Positions 1-64,000 of a DNA stretch of 64,000 nucleotides are shown piece after piece (positions within the stretch are counted from its first letter, which is position 1; the number at the start of each line of letters is the position of its first letter). A model generated the notes under the pieces. The model was not told the origin of the DNA, did not search any database, and was given only the letters and a program-made list of their open reading frames with translations. The stretch lies in NCBI GenBank assembly GCA_965205025.1, contig CBDBFU010000003.1, positions 64,001 through 128,000 of the forward strand, written 5' to 3'. Source of the stretch: Candidatus Poribacteria bacterium (GTDB lineage: Bacteria; Poribacteria; WGA-4E; WGA-3G). A program made the position numbers and the translations under genes.

Positions 1-112
1 CATAGATGTTGCTATTCTCGTTATGGATGGCACTAAAGACGATTTTTGCGTGTGAAGTTGCTGCAAATAGAAAAAGCAGACCTATCAGCAAGATTAAACG
101 TAGAATATTCAT
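1..112 (-). CDS. 5' part of a TolB-like/PD40 beta-propeller secreted protein (runs off the window start); tandem paralog of 248..1258
   Basis: Reverse strand reads MNILRLILLIGLLFLFAATSHAKIVFSAIHNENSNIY, near-identical to the N-terminus of 248..1258; same upstream GGAG RBS context. Confidence 0.85.
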   Translation of the reverse strand, partial: MNILRLILLIGLLFLFAATSHAKIVFSAIHNENSNIY

Positions 113-155
113 CAGATCTCCTATGGTATGTTATTGATAAAAGGATTAGACTTTC

Positions 156-216
156 GTAGGAAGGGATTCCGACCTCCGATCTTATCTTCTGTAGGAGCGA
201 CCTCCTGGTCGCGACA
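156..216. repeat. Two GTAG-type REP-like half elements
   Basis: gtaggaagggattccgacctccga and gtaggagcgacctcctggtcgcgac; the second matches the full palindrome at 46963-47006. Confidence 0.7.
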
Positions 217-247
217 TAATTTATTGATATATAATTTAGGGGCCATA

Positions 248-1258
248 TTACCTATCGGTATATGCCTTCTTGAGTTCAGACCAACGTACCGATTTCTTGC
301 CAACAGGTGAAACCGATAACGGGCCTTCATGCCAATCCGCCCTACTACCCTCAGTCAAATGTGTGAATGTATTTGATTTAAGGTCGTATTTATAGATTTG
401 AGATGGAGGATGCTGGTTGTGTACAGTATCATATTCAAACGCACTGAACAAAACAGTCTGATCACCATCCATCCAGGCAAGAGAGGTAGTATACAAATTA
501 TCCGGTATCTCTAATACTTGTTTTTTATCATCGACGAGACTATGTATGATAACCCGAGAACGTCCAAACCTTCCTTGCCCAGGAACATCTTGATTCTCAT
601 CTTTTACAAAAACCAGTTCTCTTTCAAAATACACAATCTGTTTTCCATCAGAAGACCATCTCGGATAAGCATGATATAGACGTCCTCTTTTAGGATCGGA
701 TTCTGTCCATTGGCGTCGATTGTCTCCGTTGGCATCCATTATCCAAAGGTGTTTATCAGCAAACTGATGGTCATCGTTGACATACACAATCTGTTTTCCA
801 TCGGGTGACCAGTCAATTTCATTTATATGCGATCTGGTGATTTGTATTATTTCACCTGAATCAATCACTATCATGTTCTGATTTGAAAAGTTTTGAGTAA
901 AAAGAAGCTTCTTACCGTCAGGTGAATACGCTAAATCAATCATTCGAACTTTTTCATAGTGCGTGAGTTGCTTCACATCTGTTCCGTCTGCCTGCATGAT
1001 GTAGACATTTTGATTTCCTTCTTGGTCTGGTAGCCTTGTGTTACGCACAAATGCAATCCGGGCACCATCAGGAGACCAATATGTTCTACTGTCATAATAT
1101 GGTGTATTAGTAATTTGTTTTATGTTTTCACCGTTATCGTCCATGACATAGATGTTACTATTCTTGTTATGGGATGAACTAAAGACGATTTTTGCGTGTG
1201 AAGTTGCTACAAATAGAATCAATAGACTTGCCAATAAGATTATCCGTAGAGTATTCAT
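248..1258 (-). CDS. TolB-like (PD40 repeat) secreted beta-propeller protein with C-terminal VSPVGKKSVRWSELK motif
   Basis: Signal peptide; repeated WSPDG/YSPDG/WSSDG motifs and IYVMDxxG..QIT repeats. Confidence 0.85.
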   Translation of the reverse strand: MNTLRIILLASLLILFVATSHAKIVFSSSHNKNSNIYVMDDNGENIKQITNTPYYDSRTYWSPDGARIAFVRNTRLPDQEGNQNVYIMQADGTDVKQLTHYEKVRMIDLAYSPDGKKLLFTQNFSNQNMIVIDSGEIIQITRSHINEIDWSPDGKQIVYVNDDHQFADKHLWIMDANGDNRRQWTESDPKRGRLYHAYPRWSSDGKQIVYFERELVFVKDENQDVPGQGRFGRSRVIIHSLVDDKKQVLEIPDNLYTTSLAWMDGDQTVLFSAFEYDTVHNQHPPSQIYKYDLKSNTFTHLTEGSRADWHEGPLSVSPVGKKSVRWSELKKAYTDR

Positions 1259-1773
1259 CAGATATCTCCTATGGTCTGTTTTGTAATTATAGGAGCAATT
1301 AATGTGCCAAAACTATATAGATGAATTGTTGTGATGCTGCACAATTTAGGGCATTTTTAAGGGTTGTTGCACTTTACGGTGCAAGTTATACCATTTCAGA
1401 TAATTACAATCTCTTTAATGTAGCATAAACTTCCAGTTTGTGCGGTATTTCAAGACATGCTTAGCAACTTTTCAAAAGTGAGATAGAATACCTAATTATT
1501 TTAGATGTATGGATAATGTGAATGGAAAGAAATGTTAATATTTATTGTTCTGAAATGATTGTACTTTCACGGAAACCTTCACGGAGCAATTCTACGAACC
1601 CTTACTATATAAGGGTTTTTAAATTTAATCACCCATTTTTCCGTGAATCACATACGTTAATATATATTTAACTTAGGTGCAAACGGAATGCATTTTATTA
1701 GATATATCCCTTGCATGATCATCCCATCTTACCTATAATAATTGTATCTCAAGGGAATCACCAACGAATATAC

Positions 1774-4700
1774 ATGCCTTACGTCAACATCAAAACAACC
1801 CACAAACCCATCAAGACATACTATGCCGAACTGGATAAATACACTCAACTCGGTGCAGAAAACGAAGGTACAGTCCGAACAGCATTCCAAAATCTCCTTC
1901 AACACTATTGTGGTAAATCCAACCTAACACTCCTCTGCGAAAGAACAAAACATATCGCTGAAAATAGACGTATCACACCAGATGGGGAAGTGGTAGACTC
2001 CTACGGAATTCCACACGGATATTGGGAAGCAAAAGACACACAAGACGATCTACATACTGAAGCAAACAAAAAATTCGCTGCTGGATATCCATCCAAAAAC
2101 ATCGTCTTACAATCCCCGACACATGCACTCCTATATCAACACGATGAACTGCAACTCGACCTTGATCTGACAGAACCAAGAAACCTTGTACAAGTCCTTG
2201 AATCCTTTTTTGCCTATCAGGCAGAAAACATCTCCGCATGGCACGCAGCAGTTGCAGAATTCAAGGAGATGGTGCCGGACTTAGGCAAGCAATTAGCAGA
2301 GTTAATAGAAAACGAACGTCAAAACAATTCGCATTTCCATGAAGCATTCTCTAAATTCCATCAGCAGTGTCAAGCTTCAATAAATCCGAACCTATCTATA
2401 CCTGCAGTTGAGGAAATGCTCATTCAACATCTGTTGACAGAACGACTATTCAGAACTGTCTTCGACAATCCAGATTTCACACGTAGAAATATAATCGCGC
2501 GTGAAATTGAGAATGTCATTGATGTGTTAACAGAAAGATCCCTGAATAGATCCGAATTCCTCCGTCCGTTAGAACGTTTTTACACCACCATAGAAAAAAC
2601 TGCCAATACCATAACCGATTTCTCACAGAAACAGAGTTTTTTAAATACGGTATATGAACAGTTTTTTCAAGGATTCTCAGTTAAAGTTGCAGATACACAT
2701 GGGATCGTCTACACCCCGCAACCGATAGTTGATTTTATGGTGAAAAGTGTAGAACATATCCTACAGAAAGAGTTTGGTCGGTCAATGGCAGATGAAGGTG
2801 TCCATATAATTGATCCATTTGTTGGAACTGGCAACTTCATTGTTCGGATCATGCAGGAACTTGATCCCATAGCATTAGAACGTAAATACACCGCAGATCC
2901 GCCAGAACTCCAGTGTAATGAGGTTATGTTGCTACCTTATTACATTGCGAATCTCAACATAGAACAACAGTTTTACACCAAAACCAACCGATATGCATCC
3001 TATGAAGGTCTCTGTCTTGTGGATACATTCGAGTTAGCAGAGGATAAACAGATTCCGCTTTTAGCACCAGAAAACACTCAACGTGTCGAAAAACAGAAGC
3101 AGACACCCATGTTTGTTGTTATCGGTAATCCACCTTACAATATGGGACAGGTTAATGAGAATGATAATAATCAGAATCGTAAATATGATACTATGGATAA
3201 ACGAGTTGCAGAAACCTACGTAAAAGACTCCCAAGCAACACTTAGAAATAAATTGTCAGATCCCTATGTAAAAGCGATTCGATGGGCATCAGATAGAATT
3301 GGAAAAGAAGGAATGGTTGCTTTTGTAACTAACAATGGATTTCTGGATGGTATAGCTTTTGATGGGATGCGAAAACATCTTGCTCAAGATTATAATATTA
3401 TCTACCATATTGATTTTAAAGGTAATGCTCGGACTTCTGGTGAACGACGAAGACAGGAAGGGGGTAATATCTTTGATGATCAGATAAGGGTTGGTATCGG
3501 GATTAGTTTCTTTATAAAAAAAGACAATTCTACTTCAAAATCCACAAGAGTTTTCATGCATTCAGTAGATAATTATTTAAAGGCAAATGAGAAACAGTCA
3601 ATATTAAGTCAATTTTCAGATATTTCAAATGTTTCATTCAAACAAATAAAGATAGATGAAAAGCATACATGGCTCACCGATGGATTGCACTCAGAGTTTT
3701 ATGACTATATTCCAATTGGTATTAAATCTTCAAAAAACCTTAATGATTCTCAAAGCACAATTTTTAATGTTTACTCCTTAGGAGTAGCGACAAATAGAGA
3801 TAACCTGGCATATTCATCTCATATGAATTTGTTAGAAGATAAAGTTAAAACATTCATTGAAATCTATAATTCAACCTTAGATCGAAGGAAAAGGTATGAT
3901 ACAGAATCCTCTGTGAATGAGTTAATAGATACTGATGATCCGCGGATTAAATGGACACGACAAGTTAAGAAATCTCTGGAAAAAATGGAGACTAACAATT
4001 ATGAAGTAACACACATACGTAGAGCATTATATAGACCGTTCAATAGTCAATATCTCTATTTTGATAATTTTTGGAATGAGGAAAGATATCAACAACATAG
4101 AATCTATCCAATTCAAGAAACCGAATTAGAAAATGTGTCAATCTGTGTTAGTGGAATTGGCGGCAAAAAACCATTCCAAACTTTGATTGTTGGTATAATA
4201 CCAGATCTTCATCTAACTGGTGATTCGCAATGTTTTCCTTTCTACACATACGACGAAGATGGTTCAAACAGACGAGAGAATATTACGGATTGGGCATTAA
4301 ATGCATTCCAAACACAATACAAAGACAACACCATCACCAAATGGGACATCTTCCACTATAATTACGGACTGTTACATCATCCCCGATATCGTGAAAAATA
4401 CCAAGCAAACCTAAAACGAGACCTACCCCATATCCCTTATGTCAAAGATTTCTGGGGATTTGCTAACGCTGGTGCACGGTTAGCAGAAATACATGTCAAC
4501 TACGAATCACAACCTGAATACGACAAACTCAATCTCATTCAAAACCCCGATGTTCCGCTGAATTGGCGTGTTGAGAAAATGAAACTCTCCAAAGACAAAA
4601 CATCGCTTGTTTATAACGACTTCCTGACGATTGACGGTATCCCACCGAAAGCCTTAGAATATCGTCTCGGCACACGTTCCGCATTGGAATGGATTGTTAA

Positions 4701-4869
4701 CCAATACTGTGTCAAAACCGACAAACGTAGTGGCATCGTCAACGACCCCAACCGAGAGGACGATCCACAATATATTGTTAGGTTAATCGGTCAGGTGATA
4801 ACTGTTAGTTTAGAGACTGTGGAGATTGTTGCTGGGTTACCTGCATTGGATATTCAAGATGTTGATTAA
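1774..4869 (+). CDS. Single-chain restriction-modification enzyme (type IIG / type ISP-like without helicase): PD-(D/E)xK nuclease, N6-adenine MTase and TRD
   Basis: RITPDG...YWEAKD nuclease motif, GIVYTP, IIDPFVGTGNF (motif I), VIGNPPY (motif IV), ISP-like C-terminus (YRPF, QCFPFY, RSALEWIVNQY). ATG at 1774 preferred over TTG at 1711. Confidence 0.88.
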   Translation: MPYVNIKTTHKPIKTYYAELDKYTQLGAENEGTVRTAFQNLLQHYCGKSNLTLLCERTKHIAENRRITPDGEVVDSYGIPHGYWEAKDTQDDLHTEANKKFAAGYPSKNIVLQSPTHALLYQHDELQLDLDLTEPRNLVQVLESFFAYQAENISAWHAAVAEFKEMVPDLGKQLAELIENERQNNSHFHEAFSKFHQQCQASINPNLSIPAVEEMLIQHLLTERLFRTVFDNPDFTRRNIIAREIENVIDVLTERSLNRSEFLRPLERFYTTIEKTANTITDFSQKQSFLNTVYEQFFQGFSVKVADTHGIVYTPQPIVDFMVKSVEHILQKEFGRSMADEGVHIIDPFVGTGNFIVRIMQELDPIALERKYTADPPELQCNEVMLLPYYIANLNIEQQFYTKTNRYASYEGLCLVDTFELAEDKQIPLLAPENTQRVEKQKQTPMFVVIGNPPYNMGQVNENDNNQNRKYDTMDKRVAETYVKDSQATLRNKLSDPYVKAIRWASDRIGKEGMVAFVTNNGFLDGIAFDGMRKHLAQDYNIIYHIDFKGNARTSGERRRQEGGNIFDDQIRVGIGISFFIKKDNSTSKSTRVFMHSVDNYLKANEKQSILSQFSDISNVSFKQIKIDEKHTWLTDGLHSEFYDYIPIGIKSSKNLNDSQSTIFNVYSLGVATNRDNLAYSSHMNLLEDKVKTFIEIYNSTLDRRKRYDTESSVNELIDTDDPRIKWTRQVKKSLEKMETNNYEVTHIRRALYRPFNSQYLYFDNFWNEERYQQHRIYPIQETELENVSICVSGIGGKKPFQTLIVGIIPDLHLTGDSQCFPFYTYDEDGSNRRENITDWALNAFQTQYKDNTITKWDIFHYNYGLLHHPRYREKYQANLKRDLPHIPYVKDFWGFANAGARLAEIHVNYESQPEYDKLNLIQNPDVPLNWRVEKMKLSKDKTSLVYNDFLTIDGIPPKALEYRLGTRSALEWIVNQYCVKTDKRSGIVNDPNREDDPQYIVRLIGQVITVSLETVEIVAGLPALDIQDVD

Positions 4870-5282
4870 CAAATTCTCGCAAAATAATTTGATATGTTGT
4901 AACCAGCGATTAAGAAAGAAAACAACTCTTCATGTACAGCAAACTGTTAGTTTGCTGATAATATCTATATCCTCCTAAAATTCTTTCCCATTCAAATTGT
5001 CCAAAGTTTAGAAATAACAATACAGGAGAGAATACCCCTCATATCCGCGTAATCTATTTAATCGGTGTAATCCGTGATTCAAATTACACCCGCATCAAGC
5101 CGAGATTTATACTGCAACCTCGTAAACCTATAGGAGCGGAGAAACACCCTACAGCGGTGTGATAGCGACACCCTTCTACTACTTTTTCCTTGAATAATAT
5201 GTTAAAATAAACTAATCTGTTAACCGAAATGCGATATAGGCGTTATTCTCATGGCGTAAAACTGAAGTTTGGGAGATTCACA

Positions 5283-5891
5283 ATGCTAAATGGACGGACG
5301 ATTTGTCTTGTGGTCCTCTGTGTCCTTTTTATTTCCTCTACGGTATTCGCGCAGACCGATACAATTATTGAGAAGATATTTGAATCAGAGACGCGAGTCC
5401 GCGAACATGTAAATCAGGAAGTCAAAGGCATTGAGACAAAAGTTGACAACCTTAGTACAAAGGTTGACAACCTTAGTACAAAGGTTGGAACTCTCAGTGA
5501 AGATGTAAGAGAAAATAAGACGAATATAGGGAACATGAAAGAGGACATACGCGAATTAAAAGGGGCGGTGGATCGGATTTGGTACGGCATATTAGGGATC
5601 TTGGGAACTTTGATACTTTCTATAGTCGGTTTTTTTCTCAGGTCATGGTGGCAAAATCGAGGTAAGGCAGAAAATGTGAACGTGGTAGATAGCTTAGCCG
5701 ATCAAATCACCAACCTTACCTCAGCACAAGCAGAAAATTCAGCACAAATCACCAGACTCATCTCAGCACAAATGGAAATTTCAGCAACGAGAAACGTTCC
5801 CGGTCACCCCCAAGTACTGAGTTTGGAGGAGTTAGACGAGTTAACAGGCGACATAAGGTCTGAACGTTATGATGAAATGGAAAGAATCTGA
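5283..5891 (+). CDS. Exported coiled-coil protein with a single TM helix
   Basis: Signal peptide, heptad repeat KVDNLST x2 (21-bp duplication), TM IWYGILGILGTLILSIVGFFL; GGGAG RBS before ATG 5283. Confidence 0.7.
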   Translation: MLNGRTICLVVLCVLFISSTVFAQTDTIIEKIFESETRVREHVNQEVKGIETKVDNLSTKVDNLSTKVGTLSEDVRENKTNIGNMKEDIRELKGAVDRIWYGILGILGTLILSIVGFFLRSWWQNRGKAENVNVVDSLADQITNLTSAQAENSAQITRLISAQMEISATRNVPGHPQVLSLEELDELTGDIRSERYDEMERI

Positions 5892-6799
5892 TGGAACACA
5901 CTAAGAACCCTACATCCGCAGAAGCCTATGTCGAGAGGGGTAATGAATTATACGATCAAGGTAATTTTCAGGCTGCTATTTCCGATTTTGACGAGGCAAT
6001 CCGTCTTGACCCTGAATATGCCATCGCATACAACAACCGAGGAGACGCCAAAGACGAGTTGGGAGACTTTGAAGCTGCTATTTCCGATTTTGACGAGGCA
6101 ATCCGACTTGACCCTGAATATGCAACAGCCTACTACAACCGAGGAAACGTCAAAAGCAAACTGGATGACCTTGCAGCTGCTATTTCCGATTTTGACGAGG
6201 CAATCCGACTTGACCCTGAATATACGGGTGCATACAACAACCGAGGAAACGCCAAAAGCAAACTGGATGACCTTGTAGCTGCTATTTCCGACTATGACGA
6301 GGCGATACGGATAAACCCCGAATATGCGGGTGCATACAACAACCGAGGAAACGCCAATAACAAACTGGGAAAATATTTTCAAGCCATTTCCGATTATGAC
6401 CAAGCGATCCGTCTTGACCCTGAATATGTGGACGCCTACTACAACCGAGGAAACGCCAAACTTCGACTGGGACACCCCGAGGCTGCTATCGCTGATTATG
6501 ACGAGCTTATTCGTCTCAACCCTAATGATGGGGATGCCTACTACAACCGAGGTGTTGCCAAAAGCCGATTAGGAGAGCATTTTGCTGCGATTTCTGATTA
6601 TGATGAGGTGATACGACTTGACCCTAATGAAGCGAAAGCCTATAACAACCGAGGCTTTATGAAAAGTCAATTGGGACACCTCAAGGCTGCGATTTCTGAT
6701 TTTGACGAGGCGATACGACTTGACCCCGAACATACGATAGCCTACACAAATCGAGAAAACGCCAAAAAAGAACTTAGAGAACGCCAGAAAGAAACTTAA
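5891..6799 (+). CDS. Tetratricopeptide repeat protein (8 TPRs)
   Basis: 34-aa repeats AYNNRGNAK...AAISDFDEAIRLDP; TGATG overlap with the upstream gene. Confidence 0.95.
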   Translation: MEHTKNPTSAEAYVERGNELYDQGNFQAAISDFDEAIRLDPEYAIAYNNRGDAKDELGDFEAAISDFDEAIRLDPEYATAYYNRGNVKSKLDDLAAAISDFDEAIRLDPEYTGAYNNRGNAKSKLDDLVAAISDYDEAIRINPEYAGAYNNRGNANNKLGKYFQAISDYDQAIRLDPEYVDAYYNRGNAKLRLGHPEAAIADYDELIRLNPNDGDAYYNRGVAKSRLGEHFAAISDYDEVIRLDPNEAKAYNNRGFMKSQLGHLKAAISDFDEAIRLDPEHTIAYTNRENAKKELRERQKET

Positions 6800-6879
6800 G
6801 TAACCCTCTTCCTTTCATTCATCCACCCATCCAATAAATCCCGTTCTGACGACTTACCGCTCATTTGATACCTTGATTT

Positions 6880-7135
6880 GGTAGGGACGGTATGTCTATA
6901 GAATATATGTCTTAAAATATACTGAGTCCCGGGGAATGTCTAAATGACATTCATACCGTTGATTCCTTGATTTCTTGATTCGTGGTACGAAAGGTGTATA
7001 GAAACGCATTACCTCACCAAAGTCCAAGCCCCAGCGGGGCGAAATGTATGTAGAAAAGGTGAAACCCAGAAAAAAAGCCCCGGTGAATGCCATACGCGCA
7101 TTCATACCGTTGATTCGAGGGGCGAAATGTGTATT
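6880..7135. repeat. Cluster of REP-like palindromes with two copies of the gaatg-N-cattcataccgttgattc module
   Basis: gtagggacggtatgtctatagaa, gagtccc, gccccagcggggcgaaatg; modules at 6931-6966 and 7083-7116. Confidence 0.7.
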
Positions 7136-7230
7136 GATGTAGTTTTGATTCAGATGACTGCTTTAATATCAGATCAACCTAAAATATCTGATTTTTATCT
7201 AAACTATAGTAATGGTCAATAGGAGAAATA

Positions 7231-8196
7231 ATGGCAAAAAGTGTTCAACTCAAAGTACCTGTTGCACTGAATAACCAAAATAGGTTGTGTACTCCGGAAC
7301 AAGCAATTAAGGAACATGACTATACTTGTCCATCATGCCAAGATAGAGTTATTCTTAGAAAAGGCACTAAAAAAACTGCCCATTTCGCCCATAAGTTTAG
7401 TGAAGTGTGTAATCAAGAAACAATCCTCCATAAAACTGCGAAACATCTAATTGTTCAGACTATCTCTGATTGGAAATCTGGACATGGTGATGTACCTATC
7501 CTTCAAAAAGTTTGTGAAGTCTGCAAGGATACCATCAAACAACCACTACCGGATAAAGTCGAATCCGCTGTGTTGGAACACAGGATGGATGAGGGTTTTA
7601 TTGTAGATGTAGCGCTCATGGTTAAAGGAGCACCGGCTGCAGCCGTGGAAATTCGCGCATCTCATGCTGTAGATGAAAAGAAAGCACAATCAATTTCAAT
7701 ACCTTTTATTGAACTTGACGCACACAAAGTTATAGAAAATCCTAACATCTTCTTACCTATTCGCGATACTTTCAATTGGCGTTGTCATAAATGTGAAAAC
7801 GCTGAAAAAGATTTCGAAGCGAAAGTAAACAGGATTTCTAAGCAAACAAGTGTTCCGCTTCCCACTGGTAAATACTATCGGTACGGTCCCGGAAGATGCT
7901 ATAAATGCAAAAGGGAAATAATCATTTTTGCCTGGCCTAAAGCATCTGAATGGGATAGTTCCCAGCCGAAAGAGAAACCGATACCAAAAACAATTCAATT
8001 GCGGTATGGACATACTATAGGAAAAAAATATTGGGTTAATACCTGTCCATATTGCAAGGCAATTCAAGGTGATTTTTTTCTTTTTTATGAGTTTGAATGT
8101 CCATTTTTCGGTATCAAGAGGAAAGATTCGAAACAAAGTTATGATGAAGACATGCAAACTATCGTTCGGAACACTCTAATTCACGACTTATGCTAA
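7231..8196 (+). CDS. CoiA-like protein (Zn ribbon plus PD-(D/E)xK nuclease) with C-terminal Zn-binding domain
   Basis: YTCPSC...HFAH, ETILHKTAK, IVDVAL...AVEIRASH, further CxxC pairs. Confidence 0.75.
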   Translation: MAKSVQLKVPVALNNQNRLCTPEQAIKEHDYTCPSCQDRVILRKGTKKTAHFAHKFSEVCNQETILHKTAKHLIVQTISDWKSGHGDVPILQKVCEVCKDTIKQPLPDKVESAVLEHRMDEGFIVDVALMVKGAPAAAVEIRASHAVDEKKAQSISIPFIELDAHKVIENPNIFLPIRDTFNWRCHKCENAEKDFEAKVNRISKQTSVPLPTGKYYRYGPGRCYKCKREIIIFAWPKASEWDSSQPKEKPIPKTIQLRYGHTIGKKYWVNTCPYCKAIQGDFFLFYEFECPFFGIKRKDSKQSYDEDMQTIVRNTLIHDLC

Positions 8197-8200
8197 TGTT

Positions 8201-8433
8201 TACTATAGTATGTACAATTTTAGACATAGCACTCCGCTGGAGTGCAGGATTGCTATGCTTCACTGCTATAGACATATTGCTCCGCTGGAGCAAGACGCAC
8301 AACTTATCCGTGTGTTAGATGCAATCAATAGTGAACTAACTACACCGACCTTACGATGTCTCCTCACGCCAGCGGCGTGATATGTCTATAGAAATAAGAG
8401 CCAGACAGCCCCGCACTCCAGCGGAGTGCTATG
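8201..8433. mobile_element. ~235-bp REPIN/MITE-like element built from gcactccgctggagtgc palindromes; inverted copy at 48050-48288
   Basis: Colinear reverse-complement match to 48050-48288 over the whole length. Confidence 0.85.
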
Positions 8434-8462
8434 TAAGTAAATAGGTGGCAACTTGGGTTATA

Positions 8463-8576
8463 ATACCATTTCTAAAAAATGGGTTCGCATTACAGGCTTT
8501 TGTTAAATGTAATCTAATACACCACAAACTAACAGTATGTGCTACAAAAAGAGACATCTTCAATTAGAAATGGTAT
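8463..8576. mobile_element. MITE family A (TIR ataccatttcta...tagaaatggtat)
   Basis: 12-bp terminal inverted repeats; related copy at 34173-34433, single ends near 1389 and 12595. Confidence 0.7.
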
Positions 8577-8646
8577 AATAATTTTTGATAATAACCTCTA
8601 TCATAAGCAACTATTATCATACTTTTTTCACACATAGAGAACAACA

Positions 8647-9252
8647 ATGATTACTAAGACATATCTACAATCATTAGAATGGGAAGAAAAGCGTAAAACC
8701 AAGTTAAAGGATTGTAAATTTAAGTGCGAATGTGAGGGTGGATGTGTTCGCAAAGCGACACATGTACATCACCTACATCATTATACTTTAGGATATGAAA
8801 GCATGGAAGATTTACAAGCTTTCTGTTCAAAATGCTACCATACTAAATATTCTATATTTCGTAATTTCTATGGCAATCCTGTTCGGGATTGTTGTCTTGT
8901 TGGGGAACAACAAGAAGTAGAAAAGACACTCCCGTATGATGTTTGGAAGGAGGCAAATTTTCATTTACAGATGGACACTCCGAAATACAGTTTGATAGCT
9001 GAGAAAATAGGCACAGACCCTATTATCGCTGCACTACTGGATAATCTTGGAATCATGTTTGCGTGTGATGAGTTGGCTGTAACGGATAAAGTTACAGAGG
9101 TAATAAATAAATTCGCAGATGTCGTTCCTGCAAGGCAAGCTAATTTAGAAGGTTATTGTGATATTGCCTATAAGATAAAACCTGAATTTGAAAAGTATTT
9201 TAAAATTTCATCCGATACCAACATTGATGAGAATGAACAAGGATCGTTATGA
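8647..9252 (+). CDS. HNH endonuclease-like N-terminal domain fused to an uncharacterised C-terminal domain
   Basis: YLQSLEWEEKR..C..C..HVHHLHH..LGYE...DL..FCSKCYH pattern typical of small HNH proteins. Confidence 0.65.
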   Translation: MITKTYLQSLEWEEKRKTKLKDCKFKCECEGGCVRKATHVHHLHHYTLGYESMEDLQAFCSKCYHTKYSIFRNFYGNPVRDCCLVGEQQEVEKTLPYDVWKEANFHLQMDTPKYSLIAEKIGTDPIIAALLDNLGIMFACDELAVTDKVTEVINKFADVVPARQANLEGYCDIAYKIKPEFEKYFKISSDTNIDENEQGSL

Positions 9253-9583
9253 CTTCACTATTATGTAGTTTTCTCGTACGACCGCGTTTCTCAGAAACGG
9301 GTGTTGCAGGCAGTTGGTTTGTGTGAGTTGTCTAAACCACAGATTACACGGATTAGAGTGTTTGGAGAGGGTAAGGAGTAAGATCACAAACTAAAAGTTT
9401 GTGGTACAAAGATGGGTTTTCTGAATCTCGGATTATGCGGATAAGAGTTTTTGTCTGTGAGAATCTTCTTCAATAGAAATGTAAGAATCGGGGATCGGAA
9501 TCCCCTCCCACAGAAGAGTTAATGCTTAAATTGACAATTTTAGTGACAAAAAGTTTACACACCTAATATATAAGGAGAAATCT

Positions 9584-9797
9584 ATGGGAATCATAGATTG
9601 ATTTTGGTGAGGAAACTCCTGATCCTATGGAAGATTCATATAAAGGTGACACTCAACCATTATCACCTGAGGAATTTAAAACACTATTAGATGAGTTAAC
9701 GGACATAAGTATGAAATTTACAAGGTCTGATGTTAAACCATTATCCGATTACGCAGTAAGTCGTGAAGGTATATATGAAGGCCATCCAAAATTATGA
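9584..9797 (+). pseudogene. Antitoxin gene (VapB-like partner) frameshifted by a 4-bp GATT duplication
   Basis: AGGAG RBS; removing one gatt gives MGIIDFGEETPDP...LSDYAVSREGIYEGHPKL*; ATGA overlap with a PIN start. Confidence 0.6.
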
Positions 9798-9910
9798 ATT
9801 ATCTGATTGATACCAATTTTTTGTTGCGAATTATAGGTAGTAATGATCCGCGTTATGCGAGGTAGTAATGATCCGCGTTATGCGAGGTAGTAATGATCCG
9901 CGTTATGCGG
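9794..9910 (+). pseudogene. Truncated VapC/PIN toxin, ending in a 25-bp tandem triplication
   Basis: MNYLIDTNFLLRIIGSNDPRYA (PIN xDTN motif); ggtagtaatgatccgcgttatgcga x3 at 9836-9910. Confidence 0.65.
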
Positions 9911-9971
9911 AATCGGTGGTTCAGACAAATAAAACTCATTACCTAAAAAACAAAATTGTATCAAGAAACAA

Positions 9972-10586
9972 TCAATCTTCTACAGATATTGAAAATATGA
10001 CATTTTCGCTATTTTCTGGTGGATTCATTCGACTTAATGAATTTCTGAATTTCTGTGCCGCCTTTCTGTGTTTAGGATTATCACTGTTTTCAAGTTTAGA
10101 AATATAGTTTTGTAATTCCTCAAAAGAATTAGTTTGGAATGTAGGATTGCCCTTTGTTGGCACTAAATCATTAAAGACAGTAGGTCTTTCTCCCCAATCC
10201 ACATCAACATGCTCATTGACTTTTAACGATCCGTTTTTGATAAGCTCCTCTATGATAGGATTATCTAAATCCTCTTTTATAGTCACTTGTGATTTGGCTA
10301 AGTCCTCATTTGATTTTGGATCAACATCATCTGATCGCTCACGGTTTTCTGTAGCCAAATTCTGTTGGTTACTACCAGGTTGTTGTCGCTGTTTTGCATT
10401 TTTTATATTCTGTCTATTCTGTCGCACAATTTTCATTTCTGCTTGAGTTGGAGCTCTAAACACTTTTTCGGGCGTACTTAATTTCTGTTGCTGAGATATA
10501 CTGTAGGCATATAAACCTAAAGAAACTATCGCAATTAACAACAAAAATATAACGGTAGTTCTTTTTAAAAATTTTTGATTTAGCAT
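9972..10586 (-). CDS. Hypothetical membrane-anchored protein
   Basis: N-terminal TM helix, GGAGG RBS, 204-aa ORF. Confidence 0.7.
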   Translation of the reverse strand: MLNQKFLKRTTVIFLLLIAIVSLGLYAYSISQQQKLSTPEKVFRAPTQAEMKIVRQNRQNIKNAKQRQQPGSNQQNLATENRERSDDVDPKSNEDLAKSQVTIKEDLDNPIIEELIKNGSLKVNEHVDVDWGERPTVFNDLVPTKGNPTFQTNSFEELQNYISKLENSDNPKHRKAAQKFRNSLSRMNPPENSENVIFSISVED

Positions 10587-10788
10587 GTGTTATACGCCTC
10601 CACAGTTGTAGAAAATGAAACTAAATTATAGCGTAATTTACAAACCTTTCATTAATTATACTTTAAATATAATCAAAAGTAAACATAAGAGAATAGTGCT
10701 CTTAGCCTTGTATATCGTCGAATCTGCAGTTCAGACAAACCAAAACACATTACCTAAAATACCAACCGTACAAAATACCACTCTTCTC

Positions 10789-10826
10789 TGTGTAATCCGT
10801 GTAATCCGCGTAATCCGTGATTCTGA
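10789..10826. repeat. 9-bp gtaatccgy tandem repeat ending in gtgattc; related copies near 5044, 9340, 9422 and 11891
   Basis: tgtgtaatccgtgtaatccgcgtaatccgtgattctga. Confidence 0.65.
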
Positions 10827-11280
10827 AAAAATTTGAAGATAGTCAACACGATTGGCTACAAATAGAAAACATAACAATTGAATAATTTTATGGGAAACAG
10901 ACGACTGGAAACAACTAAACATAGAAACTCATTAAATAACAGAATACACTTGACATCCACATTTAAGCATGTTACTATTTATATAACAATATATGAATGC
11001 AATACTTTACATTGGGTTCCAAAACAATACATTAGAAGGCAAGTAAAAGACACTAAATTATTCATTTTTGCAAATTCTTGTCACCTTAAAAAAGTGGCTG
11101 TAAACCCAGTGTAGTACTGGTGGGATAAGGGATTTACCAATGTCACACCATGTGACAAAAAGTGTAACTTTTTTAAACATTTAGATAGTATAGTTATTAC
11201 AACTGTGAAGTTTGAAAATGAGTAGATTATCCGTGGTTCAGATAAACAAAACGACATAAAAAACACAACGGAGGAATCTT

Positions 11281-11772
11281 ATGTACAAATTCTTTCTACC
11301 TATTATGGTGTTGTGTATACTCATGATCGGTTGTATTCCGGAATCTCCATTAGATTCTGATGATACCGACGATCTAATAAACATCTATACAAAATATTCT
11401 TTGGAAGGAGCTAAGGTAGTTGCTAACGATGGAACTAACACATTTCTTGGAGAAATCACTGGAAAATATAATATCAACTCTATATTCAACAAGTACGGTA
11501 TGTATGGGAGCAAATATAGTGTAACGTCTATATGGAATCCATATAGTATATATGGGAGTGAATATAGCGTATATAGTGCCTTTAATGAGTACACTTTCAA
11601 GCCACCAAAAATAATAAAAAACAACAAAAGAATAGGTTATCTCACCACTAACAATCTTGTTACCGGGGGGTTAGTCCATCCCTTCTTCTGTCGATTTTCT
11701 AACCACAAATCCAGGGTTATTTTCTTCTGTAGGAGGGAACTCCGATTCCCGACTCTTACATTTCTTCTGTAA
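11281..11772 (+). CDS. Hypothetical lipoprotein with SIxNxYGxYGSxYS repeats; the true stop is probably near 11702 (indel in a G-run)
   Basis: Lipobox MIGC, GGAGG RBS, repeats SIFNKYGMYGSKYS/SIWNPYSIYGSEYS; the ORF tail runs into a REP. Confidence 0.75.
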   Translation: MYKFFLPIMVLCILMIGCIPESPLDSDDTDDLINIYTKYSLEGAKVVANDGTNTFLGEITGKYNINSIFNKYGMYGSKYSVTSIWNPYSIYGSEYSVYSAFNEYTFKPPKIIKNNKRIGYLTTNNLVTGGLVHPFFCRFSNHKSRVIFFCRRELRFPTLTFLL

Positions 11773-11990
11773 GCGGGGATTCCAAACCACGATTTTTCAA
11801 ATTCCTATTCATCCCTTGGTAGGATCGTTTTCAAACAGTGCCGAAGTTCCAGCATTGAAAGAGAATCTTACAAACAATAACCATTCTTTTCCGCGTAATC
11901 CGCGATTAAGAAAATAAAATCATCCGTATACCAAACCCTCTTCTCCACGTAATCCAACGAATTCTCAGCGAATGCCCCAGTGAATGCCCT

Positions 11991-12090
11991 ATGAAGATTA
12001 AATAAATATTTCGGTAATCCATTTCATAAATTATCGTAGAAACGGGGTTTCCCCGTCCGTATATTACTGAATTTAAAAGTTAATCTTGAT
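11991..12090. mobile_element. MITE family B (TIR atgaagattaa...ttaatctt(c/g)at)
   Basis: Imperfect ~29-bp TIRs; related copy at 34219-34363. Confidence 0.7.
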
Positions 12091-12105
12091 TAGACATTCA
12101 CCCGA

Positions 12106-12540
12106 ACTGTATCCGTTCTAAAGATACATGGGTATCTTCAATATAGAGCTGTCTACGAAATATTTATAGAAGATATATTTGAACCACATTCTTGAGTCCC
12201 ATAGGGACGGAATGTATATAGCAAAGATGCTTGCTTAATATTCTTGAGTCCCGTAGGGACGGAATGTTTATAGATAAACGGGACTGTATCCGTTCTAAAG
12301 ACACATAGGTGTCTTCAATAGACCTGTCTACGAAATGTTTATAGAAGGTCATACGTCTCATGAAAACTCCACCTATATGTTGATATAGACATTCCGTCCC
12401 TACGGGACTCATTCGGTCAATTGATCTGTTTTCTATAGACATTCCGTCCCTACGGGACTCATAACCTATAAACCATAGTCTAATTGACACTAATGAATCA
12501 ACGGTATGAATGCCGTTTAGGCATTCCCAGGGACTCATAA
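12106..12540. repeat. REP cluster (gagtcccgtagggacggaatg, direct and inverted copies) with an internal ~65-bp duplication
   Basis: Copies near 12195, 12246, 12390 (rc) and 12440 (rc); actgtatccgttctaaaga... at 12106 and 12283. Confidence 0.8.
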
Positions 12541-12762
12541 ATCTTTATATGATTGTTCCTGTCACACTTAAATCATAATGTAGGTGTATCAATTGGAAAT
12601 GGTATTAATTCACAATTAAAATATCGTCACAAATGGTAAAGACTGCTACAATAGTTGACATAATAGGGTTATCTTCTTTATTTAGATAAATACATTATAG
12701 AGATATCCTATGGATTTATAAAATATATACTATGTAGCAAATTAGATTAGAATAGGTGGATA

Positions 12763-13902
12763 ATGAAAAATCAGAAGATTATCATCATTGGTGGCGGTGT
12801 AATTGGTCTTGGTATCGGGTGGCAACTGGCGAAAGCGGGGGCAGATGTCACCATTCATGAACGAGGACAAGTCGGACGCGGTGCATCATGGGCAGCCGGT
12901 GGTATGCTCGGTCCAATTGCTGAAGCACATATAGACGAACTCGACCTGCTCAAACTCAGTAATCAAAGTTTAGACCGTTACCCAGAATGGGTCGATGAGT
13001 TAGAAACAGAAACAGAAATGCGTATCGGTTACCGCGCAGAGGGTACACTCATTATAGGTATTCAACCAGATGATAAATATCAGCTCGAACATGCATATAA
13101 TTTATATAAAGATTTAGGGTTGCATGTAGAGTGGTTGAGCGGAGATGAAGCACGTAGAATTGAAGGGGCACTATCACCTTATGTGACCGCAGCTATTCGT
13201 TGTGAAACTGATCATCAAGTAGATAACCGACTGATGACACAGGCACTTCAACGTGCTTATGAGGCACGCGGCGGTGTGATACATCATAATAGTCCAGTAA
13301 GGAGAATTACTATAGAAAACGGAACTGTAACAGGAGTTCAAACACAAGAAGGTTTTCAAGGTACAGATGTATGTATTCTTGCCGCAGGATGTTGGTCTGG
13401 TCAGATCGACGGGTTACCGGATTCAATTATTCCTCCCGTTCGTCCCGTAAAAGGTCAGTTGTTGGCGTTACAAATGCGTAAGGATATCATGATCAGTAAC
13501 GTCATCCGTACTGTCAAGGCAAGGTATCCGATGCCAGTATATTTAGTGCCGCGAAAAGATGGAAGACTTGTCATCGGTGCAACAACTGAAGAGATCGGGT
13601 TTGATACGGATCTGAACGTTGGTGGAATATATGAACTCCTCCATGGAGCGTTTGAAGCTGTACCTGGTATTTATGAACTTCCACTCATAGAGACTTGGTC
13701 AGGTTTACGACCCGGTAGTAGCGATAATGCTCCCATACTTGGTAAAACACCTGTCGAAAATCTAATTTATGCAACAGGACACTATCGTAACGGTATCTTA
13801 CTCACACCCATCACAGCCTACGAGATCGCTAACCTTATTCTAACCGGTGAGACTCCAGAGACAATTGCCCCATTTCATTTGGACAGGTTTTCAAAGGAAT
13901 AG
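12763..13902 (+). CDS. thiO: Glycine oxidase ThiO
   Basis: IIGGGVIG, ASWAAGGML, VRPVKGQ, GLRPG, ATGHYRNGILLTPITA. Confidence 0.92.
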   Translation: MKNQKIIIIGGGVIGLGIGWQLAKAGADVTIHERGQVGRGASWAAGGMLGPIAEAHIDELDLLKLSNQSLDRYPEWVDELETETEMRIGYRAEGTLIIGIQPDDKYQLEHAYNLYKDLGLHVEWLSGDEARRIEGALSPYVTAAIRCETDHQVDNRLMTQALQRAYEARGGVIHHNSPVRRITIENGTVTGVQTQEGFQGTDVCILAAGCWSGQIDGLPDSIIPPVRPVKGQLLALQMRKDIMISNVIRTVKARYPMPVYLVPRKDGRLVIGATTEEIGFDTDLNVGGIYELLHGAFEAVPGIYELPLIETWSGLRPGSSDNAPILGKTPVENLIYATGHYRNGILLTPITAYEIANLILTGETPETIAPFHLDRFSKE

Positions 13903-14055
13903 GATCAATAGAAAAGTTGGTGATGTTAGTGTGAATATAGTATATTAAAAAAGCAAATCGTTTGTTTCGAAATAGTCCATCTTTGATATTTTAGACACAA
14001 ACACCATACACATAGGAACATGTCATGTCTTATCCTAAGAGAATGAAGGTATATT

Positions 14056-16023
14056 CTATCTATAAAATGAATAGACTGCTACTCCCCAGATGAGTCTTAT
14101 GACTACCCAAGCACCACCAACGATAAACTCACCCAAGATTAAGCCTAAAAACAAAGGTAGCACTTTCTGGTAGAGTCGTATTCCTCCGAACCTAAGAATA
14201 AGATTCTTCGCAGCCCAACTAACAAATACTGAAAACCAGAGCCATCCAAATGTCCAGATACTACTCGCTACAGCATATCCAGTCGGATGGAAAGGGAACA
14301 TTGGAAAACGGGTTCTCAACCACCACAGTAAACCAGTAAATAAGAAACCTACCCCCATGAAACCAACCGCTGGTAAGTTCGTTTCACTGGGATAATACAG
14401 CCAAGTTCTAAGTCTGTTATAACCCCCATTACCTAATCCCGGATTCGCACCAATTTCATAAGATACTACTAAATATGACCAAAAGGAAGCGAGAATCCCA
14501 AAAAACACACCACACATCATTGCTATTACCATCCTATTTGTTTTCATGTTTCCCACTTCAGCGAGTTTAAATCCTTCCAATGTATGGGGCATAGGATGGG
14601 CGCGATAGCCTCGATTAAAAGCATAGTATAGAGACATCATTGTTAAACTACGCGGTGGAATCATTCTCGATCCAAATGAATCCATAATAAACTGGCGCGG
14701 ATTAGCAACAAACATCTCATGTGTAGGTGGACCTACCTCCGCCCTAACTCTTGTAATTCCAAGTGCAAGTAGATAATAGATTAAAAAATATATCGCTATC
14801 ATCCAAAATGCCATACCTCCATAACCAGAAAAGATAAATATAAATAGGATTCCGGCTATTAATCCAATTAATGGAAACCAGTAATTATTCGTATCATGCA
14901 TATCAGACGATACTTTTGTTGAAATATCACTATGTGTTCTAAATGTATGTAGTAATTTACTACCAATATTATAGAAATGTTTTCTTCCTCCATATAGTCC
15001 AAAACAGGCAATGGCAAGATATGCCCCTACTCCTTGTGGTCCATCATAAGGAAATCCAGGTAATACTTGAAGTCCCATTGCCCTTCCAAGGATACGCTCT
15101 CCTTTCCAAAACAGATAAAAAAACCAGAGCGAAAAAGACATCTCTAACGGCATCAAAAATGCCAGTCCTACACCAAATGACAAGATATAAATCGGTGTCC
15201 ATCCAATTGCATCCCACGGTTTTTCTGTGAAATACCTACCAAGGTCTGCCTTACGCACCGGTATTTCTGGAAACACTGGAAAGAACGCATGTATACCATT
15301 GATTAGATCAATTCCTCCTGCAATAGCAAATCCAATCCATAACATCTTGTTTTTAAAGAGTCTTCCATCTTGATAAGTCATTTCTATCGGTAAGCGAACT
15401 ATGGGGTAAGTTAACCGTTCTCGTTCTATCCACTGTTTTCGTAACAACAAGTCAATACATATCATTATCCAAATTAACACGGATAATAATATTGTCCACC
15501 AGAAAATAGGTTTCCACCATGCTAAGAGATATTTATTCCTATAAAATGTGGTATCTCCATCATAGAAATCTTGTAATACAGACAGATTGTTAAGTGTCAT
15601 CCAACTCGGTAAATGTCTCCAAAATAGCTGTTGCCACTCATTTTCTGGGGTGGCAAACCAAAACGCATTCGGAATTACCGGTACAACTGTCTGCATCATG
15701 TCATGTCCCGCAATTGCTGATGAGAGTGAAAGAATCACATAAATCGTTAGCAATTCACCTTGACGTAAAGCATATCGAGGGAGTAATGTCCTAAGTAGGA
15801 GATTAAGACCTGTCAATAAAGTAAGGGTTATCACTACATTGTAGATCAAAGACATCGTAGTTGGCAAAGTACTCCAAAATCGAAGATGGTTTGCCATGAT
15901 AAAGTAGGTATTTGGTGGAATGAGTATGATGCCTATAAGGACAGAACGAAAAGTAACACCGTATAACTTTTTATGGTATTCTGTATCTGTTCTATTTATA
16001 TGTTTTTCAGATAAATTTGACAT
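14056..16023 (-). CDS. Large polytopic membrane protein (DUF6785/DUF6784-like, putative transporter)
   Basis: Many TM helices; RKQWIERERLTYPIV, FPFHPTGY, ILRFGGIRLY...FLGLILGEF motifs. Confidence 0.7.
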   Translation of the reverse strand: MSNLSEKHINRTDTEYHKKLYGVTFRSVLIGIILIPPNTYFIMANHLRFWSTLPTTMSLIYNVVITLTLLTGLNLLLRTLLPRYALRQGELLTIYVILSLSSAIAGHDMMQTVVPVIPNAFWFATPENEWQQLFWRHLPSWMTLNNLSVLQDFYDGDTTFYRNKYLLAWWKPIFWWTILLSVLIWIMICIDLLLRKQWIERERLTYPIVRLPIEMTYQDGRLFKNKMLWIGFAIAGGIDLINGIHAFFPVFPEIPVRKADLGRYFTEKPWDAIGWTPIYILSFGVGLAFLMPLEMSFSLWFFYLFWKGERILGRAMGLQVLPGFPYDGPQGVGAYLAIACFGLYGGRKHFYNIGSKLLHTFRTHSDISTKVSSDMHDTNNYWFPLIGLIAGILFIFIFSGYGGMAFWMIAIYFLIYYLLALGITRVRAEVGPPTHEMFVANPRQFIMDSFGSRMIPPRSLTMMSLYYAFNRGYRAHPMPHTLEGFKLAEVGNMKTNRMVIAMMCGVFFGILASFWSYLVVSYEIGANPGLGNGGYNRLRTWLYYPSETNLPAVGFMGVGFLFTGLLWWLRTRFPMFPFHPTGYAVASSIWTFGWLWFSVFVSWAAKNLILRFGGIRLYQKVLPLFLGLILGEFIVGGAWVVIRLIWGVAVYSFYR

Positions 16024-16202
16024 ATACTTAGTATGTGAAAGATGGGGATCTATTATATGATATGTATTGGAATGTGTTGGAAAGTGTTCTTATACTATTT
16101 TCAATTGAAGTCATATATTACAATTTTACACTATTAAGGACCAATTAACTATAGATTTATAGTTCAAATGGGACGAAATGTTTATAGAAATAATTCGTTG
16201 AC

Positions 16203-16985
16203 TTATCTGTCCCAGGAATTAGTCTTTTTGAAAAGCAATAATAGAATTGGAAAAAGTAATAGAGATAGAATTAGATACAAACAGGAATTGTATAACCACA
16301 AATTAGATCTACCAGCATAAAGGATCGAGGATAGACCGGTGAATGAACTAAGAATATCAAGATAATATATATTAAACGGAAAAAATGGCAAGAGCGGGAT
16401 CAGAGTGATAAAAAGAATAATTACATAACTTACACCTTTTGCAGTTGTGATAGGAAAACACAATCCACAGATATAACCAATTATGCTAAAAAGGATGCCA
16501 TTAATTGTAAGTATTATCCCACACTTAGCCAATTGCCATATCGTATATCCTCCAATATAACTTGATAATGAGAATATCGGAATTAGAAACCATACACTCC
16601 ATAATGTCCAAATTACAACAGCAAATATTTTTCCAATTAAGATCTCCATATCCGTAAGTTTGGATAACTTAAGGAATGCGATATTTCCAATACCAACATT
16701 TAGACTATTAACATTATTCTTTTCATGTTGCTCTATACTCAATATTTCAACAGCATGCCGCGGAACAAGAAATGTAATAAATAACATACTAATGATGAAC
16801 AGTGAATATGTCTGATGACCAGGATTAAAACTATCTGCTATCTGGTTTTCAATTCCATACGAATAATACTCTGTAAGACTACTAAAAAAGACTATTATAA
16901 GTAAGACTAATACAGTAAAATGCATCAATCTATATCGGCGTGAATTCGAATATATAGATATGTCCTTAATTATTATTGACAGCAT
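16203..16985 (-). CDS. ABC-2-type permease-like membrane protein
   Basis: ~6 TM helices; LSKLTDMEILIGKI motif. Confidence 0.55.
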   Translation of the reverse strand: MLSIIIKDISIYSNSRRYRLMHFTVLVLLIIVFFSSLTEYYSYGIENQIADSFNPGHQTYSLFIISMLFITFLVPRHAVEILSIEQHEKNNVNSLNVGIGNIAFLKLSKLTDMEILIGKIFAVVIWTLWSVWFLIPIFSLSSYIGGYTIWQLAKCGIILTINGILFSIIGYICGLCFPITTAKGVSYVIILFITLIPLLPFFPFNIYYLDILSSFTGLSSILYAGRSNLWLYNSCLYLILSLLLFPILLLLFKKTNSWDR

Positions 16986-17117
16986 TTTATTTATACACAG
17001 AAGAAAATTGCTTTTTTACATACCTTAGAACTGACTGTATATTGACTGAATAATATAATGATGTTATTCTAACAATATGTTCTATCTCAATCCCATTAAC
17101 AATTTTAGGAGTTATCT

Positions 17118-18308
17118 ATGTCAAAACTCAATATCGCTTTAATCGGTGCAGGACGTAGAGGTGGGGGTTCCCATCTACCTGTAATTGCGAAACTAAAAGA
17201 TATATATAATCTCGTTGCAATCTGTGATATCAATGAGGAAACCGCAAAACAATATGCCAAACAATACAATGCCAACCCATACACTAATGTACGAGATCTC
17301 GTTGAACACGAGAAAATTGATGTCGTGGATATTACAGTTCCAGGTGTTGCGCATCATTCTATTGCCTGTTTTCTTGCTGATGCTGGGATACATATAATCT
17401 GTGAAACTCCTATTGCTGTAACATTACCAACATCCGATATGATGATTGAAAGTGCGAAAAAGAATAACATTAAACTTGAGGTGGCAGAAAATTACTATAG
17501 AGCACCAAGGGAGAGATTCTTGTCAAAGGTGATTAACGCCGATATCATTGGAGATGTCGCACGTATTTATCGGATCTTCTATGAAGGTGGATATCATGGT
17601 ATGAGTATGCTTCGTTTACGAGCTGGTAGTGAACCAAAATCAGCTCTCGGTATTACCCAATCCTCACCTGTAATTCCAATCATTGACAGAATGAAACGTA
17701 ATCATACAAGTGAAAATTGGAGTTTAGGTTTTATTGAATTTAACAACAATGCTACTGCACTTATGGTCTACTCTAATGTCATACACGCACGTTCTTTAGG
17801 ACGAGGACAAACAGGTATATCACAAATTGATGGAAGTAAAGGGACGATAGTGGGTGACGAAATCTATGTTACTCCTGCGGATGATCTGCAATCAGGTGCT
17901 AAAGGAATACCACATCGGGCAAAACGAACAACAATTGATGTTGACGGAGTTGATGTAATTGATAAAATTGAGCTTGAACTACCTAATCAAACTGTAACTT
18001 GGGAGAATCCACTAAAAAAGTATCCTCTCTCAGAAGGACAAATTGCTGTCGCAGATGAACTCATTAGTATTGCTAAGGCTGTTAATGAAGACATTGAACC
18101 TGAATATGGTTATATCTTGGCAAGGCAAGACCAAGAAATGAACATTGCTATGAATGAATCAGGTAAAAGAAGCAAGGAAACAATTATGTTTCCAATCACT
18201 GACCTAACTGAAACAGAAAAAGGTACACATGAAAATTATGAAAACCAGTATGGACATCCAATAGAAGATATTGAAGCAGGTATTGATACCTTCTTTCCTC
18301 GTAGGTGA
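17118..18308 (+). CDS. Gfo/Idh/MocA family oxidoreductase
   Basis: IALIGAGRRG, LVAICDI, IICETPIA, VAENYYR. Confidence 0.9.
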   Translation: MSKLNIALIGAGRRGGGSHLPVIAKLKDIYNLVAICDINEETAKQYAKQYNANPYTNVRDLVEHEKIDVVDITVPGVAHHSIACFLADAGIHIICETPIAVTLPTSDMMIESAKKNNIKLEVAENYYRAPRERFLSKVINADIIGDVARIYRIFYEGGYHGMSMLRLRAGSEPKSALGITQSSPVIPIIDRMKRNHTSENWSLGFIEFNNNATALMVYSNVIHARSLGRGQTGISQIDGSKGTIVGDEIYVTPADDLQSGAKGIPHRAKRTTIDVDGVDVIDKIELELPNQTVTWENPLKKYPLSEGQIAVADELISIAKAVNEDIEPEYGYILARQDQEMNIAMNESGKRSKETIMFPITDLTETEKGTHENYENQYGHPIEDIEAGIDTFFPRR

Positions 18309-18384
18309 GAAATTCTTAAATTTTTGTAGACTTTGAATCTCACCTGGAAGGTTAGTCTACTTATCAAATTACCTTTGTTTTTTG

Positions 18385-18612
18385 TCAGTAAATCTCGAAA
18401 CCGAATTCAAGACAAATCCATGTGGATATGGGTCTGCTTCTACCTGGACAGTATAATCAAAGTTTAAATTGACACTTATAGTGATATATTATCACGGACC
18501 CAACACATGGTCAAGGGAATCTATACTGGAAGCAGCCTATCCAAACATCAATGTCTATGGTAGTGTATATCATTGCACGGATTAACCGAGATTAGGAAGT
18601 CCTACATACTGA
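18385..18612. ncRNA. Candidate structured RNA (long nested rod-like hairpin); family and strand unknown
   Basis: Nested complementary pairs tcagta/tactga, aatctcg/cgagatt, agaca/tgtct, ggata/tatcc, ctgcttc/gaagcag, cagtata/tatactg, ttgac/gtcaa, gtgata/tatcac. Confidence 0.4.
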
Positions 18613-18753
18613 TGTTGTAATGGAGAATTCAAGGAAATAAATCTGCGTTACTCTTACACCGAACACACGTTAAAATAGTTGTAAATACACTTTCTATATG
18701 ATATACTTTAATCCAGTTCTGTGTATAATTTAAAAACAGGAGGAATTTAGATA

Positions 18754-18978
18754 ATGATTGGCGGAATAGGTGGAATGGAAGTATTTATTCTTCTGGTTCT
18801 TGCACTCGTTATCTTCGGTCCTCAAAAGTTACCTGAAATGGGTAAGACTTTAGGAAAAGCCATTAGAGAATTTAAAAGTGCCGGTGATGAAATAAAACAA
18901 GAAATCACAAAGGTTACTGAAGATATTGATATCGAACCTGAGAAAACTATAAAACCCCCAAATCAACCAAAAGCCTAA
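18754..18978 (+). CDS. tatA: Twin-arginine translocase TatA/B subunit
   Basis: IGGMEV..LALVIFGPQKLPEMGKTLGKAIREFK. Confidence 0.93.
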   Translation: MIGGIGGMEVFILLVLALVIFGPQKLPEMGKTLGKAIREFKSAGDEIKQEITKVTEDIDIEPEKTIKPPNQPKA

Positions 18979-18991
18979 AATCAGGTAGAAT

Positions 18992-19813
18992 ATGGAATCC
19001 AATGATGTTGAAATGTCTATTTGGGAACATCTTGAAGAACTCAGACGACGCATCATATTAATTGCAATCGCTCTCGGTTTTTTTACAATAATTTGTCTTT
19101 CTTTTAGTAAGCCAATCGAAAAAGTAATTAAGTTTCCTTTAGAAACATCTTTTAAGATACTGCTGGCTGACACTTTGGATTCATTCTTTGAATCTGAAGG
19201 AACATTAATAGGTTTTTTTTCCTTATCACTAAGAGCAGGGGCATCAAAAATACAAGCTGAACTCTTCAAGGTAGGTCCAATTGAAGGGATCATGGCTTAT
19301 CTAAAATTAGGAATTACAGCTGGGTTTCTATTGGCTTCTCCGTTTGTTATATATCAATTATGGGCATTCATATTTCCAGCACTTACAATTAAGGAAAAGA
19401 AATATGCCCTACCTCTCTTTATAATTATTGTAATCTTCTTTATTATTGGCGCTACATTTGCGTATTTCATTGTTACCCCTGTCGTATTAGAATTCTCAGC
19501 AAAACTATTTCCTGATCTCGCCAATAGATGGGATCTTGACAAATACATCAGTTTTATTACAAAGATTATCTTAGGATTCGGTATCGCTTTTGAACTGCCA
19601 ATAGTCATGGCTTTTCTTGCTCGTATCGGAGTTATTGATTGGCGTGGTTTTAGTAGCAAACAACGACATGCGTTATTAGGTATCGCTGTTTTATCCGCAG
19701 TACTAACACCCGCAGATCCGTGGTCAATGCTACTCATGGCAATACCTTTATTCCTTCTTTATCAACTCGGTATTTTTTTCGCGTTCCTCATGGAAAAGGA
19801 GGTTGAAATATAA
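18992..19813 (+). CDS. tatC: Twin-arginine translocase TatC
   Basis: EHLEELRRR, YQLWAFIFPAL, FGIAFELP, AVLTPADP. Confidence 0.95.
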   Translation: MESNDVEMSIWEHLEELRRRIILIAIALGFFTIICLSFSKPIEKVIKFPLETSFKILLADTLDSFFESEGTLIGFFSLSLRAGASKIQAELFKVGPIEGIMAYLKLGITAGFLLASPFVIYQLWAFIFPALTIKEKKYALPLFIIIVIFFIIGATFAYFIVTPVVLEFSAKLFPDLANRWDLDKYISFITKIILGFGIAFELPIVMAFLARIGVIDWRGFSSKQRHALLGIAVLSAVLTPADPWSMLLMAIPLFLLYQLGIFFAFLMEKEVEI

Positions 19814-20556
19814 TGGCAAACGAATCTTTAAGACAGCAACTCGCAAACCTATACAAGCTACAAGAACATGATAGAGAGTTGTTGTCATATCACAAACGTC
19901 TTACAGAAATTCCAAGGCACATAGAGAAGTTAGAACAAAGTGTGACAAAATTCAAGACAGATATCTCTGCAAAATCTGATGAACTTGCTGAAATTGAAAA
20001 GAATCTACGGTCAATGAATATAGAATTAGAAACAAACGAAGAACAAAGAGAGAAATTTAGAAACGAACAACGAGAAGTAACAACAAATGACGCTTATGCC
20101 GCACTCGAAAATCAAATTGAATACCTAAATCAGAAAGATGCTGAAACTGAAGAACAGATATTAGAACTGATGGAAAAAGTTGATCTGATGAAGGAAGAAT
20201 TGGATAAACTCAACGATGAAGTGGCAAGTGAAGATAAAATAAAATCGAAAAAAACTGCAGAATTTCGTAAAGAACAGAAAGTATTAAAGGCAGATATTGA
20301 TAAGAGAATTCAAGAACGATCCCAATTTCTACCTAAAATTGATAAGACACTCGGTAATCAATATCAAAAATGGATTCAAAGAAATAAGGGAGATTTTGTA
20401 GCTTTAGGAAAAAATGGAACTTGTGGCAGTTGTCGACTTACTATCCATCCCCAAAGCCTAAAGGAAGCACAGAAGTATGAAAAATTGGTCTATTGTTCAA
20501 ACTGTAAACGAGTTTTATATGTAGAACCACTCTCTGCTGGTGAACAATATCCATAG
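19813..20556 (+). CDS. Coiled-coil C4 zinc-ribbon protein (DUF164/CdsZ-like)
   Basis: LYKLQEHD, long coiled coil, CGSC...CSNCKRVLY. Confidence 0.88.
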   Translation: MANESLRQQLANLYKLQEHDRELLSYHKRLTEIPRHIEKLEQSVTKFKTDISAKSDELAEIEKNLRSMNIELETNEEQREKFRNEQREVTTNDAYAALENQIEYLNQKDAETEEQILELMEKVDLMKEELDKLNDEVASEDKIKSKKTAEFRKEQKVLKADIDKRIQERSQFLPKIDKTLGNQYQKWIQRNKGDFVALGKNGTCGSCRLTIHPQSLKEAQKYEKLVYCSNCKRVLYVEPLSAGEQYP

Positions 20557-20794
20557 ATTATTAAGTTAATGCCTTGTGCTATTTAACATTTAGCATTTTT
20601 ACATTTTACATGTCCGTCTTGTTTAGGTTGAATTCTATTATTCTCTGATACCTGATAACTTCTAAAGTAGGAGGGAACTTTGATTTCCGACTACAGACTG
20701 GTCGCGATTCCGAGTTCGCTCCAACAGAATATGAACAGTTGTGTAAAACAACAAAGCTGATACATAACTAACACATCTATTTATTAGGACTTTA

Positions 20795-21121
20795 ATGCCA
20801 TTTTTTGATATAAAATCACAACCAGAAATAAGTGCCTTTGATGGAGTTTCAATTCGAACAGTTCATGGTGAGAAATTAATGCTATCCTATGTGCATTTAG
20901 AACCACATAGTATAGTGACTGAACATAGTCATCCACATGAACAGATGGGTATGGTATTAGAAGGGATATTCGAATTGAATATTGACGGAGACTCCAGAAT
21001 ACTTACTAAAGGTGATACATACCTAATTCCATCTGATACCAAACATAGTGCCCGAGCCTTTGATAACCCCGCTATTGCACTTGATATATTTAGTCCACCA
21101 CGGGAAGATTATATCAATTGA
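20795..21121 (+). CDS. Cupin domain protein
   Basis: HSHPHEQ...IPSDTKH...DIFSPPREDY. Confidence 0.9.
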   Translation: MPFFDIKSQPEISAFDGVSIRTVHGEKLMLSYVHLEPHSIVTEHSHPHEQMGMVLEGIFELNIDGDSRILTKGDTYLIPSDTKHSARAFDNPAIALDIFSPPREDYIN

Positions 21122-21888
21122 CTAAAAATCTATATATTACAGTTAAATCATTAGAATCTACTGGATTAGTCAAAGCAGGTATAAGTCAACGAATAGGTGG
21201 AGTAAGTCCACCACCATACAGATCACTAAACCTTGCAACCCATGTTAGGGACAATCTGGACAATGTCACCAGAAATCAACAGAAATTATCTAAACAAACA
21301 GGGATAAAGACATTAAAGTATTGCAATCAGATCCATAGTGATAAGGTTATTGATGCAGACCAAATAACTCACCCATATTGGAATGGAATTGGTTCTGCAG
21401 AATCTACTCCAACCGGAGATGCTCTTATATCTAAAATCAATAACACAACATTAGGCGTATTTACTGCAGACTGTATCCCAATATCTATTTTAGATCTCAA
21501 CACACCATCAATAGCAATTGTTCATGCGGGTTGGCGTGGAACAGAAGCACAAATTGCTATCAAGACACTTAATAAAATGAAGGAGGATTATGGAACAAAA
21601 GCCGATAACTGTCTTATCCATTTAGGTCCATCCATACAGAAGTGTTGTTATGAAGTTGGGGCAGATTTACTATCAAAGTTTAGTCAGAAATTCGGTGATT
21701 CTGTTGTCTATGGTAATCACCTATGTTTACAAACAGCGAATGTTAACCAGTTGATTGACTACTCAGTTCCTGAAACTTCCATTTCAATTTCGCCATTTTG
21801 TACCTCTTGTAACCTCAATCGTTTTTATTCTTATCGAGTTGAAGGTCAAGAAACTGGTAGGATGTTATCATATATACAGTTAATATGA
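21118..21888 (+). CDS. pgeF: Peptidoglycan editing factor / purine nucleoside phosphorylase (YfiH)
   Basis: NQIHS, FTADCIP, VHAGWRG, GPSIQKCCYEVG, FYSYR...GRM. Confidence 0.92.
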   Translation: MTKNLYITVKSLESTGLVKAGISQRIGGVSPPPYRSLNLATHVRDNLDNVTRNQQKLSKQTGIKTLKYCNQIHSDKVIDADQITHPYWNGIGSAESTPTGDALISKINNTTLGVFTADCIPISILDLNTPSIAIVHAGWRGTEAQIAIKTLNKMKEDYGTKADNCLIHLGPSIQKCCYEVGADLLSKFSQKFGDSVVYGNHLCLQTANVNQLIDYSVPETSISISPFCTSCNLNRFYSYRVEGQETGRMLSYIQLI

Positions 21889-22124
21889 ATTGAATCTAAT
21901 AGAGAATACCCATATCAGCTGGTAGGACCAGTCATCTAACCTTCTCATTTAAATAGTAGAACAAATTCTTACTTGTACCTTAGAAAATTCACCAACAATA
22001 ACAAGTAAGAACAATCAATTTACGAATCATAGCCACACCTAATCTTATTTGCTTTATTGTAAAAAAAATGGTATCATTAACCAACCGAGAATGGGTATTC
22101 GGTTTTTACCGAGTGAGGAATTGA

Positions 22125-22460
22125 ATGCGTTCATTTTTTCTCTCATTATCAATCTTGTCAAGCCTGATCGGCCTCTATTTTATTTTCCGCGGATGTATAC
22201 ATCCAACATTATACACTAAGGAATTATCAAAAGAGAATACAACTGCTGTAAGGGTTACCCAAGTATATACTGAGGCTACTTATCGGGTTGTTCTGGGTAT
22301 CGGTTTTACTTCATTTGCTATCTTTACAGGCATATCAGGATTATTGATTTCAACTGATGAAGTAAAAAAGGAGATTGCCTTCGTAATTGGTAAGATTACA
22401 AAGAAGACATCAGTTTCATCAGAATCAGACAGTGCCCAAGACGAGAAGGATGAATCTTGA
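22125..22460 (+). CDS. Hypothetical two-TM membrane protein
   Basis: Two hydrophobic segments; stop overlaps the yggS start. Confidence 0.6.
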   Translation: MRSFFLSLSILSSLIGLYFIFRGCIHPTLYTKELSKENTTAVRVTQVYTEATYRVVLGIGFTSFAIFTGISGLLISTDEVKKEIAFVIGKITKKTSVSSESDSAQDEKDES

Positions 22461-23185
22461 ATCAAATTACACAGAATCTTGATACCGTGAAGCAACGCAT
22501 TACAGATGCCGCACAACGGAGCGGGAGATTACCTGAAAAGATAGGACTTATTGCTGTAACCAAAGGAGTTGACGTTTCACAGATTCAAAACATAATTGAT
22601 GAAGGGGTCACTGATATCGGGGAAAACAGGATTCAAGAAGCACAAAAAAAATATGACATTATCAATCAAAGTAAAGAGAACGGAACACAAGAAAATAATA
22701 TAAACTGCAATTGCAACTGGCATCTGATAGGACATCTACAACGAAATAAGGTTAAATCTGCTTTAGAGATGTTCTCACTAATTCATTCAGTAGATAGCAT
22801 TCGCTTATATAAAGAGATATCTAATCGGTCTAAAGAAAAAAAGAATCCAACGAGAGTCTTATTACAAATTAATACAACAGGGGAAGTCAGCAAATTCGGT
22901 ATAGCTGTAGATGAAGTAATAAGTTTTATAGAGGAGGCACATACATATCCTAATGTGGCGATATGTGGATTGATGACAATTGGTATTTTAAGTGTTTCAC
23001 CAGAGGATAATCGTCCAGCTTTTGAATTACTCAGGAATCTATCTGAGAAAATTGAAAAACAACAATTTTCTGGTGTTGAAATGCAATATCTATCAATGGG
23101 TATGACGAATGATTTTGAAATTGCAATTGAAGAAGGAGCAAACTTAGTTAGAATAGGAACTGCTATCTTTGGTATAGATAACTAA
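22457..23185 (+). CDS. yggS: PLP homeostasis protein YggS
   Basis: IAVTK, GENRIQE, WHLIGHLQRNK, LSMGMTNDFEIAIEEGA..VRIGTAIFG. Confidence 0.95.
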   Translation: MNQITQNLDTVKQRITDAAQRSGRLPEKIGLIAVTKGVDVSQIQNIIDEGVTDIGENRIQEAQKKYDIINQSKENGTQENNINCNCNWHLIGHLQRNKVKSALEMFSLIHSVDSIRLYKEISNRSKEKKNPTRVLLQINTTGEVSKFGIAVDEVISFIEEAHTYPNVAICGLMTIGILSVSPEDNRPAFELLRNLSEKIEKQQFSGVEMQYLSMGMTNDFEIAIEEGANLVRIGTAIFGIDN

Positions 23186-23282
23186 TAATTATTTGACGAT
23201 CACTCTATTGTTGAAGTTGATAGTGGTAACGGAATATAATGCTGAGTAAGAGAGTATAAATGACGATTAGTGGAGAGAATAA

Positions 23283-24098
23283 GTGGAAGAATACCTTAAA
23301 TTAGGTGTGATTGGTATAGGGAAAATGGGAGGTATTATTGTCAGAAGTATTGTAAATGACCTTCTTTCTCCACAACATATCTCAATTGTTGATCTTGATC
23401 AAAAACTTGTATCCCAATTGTGTGATGAAACTGGGGTGACAGCCGTATCAGACATACCAGAATTGTTAACTACTACAGATTATATTCTATGTGCTGTTCC
23501 TCCTGTTGCTATTCCAAATATCCTACCTCAGATATCCGAAAGTATAACAGATAAACAGTGGTTGATTAGCATAGCAGCTGGAGTATCAACAACAACTTTG
23601 GAATCATATTTTGATTCTCCTCCACCAATAGTACGAGTTATGCCAAATATTGCCGCTTCAGTTGGGGCTGCGGTTTCTGTCATATCTGCTGGTATTGCTG
23701 CTAAGGAAGGACATCTAAAGCAAACACAAAATGTGTTTGATACTTGTGGTATTACACTAATCATGGAAGAACGTCATATAAATGCTGTAACAGGAGTAAG
23801 TGGTAGCGGTCCTGCTTATGTCGCACTTTTTATTGAGGCATTAGCTGATGCAGGAGTTCTGGTTGGTCTTCCGCGTCAAGATGCACAGACTTTAGCAATC
23901 CACACTGTATTAGGAGCAGCAACTATTATGACGGAATCTAATGAACACCCAGCAACGTTAAAAAATCGTGTAACGACTCCAGGCGGAACAACTGCCGCTG
24001 GACTTCATGCACTTGAAAAGGGTGGATTAAGGGCGACAATTACTGAAGCAATACTTTCAGCCACAGAACGAGCAAAAGAACTTGATACGAGTAATTAA
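23283..24098 (+). CDS. proC: Pyrroline-5-carboxylate reductase
   Basis: GIGKMG, ISIAAG, VRVMPN, GSGPAY, VTTPGGTT. Confidence 0.95.
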   Translation: MEEYLKLGVIGIGKMGGIIVRSIVNDLLSPQHISIVDLDQKLVSQLCDETGVTAVSDIPELLTTTDYILCAVPPVAIPNILPQISESITDKQWLISIAAGVSTTTLESYFDSPPPIVRVMPNIAASVGAAVSVISAGIAAKEGHLKQTQNVFDTCGITLIMEERHINAVTGVSGSGPAYVALFIEALADAGVLVGLPRQDAQTLAIHTVLGAATIMTESNEHPATLKNRVTTPGGTTAAGLHALEKGGLRATITEAILSATERAKELDTSN

Positions 24099-24112
24099 GA
24101 AGGAACAAAGTT

Positions 24113-24373
24113 GTGGAACTATTGGCTGGATTACTCAAACATCTCTTAAACATTTACATGCTTGTTATTATCCTGAATGTAATTTTATCATGGGTTGTAT
24201 TCGGTACACAGAATATAGTCATTCGTCGGATTTATCTGGTTACAGGACAATTCGTTGATCCCCTATTGCAACCGATTCGAACATTTCTAAATCCAATGAC
24301 TCGAAACATTGGAATTGATTTTTCTCCAATTGTCTTAATTGTACTCTTAGGTATACTTGAATCATGGTTATAA
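24113..24373 (+). CDS. yggT: YggT family membrane protein
   Basis: ILSWV, DPLLQPIR, IDFSPIV. Confidence 0.9.
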   Translation: MELLAGLLKHLLNIYMLVIILNVILSWVVFGTQNIVIRRIYLVTGQFVDPLLQPIRTFLNPMTRNIGIDFSPIVLIVLLGILESWL

Positions 24374-24448
24374 TTTTAGAGGCTTTAGCCTACTCTGGCT
24401 TGTATACATGATTCTTCTTAATCTTTATAAACAAATCAAACCTGTCTT

Positions 24449-27025
24449 ATGAAAAAGACGAACACACCTACACGGAACTCTAATTCAGATCCTTCTAAGA
24501 GTCTAATCCATAAAAAACCAGTTTCTACAAAAGTACAAGAGTCTACATTCGAATACAGACTTGCTTCGGATATAGTCCAATTTTGGACAACACAAAACGT
24601 CTATTCGGACAAGGAAAAAAACTCTGAAACACCAACTTCTGTGATTCGAGAGATGCCTACACCTGTTTCTACACTCAGTTTTGATACATTACGTAGGAAA
24701 CTATATCAAGATACATACCTTAAATTTGAATTGATGCAAGGCAACTCTGTCAATTACACTCCATTATGGGAGACTTTTCCATTTAGTATTGAATCTATTG
24801 TAATAAAAGGCAATAATGACACTGCAAATATGACCAAATTTAGAAAGCAATGTCGTCAAATTTTTGCACAACATCTAAAATCTCAACAAGAGAAATTTAT
24901 TAATCTTGGTATTTTTGCTGATTGGAAATCTGCTGAAAAATCTTTAGATACACGATATGAAACAAAAATGTTTTCTCATTTTGACAGATTACGTGAACAT
25001 AGTTTTTTACGAGATGAATTACGACTCAGTCATTGGTGTCCAAACTGTATTTTACCTTTGGAATCTGGAAAAACTGTAAACACCATTTCTACTTCAGAAT
25101 TATATACTTATGTTAAGTTTCCATTAAATATTGGTTATGAAGATTTTGGAAAGAATGTCTACTTTACCATTCAATTTACAGAAAAACAACTATGGGAAGT
25201 AGTCGGAACTATAGCATTAGGGATAACAAATAATGTTACATATTGGTTAACACACTATCAAGATGATTATCTAATTTTTGCTGAGCCTCATCTAAAGAAA
25301 TTCGTTGGTAGAAGCAAAAAACCTAAATTATGTCCTAAACCTATAGCAAAATTAGATGTTGGCACACTAAAAGATTGTACTGTTACCCATCCACTTTTTT
25401 CTCTAAACGAATTACCTATCGTTATTATTCCAGATGGGGTAATCTCTAATATTGCTGAATTTGATAATCGTAAGGAATTAATCTCTGGGATCATTCCAAT
25501 AAACCCATCACATCATACACTAAGTTATTCAATCATAAACTCTTTAGATGATTTCGAAGAGACAGACTTAAAATCACTTATACATTCTACATCAACTGCA
25601 CCAATATTTGACGAGAATGGAAGGTTCACTGAAGATGCAGACACACTATGTGGGTTAGATTTGTCTCAAGTTACGCCTTTTATAACTGATGAATTTGAAG
25701 CAAAAGGTATGTTAATAAAAACGCGAAAACAGATGACAAAACAGCATCAATGTCAAATTTGCGAAGGCATTTCAGTGTCTCGACCTTATCGACACTGGGT
25801 TTTTTCATTCGGGGCAAGTGAGATAAAGCGAGAAGTAACCAATTCCCCTGAATATTGGGAACATTATGATGAAAGTCTACGAAATCTTATTCTTGGTGAA
25901 GTAGCAAAAGTTAATGAATTGACTGTATCTTCAGAAAGACAGTGGGGAATACCGCTACCTGTTCTAAGGTGTGATAACTGTAATGAGCTATTAGCAGATA
26001 AAAAAATACTTCGATCTGTGAGGAGTTCTATTCGTAGAGGTGCTGAACAATGGTTTCGTTTGAGTGTTGAAGAACTCTTGCCAGCAGAAACTGTATGCGA
26101 AAATTGTAATTCCAAAGATTTTAGGAAAGAATCAACATATATCGAAAGTTACTTTGCAAATTTGTTGCAAGCACTTGATACATCAGATTTTAAGAAAACG
26201 GTACATGAATCATTTAATAGTATTGCATTTGTACCTGAAGCAAAATTTATTGAGTGGTTGGGACAATTAAGTATAATTTCTGCTTCTCTTCAACAAAGTA
26301 GACCAACAAAAGATAGCCAACCCTATAAGAATCTACGAATAATTCCATTATCAGATATATCAAATGATTCAGAGATTCAGGATACTATTATAGAGAAATA
26401 TCCCGCCGATGTAATAAGAATTGTATCTTTAGGCACAAATTTACAGAATGCTAATTCTGACGAGGACATTCCTGAGTATCTTGAATCCCAAATGAAAAAG
26501 ACTAATAGTAAGTATATACAATTGAAGATTTTACTAACAAACGCCATAGAAGTTAGTATGAAACTTGAAAATAGTAATAGCACAAAACAGAGAAGAAGGA
26601 GAACATTTAATCCGATTACTTTCAAAATACAAAACCTAAAAGAGACTGACTATTTGACATTATCAAAAATTAACGATTCAATTAGTAGGATAGACGAAGC
26701 ATACCAGTCAAAAACATATCATATCATCTTTGATTTACTATCGGATTTATGTGTTGAAGAATTTGTTAAGTATATACAATTGTGTCAAAATGACCTTACT
26801 GAGGAAAACTTAAAATCTACCCAAAGTACAATAACGGCAATTTTGAAAGTTGTAATTCAAAGACTTGCTCCTATTACACCATTCTTAGCAGAGGATTTAA
26901 ATAAAGCAGTATTTACCTCTTCAAAAAGTATTTTTGAAGAAAAATGGGTTAATTTACCACAAACTAATTGGAATGATGACATGGTTGAGGAGTGGAAGAC
27001 TCTCATATCAAAAAACAATAAATGA
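24449..27025 (+). CDS. Isoleucyl-tRNA synthetase homologue with degenerate catalytic motifs (probable pseudoenzyme)
   Basis: IleRS-like architecture (LGIFADW, WCPNC, YVKFPL, HPLF, DENGRFTEDA, RQWGIPLP, ELLP..CENC..FRKE, PYK, IIEKYPADVIR, LAPITPFLAE) in the yggT-ileS-lspA position; no HIGH or KMSKS. Confidence 0.85.
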   Translation: MKKTNTPTRNSNSDPSKSLIHKKPVSTKVQESTFEYRLASDIVQFWTTQNVYSDKEKNSETPTSVIREMPTPVSTLSFDTLRRKLYQDTYLKFELMQGNSVNYTPLWETFPFSIESIVIKGNNDTANMTKFRKQCRQIFAQHLKSQQEKFINLGIFADWKSAEKSLDTRYETKMFSHFDRLREHSFLRDELRLSHWCPNCILPLESGKTVNTISTSELYTYVKFPLNIGYEDFGKNVYFTIQFTEKQLWEVVGTIALGITNNVTYWLTHYQDDYLIFAEPHLKKFVGRSKKPKLCPKPIAKLDVGTLKDCTVTHPLFSLNELPIVIIPDGVISNIAEFDNRKELISGIIPINPSHHTLSYSIINSLDDFEETDLKSLIHSTSTAPIFDENGRFTEDADTLCGLDLSQVTPFITDEFEAKGMLIKTRKQMTKQHQCQICEGISVSRPYRHWVFSFGASEIKREVTNSPEYWEHYDESLRNLILGEVAKVNELTVSSERQWGIPLPVLRCDNCNELLADKKILRSVRSSIRRGAEQWFRLSVEELLPAETVCENCNSKDFRKESTYIESYFANLLQALDTSDFKKTVHESFNSIAFVPEAKFIEWLGQLSIISASLQQSRPTKDSQPYKNLRIIPLSDISNDSEIQDTIIEKYPADVIRIVSLGTNLQNANSDEDIPEYLESQMKKTNSKYIQLKILLTNAIEVSMKLENSNSTKQRRRRTFNPITFKIQNLKETDYLTLSKINDSISRIDEAYQSKTYHIIFDLLSDLCVEEFVKYIQLCQNDLTEENLKSTQSTITAILKVVIQRLAPITPFLAEDLNKAVFTSSKSIFEEKWVNLPQTNWNDDMVEEWKTLISKNNK

Positions 27026-27540
27026 AATATGACAATGGTGTGTTATATAACGTGTTGAAAAAAATTAGAAACCTAAAGACAATATTACCATTAGTTTTAG
27101 TGGCAATACCAATTTTTATTCTTGATTATGTGACAAAATTATTAATCCAAATGTATATTCCTGAGGGAACAGGATACCCGATAATTCCAGGTTTCTTCAA
27201 TTTAAGACATGATAGAAATAGTGGTGCTGCCTTTGGTATATTAGCTGATCAACGTACCTTTCTTGTTTTAGTAACTATTGTTGCACTTATTTTTATCTTT
27301 TTTTACTATTTTCGATTTAGACACAGTGGATGGATGCGGATATCACTTGGGTTTCTATTAGGTGGGGCTGTTGGGAACTTCTTAGATCGAATTGTCTTAG
27401 GTGAGGTCGTTGACTTCCTTCAATTTGGAATAGTAAGTAAAAGACTATACTGGCCAACTTTTAATGTCGCTGATATTTCTGTTTGTATCGGGGCAGGGAT
27501 GTTAATTGTATATCTTTTTCGTCTTCAAAGTACAGAATGA
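27022..27540 (+). CDS. lspA: Lipoprotein signal peptidase II
   Basis: LDYVTK, NSGAAFG, GAVGNFLDR, VVDF, WPTFNVADI. Confidence 0.96.
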   Translation: MKYDNGVLYNVLKKIRNLKTILPLVLVAIPIFILDYVTKLLIQMYIPEGTGYPIIPGFFNLRHDRNSGAAFGILADQRTFLVLVTIVALIFIFFYYFRFRHSGWMRISLGFLLGGAVGNFLDRIVLGEVVDFLQFGIVSKRLYWPTFNVADISVCIGAGMLIVYLFRLQSTE

Positions 27541-27617
27541 GTATTACAGTAAATTAATGATGAACATAATTTTCATGGATAGATCTGTTCCATTTATATT
27601 AGGATGATAAAAAATCA

Positions 27618-28193
27618 ATGAATAATTATACAATACTATACAGTTTTCTCCTATTATTTTTGCCATTCATGATAACCAATCAATCACAGGCACAATTCAT
27701 ACCACAACAAACACAAGAGACACCGGATTCTGAATATCATGAAAGTGCTTTAAGAAGATTTGAAATTATCACCTTAAGTGCTTTCCCTTTCACTGCTGTT
27801 CATAGTTATTTAGGTGTACGAGGTATACAAATGATACAACAGAATAAGATCGCTCCTGTCCTAACACCTAAGAATTATAGAATCATGGGAATTAGTGCAG
27901 TTTCTTTATCTCTATTTATTGGGGTGTGGGATTGGTACCATACTCGCAATGTTGATAGATCTGAACCCAGTATCCCTGGTCACGAACATCCATCTCCACC
28001 ACAAGATGAGATTCCTGACGATGGTAGTATTGCTCGTGCAACCTACTATGGACCATATTCGACAAATATATATTTGAATAATCAGTCTCCTAATCAAATT
28101 CCCTCCATGAAACCGTTATGTATGGGATTGAATAAATGGATGAACGAACAATCTACGCTGATTTCTCTTACATTGCTTGAAATACGCTTTTAA
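27618..28193 (+). CDS. Hypothetical membrane protein
   Basis: Signal peptide; ESALRRFEII..AFPFT hydrophobic hairpin. Confidence 0.65.
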   Translation: MNNYTILYSFLLLFLPFMITNQSQAQFIPQQTQETPDSEYHESALRRFEIITLSAFPFTAVHSYLGVRGIQMIQQNKIAPVLTPKNYRIMGISAVSLSLFIGVWDWYHTRNVDRSEPSIPGHEHPSPPQDEIPDDGSIARATYYGPYSTNIYLNNQSPNQIPSMKPLCMGLNKWMNEQSTLISLTLLEIRF

Positions 28194-28253
28194 GGATAAG
28201 TTTATTCTGATATATTAATTCTTACCATATTCCTATGAGATAATTTTGAATAA

Positions 28254-29235
28254 ATGCGTATACTCTTTATGGGCACAAGTGAATTTGCTGTTCCTGCTTT
28301 AAAATGAACTTATTGTCCAGAATTTCAATATCATTGGGGTTGTAACACAACCAGACAGACCCAAAGGCAGAGGAAGAAAATTAAGTCCTTCCCCAATAAA
28401 ATCACTTGCAACAGAACACAGTCTTCAGATAATCCAACCAGAGAAAATTAGAATGAAGGAATCTGTAGATGAATTGTTAAAACTCCAACCTGATGTCATA
28501 GTCGTTGCTGCCTTTGGACAACTTCTCCCACAGACAATATTAGACATTCCTCCTTGTGGAGTCATTAATATACATCCTTCCATACTTCCAAAATATAGAG
28601 GGGCAGCACCAATACAATGGGCAGTAATAAATGGAGAAAAGGAGACTGGTGTGTCTCTCATGTTATTAGACCAAGGTGAAGATACAGGAGATGTAATATC
28701 TATTGATAAAGTAAAGATTACTGATGAAGATACAGTAAAAACTGTACACGACAAATTAGCGAATTTAGGAGCAAAACGACTCGCTGCTTTAATAGCAAAA
28801 TTACCTAAAGAAAAACCTCCTTCAGCAATACCACAGAATCATAAGAATGCTACCCATGCACCACGACTCACTAAAGAGATTGGACATATTAATTGGAATC
28901 ATAATGCTACTGATATCCATAACCTAATACGAGGAACTATGGGGTGGCCAGGAGCATCAACTGTATACGGGGAAGGATTACAGGTAAAAATCATAAAGGA
29001 CTATACCACATAAAAATAGAAAACACTGCTGTTGATACCACATTAAAGAAACAACCAGGTAGAATACAGATTACTGCAGAACGCAAAATTGTATGTAATC
29101 ACTGGCGAAGGTGAACTTCAGATACTACAAGTTCAACCTGCTACAAAAACTGTCATGGAAGTTAGTGACTTTATCAATGGATATCAAATTAAGACTGGAG
29201 ATCGTTTCTATAGGTTAAATAGTAATCCAGAGTAA
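28254..29235 (+). CDS. fmt: Methionyl-tRNA formyltransferase; frameshifts near 28305, 29010 and 29090 are probably sequencing errors
   Basis: MRILFMGTSEFAVPAL, VVTQPDRPKGRG, INIHPSILPKYRGAAPIQWA, QVQPATK..EVSDFING. Confidence 0.9.
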
Positions 29236-29240
29236 TAGGA

Positions 29241-30212
29241 TTGAGTATGAATAAACTTAACAACATATTATTTAGATTAACTAATGTTGCCATATATCTT
29301 CTCATTGTGATGACTATTATCGGTTTCTTAATTGTGGCTGTCATAATTCCACAGTGGGTTAAGTCAACCGAGATATTAGTTCCTAATCTAATCGGAAAGG
29401 ATTATTGGCAAGCTGTAGATACACTTGGAAATATAGGATTAAAACCAGACGACATAATTCAGCAAGCGAATAGTAATCAACCAAAGGGACAGGTCATTAC
29501 ACAGGAGCCACCTGCAAACTTTAGTATAAAACCACATCACAAGGTTAAAATCACTGTAAGCGTTGGAACTGACCTATCCCCTGTGCCTTCTGTAATAGGA
29601 AAATCTATTGATGCCGCATACGAAACTTTACAATCTGCTGGTTTTCGGGTTAATACTACAGCACGAGTCCACTCAACGAATTACCTTCAAGATATTGTGA
29701 TTGCTCAGTCTCCATCTGAAAATAGCAATTTCCAAATGAATGCAGAAATTAACTTATTAGTTAGTAAGGGCAGAAAAGCACAGAATATACAATTACCTGA
29801 TTTAACAAATCAACCCTTAAATGAGGTGTTAGCCACACTTCAAGAAATGGGAATGGATGTTGATGTAAGCTATAGTCCACACCCTACAATTCCAGATGGA
29901 CACATCATTGGACACAAACGATTACTACAGATTGGTGATCGAATCACTCTTAAAGTGAGTGGACAACGAGAATTAACTGAAAATACAGGAAGATGGTTGA
30001 AACACAAACACACTGTTACCGAAATCGGAAATATGGCTAAAAAAATCGAGATTGTTATTGTCGATGCATATAGTGAACGTAAATTAAAACCTGTTTACAT
30101 TTCACCAGGAACAGTAATTGACATGGAGAAAATGAGAATTCGAGTTTTTGGTCCTACCCTTGTCATTGTATTTGAAGATGGGAAGAAAGTATCTGAACGA
30201 CAATATCAGTAG
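29241..30212 (+). CDS. PASTA domain membrane protein (3 PASTA repeats, no kinase domain)
   Basis: TM helix, then VPNLIGK, VPSVIGK and LPDLTNQ repeats with VITQEP/VIAQSP. Confidence 0.88.
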   Translation: MSMNKLNNILFRLTNVAIYLLIVMTIIGFLIVAVIIPQWVKSTEILVPNLIGKDYWQAVDTLGNIGLKPDDIIQQANSNQPKGQVITQEPPANFSIKPHHKVKITVSVGTDLSPVPSVIGKSIDAAYETLQSAGFRVNTTARVHSTNYLQDIVIAQSPSENSNFQMNAEINLLVSKGRKAQNIQLPDLTNQPLNEVLATLQEMGMDVDVSYSPHPTIPDGHIIGHKRLLQIGDRITLKVSGQRELTENTGRWLKHKHTVTEIGNMAKKIEIVIVDAYSERKLKPVYISPGTVIDMEKMRIRVFGPTLVIVFEDGKKVSERQYQ

Positions 30213-30267
30213 AATTTCTCCTATCAAATTGATTAGAATATTAAAGTATATCGTATATTAACTAACA

Positions 30268-30940
30268 ATGAATATTAAAAATGTAGACACACCTAAAATT
30301 GCACCATCCCTATTAGCAGCTGATTTCAGTTGTTTTGGTGATGAGGTGGAACGCGTAACACAAGCTGGGGCGGATCTACTTCATTTCGATGTCATGGATG
30401 GTGTCTTGGTGCCAAATTTCGGTATTAGTCCTCCTTTAATTGCTTCAGTACGTGATAAGACAAAGCTCGTATTTGATGTTCATATTATGGTAGCACATCC
30501 ACTTTCTTATATTGAGGCACTCGTTGACGCCGGGTCAGACATAATTACATTTCATATTGAATCACATGATGATCCAAATAAAGTTATAGAAGCAATTAAA
30601 AAATATAATGTTTCTGTAGGAATAGCATATTCCCCGAATACCCAAAACAGATGCTGTTATACCATACCTATCCTATATTGACCTAATTTTACCAATGAGT
30701 GTTGAACCGGGATTTGGTGGGCAAAGTTTTTTGCCGAATACCTTAGAAAAAATTAAAGAATTGCATAATCTCATAAATGATTTAGATAATTCTCCTGATA
30801 TATCTGTAGATGGTGGAGTGACAACAGTAATTAGTCCTTCCGCAATACAGAATGGGGCAACTATACTTGTTGCAGGTACAGCAATTTTAAAGAGTGATAA
30901 TCCACAGGAAATTATAAAACAGTTACGTACAGTAGAATAG
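30268..30940 (+). CDS. rpe: Ribulose-phosphate 3-epimerase (frameshift near 30640)
   Basis: IAPSLLAADF, HFDVMDG, DVHIM, MSVEPGFGGQ, VDGG split over two ORFs. Confidence 0.92.
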
Positions 30941-30960
30941 GTCAATTTATAAATTCTGAG

Positions 30961-31687
30961 ATGTATATGCATACATTTTATGTGCCACCTAACCAAATAA
31001 GTGGAGACTTTACGAAAATTTATGGTTCAGAACATCATCAATTACGGAATGTTCTGCGACTAAATTCGGGAGATAATGTACGGATTATTGACGGTATTGG
31101 AAATATATTAATCGCAGAAATATCTAATATTCGAAATGATTCAACTATTGTCAGCATAATTGACCATCAGATTCAATTAAAAAAGAAACCTGAGATCAGT
31201 CTTTTTCAAGGTATACCGAAAAACAATAGGATGGAGTTGATTCTACAAAAAACTACTGAACTTGGTTTAACTAAAGTCGTTCCAGTACTGACAAAACGAT
31301 CCTTACAAGAAGTGAATGAAAACCGAATTGAACGCTGGAAAAAGATCGTTATTTCTGCCACTAAACAATGTCAGACTTCGTGGTTAACTAATCTCAGTGA
31401 AGTACATGACTTCAAAGAATGTCTAAAGCAGTTACATTTCTATGACCTTAAGATAATTTTTGTGGGAAAATGAGGAAAAATATCATATTAAAACTATATT
31501 ACAGCAGACCGAACATATTGGATCTATCGCAGTATTAGTTGGACCTGAAGGTGGGTTCGAGGAAGAAGAGGTAAAATACGCAGTTGAATACGGATGTAAA
31601 CCTGTATCGTTAGGATCAAACATATTAAGAACCGAAACAGCTGCAATTGCAATTACTGCTATCATAAATTATGTATACCAGAATTAA
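30961..31687 (+). CDS. rsmE: 16S rRNA m3U1498 methyltransferase (frameshift in a T-run near 31460)
   Basis: HQLRNVLR, QKTTELG, VGPEGGF, LGSNILRTETA. Confidence 0.92.
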
Positions 31688-33016
31688 GTGAATATGAAGA
31701 TTATGAAAACAGCAAAACTAATCACTATGGGATGTAAGGTGAATCAATACGATACTCAATCTATGCGAGAAACTCTCGTTCGTCATGGATATAGGATTGT
31801 TGATGATAAGCAACATGCGGATCTATATCTTATTAATACCTGCACCGTAACTAACGTTGCCGATCAGAAAGCAAGACAAGTCATACGGAAAGCTATACGA
31901 CATAATCCAAACGCTGATGTTTGGGTTACAGGTTGTTATGCAGAAAGTGATCGTAAAGCAATAGAGGAGATTCCTGGTGTGACATTCGTCTTTGGTAATA
32001 GAGAGAAGGCAGACTTTCAATCCTATCTTGATCAATGGTCCGGTGAAAAACCTATACAGATTAAACCCATTCAGCATGATGCGATTCGTGAACATGCCAG
32101 ATTTAGCAGTGGGGTAAGTAATGCTGGTAAGAGAACACGAGCATTCATAAAAGTCCAAGATGGCTGTAGTGCATTTTGTTCTTACTGTATCATTCCATAT
32201 GTAAGAGGAAGAATGACAAGTCGTTCACTATCAGAAATCGTTGAAGAGACAAACCGTATAGCAGAAAGCGGGATCAAGGAAATTGTCATTACCGGGGTCC
32301 ATCTCGGTGCTTACGGACAAGATACGGGTAGAGACAAAGATATAGCGGATATTTTAGAAAATATACACGAAGTAAATGGGATTAAGCGAATCAGATTCAG
32401 TTCAATTGAACCTATGTATTTTCCAGATATTCTATCTGAACGGATGTCAGCCCTACCAAAATGTATGCCTCACTTCCACATTCCAATCCAATCAGGTTCT
32501 GATTCGGTTTTACGGAGAATGCGACGAAGATATACTACAAGACAATTCTCACATCTCATTGAAAAACTTCGTCAATGCTTTAATGATGACGTAGGTATTA
32601 CCACTGATATAATGGTTGGATTTCCTGGAGAAACCGATAGTGATTTTCAAGATTCTCTTCGTTATGTTAGGGAAATTGGCTTCAGTCAGTTACATGTATT
32701 CCGTTATTCTCCCCGTAAAGGAACACCAGCTGCCTCCTATCCTAACCAAGTTACCCCATCTGTTTCAGGTGAACGCAGTAAAAAAATGATTGCTTTAGGA
32801 GAGGAACTGAGTAGGATTTTTCGACAGAGAATGATCGGTAAACACAAAGAAGTACTGATTGAAGAAAGTAGAGAGGGAGAGAATAATCTACTTGCTGGAT
32901 TTACAGATAACTACATCAGAGTATTAATTGATGGACCTGATACTGCAATCAATGAAGTTCTACAGATAAAATTAACTTCAATTAATAATGAATATTTACT
33001 TGGAAAGTGTGCATAA
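31688..33016 (+). CDS. mtaB: tRNA t6A37 methylthiotransferase MtaB
   Basis: TMGCKVNQYD, NTCTVT, TGCYA, KVQDGCSAFCSYCIIP, TDNY. Confidence 0.93.
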   Translation: MNMKIMKTAKLITMGCKVNQYDTQSMRETLVRHGYRIVDDKQHADLYLINTCTVTNVADQKARQVIRKAIRHNPNADVWVTGCYAESDRKAIEEIPGVTFVFGNREKADFQSYLDQWSGEKPIQIKPIQHDAIREHARFSSGVSNAGKRTRAFIKVQDGCSAFCSYCIIPYVRGRMTSRSLSEIVEETNRIAESGIKEIVITGVHLGAYGQDTGRDKDIADILENIHEVNGIKRIRFSSIEPMYFPDILSERMSALPKCMPHFHIPIQSGSDSVLRRMRRRYTTRQFSHLIEKLRQCFNDDVGITTDIMVGFPGETDSDFQDSLRYVREIGFSQLHVFRYSPRKGTPAASYPNQVTPSVSGERSKKMIALGEELSRIFRQRMIGKHKEVLIEESREGENNLLAGFTDNYIRVLIDGPDTAINEVLQIKLTSINNEYLLGKCA

Positions 33017-33078
33017 TTAAGGAACAATAATACCTTATAACTTATCCCATAATAAACCTATCTTATTGGAGAACTATT

Positions 33079-34149
33079 TTGAAAAAAATAAAAAATGTAA
33101 TTGTTTTACTTGTTATTTGCTTAGCTGTTTCTGGATGTGAAAAAATAACTGATACAGTTATGATACCTACTGATATTCCAGATACCCAACCACTTACTGT
33201 AATGACATACAATGTATATGTTGGCAGTAGTGCTGAACCTCTCTTAAGTGTAGAAAATCTAATTCAAGCTCCTACGGAAGTTGGTATAATGTATAATAAT
33301 GTTATGGCATCCGATTTCCCAGGACGAGCTGTAGCAATCGCTAAATCTATAAAGGAATATCATCCCCACATAATCGGTTTACAAGAAATCTCTCTTATCC
33401 GTAAACAAAGTCCAGGAGATTTTCTCCCTGACAACCCTACACTGGCTGAGGAGGTAGTCCTTGATTATCTCAAATTATTGATGGATGCTTTTAAAGCAGA
33501 AGGGTTAAACTATCAAGTCGCTGCTCAAGTTGAAAACATAGACGTTGAAATGCCGATGTTTTCTGACACTGGTTTAGATGATGTTAGATTAACCGATTAT
33601 GATGTCATACTTGCTCGAGACGATGTTGATATTTCACGGCAAATGAGTGATAACTTTGATGATACACTTAAAATTGAATTGCTCGGATTAGAAATAAAGA
33701 GAGGGTACGCTGCCGTTGATGCCACCGTTTCTGGCACAACATACCGAGTTGTGAATACCCATTTAGAGGCATTTACAGAGGTGATTCGAGTCCCACAAAC
33801 TAAAGAACTTATAGCTATTCTCAGCGATGAAACCCTACCAACAATTCTGTTAGGCGATTTCAATACACGCGCACCAGATGGAACTGCTTACCAACTACTA
33901 TTAGACGCAAACTATATTGATCTTTGGCAAATGGATACATCTGGGAATGGGTATACATGCTGCCAACATGATGATATTCTCAATGAAGTCAGTGATTTAA
34001 AAGTCAGAATCGACCAAATATTCGTACGCAATTTCACTCCAAAATCTATTCTGACATATACTGTAGGAGATAAACTCGATGATAGACTACCATCGGGGTT
34101 ATGGCCCTCTGACCATGCAGGTGTTGTAGCACAGATAGTATTAGAATAG
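33079..34149 (+). CDS. Endonuclease/exonuclease/phosphatase family lipoprotein
   Basis: Lipobox VSGC; MTYNV, GLQE, NTHL, GDFN, RIDQI, SDH. Confidence 0.88.
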   Translation: MKKIKNVIVLLVICLAVSGCEKITDTVMIPTDIPDTQPLTVMTYNVYVGSSAEPLLSVENLIQAPTEVGIMYNNVMASDFPGRAVAIAKSIKEYHPHIIGLQEISLIRKQSPGDFLPDNPTLAEEVVLDYLKLLMDAFKAEGLNYQVAAQVENIDVEMPMFSDTGLDDVRLTDYDVILARDDVDISRQMSDNFDDTLKIELLGLEIKRGYAAVDATVSGTTYRVVNTHLEAFTEVIRVPQTKELIAILSDETLPTILLGDFNTRAPDGTAYQLLLDANYIDLWQMDTSGNGYTCCQHDDILNEVSDLKVRIDQIFVRNFTPKSILTYTVGDKLDDRLPSGLWPSDHAGVVAQIVLE

Positions 34150-34172
34150 TATTATAATGTGAATTCGATATA

Positions 34173-34433
34173 ATACCATTTCTAATTGAAAATGTCTCTT
34201 TTTTCTACCACAAACTTTATGAGGATTAAGTAAATAGTTCGGTAATTCTATTCTTCCCAAACCCGGTAGGTGCGGTTTCCTAACCACGGGGAATGCTAAA
34301 TAGCATTCATACCGTTGATTTGGATCTTTCTACAAATTGCCGAATTTAAAAATTAATCTTCATTCAGTTTGTGACCTGAAAAATGACTACCAAAATAACC
34401 ACCTAATGAGACAATAATTTATAGAAATGGTAT
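34173..34433. mobile_element. Nested MITEs: family A contains family B (34219-34363), which contains a REP interrupted by the hairpin module (34288-34320)
   Basis: TIRs ataccatttcta/tagaaatggtat and atgaggattaa/ttaatcttcat; cccggtaggtgcggtttcctaacc followed by gggaatgctaaatagcattcataccgttgatt. Confidence 0.75.
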
Positions 34434-34497
34434 AAGATCAACACCCGCTTTACAGACGGAAATCTCCTAACATTCTAAGAATTAACTTTAAAATAAA

Positions 34498-34532
34498 AAG
34501 GGTGCGTTCTCATGAATTGAGAACGCACCTTT
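34498..34532. terminator. Intrinsic terminator between convergent genes
   Basis: ggtgcgttctca / tgagaacgcacc stem with A/T tails. Confidence 0.75.
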
Positions 34533-34558
34533 GTTCTTGTATATTTTCTCTTTCAAAT

Positions 34559-35722
34559 CTATTCAGGTTTTGTAACAATGATATCAATCTGTGGCATTCC
34601 ATTCTGTATTTTTCTAACGCCAACACTCTTGACAGGATTACGGTTTCCATCGAAGCGTAAGATAGTTGTTGCACCTCTAAAGTCTGTGATAGCAGCAATA
34701 GCATCTCGAAGTGCTACTGGATCATCTACTGATCCTACAGTGTTAATTGCCATTGCTAAGATTTTCAAGGCATCATATCCTGTAGCTGCAATACCATCAA
34801 CAGAACCATATACCATTTCATAAGAAGAAATAAAATCCATTGCAGTTGGATCTAAGTTGGTGCAAAAGTATGAATCATCCAAAGGTGAATTATCATCTAA
34901 AGTAGTGAACATTAGCGGGTCATCCCAACCATCACTACCAATAAATGTTGCGGTAATTCCTTTGTCTCTTGCTTGTTTCATAATGTTTGGATTATGAGGT
35001 GGAAAACTGGCGAGAAGAAGGACATCAGGGGCTGCAACTTTGATTGCATCAAGTTGGGTATCAAACATTGTTGTGCTTCCTTCGTATTGTTGTTTTTCAA
35101 CAATACTACCACCAAGATCCGTGAAATTCGTCTCAAAAGATTCAACAAAACCTTCAGAATATACATCCTTGTCCTGCCAAATCATTGCTGCGGTTTTCTT
35201 TTCAAGATCTTCTTTGACAACTTTCGCCAGAAGTTCAGCCTGTAACACATTTGATCCCGCAATAAGAAACATCCAATCGTTTGGATCAGTTTCCTCTGCT
35301 GTCACCTCTGCCCTTGTTGCCCCTAAGAGTGTGGGTACACTGGTAACTGGACCAACTTTAACCGCATGGCTTGAAAAGAGCGGTCCCAATATGGCGACTA
35401 CATTCTCATTTTCGACTAATTCGCTGGTAGACTGAACGACGGTATCAGTTTTTTCTTCCCTAAAGATCAACTCAACCTGCATACCAAGCACACCACCCTT
35501 AGCGTTCAATTCATCTTTTGCCAGTATTGCACCCTTACCAAAACTCGTGTAATTAGGTTGAGGATGCAATAAACCAACTTTCAGTGTTGTCATTGGTTCT
35601 GTATCAACTTGACTTACTATACTATCGGTCACTACATTTTCAACTTTTTCACACCCAGTAATCCAAAACATTGAAAAAACAATAAGTACACATAATGACA
35701 CTCTAAAAATATTTATGCTCAT
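34559..35722 (-). CDS. ABC transporter substrate-binding lipoprotein (LivJ/Peripla_BP_6 type)
   Basis: Lipobox ITGC, ELNAKGGVLG, ILGPLFSS, GSDGWD, GYDA. Confidence 0.9.
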   Translation of the reverse strand: MSINIFRVSLCVLIVFSMFWITGCEKVENVVTDSIVSQVDTEPMTTLKVGLLHPQPNYTSFGKGAILAKDELNAKGGVLGMQVELIFREEKTDTVVQSTSELVENENVVAILGPLFSSHAVKVGPVTSVPTLLGATRAEVTAEETDPNDWMFLIAGSNVLQAELLAKVVKEDLEKKTAAMIWQDKDVYSEGFVESFETNFTDLGGSIVEKQQYEGSTTMFDTQLDAIKVAAPDVLLLASFPPHNPNIMKQARDKGITATFIGSDGWDDPLMFTTLDDNSPLDDSYFCTNLDPTAMDFISSYEMVYGSVDGIAATGYDALKILAMAINTVGSVDDPVALRDAIAAITDFRGATTILRFDGNRNPVKSVGVRKIQNGMPQIDIIVTKPE

Positions 35723-35825
35723 GCTTGCCTCATTTTCTGAATATATTAATTTAAATTATATTAATGACTTGAAAATAAATTTGTAATACTGCGTTTGGGA
35801 TTATATTATTGTAACAGTGCTAATA

Positions 35826-35867
35826 TAGGTTATATTTCTACCAGCATCAGAAAAGAAATATAACCTA
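35826..35867 (-). terminator. Hairpin downstream of 35897..36331
   Basis: taggttatatttct...agaaatataaccta 14-bp stem. Confidence 0.5.
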
Positions 35868-35896
35868 ATTGTTGTTAGTACATGAAGACTGAAATA

Positions 35897-36331
35897 TTAG
35901 ACATTAGAATTTGAACGCAGCAGATGTGCTCCCAAGGCTCCATTCAAAAGCGGTAGTAAAGCATCAATAAAAATCCATACCAATGAACGGGTATCTGCTG
36001 AAATTGCTGTAAAGTCTGCCCCTACCTTAAGAATTCCAAACCAATTCCAGAAGAATATTATCGCGCTAAACATAAATCCATAAAATAGTGTATTAGCAGC
36101 AATAAACTCTTGTACACTTGAATTTTCTGTAATTCGACTCATTCGTATATATGAAAAAATTATCCCTAAAACAATCGAAATAGCTGATAATGGGTTAATA
36201 TAACCCCATAATGAACTATATGGATTATCCGTATCAGATGTGTGATATACTGGTTCGAGTATGGTGTTTAATGCAATTATTGCTGCAATTAATATGAGAA
36301 CAACACCAATAACTTTTTTTAAGGCATCCAT
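35897..36331 (-). CDS. Hypothetical 4-TM membrane protein
   Basis: Four hydrophobic segments, AGGAG RBS. Confidence 0.75.
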   Translation of the reverse strand: MDALKKVIGVVLILIAAIIALNTILEPVYHTSDTDNPYSSLWGYINPLSAISIVLGIIFSYIRMSRITENSSVQEFIAANTLFYGFMFSAIIFFWNWFGILKVGADFTAISADTRSLVWIFIDALLPLLNGALGAHLLRSNSNV

Positions 36332-36598
36332 GATTTACTCCTTTGTAAAGTGTGAATACATTGATGTTTACCACCAAAAATAATTATGTCAAACTGATAT
36401 TTAAAAGTCAATAGGAAACTATAGAAAATATTGTCACGTTTATATTGACATCAACTAAACTATCTGAAATAATGAATACGAAAGTAATTACATCTTTATT
36501 CATGCTGTATACTGAATGTAAATTACTTATTTGATATCATAGTTTGAAAATTTGTTTGTTATTTAGATGAATATCTTAATTTCTAAAGGAGAGTATTT

Positions 36599-37846
36599 AT
36601 GAAAATTAGAAACATCACTTTATTCCTATCTATGCTTCTTATTATTGGTATGATTGCCGGAATATCAAGTTGCAGTAGGATAAGTGAATTGATGCCTGAT
36701 CCGGCAGATCCAAACGATATTACTATCGGTGTTATCGTTTCTCTAACAGGGAAAGATGCAGCCCCTTATGGACTCCCAATGAAACGTGGTTTTATGTTAG
36801 CTCGAGATGAGATTAACGCCATGACTGATCTGAACATAAGCTTCATAATTGAGGACGATAAGAGTAATGAGGATGGGGCAATTGCAGCAGTAGAAGAACT
36901 GGTCAATAGAAATGTTCCGGCTATAGTGGGAATTGCTGTCTCAGATTACTTAGAAGATGCCTTCCCTATTGCACAAGAAAATGAAATTGTTGCATTTAGT
37001 TCAGTATCATCAGCAGCCGGATTGAGTAGTATTGGAGATTATGTCTTTCGTGCAGGACTCGCAACAAATAACATGATCCCCAATGGGGTAGCGCTTACCA
37101 AGGCGAAACTTGGGTATTCAAAAGTTGCAACCATTTATGATAGTGAGGATACCTATTCCAATAGTAGTAATGAGGAAGTGGTAAAAGCACTCACAGCTAA
37201 CGGTGTTGAGATTCTAACACAAGAAACTATTGCAACTGATGATACCGATTTTGAAATGCAATTATCTAATATTATGAGCATGCAACCTGAAGCACTTTTT
37301 GTCTCTGCATTGTCACAAGAGATGACTCAGGTGATTATCCAAGCAGGGAATTTAGGTATAACTGAAACTACTCAATTAATTGTTCCCGATTTGACGAATG
37401 CCGAAGTTCAGGCTGCAGGGGATGCTGCGGAAGGAGCTATCGCTTTTGCAAGTTGGTTTAGCGAGTCAGATGCACCAGGAAACAAAGAGTTTGTTCAGAA
37501 GTATATGACAGAATTTGGTATTGAAGCTGAACCATGGGCGGCACAGTCTTATGCAACCCTATATATCCTTGCTAATGCAATCTCTAAAGCAACAGATAAC
37601 AGTTCCAGTGCAATTCGAGATGCACTGATAGAAACCAAGGATTTCCCAACTATCTTAGGTAATTTCTCATTTGATCCCAATGGAGAAGCTATGTATAACC
37701 CAGTTGTATTAATTGCCAAAGATGGTACCCTTCAAGTTCCCGAGGTTGTTGTAGATACTGACCCTCAAGTTCCTGAGATGACCGATGCTGGTTCCACTGA
37801 AGATGTGGAGATGACTAAAGATGAAGTCTCTGAAGATCTTGAGTAA
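36599..37846 (+). CDS. ABC transporter substrate-binding lipoprotein (LivJ type)
   Basis: Lipobox ISSC, SLTGKDAAPYG, IEDD, GDYVFR, AAQSY, LGNFSFDPNGE. Confidence 0.9.
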   Translation: MKIRNITLFLSMLLIIGMIAGISSCSRISELMPDPADPNDITIGVIVSLTGKDAAPYGLPMKRGFMLARDEINAMTDLNISFIIEDDKSNEDGAIAAVEELVNRNVPAIVGIAVSDYLEDAFPIAQENEIVAFSSVSSAAGLSSIGDYVFRAGLATNNMIPNGVALTKAKLGYSKVATIYDSEDTYSNSSNEEVVKALTANGVEILTQETIATDDTDFEMQLSNIMSMQPEALFVSALSQEMTQVIIQAGNLGITETTQLIVPDLTNAEVQAAGDAAEGAIAFASWFSESDAPGNKEFVQKYMTEFGIEAEPWAAQSYATLYILANAISKATDNSSSAIRDALIETKDFPTILGNFSFDPNGEAMYNPVVLIAKDGTLQVPEVVVDTDPQVPEMTDAGSTEDVEMTKDEVSEDLE

Positions 37847-37872
37847 TTTTAATAATCATTGGATATATTAAC

Positions 37873-37910
37873 AAAAAAGCCGTCATCAGATAACTGATGA
37901 CGGCTTTTTT
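37873..37910. terminator. Bidirectional intrinsic terminator
   Basis: aaaaaagccgtcatcag-ataa-ctgatgacggctttttt. Confidence 0.9.
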
Positions 37911-37941
37911 ATATGGTGTTATTACATACAAATATAAGAGT

Positions 37942-40887
37942 TCAATTTCGTGCCTCAGGAGTCACCTTGAGTTTCACCTGTTTCCCATCACGTGTCACTA
38001 CCACCTCTACGGGTTCACCAATTTTTACAGCATCAAGAGCATAAGTATAATCATAGATATTGGTAATCTTCTTTCCACCAAACTCAACGATAATATCTCC
38101 TCCCTTTAATCCGGCTTTATCTGCTGGACCACCTGCACGGACACCAGAAATTTTAACCCCTTCACCTTCGGTCGTATAATCGGGTATGGTTCCAAGATAG
38201 GCACGCAGAGTATCTCGGTTTCCACCTTCTGACGGGCTCCGCTCAACTTTAACATATTCAGGACGTATATCCGTATAAACTAATTCAGAGATAAGTCCGT
38301 ATGCCAAATTTGAAATCCGTTCTAAACCTGCATAGTTAAGTGTCTCATGATCATCTGTTGGTCGGTTGTAATCCTCGTGACCTCCTGTAAAGAAACTCAA
38401 TACAGGTATTTCTTTAGGATAAAATGCCGTAACATCAGTAGGTAAATAGGGATCTACCTGTAATGTCAGATCAAACCCTATAGGTACATTTCGTTTTTCA
38501 ATTAGTTTTGTCCATACCGGTGATGAACCGGTTCCCTGCAGTATTAACTTATTATCACGAAGACGTCCTACCATATCAAAGTTAAGATAGGCAGCAATAT
38601 TCTGTATAGGTATAACAGGTTCATTCACAAAATGGGTTGATCCAATTAGTCCGAGTTCTTCTCCTGACCATAGGGCAAAGATGATTCCTTTAGTGAATTT
38701 ACCAGGATTATCAGTATATTCTTGACTAAACATTTCTGCTAATTTCAAAACAACTGCTGTACCGGATGCATTATCATCCGCACCATTATGAATTTGACCT
38801 TCTTCACCTTTTCTTGCTAATGATCCAATTTCACCGTATCCAATATGGTCATAATGTGCTCCAACGACTATATATACTGGAGTGTTTGTTGTTACATCTG
38901 GTGGGAACTGTGCAAGAACATTGTTATCTGTCTTTTTTACCCTTTCAATCGAAACAACAATCTTAACCTTCACATTAGGTAGAGGAAAGTGTCCAAGAAA
39001 ATGAGGGTTTTCCGTATCCAGACCAGATTGGACTTCAACCAGTTTCTTTTCATAGTCAGAAAAGAGTGTATTTGCAACCTTACTTGAAATAGAGGCAGAT
39101 ACAATCCCTGAATCTGCAAGACTACTGTCAAAATCAAGTGGAATCAACTCACCTGCATTAGGAGAATTCGGTCCAGCGACAACCAAAAAAGCTGAAGCAC
39201 CATTTTCACGCGCTTGCATCGCTTTATAACGTAATCCTGCATATCTATTTAATTCTTGCCGACGTTCTGGTGTAACACCTTCAGGAACATATCGTAATGC
39301 CACAACAATCTTATCTTTTACATCAATGCCTGCATAGGAGTCGTAGCCGACACCCAACTCACCTGGAACTGTAAGTCCATATCCGACAAAGACAACTTCT
39401 CCTTCAACCACACCATTACGAGAAAAGGATAGAGGTAAGAAGTCTTCATTGACATTATACTCAAAGGATTCGTCAGAATCTCCAGAGGTCTGCATAATTG
39501 TAAATTGATTCTCATTTGGAATTACTTTCCTACCTGCAGTAAATTGAAAGGATTGAAGATAACCCCCCTCTTCACCAGCCGGTTGAAGATTGAATTTAGT
39601 AAATTGTTCAACGATGTATTCAGCAGCATGTTTGGCTCCATCGGATCCTGTCATTCTTCCTTCCAAAGTATCATCTGCAAGGAATTCTACATGGTGTTGT
39701 ATGTTACTCTTACTATCAATTAAAAAATCACCGTTTGTGGAGTCTCCATGAGATTCTTCTTTGGAAACTACTTTATTTGATAATTGGATCCTTGGTGAGG
39801 AGGATAGCGAATCAATAGCTGCTTTATGGTTCCACGAAGCAAGATATAATTGTGAGACTTCTTGGCTATTTCTATTGGATGTCCAACATAGACGATTACC
39901 ATCAGGTGAAAAGACTGGTAGACCATCAAACCCATCTGTTGATGTAATCTGAACAGGTTCATGTCTACCCATACTATCAACTATATACAGTTCAAAATTT
40001 GAAAATCCCAGCTTATTTGAGGCAAATATTACATATTCACCACTCGGATGAAAATAGGGTGCCCAAGACATTGAATCAAAATCAGTCAAACGTATAATTC
40101 CTGTACCATCAAGTTTCATAGTAAAAATATCTGCAACACTCCCATCAGGAGTAAAATGACGCCATACGATACGTTCCCCGTTCGGAGTAAAAAAAGGACC
40201 ACCATCATAACCGGGCATATCCGTCAAACGTCTCTGGTTAGAGCCATCCGCATTCATGATGTAAATTTCACCGAAATAAGCAGGATCAACTTCTAACTGT
40301 TTTAAATCCTTAGCAGATAAATCCTTTTTTGGATAGGCATCACGTAATGAACAGAATACAATATATCTACCATCAGGTGAATATGAACCCTCGGCATCGT
40401 ATCCATAAGCATCTGTCAATTGTACCAAATTACTTCCATCCCGTTTAGCAGAGAAGATATCCATTGTTTCATCATAATCCCAACTATAACGCCGTTCTTT
40501 CCCTGATTCACGAAATGCTATTTCCTCTTTCTGCTTTCCTTCGGCAAATACATCGTGATGGGTAGATGCATATAATACTTCATCTGTACCAGGTCGAAAG
40601 AAAGCACAAGTGGTCTTTCCAATACCAGATGAAACCCGATGAGTGTCACCTGTTAATAGGTTAAGGAGATAAATCTGATAAAACGGGTTATCGGGTTCTC
40701 GTTCACTCTGAAATATAAGGGAATTACCATCGTCCGAAAAATATCCTTCACCAGCTCGTTTCCCATCGTAAGTGAGTTGACGGATATTCTCAAGATATTG
40801 GGATTCTTCCGCAATAGTATATTGAGTAAATAATAATACACAGGAAAGAGAAAAAACTATAAACACGACGCATTTTATGAAACACAT
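37942..40887 (-). CDS. Secreted M28 aminopeptidase with TolB-like propeller, PA and PDZ domains
   Basis: PD40 repeats, GAHYDHIG, GADDNASG, WSGEELGL, NFDMVGR, LGTIPDY..GGPADKAG. Confidence 0.92.
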   Translation of the reverse strand: MCFIKCVVFIVFSLSCVLLFTQYTIAEESQYLENIRQLTYDGKRAGEGYFSDDGNSLIFQSEREPDNPFYQIYLLNLLTGDTHRVSSGIGKTTCAFFRPGTDEVLYASTHHDVFAEGKQKEEIAFRESGKERRYSWDYDETMDIFSAKRDGSNLVQLTDAYGYDAEGSYSPDGRYIVFCSLRDAYPKKDLSAKDLKQLEVDPAYFGEIYIMNADGSNQRRLTDMPGYDGGPFFTPNGERIVWRHFTPDGSVADIFTMKLDGTGIIRLTDFDSMSWAPYFHPSGEYVIFASNKLGFSNFELYIVDSMGRHEPVQITSTDGFDGLPVFSPDGNRLCWTSNRNSQEVSQLYLASWNHKAAIDSLSSSPRIQLSNKVVSKEESHGDSTNGDFLIDSKSNIQHHVEFLADDTLEGRMTGSDGAKHAAEYIVEQFTKFNLQPAGEEGGYLQSFQFTAGRKVIPNENQFTIMQTSGDSDESFEYNVNEDFLPLSFSRNGVVEGEVVFVGYGLTVPGELGVGYDSYAGIDVKDKIVVALRYVPEGVTPERRQELNRYAGLRYKAMQARENGASAFLVVAGPNSPNAGELIPLDFDSSLADSGIVSASISSKVANTLFSDYEKKLVEVQSGLDTENPHFLGHFPLPNVKVKIVVSIERVKKTDNNVLAQFPPDVTTNTPVYIVVGAHYDHIGYGEIGSLARKGEEGQIHNGADDNASGTAVVLKLAEMFSQEYTDNPGKFTKGIIFALWSGEELGLIGSTHFVNEPVIPIQNIAAYLNFDMVGRLRDNKLILQGTGSSPVWTKLIEKRNVPIGFDLTLQVDPYLPTDVTAFYPKEIPVLSFFTGGHEDYNRPTDDHETLNYAGLERISNLAYGLISELVYTDIRPEYVKVERSPSEGGNRDTLRAYLGTIPDYTTEGEGVKISGVRAGGPADKAGLKGGDIIVEFGGKKITNIYDYTYALDAVKIGEPVEVVVTRDGKQVKLKVTPEARN

Positions 40888-40970
40888 TTCATATTCCTCA
40901 AAATTGTTATTCTTTGATTGTATTCCTAAATACTACATGACCTGTATATACAATATCCATGTAATTCTGT

Positions 40971-41822
40971 TTAAAGATGTTTGTTAGCCATTTCTCTTAG
41001 GAATGCAAGTCCTTCTGACGCAAGACTCTCTGCGCTTGGAGCAATATCACGCCAAATACATGTAGCAGCCGCAATTTCTTTAACAGCAGGTGTGAATGAC
41101 TCTATTACAAGCCATCTATTATAATTTATCTCAGCAAGTGCACCAAACACACCTTCCCAGTCAACAAGTCCTGTACCGGGGGTGCCACGATCATTCTCAC
41201 AACAATGCATGTGATGTAAATAGTCACCAGTATTAATAATTGCATCTGCTTGATTTTTCTCTTCAATGTTCATATGAAATGTATCCAAATGAACTTTAAA
41301 ATAAGGACTATCTACTGCCTCACAGAGTTTTACTGCATCTTCAGCAATGTTAACAAAGTAGGTTTCAAAACGATTGAGTGGTTCGCTTGCAAGTGTCACA
41401 CCATGTTTACCACCAAATTCCGCTGCCTCTTGAAGACCTTCTACACACCATTCCCATTCCTGAGTGTTTCTACCCCTACCAACAAGTTTTCCAACAGCAC
41501 TATACATAGGTCCAACAAGTGTATCTGCACCTAATTCCGCAATTACCTCTATTGTCTGTTTAAGATAACTCTTTCCATTCTCACGGATTGTAGGATCTTC
41601 ATCAATTGGATTTCTATCGCCAGCCATAATATTACAGCCAATTGTTTCTATGCCGGTATCCTTCAGCAATGATTGGGTGTACGGTATATCAACTGTATCT
41701 GGATCGAAAATAGGAATTTCTACACCATCGAATCCCATTTCCGAGACTTTTGGTATCAAGTCCGCTGTTTCTTTATCAAACTTATCTGCCCAAAGTAATA
41801 AATTCACACCGATTTTTGCCAT
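40971..41822 (-). CDS. D-psicose/D-tagatose 3-epimerase family sugar epimerase
   Basis: GFDGVEIP, EPLNRFET, LDTFHMNIEE, HCCENDRG, IESF. Confidence 0.9.
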   Translation of the reverse strand: MAKIGVNLLLWADKFDKETADLIPKVSEMGFDGVEIPIFDPDTVDIPYTQSLLKDTGIETIGCNIMAGDRNPIDEDPTIRENGKSYLKQTIEVIAELGADTLVGPMYSAVGKLVGRGRNTQEWEWCVEGLQEAAEFGGKHGVTLASEPLNRFETYFVNIAEDAVKLCEAVDSPYFKVHLDTFHMNIEEKNQADAIINTGDYLHHMHCCENDRGTPGTGLVDWEGVFGALAEINYNRWLVIESFTPAVKEIAAATCIWRDIAPSAESLASEGLAFLREMANKHL

Positions 41823-41920
41823 TTAGTAGTCTCCTTGTTTTCAGTAATAATATAATACCTTATTTCTATAATTCAAACGAGAGATTAAGTAATCAGGTTG
41901 ACCATTTAATACATCATTAA

Positions 41921-43690
41921 CTACTTATCTAAATATTCAGAAGCTAATACATAAAAGAGTTTTGTATTCACACTATCAAAATTATTTCTGAATGAATCTT
42001 CAATTACATATTCTAACCGAGTTCCCTTTGGTAAGAATACCGGCTTTTGATAATGGTAGATATCTAACCATTCATCTAACCAGTCGATTTCTGATTTCTT
42101 AATCCAAGCCATCTTGACCTGTTCGTTTTTGGGTGTAATTCCAATGATCTTAATGCCTGGTGCCTCAACATACTGGGGTAAGAGAACAGAAACCACAAAA
42201 ACATCATTTCTAAACTCATAAGAATGCTTTATTTTTTGTTTATTAAGTTTTAATTGTTCTTGAGTATTTGAATTTAATGATGCTGTATGAAGCTTGGCTG
42301 CTTCTTGTTTTTTGGATATATATAGACCAAACTTTAGTGTGCCATGCTCTTCTTTTCCTGTACCTTGGTATAATACATTTAAGATAATGTCCGTTCCTTT
42401 GGTTAATAAAAAACCAACTCCATCTGGCAAGAGAGTAGGAAAGAATCCTTGTGACCATGTCCCTATTCTTACATCAAAATCAGAACTATTGACTTCTCTC
42501 CTATCAGTTTCGTTTATATATGAAAAAGAATTATCGGTTCTATTATGTGTATCAAGTCCAACAATTATACGACGCACAATTTTAGGATTTGTAGTTTTGA
42601 AATCTATTCCACGTATATATAGATCTTTCTTAGAGTCTGTCTTGACGCGAATTAAAAGTGAAGCATGTTTACCTTCGGTAAGTTTATTAAACACAATTGG
42701 AATTTCATTTAGCAAATCAGGTCTACCGAGCGTCCATTGTTCTACTGGATTCTTATAAGGGGTGGTAGATAATTCACCTTTTGGTGTTCCTGTTTTGACC
42801 CAAGAGGAAATCAAATCTACTTCAGTATCAGTTAGTTGATGTGAATTCGTAAATTCTCCATAACCATGTTCCAATCTTGCTGGTGGCATATACCCACGAT
42901 TTATACTTCTAATAATATCTGACGCATGTGACTGAACATCCATATATTCATCAAGTTTAAATGGGGCAATACCAAAATGATGATGACAGCTTTGACAGTT
43001 TTTCTTTAACAAGGGGGCAATGTGTTCTGTATATGTAATTGGATTTAGCTCTTTCACTTCAGGTAAATGAATTGTACAACCAAATGCAGGTGTTTCTTCG
43101 ATTGACACTTTTTTACCCGTGATTACTGCAGTTAGTGCATCTATCAAGTATTCATGCTTTACACGAGTGACATATCTATTATCATCAATCGCACCACGAT
43201 ACCTAAGTACTCCTGATTTATCAATTAGATGAACTTGAGGAGTCATAGTAGCATTAAGGTGTCTTGCTAAACGTCCATCAGAATCTTTTATTATTGGAAA
43301 TGTATACTCCGCTTTACTGAGATAATTCTTAACATCATCCATGGAATCGTTTTCATTAGAATAGATTCCAAAAATAGTGACCCCTCTATCGAAAAATTGT
43401 GTATGTAGACGTTTTAAACGCATTGCATAACGTTGGGCAACAGGACATTCTGCTGAGAGAAATACAAAAACAACATGACCTTGATTCAGGATACTATTTA
43501 AATGAAAAGTTTCATTTGTAACAGATGTGAATGAGATATCACCGAGTTTTGTTCCGATCTGAATTTTACCAGAACGTGCTGTAGATTCTTGAATCACACG
43601 ATGTTTCTTCGGAATTGTAAATTCTTCTTCGGCATTTACAAAGTGAGATAGACAAAAGATAAGTAGAAGAAGGGAAATGTTAAGTTTCAT
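41921..43690 (-). CDS. Secreted redoxin + c-type cytochrome + degenerate copper monooxygenase-like protein
   Basis: ECPVA..Y, YRGAIDD, FGC, CQSCH heme motif, MPP, WTLGRPDL. Confidence 0.75.
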   Translation of the reverse strand: MKLNISLLLLIFCLSHFVNAEEEFTIPKKHRVIQESTARSGKIQIGTKLGDISFTSVTNETFHLNSILNQGHVVFVFLSAECPVAQRYAMRLKRLHTQFFDRGVTIFGIYSNENDSMDDVKNYLSKAEYTFPIIKDSDGRLARHLNATMTPQVHLIDKSGVLRYRGAIDDNRYVTRVKHEYLIDALTAVITGKKVSIEETPAFGCTIHLPEVKELNPITYTEHIAPLLKKNCQSCHHHFGIAPFKLDEYMDVQSHASDIIRSINRGYMPPARLEHGYGEFTNSHQLTDTEVDLISSWVKTGTPKGELSTTPYKNPVEQWTLGRPDLLNEIPIVFNKLTEGKHASLLIRVKTDSKKDLYIRGIDFKTTNPKIVRRIIVGLDTHNRTDNSFSYINETDRREVNSSDFDVRIGTWSQGFFPTLLPDGVGFLLTKGTDIILNVLYQGTGKEEHGTLKFGLYISKKQEAAKLHTASLNSNTQEQLKLNKQKIKHSYEFRNDVFVVSVLLPQYVEAPGIKIIGITPKNEQVKMAWIKKSEIDWLDEWLDIYHYQKPVFLPKGTRLEYVIEDSFRNNFDSVNTKLFYVLASEYLDK

Positions 43691-43899
43691 CAGGTAAGTG
43701 ATCTATAGTACTGTAGGTATAGAATATGTCCTCACTTAAAGTATATTCTCATTTCACTGACTTCGTCAACTGTTTTTTCATGCTTACTTTGTTTCAGGTT
43801 TTTTCTTATAATTACGCGTTGTGCTAAATACTTTTAGCAACCAATTGTTTCACATAAATATGGCTTTGTATGAATATCTTTCATGAAGTTAACGTCAGT

Positions 43900-44528
43900 T
43901 TGATAAATAGAATTTTAGACACCATAGATTTGAACTGCTATATCGGTGCTACTCAGAAACTTCCCATACGACTTGTCGCATTACGCCTCTCTGAAGAACA
44001 AGCAAATAGCCAGCGTCGTGTCATCAGACGCGATGCGAAGCGAAGAGGGAACACGCCATCAAAGAACGCCTAATACACGCTGATTGGTATATTTTTATTA
44101 TAAATGTTGATGCGACACGGCTATCCGTAGAACAGATTGCGGCAATCATTCGCATTCGATGGCAAGTTGAACTCCTGTATAAATGTTTCAAAAGTGTCGG
44201 AAGAGTGAACACATCACGCAGAGAAAAACCCTATAGTATTTTATGTGAGGTATATGCCAAACTTATCACACAACTCCTAAGACACTGGATTATGATAGCA
44301 AGCGGTTGGCGATGATACACCACAATATCATCAAAACAGCAAAACTCATCAATCTATATGCACGCAAAATTACAATAAGTTTTGGTAAATCCAAAACCGC
44401 ACTACGAAAAACTCTTGAAGAAATAAAACGAACTATACTAAAAAGTGGGAAAAGGATACAAAATCAAGGGAAAAACACAACATTAGAGCGTCTAAAAGCA
44501 GTAGAAAATCCTTAAGTTGACACCTATG
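43900..44528 (+). pseudogene. IS4-family transposase 3' remnant with right end
   Basis: RLVALRLSEEQA..RR, IRIRWQVELLYKCFKS (YREK-like), LCEVYAKLI; frameshifts and stops; end cttaagttgacacctatg. Confidence 0.8.
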
Positions 44529-44750
44529 GGTTTCGCTGCTCAACCTAACCTACGAAACTGTTAAACACGGTTATGTGCCAGCTCCAATGAATTGAATGTA
44601 TTCAAGTTATCATCGTTATGTAAAATGCGGATTGTACGATGTAATGTGGGGTGCAAATGAAGGAATTATATTTGATCCACATATAATATAGAGAATGAAT
44701 TGATTATTTTATTTGGTTTCGTTCCTCAACCCAGCAACGAAATACCTTGA

Positions 44751-44984
44751 CTATTCAGTGTTCTGATATTCCGCAATAATCTTTGCTAATGCTCTTAATG
44801 CGTCATTCACAGTTTTGGCATCGGGAAATACCTTGGTAACATCTGGGGCGAGACAAATCAAGTTTTTGCTATCGTGGTATCTTTCCGCGTATTTTCCACG
44901 AACGCCTTCGCTGAAATCGTATTTATCAAGCATATCAGCATCATCTTGTTCTAATGTGGTCTGTTTCGTAAGTTTTTCTTTCAT
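44751..44984 (-). CDS. BrnA-like antitoxin (orphan)
   Basis: YDFSEGVRGKYAERY...LAPDVTKVFPDAKTVNDALRAL. Confidence 0.75.
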   Translation of the reverse strand: MKEKLTKQTTLEQDDADMLDKYDFSEGVRGKYAERYHDSKNLICLAPDVTKVFPDAKTVNDALRALAKIIAEYQNTE

Positions 44985-45000
44985 TGGCTGTTGCCTTTCG
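44955..45000 (-). pseudogene. C-terminal scrap of a BrnT-like toxin
   Basis: RKATANERKTYE overlapping the antitoxin start; no upstream part visible. Confidence 0.55.
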
Positions 45001-45367
45001 GTAATCCCATTGAAATTCCAATTTTAAAACTTTCGGAAATAGTTGATTAGTAGTTATACATTTGTCCTTATATCACATATTTTATAGAATAAAACAACCT
45101 GATTACTAATGCTACTAATCATAGAAATGTCGCATAGATTCAATTAAACTATAAAGATAATGACACGTAACTACATCGTAGAAGTAAGGGTTACTATACG
45201 TTTAAGATTAGATGGTGAATTAGTATTTTTACCTACATATATTTTGATATAAGATGATATGACAAAATTTTATGAATTGAATAGATTGAATAAGGTTAGC
45301 AGACCGTGATATATCTGTAAGTAGATATTTTTCGGTAGTTATGGTATCCTTTAGGTAGGAGGGAGTT

Positions 45368-45868
45368 ATGGCGAAATTACGTATTATATACCTTATACCG
45401 ATTTTAGGATGTGTTGCTTTATGTAGTATCTTTGCATGGGCACAAAAGAATAGTGAAACCGAGAAAGGAAGGATTTCTTTGGCTGAGATTGGAGTGACAC
45501 CAGAGCAGAAAACTCAAATTGATGCTATGTGGAAACTAAAACTACAAAAGCATAGACAAGCAGTTAAGGATTTGAAGACTTTAAACCGTTATGTTAAAGA
45601 TAAACTCATGAGTGAGAAAGAGATCCGTGAAACACTGGAGAAATTTCGTTCAAAACGAAAAGAGATGCAGGATAAGATTGATAAAGCAGAGGATGCACTA
45701 ATAAAGAGTCTATCCCCTCGCGCACAACTTCACCTGACAGTATTTGGTATTTTAGATAACGGTTTACCGCGTAGAACCACGAAAACGCAATCGGATAAAG
45801 AGGTAGGACAAAAAAATAACGGTGTTTCAACTCCTGTTGAACAACCACCGTCAAATACATTACAATAA
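45368..45868 (+). CDS. Exported helical protein (Spy/CpxP-like)
   Basis: Signal peptide; IGVTPEQKTQI and LSPRAQ resemble LTxxQ motifs. Confidence 0.55.
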   Translation: MAKLRIIYLIPILGCVALCSIFAWAQKNSETEKGRISLAEIGVTPEQKTQIDAMWKLKLQKHRQAVKDLKTLNRYVKDKLMSEKEIRETLEKFRSKRKEMQDKIDKAEDALIKSLSPRAQLHLTVFGILDNGLPRRTTKTQSDKEVGQKNNGVSTPVEQPPSNTLQ

Positions 45869-45870
45869 GA

Positions 45871-45946
<76 letters not shown>

Positions 45947-46014
45947 ACTATGCTAATAATTTAATAATAACATATCGTTGTTAAAAAAGCAAATAATTTT
46001 AGGACTTCAACAAG

Positions 46015-46848
46015 ATGGATAAAAGCGAACCAGATATCTTTTTTTATTTCGCAGATCAACCGGATAGCGAGGTAGGACTTGCGATGGGGGCGCTACTTAT
46101 TGCCCAAAGTGAATATCCCGAGGTTGATATAGATAATTATATACATAAATTAGACGAGATGGCTGAAGAGGTACGAGAGCGGATATCTCAAATAGAACTA
46201 CCTCACGAACAGATAGCTGAATACAATCGTTATTTTTTTCATGAAAACAGGTTCAGAAGAGAGGTTATTGGCTTTTATGACCCGGCTAACAATTACCTCA
46301 ACGATGTAATTGATAGAAAAACGGGAATTGATGTAACACTGTATATACTGTATATCGAAATTGGTAGGAAGGCAGGTTTACCTCTTTCCGCCATTAACTT
46401 ACCCTCTTATTGTATTGTCCGGTACAAGTTTAAACATTTTGATATTTTCTTAGACTTAGGTGACGAAGGCAATATTATGTCTGAGGAAGCATTTCAAGAA
46501 AAGTTAGAGCTTGTATTTGGTGAAGAGGCAGGCATTCAACGGAGATTCCTTAATGAGGATGCGAATAAAGAAACATTAGCTCGGATTTTACGCAACCTTG
46601 CAAGGATATATACTGATGAGAACGAGTATGATAAGGCAATACAAGCCTTAAAACGAATTACATGGTTAACGCCACAATATATGACTCCGTACCGTCGACT
46701 TGGAAATCTGTTCTATCAGGTTGGGGATTATAATGAAGCTTTAGATGCTTTTGAAACCTATCTCAATGGTATAGAGAGTCCAAATAGTGAAGAAAATGTT
46801 ATTGAGAATATACGAATACTTCGTAGAATTATTGCCAAAATGAATTGA
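46015..46848 (+). CDS. SirB1/YchA transglutaminase-like protein with C-terminal TPR
   Basis: ALLIAQSEYP, YDPANNYLNDVIDRKTGI, ILRNL, TPR tail. Confidence 0.85.
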   Translation: MDKSEPDIFFYFADQPDSEVGLAMGALLIAQSEYPEVDIDNYIHKLDEMAEEVRERISQIELPHEQIAEYNRYFFHENRFRREVIGFYDPANNYLNDVIDRKTGIDVTLYILYIEIGRKAGLPLSAINLPSYCIVRYKFKHFDIFLDLGDEGNIMSEEAFQEKLELVFGEEAGIQRRFLNEDANKETLARILRNLARIYTDENEYDKAIQALKRITWLTPQYMTPYRRLGNLFYQVGDYNEALDAFETYLNGIESPNSEENVIENIRILRRIIAKMN

Positions 46849-46891
46849 TCTCCCAGGTGTAGTACGAGGATGCTAACTTGTTAATTTAGTA

Positions 46892-47041
46892 CTATAGTAA
46901 ACAATAAAATGAATACTACATTTTCTATTGGCTCAACTTACGTTCGCGTCCCACACCTCTTCTGTAGGAGCGACCTCCCGGTCGCGACCAGGAGGTCGCT
47001 CCTACAAGTAAAGTGTCTAATTAAATCTAAAGTTTACTATA
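46892..47041. mobile_element. MITE-like element (tatagtaaac...gtttactata) carrying a complete GTAG REP palindrome
   Basis: tgtaggagcgacctcccggtcgcgaccaggaggtcgctcctaca at 46963-47006 inside short TIRs. Confidence 0.65.
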
Positions 47042-47088
47042 AATGTATAAGCGAAACGATATTAGAATCTTCAATTGAGGAGGGATTT

Positions 47089-47871
47089 ATGTTGTGTCAT
47101 AATTACAATTACATTTGGTTATGCTTAATACTACTTCTATTTAACACGCTCACACCGGTATTTGCACAAGGAGAAAAAGCAGAAACCCTTGTAGGACATT
47201 GGACATTTGAAAAAGGTGAGGATTTAAAGGATATTACAGGCAACTTTCCTGATATTACGCTCAATGGGGCGACAATAGAAGATGGAAAATTGAATGTTGA
47301 CCCCGGTAAGTGGGCAATTGCAAGTGGATATACTGGTCCAGATATTGAGGAAAAGACTTTGGTATCCTGGGTTATTATGGACGATCTCAACGTTCAAGCA
47401 GGTTCAATATTAACCATCGACCGTCTCTCAGATCCAACATTTGATGGTATTGTCTTTGGAGAACGTCAAAAAAATCGTTGGATGGCAGGGAGTGGTTGGT
47501 TCCACCGAACAAAAGATCCTGAACCAGGTTTTGAGGAAAAGAAGACTGGACAGTTGGTTATGATAGCTATTTCGTACGGTGATGATAACGGCACTGCACA
47601 CGTGGTGCTATATCGTAACGGAAACAAGATAGGGGACTATACATTTGGTCAATTTGTTGTGTTTGCCAACAAGGATGCAGAAGCAATTTGGGGTAAACGC
47701 CACGGAAGTGTTGCTGGTGGTCCAGGTGACCTTGACGTTCATATTGAAGACTCACGGATTTATAACACCGTACTCAGTCAAGCAGAGATAAAGAAACTGA
47801 TGCCAAATACACTTGATGTTGAAGCACATCGGAAACTCTCCACAACTTGGGGAAGATTAAAGGCTATGTAG
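47089..47871 (+). CDS. Secreted LamG/concanavalin-like protein with C-terminal VEAHRKLSTTWGRLK motif
   Basis: GAGGAGG RBS before ATG 47089; LVGHWTFE, LYRNG, IEDSRIYNTVLSQAEI. Confidence 0.85.
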   Translation: MLCHNYNYIWLCLILLLFNTLTPVFAQGEKAETLVGHWTFEKGEDLKDITGNFPDITLNGATIEDGKLNVDPGKWAIASGYTGPDIEEKTLVSWVIMDDLNVQAGSILTIDRLSDPTFDGIVFGERQKNRWMAGSGWFHRTKDPEPGFEEKKTGQLVMIAISYGDDNGTAHVVLYRNGNKIGDYTFGQFVVFANKDAEAIWGKRHGSVAGGPGDLDVHIEDSRIYNTVLSQAEIKKLMPNTLDVEAHRKLSTTWGRLKAM

Positions 47872-48049
47872 AGATCTTTTTTGTGCAAGATATTCTGTAA
47901 ATATTAATTCCTTTAGATATTCTTTACTGTAGTTTGGACAGTTTCTGTCGGTCTCTTGTCGTGTTTCAAGGGTGTCCTCTATTTTCCTGATAGTTTTGGG
48001 GTCGGTATAACTCACTGAAAAGCGCTTTTATGTCAAAGCGGTCATCTTT

Positions 48050-48288
48050 CATAGCCCTCCGCTGGAGTGCGGAGTTCTCTGCCTCTTATTTCTATAGACA
48101 TATTACGCCGCTGGCGTGAGGAGACATCGTAATCGTAATGTCGGTATCGTTAGTTCTCTATTGATTGCGTCTAACACACGGATAAATGTAGGTCTTGCTC
48201 CAGCGGAGCAATATGTCTATAGCAGTGAAGCATAACAATCCCGCACTCCAGCGAAGTGCTATTTCTAAAAATTGTCCAAACTATAGTA
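48050..48288. mobile_element. Inverted copy of the 8201-8433 REPIN/MITE-like element
   Basis: Reverse-complement similarity over ~235 bp. Confidence 0.85.
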
Positions 48289-48407
48289 TTCTCTTATAAA
48301 CAAAGGTTAAATATGTTGGCAAGTAAAATCATATCTAAATGTGCAACTGAAACTTTACAGAATTGTAATGATTTATTTTCAATATAAGGAGCGATGTTGT
48401 AAAAAAG

Positions 48408-49790
48408 ATGTTAACCAAAGCTGACATTGAACATGAAAAATCACAGCATGATTCCCAATTTTTCAAGGTTGCACTTGCTCCTAAAAACGAGGAACAACAG
48501 TTGTTGTTTACACTTAAAAACCTTGGAAAATTACCGGATGGTTTTAACGGTAAGTTGTTTATGCCATTGCTTAAGCATCGTAATCCGAAAATTCGATGTC
48601 TTGCTGTAAAAAACGTCGGAAAGTTGAAAAATGAAAGTTATTTAGAGAAACTCATAGCGTTTGCCGATACAGAGAAGAATACCGAAACACGTCGTGAAGC
48701 AGTATCAGCAATAGGAAGACTCAAAACTGAAAACGCAATTCCAATTTTAACCAGATACACCACAGATAATGATCCAAAAATTATATTGCAAGCACTCCGT
48801 GGATTACTTTACTTCCGAGAACATCCTGATGTTAAATCAACATTAGTTTCACTTGAACAACATCCTAATGAGATGATTCGCGAACATATAGCAAGTGAAT
48901 TAATGTGTCAAAACCAAGTCAAAAACTCAAATAAACATAATCATCCCACCAGTCCAGATCAACTTAAAAATGTCATGGTCAGTGCTGATGTTCAAGATGT
49001 GTTGAAAATCATTCCAGACGAATCAATACATCTAACTTTTACGTCTCCACCGTATTACAATGCCCGTGATTATACTATTTTTCCGAGTTATGAATCATAT
49101 CTCGAATTTCTTACCTCTGTATTCAAAGAGACACATCGTATTACCAAAGAAGGTAGATTTTTTGTATTGAATACTTCACCTGTTATCGTGCCGCGGATTA
49201 GTCGCGCACATTCCAGTAAAAGGTACGCCATCCCTTATGATATTCACCCACGACTGACTGAAATTGGATGGGAGTTTATTGATGACATCGTATGGATGAA
49301 GCCAGAACATTCTGCGAAGAATAGAAATGGGGGTTTTTTCCAACATCGTAAACCCCTCGGTTACAAGGCGAATTCTGTTACAGAAAGTGTGATGGTATAT
49401 CGTAAAAAAACAGATAAATTGATTGATTGGAATATACGGCAATATGATGATGAGACAACCACCTCAAGCAGAATAATGGGGGATTATGAAAAAACAAACG
49501 TTTGGCGAATTAACCCGGCCTCTGACAAAATTCACCCCGCAGTTTTTCCCACTGAATTAGCTATGCGTATTATACAATTTTATTCCTTTAAAGGTGATCT
49601 TGTTTTTGATCCATTTGGGGGGAGTGGGACAGTCGGACAGGTAGCCCTTGATCATGAAAGGTACTTTTTTCTTTGTGAAAAAGAAAAAGAATATATAGAA
49701 CGTGCTACTCAGTCGGTCAATAATGCAATGTTCTCTAAAGTGGAGCCTCGGATACTTACATTGACAGAATTACAAGCTGAATTTGTATAG
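48408..49790 (+). CDS. HEAT-repeat domain fused to a beta-class N4-cytosine DNA methyltransferase
   Basis: HEAT repeats (IRCLAVKNVGKL, TRREAVSAIGRL), TFTSPPYY, HPAVFP, VFDPFGGSGT. Confidence 0.88.
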   Translation: MLTKADIEHEKSQHDSQFFKVALAPKNEEQQLLFTLKNLGKLPDGFNGKLFMPLLKHRNPKIRCLAVKNVGKLKNESYLEKLIAFADTEKNTETRREAVSAIGRLKTENAIPILTRYTTDNDPKIILQALRGLLYFREHPDVKSTLVSLEQHPNEMIREHIASELMCQNQVKNSNKHNHPTSPDQLKNVMVSADVQDVLKIIPDESIHLTFTSPPYYNARDYTIFPSYESYLEFLTSVFKETHRITKEGRFFVLNTSPVIVPRISRAHSSKRYAIPYDIHPRLTEIGWEFIDDIVWMKPEHSAKNRNGGFFQHRKPLGYKANSVTESVMVYRKKTDKLIDWNIRQYDDETTTSSRIMGDYEKTNVWRINPASDKIHPAVFPTELAMRIIQFYSFKGDLVFDPFGGSGTVGQVALDHERYFFLCEKEKEYIERATQSVNNAMFSKVEPRILTLTELQAEFV

Positions 49791-49802
49791 AGGATTCAAA
49801 AT

Positions 49803-50768
49803 ATGACGATTACGGGTGCGGTAATTAAGAATATAATTCGGAAACTCCTTGCAGGAGAGGATTATCGAACTGAAGTTTTAGCATTGATTAATGCTGAATT
49901 TTTGCAGTATGCTGTGGACTTTTTTAAGCGTGTAGCTTGCGCAAAGTTAGATAATAAGTCAGTAACTGCCGATTGGTACAAAAAGGAATTTCTCAATTCA
50001 GATTTATTTCGGCCAGAAGAAATTGCAATCCATTCAGGACTAAATAAAAAGACAATTACTAATGCCTACAATTCAGCCAGCAAAAAAATAGTATTAGAAG
50101 CCTCTATAGATCATTATGAAACACTATATAACGCTATTAATAGTTTGACTGAACAAGATGACTTGGATGTATCGTTGACAATTAAATTTCGAGATGTTAG
50201 TGTAGATTTGGATATTAATGAGAGTTTAATTGTTGTCAATACCCTCGCAGTCAAACGTTCTGCACTTCGCGGAGCATTATGGAGTACATCTGGGAAACAG
50301 GTCGAAAAACCTTTAATGATGACTCTTTGTGCACTTTTCCAAGTACCAAAAAAACATTTTGATCAGAGAAATCTTCCAGAGTCAGAACGCGAATCCGACT
50401 TTTATCTATTCGATGAAACAGGGAAGGACTACCCTTGTGAAGTGAAGTTAATGGGAAAAGGGAATCCCGAAAGTGCTGACGCCGTATTTGCAAGAGGTAG
50501 TCGTGTTTTAGTGGCAAACAAACTCTCTGAGGCAAATAAACAACAAATGGATAATGTTGGAATTCTTTGGGTTGAACTCCAAACTGAAGATGGGTATAAG
50601 CGTTTTGAGAATGTACTAAAAGCCCTGTCAATTCCATGTAAACCATTTACAGGTAATCTCCAAAATCTATTAGAAGAGATTTTATCGATAATTCTTTCTG
50701 ATGATATTCAAGAGTCTGTAACCCCAAATGTGTTTTTTGCAAGAGAATCTACTGGATTCAAAGTCTGA
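49803..50768 (+). CDS. CfrBI-family type II restriction endonuclease
   Basis: KLLAGEDYR..INAEFLQYAVDFFK, LRGALWSTSGKQVEKPLM, RESDF..CEVKLMGKGNPESAD; adjacent to the m4C MTase. Confidence 0.8.
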   Translation: MTITGAVIKNIIRKLLAGEDYRTEVLALINAEFLQYAVDFFKRVACAKLDNKSVTADWYKKEFLNSDLFRPEEIAIHSGLNKKTITNAYNSASKKIVLEASIDHYETLYNAINSLTEQDDLDVSLTIKFRDVSVDLDINESLIVVNTLAVKRSALRGALWSTSGKQVEKPLMMTLCALFQVPKKHFDQRNLPESERESDFYLFDETGKDYPCEVKLMGKGNPESADAVFARGSRVLVANKLSEANKQQMDNVGILWVELQTEDGYKRFENVLKALSIPCKPFTGNLQNLLEEILSIILSDDIQESVTPNVFFARESTGFKV

Positions 50769-50792
50769 TTCAGAATTGCTCATAGAAATTGA

Positions 50793-51476
50793 ATGAAAAT
50801 CTTAGGAATTGATACCTCTACCCCTATTGGGAGTGTTGCTCTCATAGAGGATGATAACATTGTTGCTGAACATACACTTAATATCGTCCAAGCACACTCT
50901 TCAAGACTTATGCCTGCTATTGATACAGTCCTAAAAAAGTGTGGAGATATAACACCAAAGGATTTAGATGGATGTGCTGTTGGAATTGGACCAGGATCAT
51001 TCACAGGTATTCGAATTGGCGTAGCCACTGCTAAATCGCTTTGCTATGCTGTTGACAAACCGATTGTCGGTGTATCTACTTTAGAGGCAATTGGCTATAA
51101 CCTTCGTTGGACAAATGGGTTAGTATGTCCGATTCTTGATGCACGGAGAAGTGAAATTTATGGATGTATCCTTCACGGAGGTACAGATTGGAAACGTTTG
51201 ACAGAAGATCTATGCCTGTCAATTGATACTTTCTTAGATGAATTGGATAAGCAAACCTCTTCTAACGCCAATGTTAATTTTGTTGGTGATGGACTTGCAT
51301 CCTACGGAGATGCTATCCGAGAAAGACTTGGCGAACAAGCATATTTTGCTGAATCAATCTTCAATGTACCACGAGGAGCCACAATTGCACACCTTGGTGC
51401 ACAACGTCTCAAACAGGGAGATAGTGATAGTTATTGGACTATAGTCCCCAATTATGTTAGAGTAGGATTATACTGA
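50793..51476 (+). CDS. tsaB: tRNA t6A biosynthesis protein TsaB
   Basis: ILGIDTS, HSSRLMP, GIGPGSFTGIRIG, LDARRSEIY, PNYVR. Confidence 0.95.
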   Translation: MKILGIDTSTPIGSVALIEDDNIVAEHTLNIVQAHSSRLMPAIDTVLKKCGDITPKDLDGCAVGIGPGSFTGIRIGVATAKSLCYAVDKPIVGVSTLEAIGYNLRWTNGLVCPILDARRSEIYGCILHGGTDWKRLTEDLCLSIDTFLDELDKQTSSNANVNFVGDGLASYGDAIRERLGEQAYFAESIFNVPRGATIAHLGAQRLKQGDSDSYWTIVPNYVRVGLY

Positions 51477-51497
51477 TTCCTAAGGAGTTTCATATCT

Positions 51498-52358
51498 ATG
51501 TTACATCTTCAGAAGTGTTTCATCACATCTCTCTTCGTTGTAATTATCAGTGTCTGTTTTTCAACATTTACATATGCAGTGAAAATCGGTACACGGATAT
51601 TCACATCGGATCTTGCTAACGATATTGAATATACAGAGAAGTATTATGGGAAAGTGAATATACTTATAATATATTCACCTGATTTGAAAGAATCGGAGAA
51701 CATAACAAAACAATTTAGTAAGAAATATGATACTTCGATAGTGTGGCGACTTCAACCAGAGAGCAATGATATTGGTATGGTCATTGTGGATAAGTCTGGG
51801 TATGTCCGTTGGAAATACTTATATGAAACCTTGGATTTCAAGGCACAAGATCTACTGTCAGAACTTAGTAAACTCAAAAGAAGTAAACCATTATCTATTG
51901 ATTCACCTGTCCCAGATTTTAGATTGACTGATACTGATGGAAAAACAGAATATGCTCTATCAGATTATAAGGGTAAAAAGAACGTACTTGTTAGCCTTCT
52001 ACTTCAAACTTACTGACCGGTATGTTCAAACTACACATCGCAGTTTGCGATAGACAAACAACTATTTGACGAAGAATACGATACCGTTATCCTAACAATC
52101 AAACCGGAACCCCACGCAATCGTAAAGACATTTAAAGATCCTGAAACAATGGATGTTCCCATACTTGCTGATCCAGGATCTTCTGTTCATGAAGCCTTCG
52201 GAATTATCAAACCTTATCGTTTCCATAGACGTGACATGTACTTACCAGCTACATTCTTAGTGGATAAAGAAGGCAATTTGAAGTGGCTTTATGTTGGCAA
52301 AAGAAATACTGATCGTCCCTCCCGAGAACTTATTCTTGAACAACTCTCCAAACTATAA
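51498..52358 (+). CDS. Exported AhpC/TSA (thioredoxin-fold) selenoprotein; in-frame TGA at 52014-52016 read as Sec (U-P-V-C)
   Basis: The two track ORFs are in frame with no other stop between them; PDFRL..LSDYKGKK..LQTY-U-PVC..ILADP..PATFLVDKEG. Confidence 0.85.
52037..52051 (+). promoter_or_regulatory. Candidate bacterial SECIS hairpin
   Basis: atcgca-gtt-tgcgat with the loop G 27 nt after the UGA. Confidence 0.55.
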
Positions 52359-52367
52359 CTATAGTAG

Positions 52368-53831
52368 ATGTGTGTAACACACAACCAGGCACGACGTGAT
52401 GACCAAATGAATCGTATTATTAAAAACACGTCCTCCCTTTTGAGTGCCCATATAATTGGCGGTCTTGCTTCGCTCGTAATCACAGTCTGGTTGATGCCTC
52501 GTTTCTTTACTGAGAAAGCGCAAGGTGGCTATTTTGTTGCTATTGCACTCACGAATCTCATAGCAAGTTTAACAGAACTCGGTATGCAGAATCCCTTGAT
52601 AAGGGAGATGACACTACATCGTGAACAAACACGACACTACCTGGGCAATGCACTTCTTGTTCGTCTCCTGTTGTCAGTGTTCGCGTATGCACTTATGATT
52701 GTTGTCGGTATATCTCTCGGGTATAGCACAATAATCGTTATGATGATTGTCTATTTAGGTTTAGCAGCGATAGTGAATTCTATTGCTCAACTTTATCGGT
52801 GTGTATTTCGCGCACATGAACAGATGAAATATGAAGGACTAACAGTGATTGCTGAACGTGGAATATTCTTTCTGGTTGGTGGGGCATTAATTCTACGAGG
52901 TTATGATCTTCTTAATGTCTGTCAAGTATGGTTAATTGCGAGTGGAATTAACCTATTTATGAGTATAGGTTTTACCAAATACCGTTTTACACCGCTTCGT
53001 TTTGAACCGAATCGACAACTTGTAACCGTTCTGATGCAACAGGCATTACCTTTTGCAATTGGAAATTTATTTAATCTACTCTACTTCCGAGTAGATGCAA
53101 TTATACTATCGAAACTAAGTCCTTATGGTGTAGATGCGAATACATGGTACGGTTTACCCTATACGTTTGTAAATGCCTTCACAATTATTTTACCGGGAGC
53201 ATTTATGATGGGAGCGATGTTTCCAGTACTCTCTCGTGCTTATGAGCAGGAACGAGATAAGTTGGGAGAAGCATATACGTTTGGTGTGCGATGGATGACG
53301 ATTACAGGTGTACCGTTAGCGGTCGGATTGGCAACGCTCTCTCATGAAATTTCTGCCCTACTGTTTGCAACCAAATCTATTGATACCATAGAGAAAATCG
53401 CTGCTGCATTGCAATTGTTAGGTATATCGGGTGGAATGATCTTTCTGACAAGTGTAGTATTGACAGTATTGCGTGCAGCAGATAAACGTCGTGCTTTTTC
53501 AACTCTCATGGGAACAACAGCACTCTTAAACATAGTATTGAATGTATATTTGATTCCACGGTACAGTCATGTGGGTGCAGCAGTAGCTATGGTTGTTAGT
53601 GAAGCTTATGTGCTTATAGTAGGATTTTGTTATATCTCTAAATACATTACCAAACTTACAACCACAGGTTTTATATATAAAACTATCGTAATCTCTGCAC
53701 TTATGGGGATAGGTGTGGTAATGCTAAAAGGAGTATTCCCAGTTTGGATTCTAATTCCGTTGGCTGTGCTATTTTATGGAGGTGGGATATATCTTTTAGG
53801 TGAATTTCGGGCAGAGTTTGAGTTTGAATAG
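52368..53831 (+). CDS. Wzx-like polysaccharide flippase (start possibly at MNRIIKN)
   Basis: ~14 TM helices; ELGMQ..LIRE, YFRVDAIIL, MFPVLSR, LIPRYSHVGAA. Confidence 0.88.
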   Translation: MCVTHNQARRDDQMNRIIKNTSSLLSAHIIGGLASLVITVWLMPRFFTEKAQGGYFVAIALTNLIASLTELGMQNPLIREMTLHREQTRHYLGNALLVRLLLSVFAYALMIVVGISLGYSTIIVMMIVYLGLAAIVNSIAQLYRCVFRAHEQMKYEGLTVIAERGIFFLVGGALILRGYDLLNVCQVWLIASGINLFMSIGFTKYRFTPLRFEPNRQLVTVLMQQALPFAIGNLFNLLYFRVDAIILSKLSPYGVDANTWYGLPYTFVNAFTIILPGAFMMGAMFPVLSRAYEQERDKLGEAYTFGVRWMTITGVPLAVGLATLSHEISALLFATKSIDTIEKIAAALQLLGISGGMIFLTSVVLTVLRAADKRRAFSTLMGTTALLNIVLNVYLIPRYSHVGAAVAMVVSEAYVLIVGFCYISKYITKLTTTGFIYKTIVISALMGIGVVMLKGVFPVWILIPLAVLFYGGGIYLLGEFRAEFEFE

Positions 53832-53859
53832 AATGTGTTTCTTCAAGTGATTTGGGAAT

Positions 53860-54014
53860 CTATTACGCAGTTTCCTTTCCTCCAGCATCTGATGATGAAG
53901 CAACATGAGTTGGGATGCTTGCAGGGTTTCTAATGCGTATGTTTTACCATTGAGATCAATAAACTCAACCTCAAATGCATTTTCCTCGTATTCTTCTACA
54001 ATTGTGCCTACCTG
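53860..54014 (-). pseudogene. DUF4926 C-terminal fragment
   Basis: QVGTIVEEYEENAFEVEFIDLNGKTYALETL. Confidence 0.7.
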
Positions 54015-54148
54015 ATGGATATAAACATCTTTACCATAATCTCGTTGTAGTTCCTTTTCACGACGATCTAAGTCATTAGTAATCCCGTATCGGATTATTT
54101 CGCTGCCTTTTTTAGATGGTATTTATAGGTGTTTTCGCTTTGGCTCAA
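54015..54148 (-). pseudogene. N-terminal fragment of a small GIY-YIG-like protein
   Basis: GGAG RBS, TTG start, SQSENTYKYHLKKGSEIIRYGITNDLDRREKE. Confidence 0.5.
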
Positions 54149-54164
54149 TGGGCACTCCTCTCGC

Positions 54165-54439
54165 TTTAATTTTTTAGGTAAGCATTCATCAATCAGAATG
54201 TGCATAGGCTTGTGTGAGTAGCATTTCCTTTGCTAATTCCAATGCCTTTATTGCTTGCATATGGCTAACAGAAGGGAAATCGTCCAAGAATTTCTATAAA
54301 CTGTCACCTGCTTCCAAATAGTCAATCAGGTTTTTGATGGGACACGCGTATTCTTAAAAACCGGTGTACCACTCATAATTCTTGGATTACACGTGATTAT
54401 CTCGTGAAATACCCGCATTGTTTCTTTAGTCAATTCCAT
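54165..54439 (-). pseudogene. DUF433 antitoxin pseudogene (54189-54439) plus truncated DUF5615 PIN-toxin start (54205 downward)
   Basis: ITCNPRIMSGTPVFKNTRVP/fs/NLIDYLEAGDSL*KFLDDFPSV; MHILIDECLPKK. Confidence 0.75.
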
Positions 54440-54604
54440 GGTTTAATTCTCCGTTTAAATAATATTGACGATAGTTAGGATACCACGAAAACTCAATAAT
54501 TAGCAAATTTACCTTATGGGTTGTGTAGTTTTCTCGTATTTAGAATCCAGTTGTTAAACACTGATGTTGTTAGAAATGAATCTTGGGGAGATACAGTTAT
54601 ATTT

Positions 54605-55879
54605 CTAATGAGAATATATACTCTGCAACATTTCAAAATATTTGGGAAATGTCTTACTAACACATTCAGGATCATTGATCCAGATTCCTGGAATTTTCAA
54701 ACCAATAAGCGAAAATGCCATTGCCACACGATGATCACTATAGGTGTCAATTGCTGCAGGGGTAATAGCTGAAGGCATAATATCAAGTCCATCTTGGTGT
54801 TCATCTACCGATACCCCTAACTTCCTAAGTTCGGTAACCATCGCATGAATCCGATCAGTTTCCTGCCATCGGGTATGTTCAATATTTCGGATGCGAACTT
54901 TACCGTCGGCAAAAGGGGCAATTGCCGCCAAGGTTAATGAGGTATCCGATATATCCTTCATATCAACATTAATACCTTTTAACTTTTCCGGTCCGTTTAC
55001 TGTAATACCTCTTTCAGAAACAGACACCTGACATCCCATCTGTTCTAAGACATGCACAAATTGAATATCACCTTGTGCAGAATCTGTGGATAGATGCTTT
55101 ACCGTAACATGTCCACCCGTGATTGCAGCGGCAGCAAAAAAGTAGGATGCACTGGAAGCATCAGGTTCAATATGGTAAGGTCGAGGTTGATACTGTTGTC
55201 CACCAGGAATGTGGAAATGTTGATAGTTTTTGTTGATAACTTGTGCACCGAACGCCTCCATAACTGCTATCGTGATGTCAATATAGGGTGTTTTGAGATT
55301 TCCAATAACTTCTATATCCATCCCTTTTTTAGCATAAGGGGCACTCAGCATCAAAGACGTTAAAAATTGACTGCTTTTACTTGTATCAAGAGTGGTTTTA
55401 CCCCCTTTAAGTCCATTTGCTTTAACAGTAACAGGGAGATAGCCATTTTCATATTGTGAATGTGCCGAGACACCAAGCTGCTGTAAGGCATCTAATAAAT
55501 CTGATATAGGACGACCCTGACGCATTGGTTCATCACCATCAATAACAAACTCACCATGTCCGAGAGAAATATAGCTGATTATGGATCGGGTAGTTGTCCC
55601 AGAATTGCCAACATAAAGTTCTGCTTTCTTAACAGGTATATTTCCACCATTTCCAGTGACGTAAAAGGTGGCTTGTTCTGAATCTTCAGTAATATCCACC
55701 CCCAGTTTTCGGAGAGCATTGCACATATAGTACGTATCATCGCTAAAGAGTGCACCTGTTAATGTAGAATCGCCTTGTGCCAGAGCAGCAACTAACAGGG
55801 CACGGTTGGTAAAACTTTTGGAACCAGGAACTTCTATTTCTACGTTGGGAGGGTCGTGAATCGGTTGTATTTCAATCAT
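54605..55879 (-). CDS. aroA: 3-phosphoshikimate 1-carboxyvinyltransferase
   Basis: PGSKSFTNR, GNSGT, SSQF, EPDASSASYF, ETDR, SDHRVAM, VSKTFP. Confidence 0.96.
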   Translation of the reverse strand: MIEIQPIHDPPNVEIEVPGSKSFTNRALLVAALAQGDSTLTGALFSDDTYYMCNALRKLGVDITEDSEQATFYVTGNGGNIPVKKAELYVGNSGTTTRSIISYISLGHGEFVIDGDEPMRQGRPISDLLDALQQLGVSAHSQYENGYLPVTVKANGLKGGKTTLDTSKSSQFLTSLMLSAPYAKKGMDIEVIGNLKTPYIDITIAVMEAFGAQVINKNYQHFHIPGGQQYQPRPYHIEPDASSASYFFAAAAITGGHVTVKHLSTDSAQGDIQFVHVLEQMGCQVSVSERGITVNGPEKLKGINVDMKDISDTSLTLAAIAPFADGKVRIRNIEHTRWQETDRIHAMVTELRKLGVSVDEHQDGLDIMPSAITPAAIDTYSDHRVAMAFSLIGLKIPGIWINDPECVSKTFPKYFEMLQSIYSH

Positions 55880-55884
55880 GTCGC

Positions 55885-56785
55885 TTAGGACAGGAGTCCT
55901 AATTCGGTCAGCAATTCCCTAAGTTCTGCTTTAGCAGTTTCATCTAAGGGTAGCAACGGACTTGTTGTATATGCATTACAGACTCCTAAAATCTCCAAGC
56001 ATGCTTTCATACCACTTACACCTTGTCCGTAGGTATACATTTTACTGAGTCTAATCATCCAATTTTGAAGTCGATTAACCTCATCAAGGTCGCGTGCTTT
56101 TGCTGCGTTGTAGAGTGCTACAGATTCCTTCGGTGCAACATTGGCAATTGAGATAACTCCCCCATCTGCACCAAATAACAATGCAGGCAGCTAAGGCGAA
56201 ATGTGAACCAAGCATAATGGTGAAGTCGTCCCGGTCACCCAACAATGCAATTAGATTTATACTATTTGCCCAATCACCGGAACTATCTTTAATACCAACA
56301 ATATTGTCACAATCATCTGCAAGTTGAACCACTATTTGAGGTTTTATCGCAGTCTTGACAGTTGATGGGATGTTGTAGATGAGTACGGGGAGTTCTGTAC
56401 TTGCAGCAACTTCCTGATAGAACTGGATGATGTCAGCATCATCAGTAGAGGGGTAGTAATAACCGGGGGTTGCAGCGACAGCCTCAACTTCATATTGCTC
56501 CACAAGTTGGATGTTCTGTATCACACGTTGTGTACTTGTATCCATGACACAACAGATTATAGGGATACGTCCAGCGACAGTCTTAGTGGCAATATCTAAC
56601 GCTCGTTCACGTTCTGCATTTGTTAAAGTCGTAAATTCACCAGAAGATCCTAATAGATAAATTCCGTGAACTCCGTTTTCTATCAAGCGATTGAGTTGTC
56701 TTATAAATCCTGCTTCATCAACACGTTCTTTTTCATCAAGTGGTGTAACTGTCGGAGTAAAAATTCCCTCATAACGGATATTCAT
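55885..56785 (-). CDS. Dihydrodipicolinate synthase family aldolase (frameshift near 56185)
   Basis: TVTP, LGSSGEF, IYNIP, GIKDSSG, GADGGVISIANV. Confidence 0.88.
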
Positions 56786-56982
56786 TATTTTCCTCTTTAT
56801 GTATCCCTAAGTTATACTGATTTCAGTTTAGCAAAGCCTATTTTAAATGTCAATAACTTCTAAATGTGGTAATATAGACGGCGAAACTACCTAAATCTTG
56901 ACAATTCACACATAAAATCTACGGTAGTCATATATAATGGTCTGATGTTTAGAGAAACTACGAATCGAAGGTCGAACAGAAA

Positions 56983-58771
56983 ATGAATATTCGAACACAA
57001 CTGACACTTAGTTACATAGGTATCGTGTTGCTGGTATTATTTGCGATATACTTAATTCTTGAGGTAACGCTTAAGGGATTGCTCAGTAATCGTATTACTA
57101 ATGAATTAGAAATTCAGGCATCGCTTACCAGAGAATTCTTAATTGAGGAACTTCCACAAAAGAGAATTTTACTTATGGGGTCATTGATGGTTTGATCGAT
57201 AGAATCGGTGAAGCAGGAAATGTACGATTAACCTTCATTGATCACACTGGAGTTGTTTGGGGTGATACTGAGAGAGACGGAGACTCATTGGTTGAAATGA
57301 ATAATCACTTGGATCGTCCTGAGATTCAGCAAGCAATCAAAAATGGCAGCGGTATGGCAAATCGAAAAAGTGCCACAACCCAGACTAACTTCCGATACTT
57401 CGCGCTACCCATAGAACAGCATGGAAATTTGATTGGATTTTCACGCGTAGCAATGCCGATGGAAACAGTGAATAACTCGCTTAGTAAAATCCAACATCCC
57501 CTTTTATTAGTGAGTATCGCAGGTTCTATTCTGGTCATCATTATTACAGTCTTTACGACCGGTGCGATTGTCAAACCCATTAAGAAGTTAACGCAGATGA
57601 CACAGTCCGTTGCAACAGGTGAAATGACTACTCCTGTCGAAGTTAATTCTGCAAATGAATTAGGACATCTCTCTCGAAATTTCAACATTATGACAGATAG
57701 AGTGCAGACGCAGATTGATAGAATATCATTAGAGAACCAACGTTTAGAAACTATCTTAAACAGTATGAGTGAAGGTGTGCTATTGGTTAATGGTCCATCT
57801 GAAATAACCTATGCAAATCCAGCAGCTATTACCATGTTGAATCTTCCAAAAAATTATGTGGGGAGAGCCCTAATTGAAATTAACCGTATTCCTCAACTTC
57901 AAGCATTAGTTCGAAATGCAGAGAAAACACAGGAACTCGCTTTCTCCGAAATTCGTCTTGCCAATCTTAACGAATCGGAAGCAGAGGTTACAGTCGTTCC
58001 TGTTGCATCACAAAATGAATATGTGATCGTTATCCATGATGTTAGTAAACTACGGAGATTGGAACGTATCCGAGCAGATTTTGTCGCAAATGTCTCCCAT
58101 GAACTACGAACTCCTCTCACTACAATTCATGGATACGCTGAAACACTATTGACTAATGGTAATACAAAAACTAAAAAGCGGAAAGAATTTCTCGTGAAGA
58201 TCTTAAAACACTCTGAACGTCTTTCACGTTTAGTTTCTGATCTGCTGGAATTGGCGCGGCTTGAAACAGGGGAGGTGGAATTGAAACTAACACAATGCCA
58301 CCTAAAGGAATTCCATGAACAGGTTTTGGATGTGTTTGAACCGGTGTTAGAGGAATCTGGGGTAACTCTCGAATGGGAGATACCAGAAGATCTCCCACAG
58401 ATTAACGTTGATAGTCAACTTTTTATGCAGGTATTTGTGAATCTGATTGATAATGCAATTAAATACACACCTGACGGTGGTGTGATTACGGTTTCTGCAG
58501 AACCGAGTAGGACAAACTCTGATGCTGTCAACGAAGTTGTCGTACATATTCAGGATACTGGCATTGGAATTCCATCAGAGTCACAACCGCGTGTTTTTGA
58601 ACGGTTTTATCGTGTTGATAAAGGAAGAGAACGGAAAATGGGAGGAACTGGTTTGGATTGGCTATTACTAAACATATCTTGTTATGCCACAAGGGACGTA
58701 TATGGTTGGAAAGTGAATTGGGGCAAGGGACAGTGTTTCACTTCGCAGTGCCGATTGGTATACCAACCTAA
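56983..58771 (+). CDS. phoR: PhoR-like HAMP-PAS sensor histidine kinase (frameshifts near 57165 and 58655)
   Basis: NHLDRPEI, DFVANVSHELRTPLT, NLIDNAIKY, FERFYRVDKGR..GGTGL, then LAITKHI..ESELGQGTVF in the shifted frame. Confidence 0.8.
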
Positions 58772-59435
58772 ATTTGCCACTTCTGTTCTGTCCATGCCAT
58801 CTCCCAAAACATGTATTCGTACCGGCTACTCATCAGAAAATTGTGCTGAATTCTTTCTTTTTCTGTAGTACTACTTTCAGTTGTAATTTTGTTTAACAAA
58901 CCCCTCAGCCATTCACCTAAAGCATGAAAATCAGGAGAAGCATACATATCTATCCACTCTTGATAAAGCGGGTCAGGTGAACCTCCTTGTTTGGAAAGTG
59001 TCGTGCCGATTTCTGCATAACCCCATTGACAGGGTAATACACCTGCTATAACGTCTGCTAATGTCCCAGTTTGTGCTACTTGGAGCAGATGACGGGTATA
59101 AGCATGTGTGGTTGGTGCCATAGGAGCTGCTTCCATTTCTTCGGGAGAGATGCTAAATTTCTCACAGTATCCGCGATGTAAGTCCATTTCGGTGTTCAAT
59201 GTTTCGTTTAGTAAATTAGCAAAAAGTGCCATTGTTGATTCGTCAGGAGCCTTTATAACTCCATACGCGAAGACCCGACTATAATCTAATAAAAAAAGAT
59301 AATCCTGAATTAAATAGAACTTGAACTTTTCTTTAGGCAGACTTCCATCTGCCATTCCTCGTACGAATGGATGTTGAGATCTGCTTCCCAAATAGGGGCA
59401 GCGTATTGCCTGAGTTCATCTGTGAATTTTGCCAT
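58768..59435 (-). CDS. tenA: Thiaminase II TenA (frameshift near 59380)
   Basis: MAKFTDELR..IWE, HPFVRG, YLIQDYLFL, LPCQWGY, WIDMYAS, YEYMFWEMA. Confidence 0.9.
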
Positions 59436-59514
59436 TTGTGTCACATAGTCCCTTGATTATAAATTAGAATGTATATACTATTCATAATACCTTAAATACA
59501 TTGAGGATGTCAAA

Positions 59515-60423
59515 ATGTTTGAAAAACTTGGAATTGTCACGAATATCTGGGCAAAAGAAATAGAAAATGGTGCACGTTTTAGTGATTTGATGGTGGAATT
59601 CGGTGAAAATGGATTTAAAAATATGGAAGTACGTGAAGGAGATTACCTACGCAATTCTGAATTTGGACAATTGATTGATAGATTAGAAGATGTGATGATG
59701 AAATACACCGATTCAGAATTCAAGACTATTTGTCATACAGTATGGGATTGTGTTTGTGAGCAGAAAGACTATGATACGAACTATACCGAACATCCTAAAC
59801 TGTTTAATGAGGTGGTCGGTTTTGCTCAGAAAGCAATCGAATTGACACTTAGTTATGCCATGTCTCATCCATGGTTGTCGGAACCTGATGATCTTGAAAC
59901 GGACACACAACAAATTGTAATCGCTAAGAAAATAGCGTATATGCTGTGTCCATCAGGCGCAAGATTACGTCTCGTAGATTTGGATACTGAAGGAGAAATT
60001 GATGAAAACGCTGCAATAGCAAATATTAAACGGTATACTTCCATATTATCAGATTATCCAATGACTTTTGCCGTGGAAAATGCGCGTCAGTCTGCATCGT
60101 TGACCCTAAAGTTAGCTGTGGCAGGAGGTGCAAAACTTACTTATGACGAGACAAACACTTACCGTCCTGATGGGACAACTCTAAATACACCTGGTGAATT
60201 TTGGGGACGCGTGAAGATGGACGATCTTACATCGGTACATTTTAAGCAGAAAACAGAAGAGGGTGTGTTATCAGAGGTAGGGGATGGATATGTAGATTTT
60301 AGAGTAATAAAAAAGCATCTAAAATCTGGGAATTATACGGGTGATCTGTTGCTTGAAAATACGGCTACTACACACTCTTTAATCGATGCAATAAACAGTA
60401 GGGAATACCTGCTTGGATGTTAA
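59515..60423 (+). CDS. Xylose-isomerase-like TIM barrel protein
   Basis: AVEN, TYDETN, VHFKQ, GDGYVDF, LLEN. Confidence 0.7.
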   Translation: MFEKLGIVTNIWAKEIENGARFSDLMVEFGENGFKNMEVREGDYLRNSEFGQLIDRLEDVMMKYTDSEFKTICHTVWDCVCEQKDYDTNYTEHPKLFNEVVGFAQKAIELTLSYAMSHPWLSEPDDLETDTQQIVIAKKIAYMLCPSGARLRLVDLDTEGEIDENAAIANIKRYTSILSDYPMTFAVENARQSASLTLKLAVAGGAKLTYDETNTYRPDGTTLNTPGEFWGRVKMDDLTSVHFKQKTEEGVLSEVGDGYVDFRVIKKHLKSGNYTGDLLLENTATTHSLIDAINSREYLLGC

Positions 60424-60434
60424 GGAGGTAAGAT

Positions 60435-61778
60435 CTAACCCAACAATGAAGCTACGAGTGCTTCCATCGCTTGGGTTGTACCGACGTCAGGAAGAGATGA
60501 CATTGCTGCCCACGTTTCATATCCACCTTGTTCTGTTAATGCTTCGTCTGTGCAGATGTAACCAATATATCCGTTTGCCAAACTAACAAGAAACAGAGGT
60601 CTTGCATCGGATTCTGATTTGATGTTTATTCCTGTCTCAACGAATACTTCTCCGGGTAGAGCAACAATTGCAGCTTCACCAAGTCGTAGGACTTGTACCG
60701 GGGACGTTAGTTCTTCCGGGAGGGTTGCTAAACGTTGGCATTCGAGAGCGTAAACATCAACAAGAGCATTTGGAATTGGTTGTCCGACAACCCAACTAAA
60801 CGGTCCAGTTTCGTATTCATCATAAGTTCCCGGTTCAACAGCTAATATCTTTTCTGCTACGGTTAAATCGTCATCTGTAATTGGTTTCCGTGGGAACGTT
60901 AATGTTTCCAGTTTTCCACTAAGTTGTAGGGTATCATGCATCTGCATGAACTGCATCTCGGTGATGAAATGTCCTGCAATGACATTTGCCATTTTCACCG
61001 CTTGTTTATGTCCACCCGCTGTCCATCTCGTTTTTCCACTAAAGTCTATATTATTGATTTGTCCTGATGCCGCATTCCAAAGGAGAGATATACAAGATTC
61101 ACCTAAATATCGTCGCATCAATCGATCAAAGTGACCAAAGTAGTCTGCAGAAATAGCACTTCCGTTGTCTGTGCCAATGTAGTGAAGTGAAAAGTTAGCA
61201 ACTGCTGAAATGGGTGTACTATCTTCAGCTTCAACATATAACATTCCTATTTCTGGATCAATTGGACCGATAGGTTTCATAAGATCAGGATTTTCAACCC
61301 CAGGATTCATACGGACAGTGCCGTCCTTCATGTGCCATCGTCGGTTGAAAGTAATTCGATCTTCATTAACACTTGAAAAACCAACACGAGCAGGTTTTAA
61401 ACGTATTACTGCTAACTCAACAGCATCTGCAATTTTCAGTGGAACCCAATCAGTGTAATATGTATCTTCATCAACACCCAGTAAGTTAGCCACAGCCACA
61501 GCAGTGTGTGTATGTGTTGCGTTTACCATGACATGTTCAGGAGGAATGTTGCATCGATCTGCTATACGTTGTTTTGCCTGATCAACCATCTCTTCTGTTA
61601 CTGCGATCAAATCACAGGTAACCATGGCAATTCGTGTGGATTCGTTCTCAACAACGAGTGCCTTCGCAAACAGTTCATCATCAATGTTCTGTGCATATCG
61701 TGGACGAAATCCACCGGGAATTGCTGTTCCGAGTGGAGGAGTGATATTTGATGTTGCGGATCCGGCTATGATAGACAT
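60435..61778 (-). CDS. Neutral/alkaline ceramidase-like hydrolase
   Basis: ITPPLG, ATHTH, FNRR, NFSLH, ISADY, LPGEVF, ANGYIGY, GGYE. Confidence 0.8.
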   Translation of the reverse strand: MSIIAGSATSNITPPLGTAIPGGFRPRYAQNIDDELFAKALVVENESTRIAMVTCDLIAVTEEMVDQAKQRIADRCNIPPEHVMVNATHTHTAVAVANLLGVDEDTYYTDWVPLKIADAVELAVIRLKPARVGFSSVNEDRITFNRRWHMKDGTVRMNPGVENPDLMKPIGPIDPEIGMLYVEAEDSTPISAVANFSLHYIGTDNGSAISADYFGHFDRLMRRYLGESCISLLWNAASGQINNIDFSGKTRWTAGGHKQAVKMANVIAGHFITEMQFMQMHDTLQLSGKLETLTFPRKPITDDDLTVAEKILAVEPGTYDEYETGPFSWVVGQPIPNALVDVYALECQRLATLPEELTSPVQVLRLGEAAIVALPGEVFVETGINIKSESDARPLFLVSLANGYIGYICTDEALTEQGGYETWAAMSSLPDVGTTQAMEALVASLLG

Positions 61779-61792
61779 ATTCTTATTATAAG

Positions 61793-62650
61793 TTAAAAAG
61801 GTGCAGTTTTTAATTCGGTATCGTCAGTTTTTGATTCCTCTTGATTATTGTCAGAATCATATAGAGTTTCGGCTTCCTGCAGTTCCTCGGAGGATGGGAC
61901 CTCACTTTCATCCTTTGCAGTTGTTAATTGCTTCACCCGTTTACATAAATCATCAAATAGTGTTGGATTCGTTTCAGCAGCCTTAAATTCAGCAGAAAGT
62001 TGTGTCCACTGTTGTTCGGATATATCATTTTTGGACTCTACACTGCATTTGCATTTCATATAGTTCCATAGGTCGGCTTTACTAACACCCGCCTTTTCGA
62101 GTTGTTCAGACAATTGATTAGCAATAGCGAAAGTGGCTTTCTGGGCATTAGAGATGTTATCACCGGACTGTAATTTTTCTGGTTGCTTTGTGTTACCACC
62201 ACCTGCTTTACGATTCAGGTAGAAGTTCAATACTTCTCTTATCACAGGAACAGGTAATAACTGTTTAATAGCATTTCGCTGTGCTTTATGAATTGCTTTT
62301 GGAAACGCGTACGGATCTGGACGACTCCCATTCATTTTTGCTTGTTCACACGCACCCCATCGAGACGATCCCGTTATAGTATCTACAGCCTTGACAGTAG
62401 CAATCCATGAGTTATCAAGTTCTTCATATTCTATTTCTTCTACTTGTATACCGCCTCTTCTGTTCGCAGCTTCGTTAATACCTGCTAACGTTAACCCTTC
62501 AACAACGCGTCCTCCTTGTTTGAAAGAGTAAACGTAATCCTGAATTGTCTGTCCAGTCATTAGTTCAACGATCGTTTGATCGTCAACTTGATCCACAACT
62601 TCGAATTCCGCTGAAACCGGAACTATTTCTTCCTTCTTTTCTTCAGACAT
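61793..62650 (-). CDS. Hypothetical protein; N-terminus resembles single-strand annealing (Rad52/Erf-like) folds
   Basis: EGLTLAGINEA..ATVKAVD..G.CEQ..KAIHKAQRNAIKQLLP; GGAGG RBS. Confidence 0.45.
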   Translation of the reverse strand: MSEEKKEEIVPVSAEFEVVDQVDDQTIVELMTGQTIQDYVYSFKQGGRVVEGLTLAGINEAANRRGGIQVEEIEYEELDNSWIATVKAVDTITGSSRWGACEQAKMNGSRPDPYAFPKAIHKAQRNAIKQLLPVPVIREVLNFYLNRKAGGGNTKQPEKLQSGDNISNAQKATFAIANQLSEQLEKAGVSKADLWNYMKCKCSVESKNDISEQQWTQLSAEFKAAETNPTLFDDLCKRVKQLTTAKDESEVPSSEELQEAETLYDSDNNQEESKTDDTELKTAPF

Positions 62651-63491
62651 AAATGCCTCCGAATCTTATATTATATATAATACTACTTACTAATCATAAC
62701 ACTTTTTTCATTATACTTCAAGTGGTTGTAGGTGTGTAAAATCTATGGCAATAACAAAATTTTAACCAGACAGATCAAACATTTTTATAAAATATCATAA
62801 AAAATATGAAGAAAACACCTATCTCTAACAACTAACATACATAAATCACAAAAACAAATAAATACATTTAATATATTTGTCATAATGACAATAATAGTAT
62901 ATAATACTATATCGTTCAATATTTGTAAACAAAAAAACTAAAAACTAAAACTAATGACTATTTATAAAAACGATCCTAATAACGAAATTTCATTTACGTC
63001 AAAAAATGCGCATCTTTTGACGGTAGAAAATGTCAAAATCAGGAAGAACAACAAAGACACAAAATCACACATTTTCGAAATTCTTATAAATCAAGTTCAA
63101 ACTGAAATAAAGTCAGTCTATAACAGGGGTTACAGGGGTAATTTACACCAATTTCAATGTCACACCGTGTGACAAAAAGTGTAACTTTTTTCATTTTTTC
63201 GACACATAGAGAATTGCAATAACAACTGGGTAAACTGTCTGAGTATTTAGGATTAAATGTCTATTTTTATACCCTAATTTTTGTCTGTATATTAGGATTA
63301 AATGTCTGTTTTTGTACCATTTTAACATTCAGAAATATCAGGTATTGAAGAGTATTCTCAGGACAAATATATGTCCATTATATACAAACCATAACAATGA
63401 GATAATGTTACAATCTACCGACCTGAGAACTTGAAGTGACCATTTATTTTTGATATAATAAACCGAATTCATTATTGGAATACTACCACTT

Positions 63492-64000
63492 ATGACATCC
63501 TCACTACTCAATATGCATACGATTACGAAAGATTTTCCCGGGGTGCGTGCACTTGATGATGTCAATTTTGATGTGCGATCCGGTGAAATACATGCTCTTT
63601 GTGGTGAGAATGGGGCAGGCAAATCAACCTTAATTAAGATTCTCGGGGGAGTACATCCTTTTGGCACTTATGAAGGGGAACTGCACATTAATGGTATTGT
63701 ACAAAGGTTCAGAAATGTTCGAGATGCCGAAAATTCTGGTATTGCTGTCATTCATCAAGAATTGGCATTGATTCCTGAGATGACAGTTGCCGAAAATATA
63801 TACCTTGGTAGAGAACCACACAGGTTAAGTGTAATTGATAAATCCCGTTTATACAAAGATGCAGGAGAGTTATTAGCTCAATTTGGATTGGAGATTCCAT
63901 TACACGGACAAGTCTATAAGCTTGGAATCGGTCAGCAGCAACTTGTTGAAATTGCCAAAGCCTTGTCCCGAAACGCACATTTACTTGTACTTGATGAACC
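63492..64000 (+). CDS. Sugar ABC transporter ATP-binding protein (XylG/RbsA type), 3' truncated by the window end
   Basis: ITKDFPGVRALDDV, GENGAGKSTLIKIL, IHQEL, LGIGQQQLVEIAKAL, VLDEP. Confidence 0.92.
   Translation, partial: MTSSLLNMHTITKDFPGVRALDDVNFDVRSGEIHALCGENGAGKSTLIKILGGVHPFGTYEGELHINGIVQRFRNVRDAENSGIAVIHQELALIPEMTVAENIYLGREPHRLSVIDKSRLYKDAGELLAQFGLEIPLHGQVYKLGIGQQQLVEIAKALSRNAHLLVLDE

What the first reader, a model, noticed from the sequence alone, without database searches (positions are those of the whole stretch)
24449..27025. Intact but apparently catalytically dead IleRS homologue in the ileS-lspA slot
Seen: an uninterrupted 858-codon ORF colinear with bacterial type-1 IleRS, between yggT and lspA, with its stop overlapping the lspA start. 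Compared with established IleRS motifs, every catalytic signature is replaced. PPYANG..HIGH reads PTPVSTLSFDT. GWDCHGLP reads LWETFPFS. Editing WTTTPWT reads QFTEKQLWE. GTG.VH.AP.HG.DD reads SGIIPINPSHHTLS. DWCISRQR reads ELTVSSER. DVWFDSG reads ESYFAN. EGSDQ.RGW and KMSKS are not recognisable, and the C-terminal Zn finger is missing. Four CxxC pairs (CPNC, CQIC, CDNC, CENC) and scaffold residues remain. Inference: selective loss of active sites with no stops over 2.5 kb argues for a repurposed RNA-binding or regulatory pseudo-synthetase, with the real IleRS (perhaps an acquired type 2) encoded elsewhere.
Basis: partly seen in the sequence, partly recalled or inferred. Interest (0 to 1): 0.88.

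Follow-up and report, generated by a model that had tools for sequence, protein, structure and literature searches.

The report
Conserved dead isoleucyl-tRNA synthetase relic
This gene is an intact copy of the bacterial isoleucine-charging enzyme that has lost its known working sites, yet has been kept by selection in its old genomic place across most of a bacterial phylum, while a second-type enzyme encoded elsewhere most likely does the real job.

Summary
Window 24449-27025 (+) is an uninterrupted 858-codon homologue of type-1 IleRS. It lies between yggT and lspA and overlaps lspA by ATGA. The HIGH, KMSKS, GWDxHG, WTTTPWT, editing GTG..DY, DVWFDSG and EGxDQxRGWF motifs are all replaced, and four CxxC pairs are kept.

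The genome has an intact type-2 IleRS (1057 aa, KMSKS, WTTTPWT, GVHH) on another contig.

The dead copy is not decaying. A profile of it matches 136 of 151 sampled genomes of the phylum, whose nearest named proteins are labelled Candidatus Poribacteria. Wherever I looked (24 of 24 loci) it sits directly upstream of lspA. Pairwise dN/dS is 0.15-0.27, against 0.05-0.07 for the real IleRS2 and 0.08-0.10 for proC. On a tree it forms one clade beside IleRS1. None of the 21 members aligned keeps HIGH or KMSKS. The deepest lineage still shows a C-terminal CxxC...CxxC tail and part of the editing motifs. Two lineages deleted the gene cleanly.

The AlphaFold model (pLDDT 82.8) matches IleRS1 structures.

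Best reading: an ancient pseudo-synthetase left when IleRS2 took over, kept for a non-charging role. That role is probably binding (tRNA-like RNA, a ligand or a partner) and is not shown. I found no description in print. Similar degenerate IleRS1 copies turned up in other phyla.

The parts
24449..27025 (+). Pseudo-IleRS (IleRS1-derived pseudo-synthetase), 858 aa, protein P0001
   Evidence: ORF with no stops. Pfam tRNA-synt_1 covers res 42-629 and Anticodon_1 covers res 738-855. TIGR00392 scores 162 bits against a cut-off of 621. AF2 pLDDT 82.8, pTM 0.80. Foldseek top hit is IleRS1 8c9f, E 2.4e-35.
24449..24562 (+). N-terminal K/R/S/T-rich tail (res 1-38), predicted disordered
   Evidence: pLDDT below 50 for res 1-32. 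The segment has pI 10.1 against 5.7 for the rest of the protein. Basic tails are present in the sampled f1 family members. The tail evolves fast, dN/dS 0.4-2.2. The f3 versions start at about profile position 35, so they lack it.
24644..24691 (+). HIGH-motif equivalent (res 66-81, IREMPTPVSTLSFDTL): no His-x-Gly-His
   Evidence: Alignments. 0 of 100 family proteins match H[IVLM]GH. Within the family this segment is more conserved than average, 0.755 against 0.615.
24761..24793 (+). GWDxHGLP equivalent (res 105-115, PLWETFPFSIE)
   Evidence: W107 is invariant in all 20 rows of alignment A2. Segment conservation 0.808.
25037..25048 (+). CxxC pair 1 (C197, C200)
   Evidence: Invariant in 82 of 82 family rows. 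C197 is also conserved in IleRS1.
25172..25210 (+). Editing Thr-rich motif equivalent (res 242-254, QFTEKQLWEVVGT)
   Evidence: 0 of 100 family proteins contain WTTTPWT.
25481..25528 (+). Second editing motif equivalent (res 345-360, ISGIIPINPSHHTLSY): the His and Asp of GTGxVHxAPGHGxxDY read Pro and Ser
   Evidence: H355 and S359 are invariant in the family.
25751..25762 (+). CxxC pair 2 (C435, C438)
   Evidence: Invariant in the family and conserved in IleRS1.
25970..25981 (+). CxxC pair 3 (C508, C511)
   Evidence: Invariant in alignments A1 and A2 and conserved in IleRS1.
26096..26107 (+). CxxC pair 4 (C550, C553)
   Evidence: Invariant in alignments A1 and A2 and conserved in IleRS1.
26141..26170 (+). 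DVWFDSG equivalent (res 565-574, IESYFANLLQ)
   Evidence: This is the most conserved former motif segment in the family, 0.879.
26336..26374 (+). KMSKS-loop equivalent (res 630-642): no recognisable motif, poorly conserved
   Evidence: 0 of 100 family proteins contain KMSKS. Segment conservation 0.504.
26660..27013 (+). Helical anticodon-binding domain remnant (Pfam Anticodon_1, res 738-855). The IleRS1 C-terminal Zn-binding tail is missing.
   Evidence: This is the least conserved region of the family and has the highest domain dN/dS, 0.28-0.36.
23283..24098 (+). proC (pyrroline-5-carboxylate reductase), conserved upstream neighbour
   Evidence: Pfam P5CR_dimer E 5.9e-41. Synteny holds in 12 of 12 genus loci and 11 of 12 distant loci.
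24113..24373 (+). yggT-family membrane protein, immediately upstream (75-base gap)
   Evidence: Pfam YGGT E 1e-15.
27022..27540 (+). lspA (signal peptidase II). Its start overlaps the pseudo-IleRS stop (ATGA).
   Evidence: Pfam Peptidase_A8 E 8.7e-40. Sequence shown. It follows the pseudo-IleRS in 24 of 24 loci examined.
27618..28193 (+). Conserved 191-aa ORF of unknown family downstream of lspA
   Evidence: No Pfam match. A homologue lies downstream of lspA in 12 of 12 genus loci, in 11 of 12 distant loci and in 4 of the 5 loci fetched for genomes without a profile match.

Best explanation
The gene encodes an ancient pseudo-synthetase. It descends from the ancestral type-1 isoleucyl-tRNA synthetase of the (divIVA-)ileS-lspA locus. 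It lost its aminoacylation site, and then its editing site, after a type-2 IleRS became the working enzyme. Selection keeps it as a folded, full-architecture protein with two four-Cys clusters. Shown: its descent, its position, the loss of all signature motifs, the presence of a real IleRS2, and purifying selection. Inferred: it cannot activate isoleucine or charge tRNA, and it is kept for a binding role that uses the preserved synthetase scaffold. My odds within that role are about 35% tRNA(Ile)-like RNA (aided in this family by a basic N-terminal tail), about 15% a small ligand in the remodelled but conserved pocket, and about 20% a protein partner. It is probably co-expressed with lspA.
For: Motif loss. 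0 of 100 family proteins carry KMSKS, H[IVLM]GH or WTTTPWT, while the 12 true IleRS1 hits all carry WTTTPWT. Motif columns are shown. Of 213 columns invariant in 8 of 8 IleRS1, 181 are not kept in at least 19 of 21 pseudo-family rows. The 43 columns kept in both groups are mostly W, P, G and the Cys ligands.

Real enzyme. An intact 1057-aa IleRS with WTTTPWT, KMSKS, GVHH and the type-2 C-terminal domain DUF5915 lies on contig C27. An IleRS above the curated cut-off, in an open frame of 1045-1190 aa in nearly all (two are cut short at about 770 aa), is present in 145 of 151 phylum genomes.

Selection. dN/dS is 0.18, 0.20, 0.24 and 0.16, with bootstrap 95% upper bounds of 0.23-0.30 at dS 0.17-0.52. 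In the same or sister genomes IleRS2 gives 0.05-0.07 and proC gives 0.08-0.10.

Distribution. The family profile hits 136 of 151 genomes: f1 99/99 plus the window's own genome, f3 22/26, f4 4/4, f5 5/5, f6 2/2, f7 1/1, f8 2/2. The gene is in the same slot directly upstream of lspA in 12 of 12 close and 12 of 12 distant loci.

Descent. The pseudo-family is one clade (SH-aLRT 99), joined to IleRS1 (99) and apart from IleRS2. The deepest member (G041) still has IGTPWT, GTGCV, DWGISRR and a C-terminal CxxC...CxxC tail like IleRS1, but no HIGH or KMSKS.

Fold. AF2 pLDDT 82.8. The top 7 Foldseek hits are IleRS1 structures, E 2.4e-35 to 6e-31. All 8 Cys of the four CxxC pairs are invariant.

Published experiment. 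IleRS1 does not tolerate even the HxGH to GxHH swap (Brkic et al., 10.1101/2023.01.31.526100, passages read).

Conserved replacements. The former motif segments are more conserved than the protein average, 0.67-0.88 against 0.615, except the KMSKS loop at 0.50.
Against: There is no direct evidence of expression, and no RNA-seq holder was available. No binding partner or RNA has been identified. The anticodon-binding domain is the least conserved part and the IleRS1 Zn tail is lost, which weakens anticodon-specific tRNA binding. Whole-protein pI is 6.1, not basic. The gene was cleanly deleted in family f2 (0 of 10) and in genus g3 (0 of 4), where proC-yggT-lspA are adjacent in the 4 loci of these two groups that I fetched, so it is dispensable in some lineages. 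It evolves 3-4 times less constrained than IleRS2. Four of 151 genomes (G004 at 99% marker completeness, G013, G151, G139) show no true IleRS at all. I read these as assembly gaps, but if they are real the protein would have to be active. Inactivity is inferred from motifs and has not been measured.
Confidence: 0.78

Rival explanations
1. It is a neo-functionalised protein that uses the remodelled Rossmann pocket. It could be an amino-acid (Ile/Val/Leu) sensor or regulatory subunit, as HisZ is for HisG. It could also be an aminoacyl-tRNA-dependent transferase, as SbzA is.
For: The replaced motif segments are themselves strongly conserved within the family (0.76-0.88 against a mean of 0.615). 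By my recollection of the T. thermophilus IleRS structure, some positions that bind isoleucine are kept or conservatively changed: P70, E108 in place of Asp, and W603. The ATP-binding HIGH and KMSKS motifs are lost. HisZ and SbzA are precedents (PMC9437257, passages read; PMC12945691, passages read). Other IleRS1-like proteins with degenerate HIGH/KMSKS are fused to Glu/Leu/Phe/Val dehydrogenase domains (P0157, P0226, P0194).
Against: Across the whole phylum the pocket residues drift rather than share one new pattern. For example, the GWD column reads WN, WD, WQ or WE in different families. Only 18 columns are conserved in at least 19 of 21 pseudo rows but not in IleRS1, and none of them lies in the former motif segments. 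SbzA keeps HYGH and the KMSKS lysine and sits in a biosynthetic cluster; this gene has neither. No partner gene co-varies visibly in the locus.
Confidence: 0.13
2. It is a slowly decaying relic with no function of its own. The reading frame is tolerated or kept only because lspA expression depends on transcription and translation running through it.
For: The stop overlaps the lspA start. The gene evolves faster than its neighbours: about 50% identity across the genus, against about 70% for ProC and LspA. Two lineages deleted it without disturbing the flanking genes. Versions in f4, f6 and f3 are shortened to 708-790 aa.
Against: dN/dS is 0.15-0.27 with upper bounds of 0.30 or less. Open frames persist at phylum depth in 136 of 151 genomes. 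For the three genomes where two searches could be compared (G019, G021, G005), the flagged stops lie at the edges of the match. All 8 Cys and many buried W/P/G positions are invariant. The ATGA overlap is not conserved even in the two closest relatives, so coupling cannot explain the retention.
Confidence: 0.06
3. It is a highly divergent but still active isoleucyl-tRNA synthetase, or another aminoacyl-tRNA synthetase, with unconventional active-site residues.
For: The full synthetase architecture is preserved. Four of 151 genomes show no other IleRS.
Against: HIGH, KMSKS and 181 of 213 IleRS1-invariant columns are lost. The protein scores 162 bits against the 621-bit cut-off of the ileS equivalog model. 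IleRS1 is inactivated by a mere HxGH to GxHH swap. A canonical IleRS2 is present in 145 of 151 genomes, including every single-contig genome listed. The four genomes without it have 120-290 contigs.
Confidence: 0.03

Closest known systems
Bacterial type-1 isoleucyl-tRNA synthetase (IleRS1; e.g. Priestia megaterium IleRS1 8c9e/8c9f, S. aureus IleRS 1qu2/1ffy)
   Same: Same fold and domain order: Rossmann core, CP1/editing insertion, four-Cys clusters, and helical anticodon-binding domain. Same genomic slot upstream of lspA. It groups with IleRS1 on the tree.
   Different: No HIGH, KMSKS, GWDxHG, WTTTPWT, editing His/Asp, DVWFDSG or EGxDQxRGWF. No C-terminal Zn-binding tail. A basic disordered N-terminal tail replaces the conserved IleRS1 N-terminus. 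It scores 162 bits against the 621-bit family cut-off.
HisZ (HisRS paralogue, regulatory subunit of ATP-phosphoribosyltransferase HisG)
   Same: A bacterial aaRS paralogue that has no aminoacylation activity and is kept for a non-catalytic, ligand-sensing or regulatory role (PMC9437257, passages read).
   Different: HisZ is class II and has a known partner (HisG) and ligand (His). This protein is class Ia and monomer-type. It arose in place from the ancestral housekeeping gene rather than as an extra copy, and no partner or ligand is known.
SbzA (IleRS-like aminoacyl-tRNA-dependent transferase of SB-203208 biosynthesis)
   Same: An IleRS homologue with full IleRS architecture that is used for something other than housekeeping charging (PMC12945691, passages read).
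   Different: SbzA keeps the HYGH motif and the KMSKS lysine, retains weak charging activity, and lies in a biosynthetic gene cluster. The protein here has neither motif and lies in the ancestral ileS-lspA slot.
IleRS1 + IleRS2 pairs in Bacilli (mupirocin resistance)
   Same: Two IleRS genes of different type in one genome, with the type-2 enzyme tolerating altered HIGH motifs (10.1101/2022.02.09.479832, abstract in the listing; 10.1101/2023.01.31.526100, passages read). The IleRS2 here has the GVHH variant.
   Different: In Bacilli both enzymes are active and IleRS1 is the fast housekeeping enzyme. Here IleRS2 appears to be the only working enzyme and IleRS1 is catalytically dead.
Other aaRS-derived pseudoenzymes (insect SLIMP, the GCN2 HisRS-like domain, Sulfolobus LeuRS-I, the trypanosomatid TyrRS pseudo-dimer)
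   Same: Synthetase folds kept without tRNA charging (LeuRS-I and the TyrRS pseudo-dimer appear in PMC9437257; SLIMP and GCN2 are recalled, not read here).
   Different: Different synthetase families, hosts and origins. None is a full-length bacterial IleRS.

Membership tests
Isoleucine--tRNA ligase (functional IleRS; NCBIfam TIGR00392 equivalog) | Score at or above the curated equivalog cut-off (621.4 bits) | tested here: not met
   162.3 bits. The genome's real IleRS scores 977.8 bits.
Isoleucine--tRNA ligase (functional IleRS; NCBIfam TIGR00392 equivalog) | Class I signature HIGH (HxGH, or GxHH in some IleRS2) | tested here: not met
   The column reads TLSFDT. 0 of 100 family proteins match.
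Isoleucine--tRNA ligase (functional IleRS; NCBIfam TIGR00392 equivalog) | Class I signature KMSKS loop | tested here: not met
   No counterpart in the alignment. 0 of 100 family proteins match.
Isoleucine--tRNA ligase (functional IleRS; NCBIfam TIGR00392 equivalog) | Editing-site motifs (WTTTPWT; GTGxVHxAPGHGxxDY with its His and Asp) | tested here: not met
   They read QFTEKQLWE and SGIIPINPSHHTLSY, with His changed to Pro and Asp to Ser.
Isoleucine--tRNA ligase (functional IleRS; NCBIfam TIGR00392 equivalog) | Ile activation and tRNA(Ile) charging activity | not testable with these tools
   This needs ATP-PPi exchange and aminoacylation assays.
Class Ia synthetase fold / IleRS1 lineage (homology, not function) | Rossmann catalytic domain with CP insertions plus helical anticodon-binding domain; closest to IleRS1 | tested here: met
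   Pfam PF00133 E 1.1e-22 and PF08264 E 1.6e-13. PDB sequence best hit is IleRS1, E 2.7e-26. The top 7 Foldseek hits are IleRS1. The tree joins the family to IleRS1 with SH-aLRT 99.
Class Ia synthetase fold / IleRS1 lineage (homology, not function) | IleRS1-type C-terminal Zn-binding domain | tested here: not met
   Absent in this protein and in the f1 family. A CxxC...CxxC tail remains only in the deepest lineage, G041. Pfam PF06827 was not reported for G041 at E up to 0.01.
aaRS-derived pseudoenzymes (HisZ-like class) | Clear aaRS homologue lacking the catalytic signature residues | tested here: met
aaRS-derived pseudoenzymes (HisZ-like class) | Maintained by purifying selection and conserved across species, alongside a functional synthetase for the same amino acid | tested here: met
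   dN/dS 0.15-0.27. Present in 136 of 151 genomes. IleRS2 present in 145 of 151.
aaRS-derived pseudoenzymes (HisZ-like class) | Defined non-catalytic function (partner, ligand or RNA) | not testable with these tools
   No RNA or ligand docking tool was available. No co-varying partner was seen in the locus.
SbzA-like aminoacyl-tRNA-dependent transferases | Retained HxGH and KMSKS-lysine active site that accommodates the acceptor substrate; biosynthetic gene-cluster context | tested here: not met
   Both motifs are absent. The neighbours are proC, yggT, lspA and fmt. The SbzA features come from PMC12945691.

The most novel reading that the evidence does not exclude
When a type-2 IleRS takes over, the displaced type-1 enzyme is not simply lost. 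It is repeatedly converted into a long-lived pseudo-synthetase with a new job. In this phylum it has been kept since before the sampled families diverged, with a remodelled but conserved pocket and, in family f1, a new basic tail. It might act as a sensor of isoleucine or of uncharged tRNA(Ile) that feeds into envelope or lipoprotein maturation (lspA operon) or into translation control. Degenerate IleRS1 copies labelled Armatimonadota, Bacillota, Wallbacteria and marine Myxococcales/Deltaproteobacteria, some fused to Glu/Leu/Phe/Val dehydrogenase domains, would then be further cases of the same unrecognised class.
Probability: 0.2. Interest if true: 0.85.

Novelty: new variant of a known kind. 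Interest (0 to 1): 0.66.

Why it matters
Synthetase-derived pseudoenzymes such as HisZ show how translation enzymes are recycled into regulators. I found no description in print of a full-length bacterial class Ia example, or of one formed in place from the ancestral housekeeping gene. This case gives a dated, phylum-wide natural experiment on what happens to IleRS1 after IleRS2 takes over. That question has so far been studied only where both enzymes stay active. The case also provides many orthologues and graded intermediates: the editing motifs and the Zn tail decay later than the synthetic site. These can be used for structure-function work on which parts of a synthetase are needed for binding rather than catalysis. 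Practically, these genes are annotated as 'class I tRNA ligase family protein' or 'isoleucyl-tRNA synthetase'. They can mislead genome-completeness checks, metabolic reconstruction and IleRS phylogenies.

Tried and rejected
Expression. The look-up of sequencing runs listed no RNA holder, only 3 runs kept as contigs with kind unrecorded. Read laying was therefore not used. This says nothing about expression.

Regulatory RNA. Rfam at gathering thresholds found only one tRNA in the window, at 45874-45946, which ARAGORN reads as tRNA-Ala(GGC). There is no T-box or other leader upstream of the gene.

Promoter and terminator scan of 22000-29000. It found 29 promoter-like sites against 31.6 expected and 4 terminator-like sites against 3.3 expected. 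This is uninformative.

ESM Atlas. It returned only generic class I synthetase clusters and ran no structure search, so it gave no functional lead.

Charge. Whole-protein pI is 6.1 and the family median is 6.2, the same as true IleRS1 at 6.2. The idea of a generally basic nucleic-acid binder is rejected. Only the N-terminal tail is basic.

LspA dN/dS. The values for pairs involving L009 (1.16 and 1.37) are artefacts. In L010 and L011 the aligned frame has a stop at codon 2, which shifted my codon alignment. I dropped those two values.

Generality test. The search for related loci with the degenerate Armatimonadota protein P0156 kept 80 loci, of which only one (L048, 53% identity) is close. That one encodes an intact IleRS1 (HLGH, WTTTPW, KQSKS; 881 bits) in a genome that also has an IleRS2-like gene. 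It shows co-occurrence of the two types but not a second pseudo-copy locus.

Complex prediction. Not used. I make no claim that specific proteins bind each other. The pairs that matter exceed the size limit: pseudo-IleRS with IleRS2, or two copies of the pseudo-IleRS.

The search of earlier findings.

Literature. No paper holds both 'Poribacteria' and 'isoleucyl-tRNA synthetase'. The 11 papers with 'Poribacteria' and 'tRNA synthetase' are unrelated by title and abstract start. Searches on pseudo-synthetase or paralogue terms and on 'IleRS-like', 'ileS-like' and 'isoleucyl-tRNA synthetase-like' found only SbzA. The 2026 GTDB-wide IleRS survey (10.64898/2026.02.03.703510; I read the abstract and sections 6 and 18, and ran a term search) does not mention inactive copies. 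Its filter, at least 30% identity to COG IleRS, would probably exclude them. The supplementary trees and tables of that preprint and of Brkic et al. could list such sequences, and I could not see them.

Recalled, not from any call: the motif names and consensus strings (HIGH, KMSKS, WTTTPWT, GWDxHGLP and the others); the T. thermophilus Ile-binding residues; the ileS-lspA and divIVA-ileS synteny in E. coli and Bacillus; the idea that the retained PADVIR segment corresponds to the GADxxR motif of the stem-contact fold; and SLIMP and GCN2.

Full report
**What is there**

Window 24449-27025 (+) is one open frame of 858 codons. It matches Pfam tRNA-synt_1 (res 42-629, E 1.1e-22) and Anticodon_1 (res 738-855, E 1.6e-13). 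Among NCBI's curated models the best is ileS (TIGR00392), at 162 bits against a cut-off of 621. The best solved-structure sequences are type-1 IleRS: 8c9f at E 2.7e-26 and 1ffy at E 7.6e-20. Type-2 IleRS (8c9d) follows at E 1.4e-12.

The upstream genes are a PgeF-like laccase-domain gene, a YggS-like PLP protein, proC and yggT. Downstream come lspA, a conserved 191-aa ORF with no family, fmt, a PASTA-domain protein and rpe. The stop TGA overlaps the lspA ATG. In alignments they fall in the expected IleRS columns.

**The working enzyme is elsewhere**

The window is G000:C3:64001-128000 of a 5.66-Mb assembly with 33 contigs and 95.5% marker completeness. A search of that genome with PF00133 finds five class Ia-type genes. 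Contig C27 carries a 1057-aa IleRS with GWDTHGLP, WTTTPWT, KMSKS and the type-2 C-terminal domain DUF5915. C14 carries a ValRS. The other matches lie in open frames of 856, 639 and 500 aa, which I did not examine further.

The IleRS2 has GVHH in place of HxGH. Brkic et al. (10.1101/2023.01.31.526100, passages read) link this natural variant to mupirocin hyper-resistance in IleRS2. They also show that the same swap abolishes activity when introduced into IleRS1.

**It is a family, not an accident**

The word-indexed protein search returned 100 proteins at E 1e-149 or lower (34-88% identity). There was then a gap to true IleRS at E 3e-35 (about 21% identity). The named members are labelled Candidatus Poribacteria bacterium and annotated 'class I tRNA ligase family protein', 'hypothetical protein' or 'isoleucyl-tRNA synthetase'. 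None of the 100 has KMSKS, H[IVLM]GH or WTTTPWT.

In 82 aligned full-length members the replacement sequences are themselves conserved: IREMPTPV, PLWETFPF, LWEIAGT, GIIPLNPAHHxLSY and IESxFANLLQ. All 8 Cys of the four CxxC pairs are invariant.

**Distribution and position**

A profile of the family matches 136 of 151 sampled genomes of the phylum at E 1e-15 or lower. By family, without the window's own genome, the counts are f1 99/99, f3 22/26, f4 4/4, f5 5/5, f6 2/2, f7 1/1, f8 2/2, f2 0/10 and f9 0/1. The single f9 genome does have a C-terminal piece at the start of the contig that carries lspA, so that miss is an assembly edge.

In the 4 loci fetched from f2 and from genus g3 of f3, proC, yggT, lspA and the 191-aa ORF lie side by side. 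The gene was cleanly deleted there.

In 12 of 12 loci of the same genus the order is proC-yggT-pseudo-IleRS-lspA-ORF191. In 12 of 12 loci from the distant families lspA directly follows the gene, and proC is upstream in 11 of them. In several, an ORF of about 185 aa lies between yggT or proC and the gene. The one I tested is DivIVA, E 6.7e-33. By my recollection, divIVA-ileS...lspA is the arrangement known in Gram-positive bacteria and ileS-lspA the one in E. coli. So this is the ancestral ileS slot.

Eight of the matches listed were flagged with 1-2 stops. For the three genomes where two searches could be compared (G019, G021, G005), the stops lie at the edges of the match. I did not inspect the others. 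Their open frames are 780-925 aa.

**Every sampled lineage has a type-2 enzyme**

TIGR00392 finds a match above the cut-off in 145 of 151 genomes. Nearly all lie in open frames of 1045-1190 aa; two are cut short at about 770 aa. I verified the type-2 domain only for the window's genome. Of the six exceptions, two have partial matches on short contigs, starting within 10 bases of a contig end. Four (G004, G013, G151, G139; 120-290 contigs) show no IleRS2-like gene even when searched with the IleRS2 protein. G004 is rated 99% complete, so this is a real, if weak, point against my reading. I take these as MAG gaps, because every single-contig genome listed has both genes.

**Selection**

Nei-Gojobori dN/dS for the gene is 0.18 (0.14-0.23), 0.20 (0.16-0.25), 0.24 (0.20-0.30) and 0.16 (0.11-0.23) in four pairs with dS 0.17-0.52. 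Three further pairs gave 0.147, 0.267 and 0.152; in the last of these dS was 1.59, which is saturated. The closest pair (dS 0.044) gave 0.45, which is noisy.

For comparison, proC gives 0.08-0.10 in the unsaturated pairs, ORF191 gives 0.12-0.33 and the real IleRS2 gives 0.05-0.07. By domain, constraint is strongest in the Zn/CP2-3 and Rossmann parts (0.09-0.23). It is weaker in the anticodon-binding domain (0.28-0.36), and the N-terminal tail looks unconstrained (0.4-2.2).

The gene is therefore under clear purifying selection, three to four times more relaxed than the working enzyme.

**Descent and order of decay**

I built a quick maximum-likelihood tree (32 rows, LG+C20 PMSF, ValRS outgroup). 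The 17 pseudo-copies form one clade (SH-aLRT 99). That clade joins the 11 IleRS1 sequences (99). The genome's real enzyme sits with the 2 other IleRS2 sequences (98). The branching within the pseudo clade roughly follows the family codes, with f8 deepest. Caveats: this was a quick search, branches are long, composition is heterogeneous, and the IleRS1 rows are only those found as search hits.

All 21 pseudo rows aligned lack HIGH and KMSKS. The deepest (G041, 931 aa) keeps IGTPWT, GTGCV, DWGISRR and a C-terminal CxxC...CxxC tail like IleRS1. The f5 and f3 members keep PGHxxDDY of the editing domain. The f1 family has lost these too.

Of 213 columns invariant in 8 of 8 IleRS1, 181 are not kept in at least 19 of 21 pseudo rows. 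The 43 columns conserved in both groups are mainly W, P, G and the Cys ligands. The synthetic site therefore died before the sampled families diverged. The editing site and the Zn tail decayed later. The scaffold was kept.

**Structure**

AlphaFold2 with the 82-row alignment gives pLDDT 82.8 and pTM 0.80. Only residues 1-32 and 711-714 fall below 50. Foldseek against the PDB ranks IleRS1 structures first (8c9f at E 2.4e-35, TM 0.56 normalised to the query), then IleRS2, yeast IleRS, ValRS and LeuRS. I had no access to the coordinates, so I could not inspect the pocket or the surface.

**What it probably does**

What is shown: it is an IleRS1 descendant without any of the residues that define ATP binding, the KMSKS loop or editing, and it is kept by selection beside a working IleRS2. 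The inference is that it does not charge tRNA. This rests on the motif loss and on the published intolerance of IleRS1 to even a HIGH-motif swap.

Its positive function is not shown. I favour a binding role that uses the scaffold, for three reasons. The whole multi-domain architecture and both four-Cys clusters are preserved. The former pocket segments are more conserved than average in the family (0.67-0.88 against 0.615). The f1 family has gained a basic disordered tail (pI 10.1) of a kind that, by recollection, gives unspecific tRNA affinity to some eukaryotic synthetases.

Against a strict tRNA(Ile) binder: the anticodon-binding domain is the least conserved part, the Zn tail is lost, and the protein as a whole is not basic. 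Against an essential role: two lineages deleted the gene.

**Rivals**

- A ligand sensor or aminoacyl-tRNA-dependent transferase, about 13%.
- A neutral relic kept for lspA expression, about 6%. This is contradicted by dN/dS and by the non-conserved overlap.
- A divergent active enzyme, about 3%.

**Comparison with what is known**

The closest family by descent is IleRS1, but four defining features of a functional IleRS were tested and not met. By kind it belongs with synthetase-derived pseudoenzymes such as HisZ (PMC9437257). It differs from SbzA, the only IleRS-like non-housekeeping protein I found in print. SbzA keeps HYGH and the KMSKS lysine and lies in a biosynthetic cluster (PMC12945691). 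Seven literature searches and reading parts of the 2026 GTDB-wide IleRS survey found no description of an inactive IleRS copy. Supplements were closed.

**Beyond this phylum**

I searched a profile of 20 pseudo-copies against 1.84 billion representative proteins. The pseudo-family came first. Below it lay a continuum that mixes intact IleRS1 with IleRS1-like proteins whose HIGH and KMSKS are degenerate while other motifs remain. The named ones are MAG proteins labelled Bacillota, Armatimonadota, Candidatus Wallbacteria and Myxococcales/Deltaproteobacteria. Three are fused to Glu/Leu/Phe/Val dehydrogenase domains. One Armatimonadota MAG has an intact IleRS1 and an IleRS2-like gene together. These are leads that I did not follow up. 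They suggest that degenerate IleRS1 copies are a recurrent and unrecognised outcome.

**Verdict**

It is a new variant of a known kind: a synthetase-derived pseudoenzyme formed in place from the housekeeping IleRS1 and conserved at phylum depth. The molecular role is open.

Noticed in passing
G000 contig C27 (locus L002 229-3402, minus strand); outside the window: The genome's real IleRS2 has GVHH instead of HxGH. Brkic et al. link this non-canonical signature to mupirocin hyper-resistance in IleRS2.
   Followed up: partly
window 28303-29235 (fmt) and 30262-30940 (rpe): The methionyl-tRNA formyltransferase and ribulose-phosphate 3-epimerase genes are each split over two reading frames. The Pfam domains continue in another frame. 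These are either real frameshifts or indel errors of the assembly. The 2.5-kb pseudo-IleRS frame nearby is uninterrupted.
   Followed up: partly
L025 4444-5001 (G140), and ORFs of similar size in L022, L023, L026, L031, L032: In deep-branching families a DivIVA gene lies between yggT or proC and the pseudo-IleRS (tested in one locus only, E 6.7e-33). No DivIVA was found anywhere in the window's genome, which is 95.5% complete.
   Followed up: partly
proteins P0141, P0148, P0156, P0167, P0169, P0173, P0174, P0199, P0202, P0207, P0218, P0221 (representative library): These are IleRS1-like proteins from outside this family. Their HIGH and KMSKS are degenerate, but other motifs are variably intact. 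The named ones are MAG proteins labelled Bacillota, Armatimonadota and Myxococcales/Deltaproteobacteria. They may be independent pseudo-IleRS1 copies.
   Followed up: partly
proteins P0157 (1441 aa), P0226 (1469 aa), P0194 (1266 aa, Candidatus Wallbacteria): These IleRS1-like proteins have altered HIGH/KMSKS and are fused at the C-terminus to Glu/Leu/Phe/Val dehydrogenase domains. I have not seen this architecture described.
   Followed up: no
genomes G004, G013, G151, G139: No true IleRS of any type was detected in these four assemblies, although each has the pseudo-copy. G004 is rated 99% complete. These are probably assembly gaps, but they are worth checking.
   Followed up: partly
L010 and L011 (G004, G018), lspA start region: In the two closest relatives the frame that starts lspA in the window has a stop at codon 2. 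lspA must therefore start further downstream there, and the ATGA overlap is not conserved.
   Followed up: no
families f2 and f3 (table): The IleRS2 genes of f2 and f3 lie in longer open frames (1120-1194 aa). They match the ileS model in two pieces (about 560 bits, plus an N-terminal piece), unlike the single match of about 970 bits in the other families. This suggests an insertion near model position 130.
   Followed up: no
window 27618-28193: A 191-aa ORF with no Pfam family is conserved directly downstream of lspA across the phylum. That includes 4 of the 5 loci fetched for genomes without a profile match.
   Followed up: no
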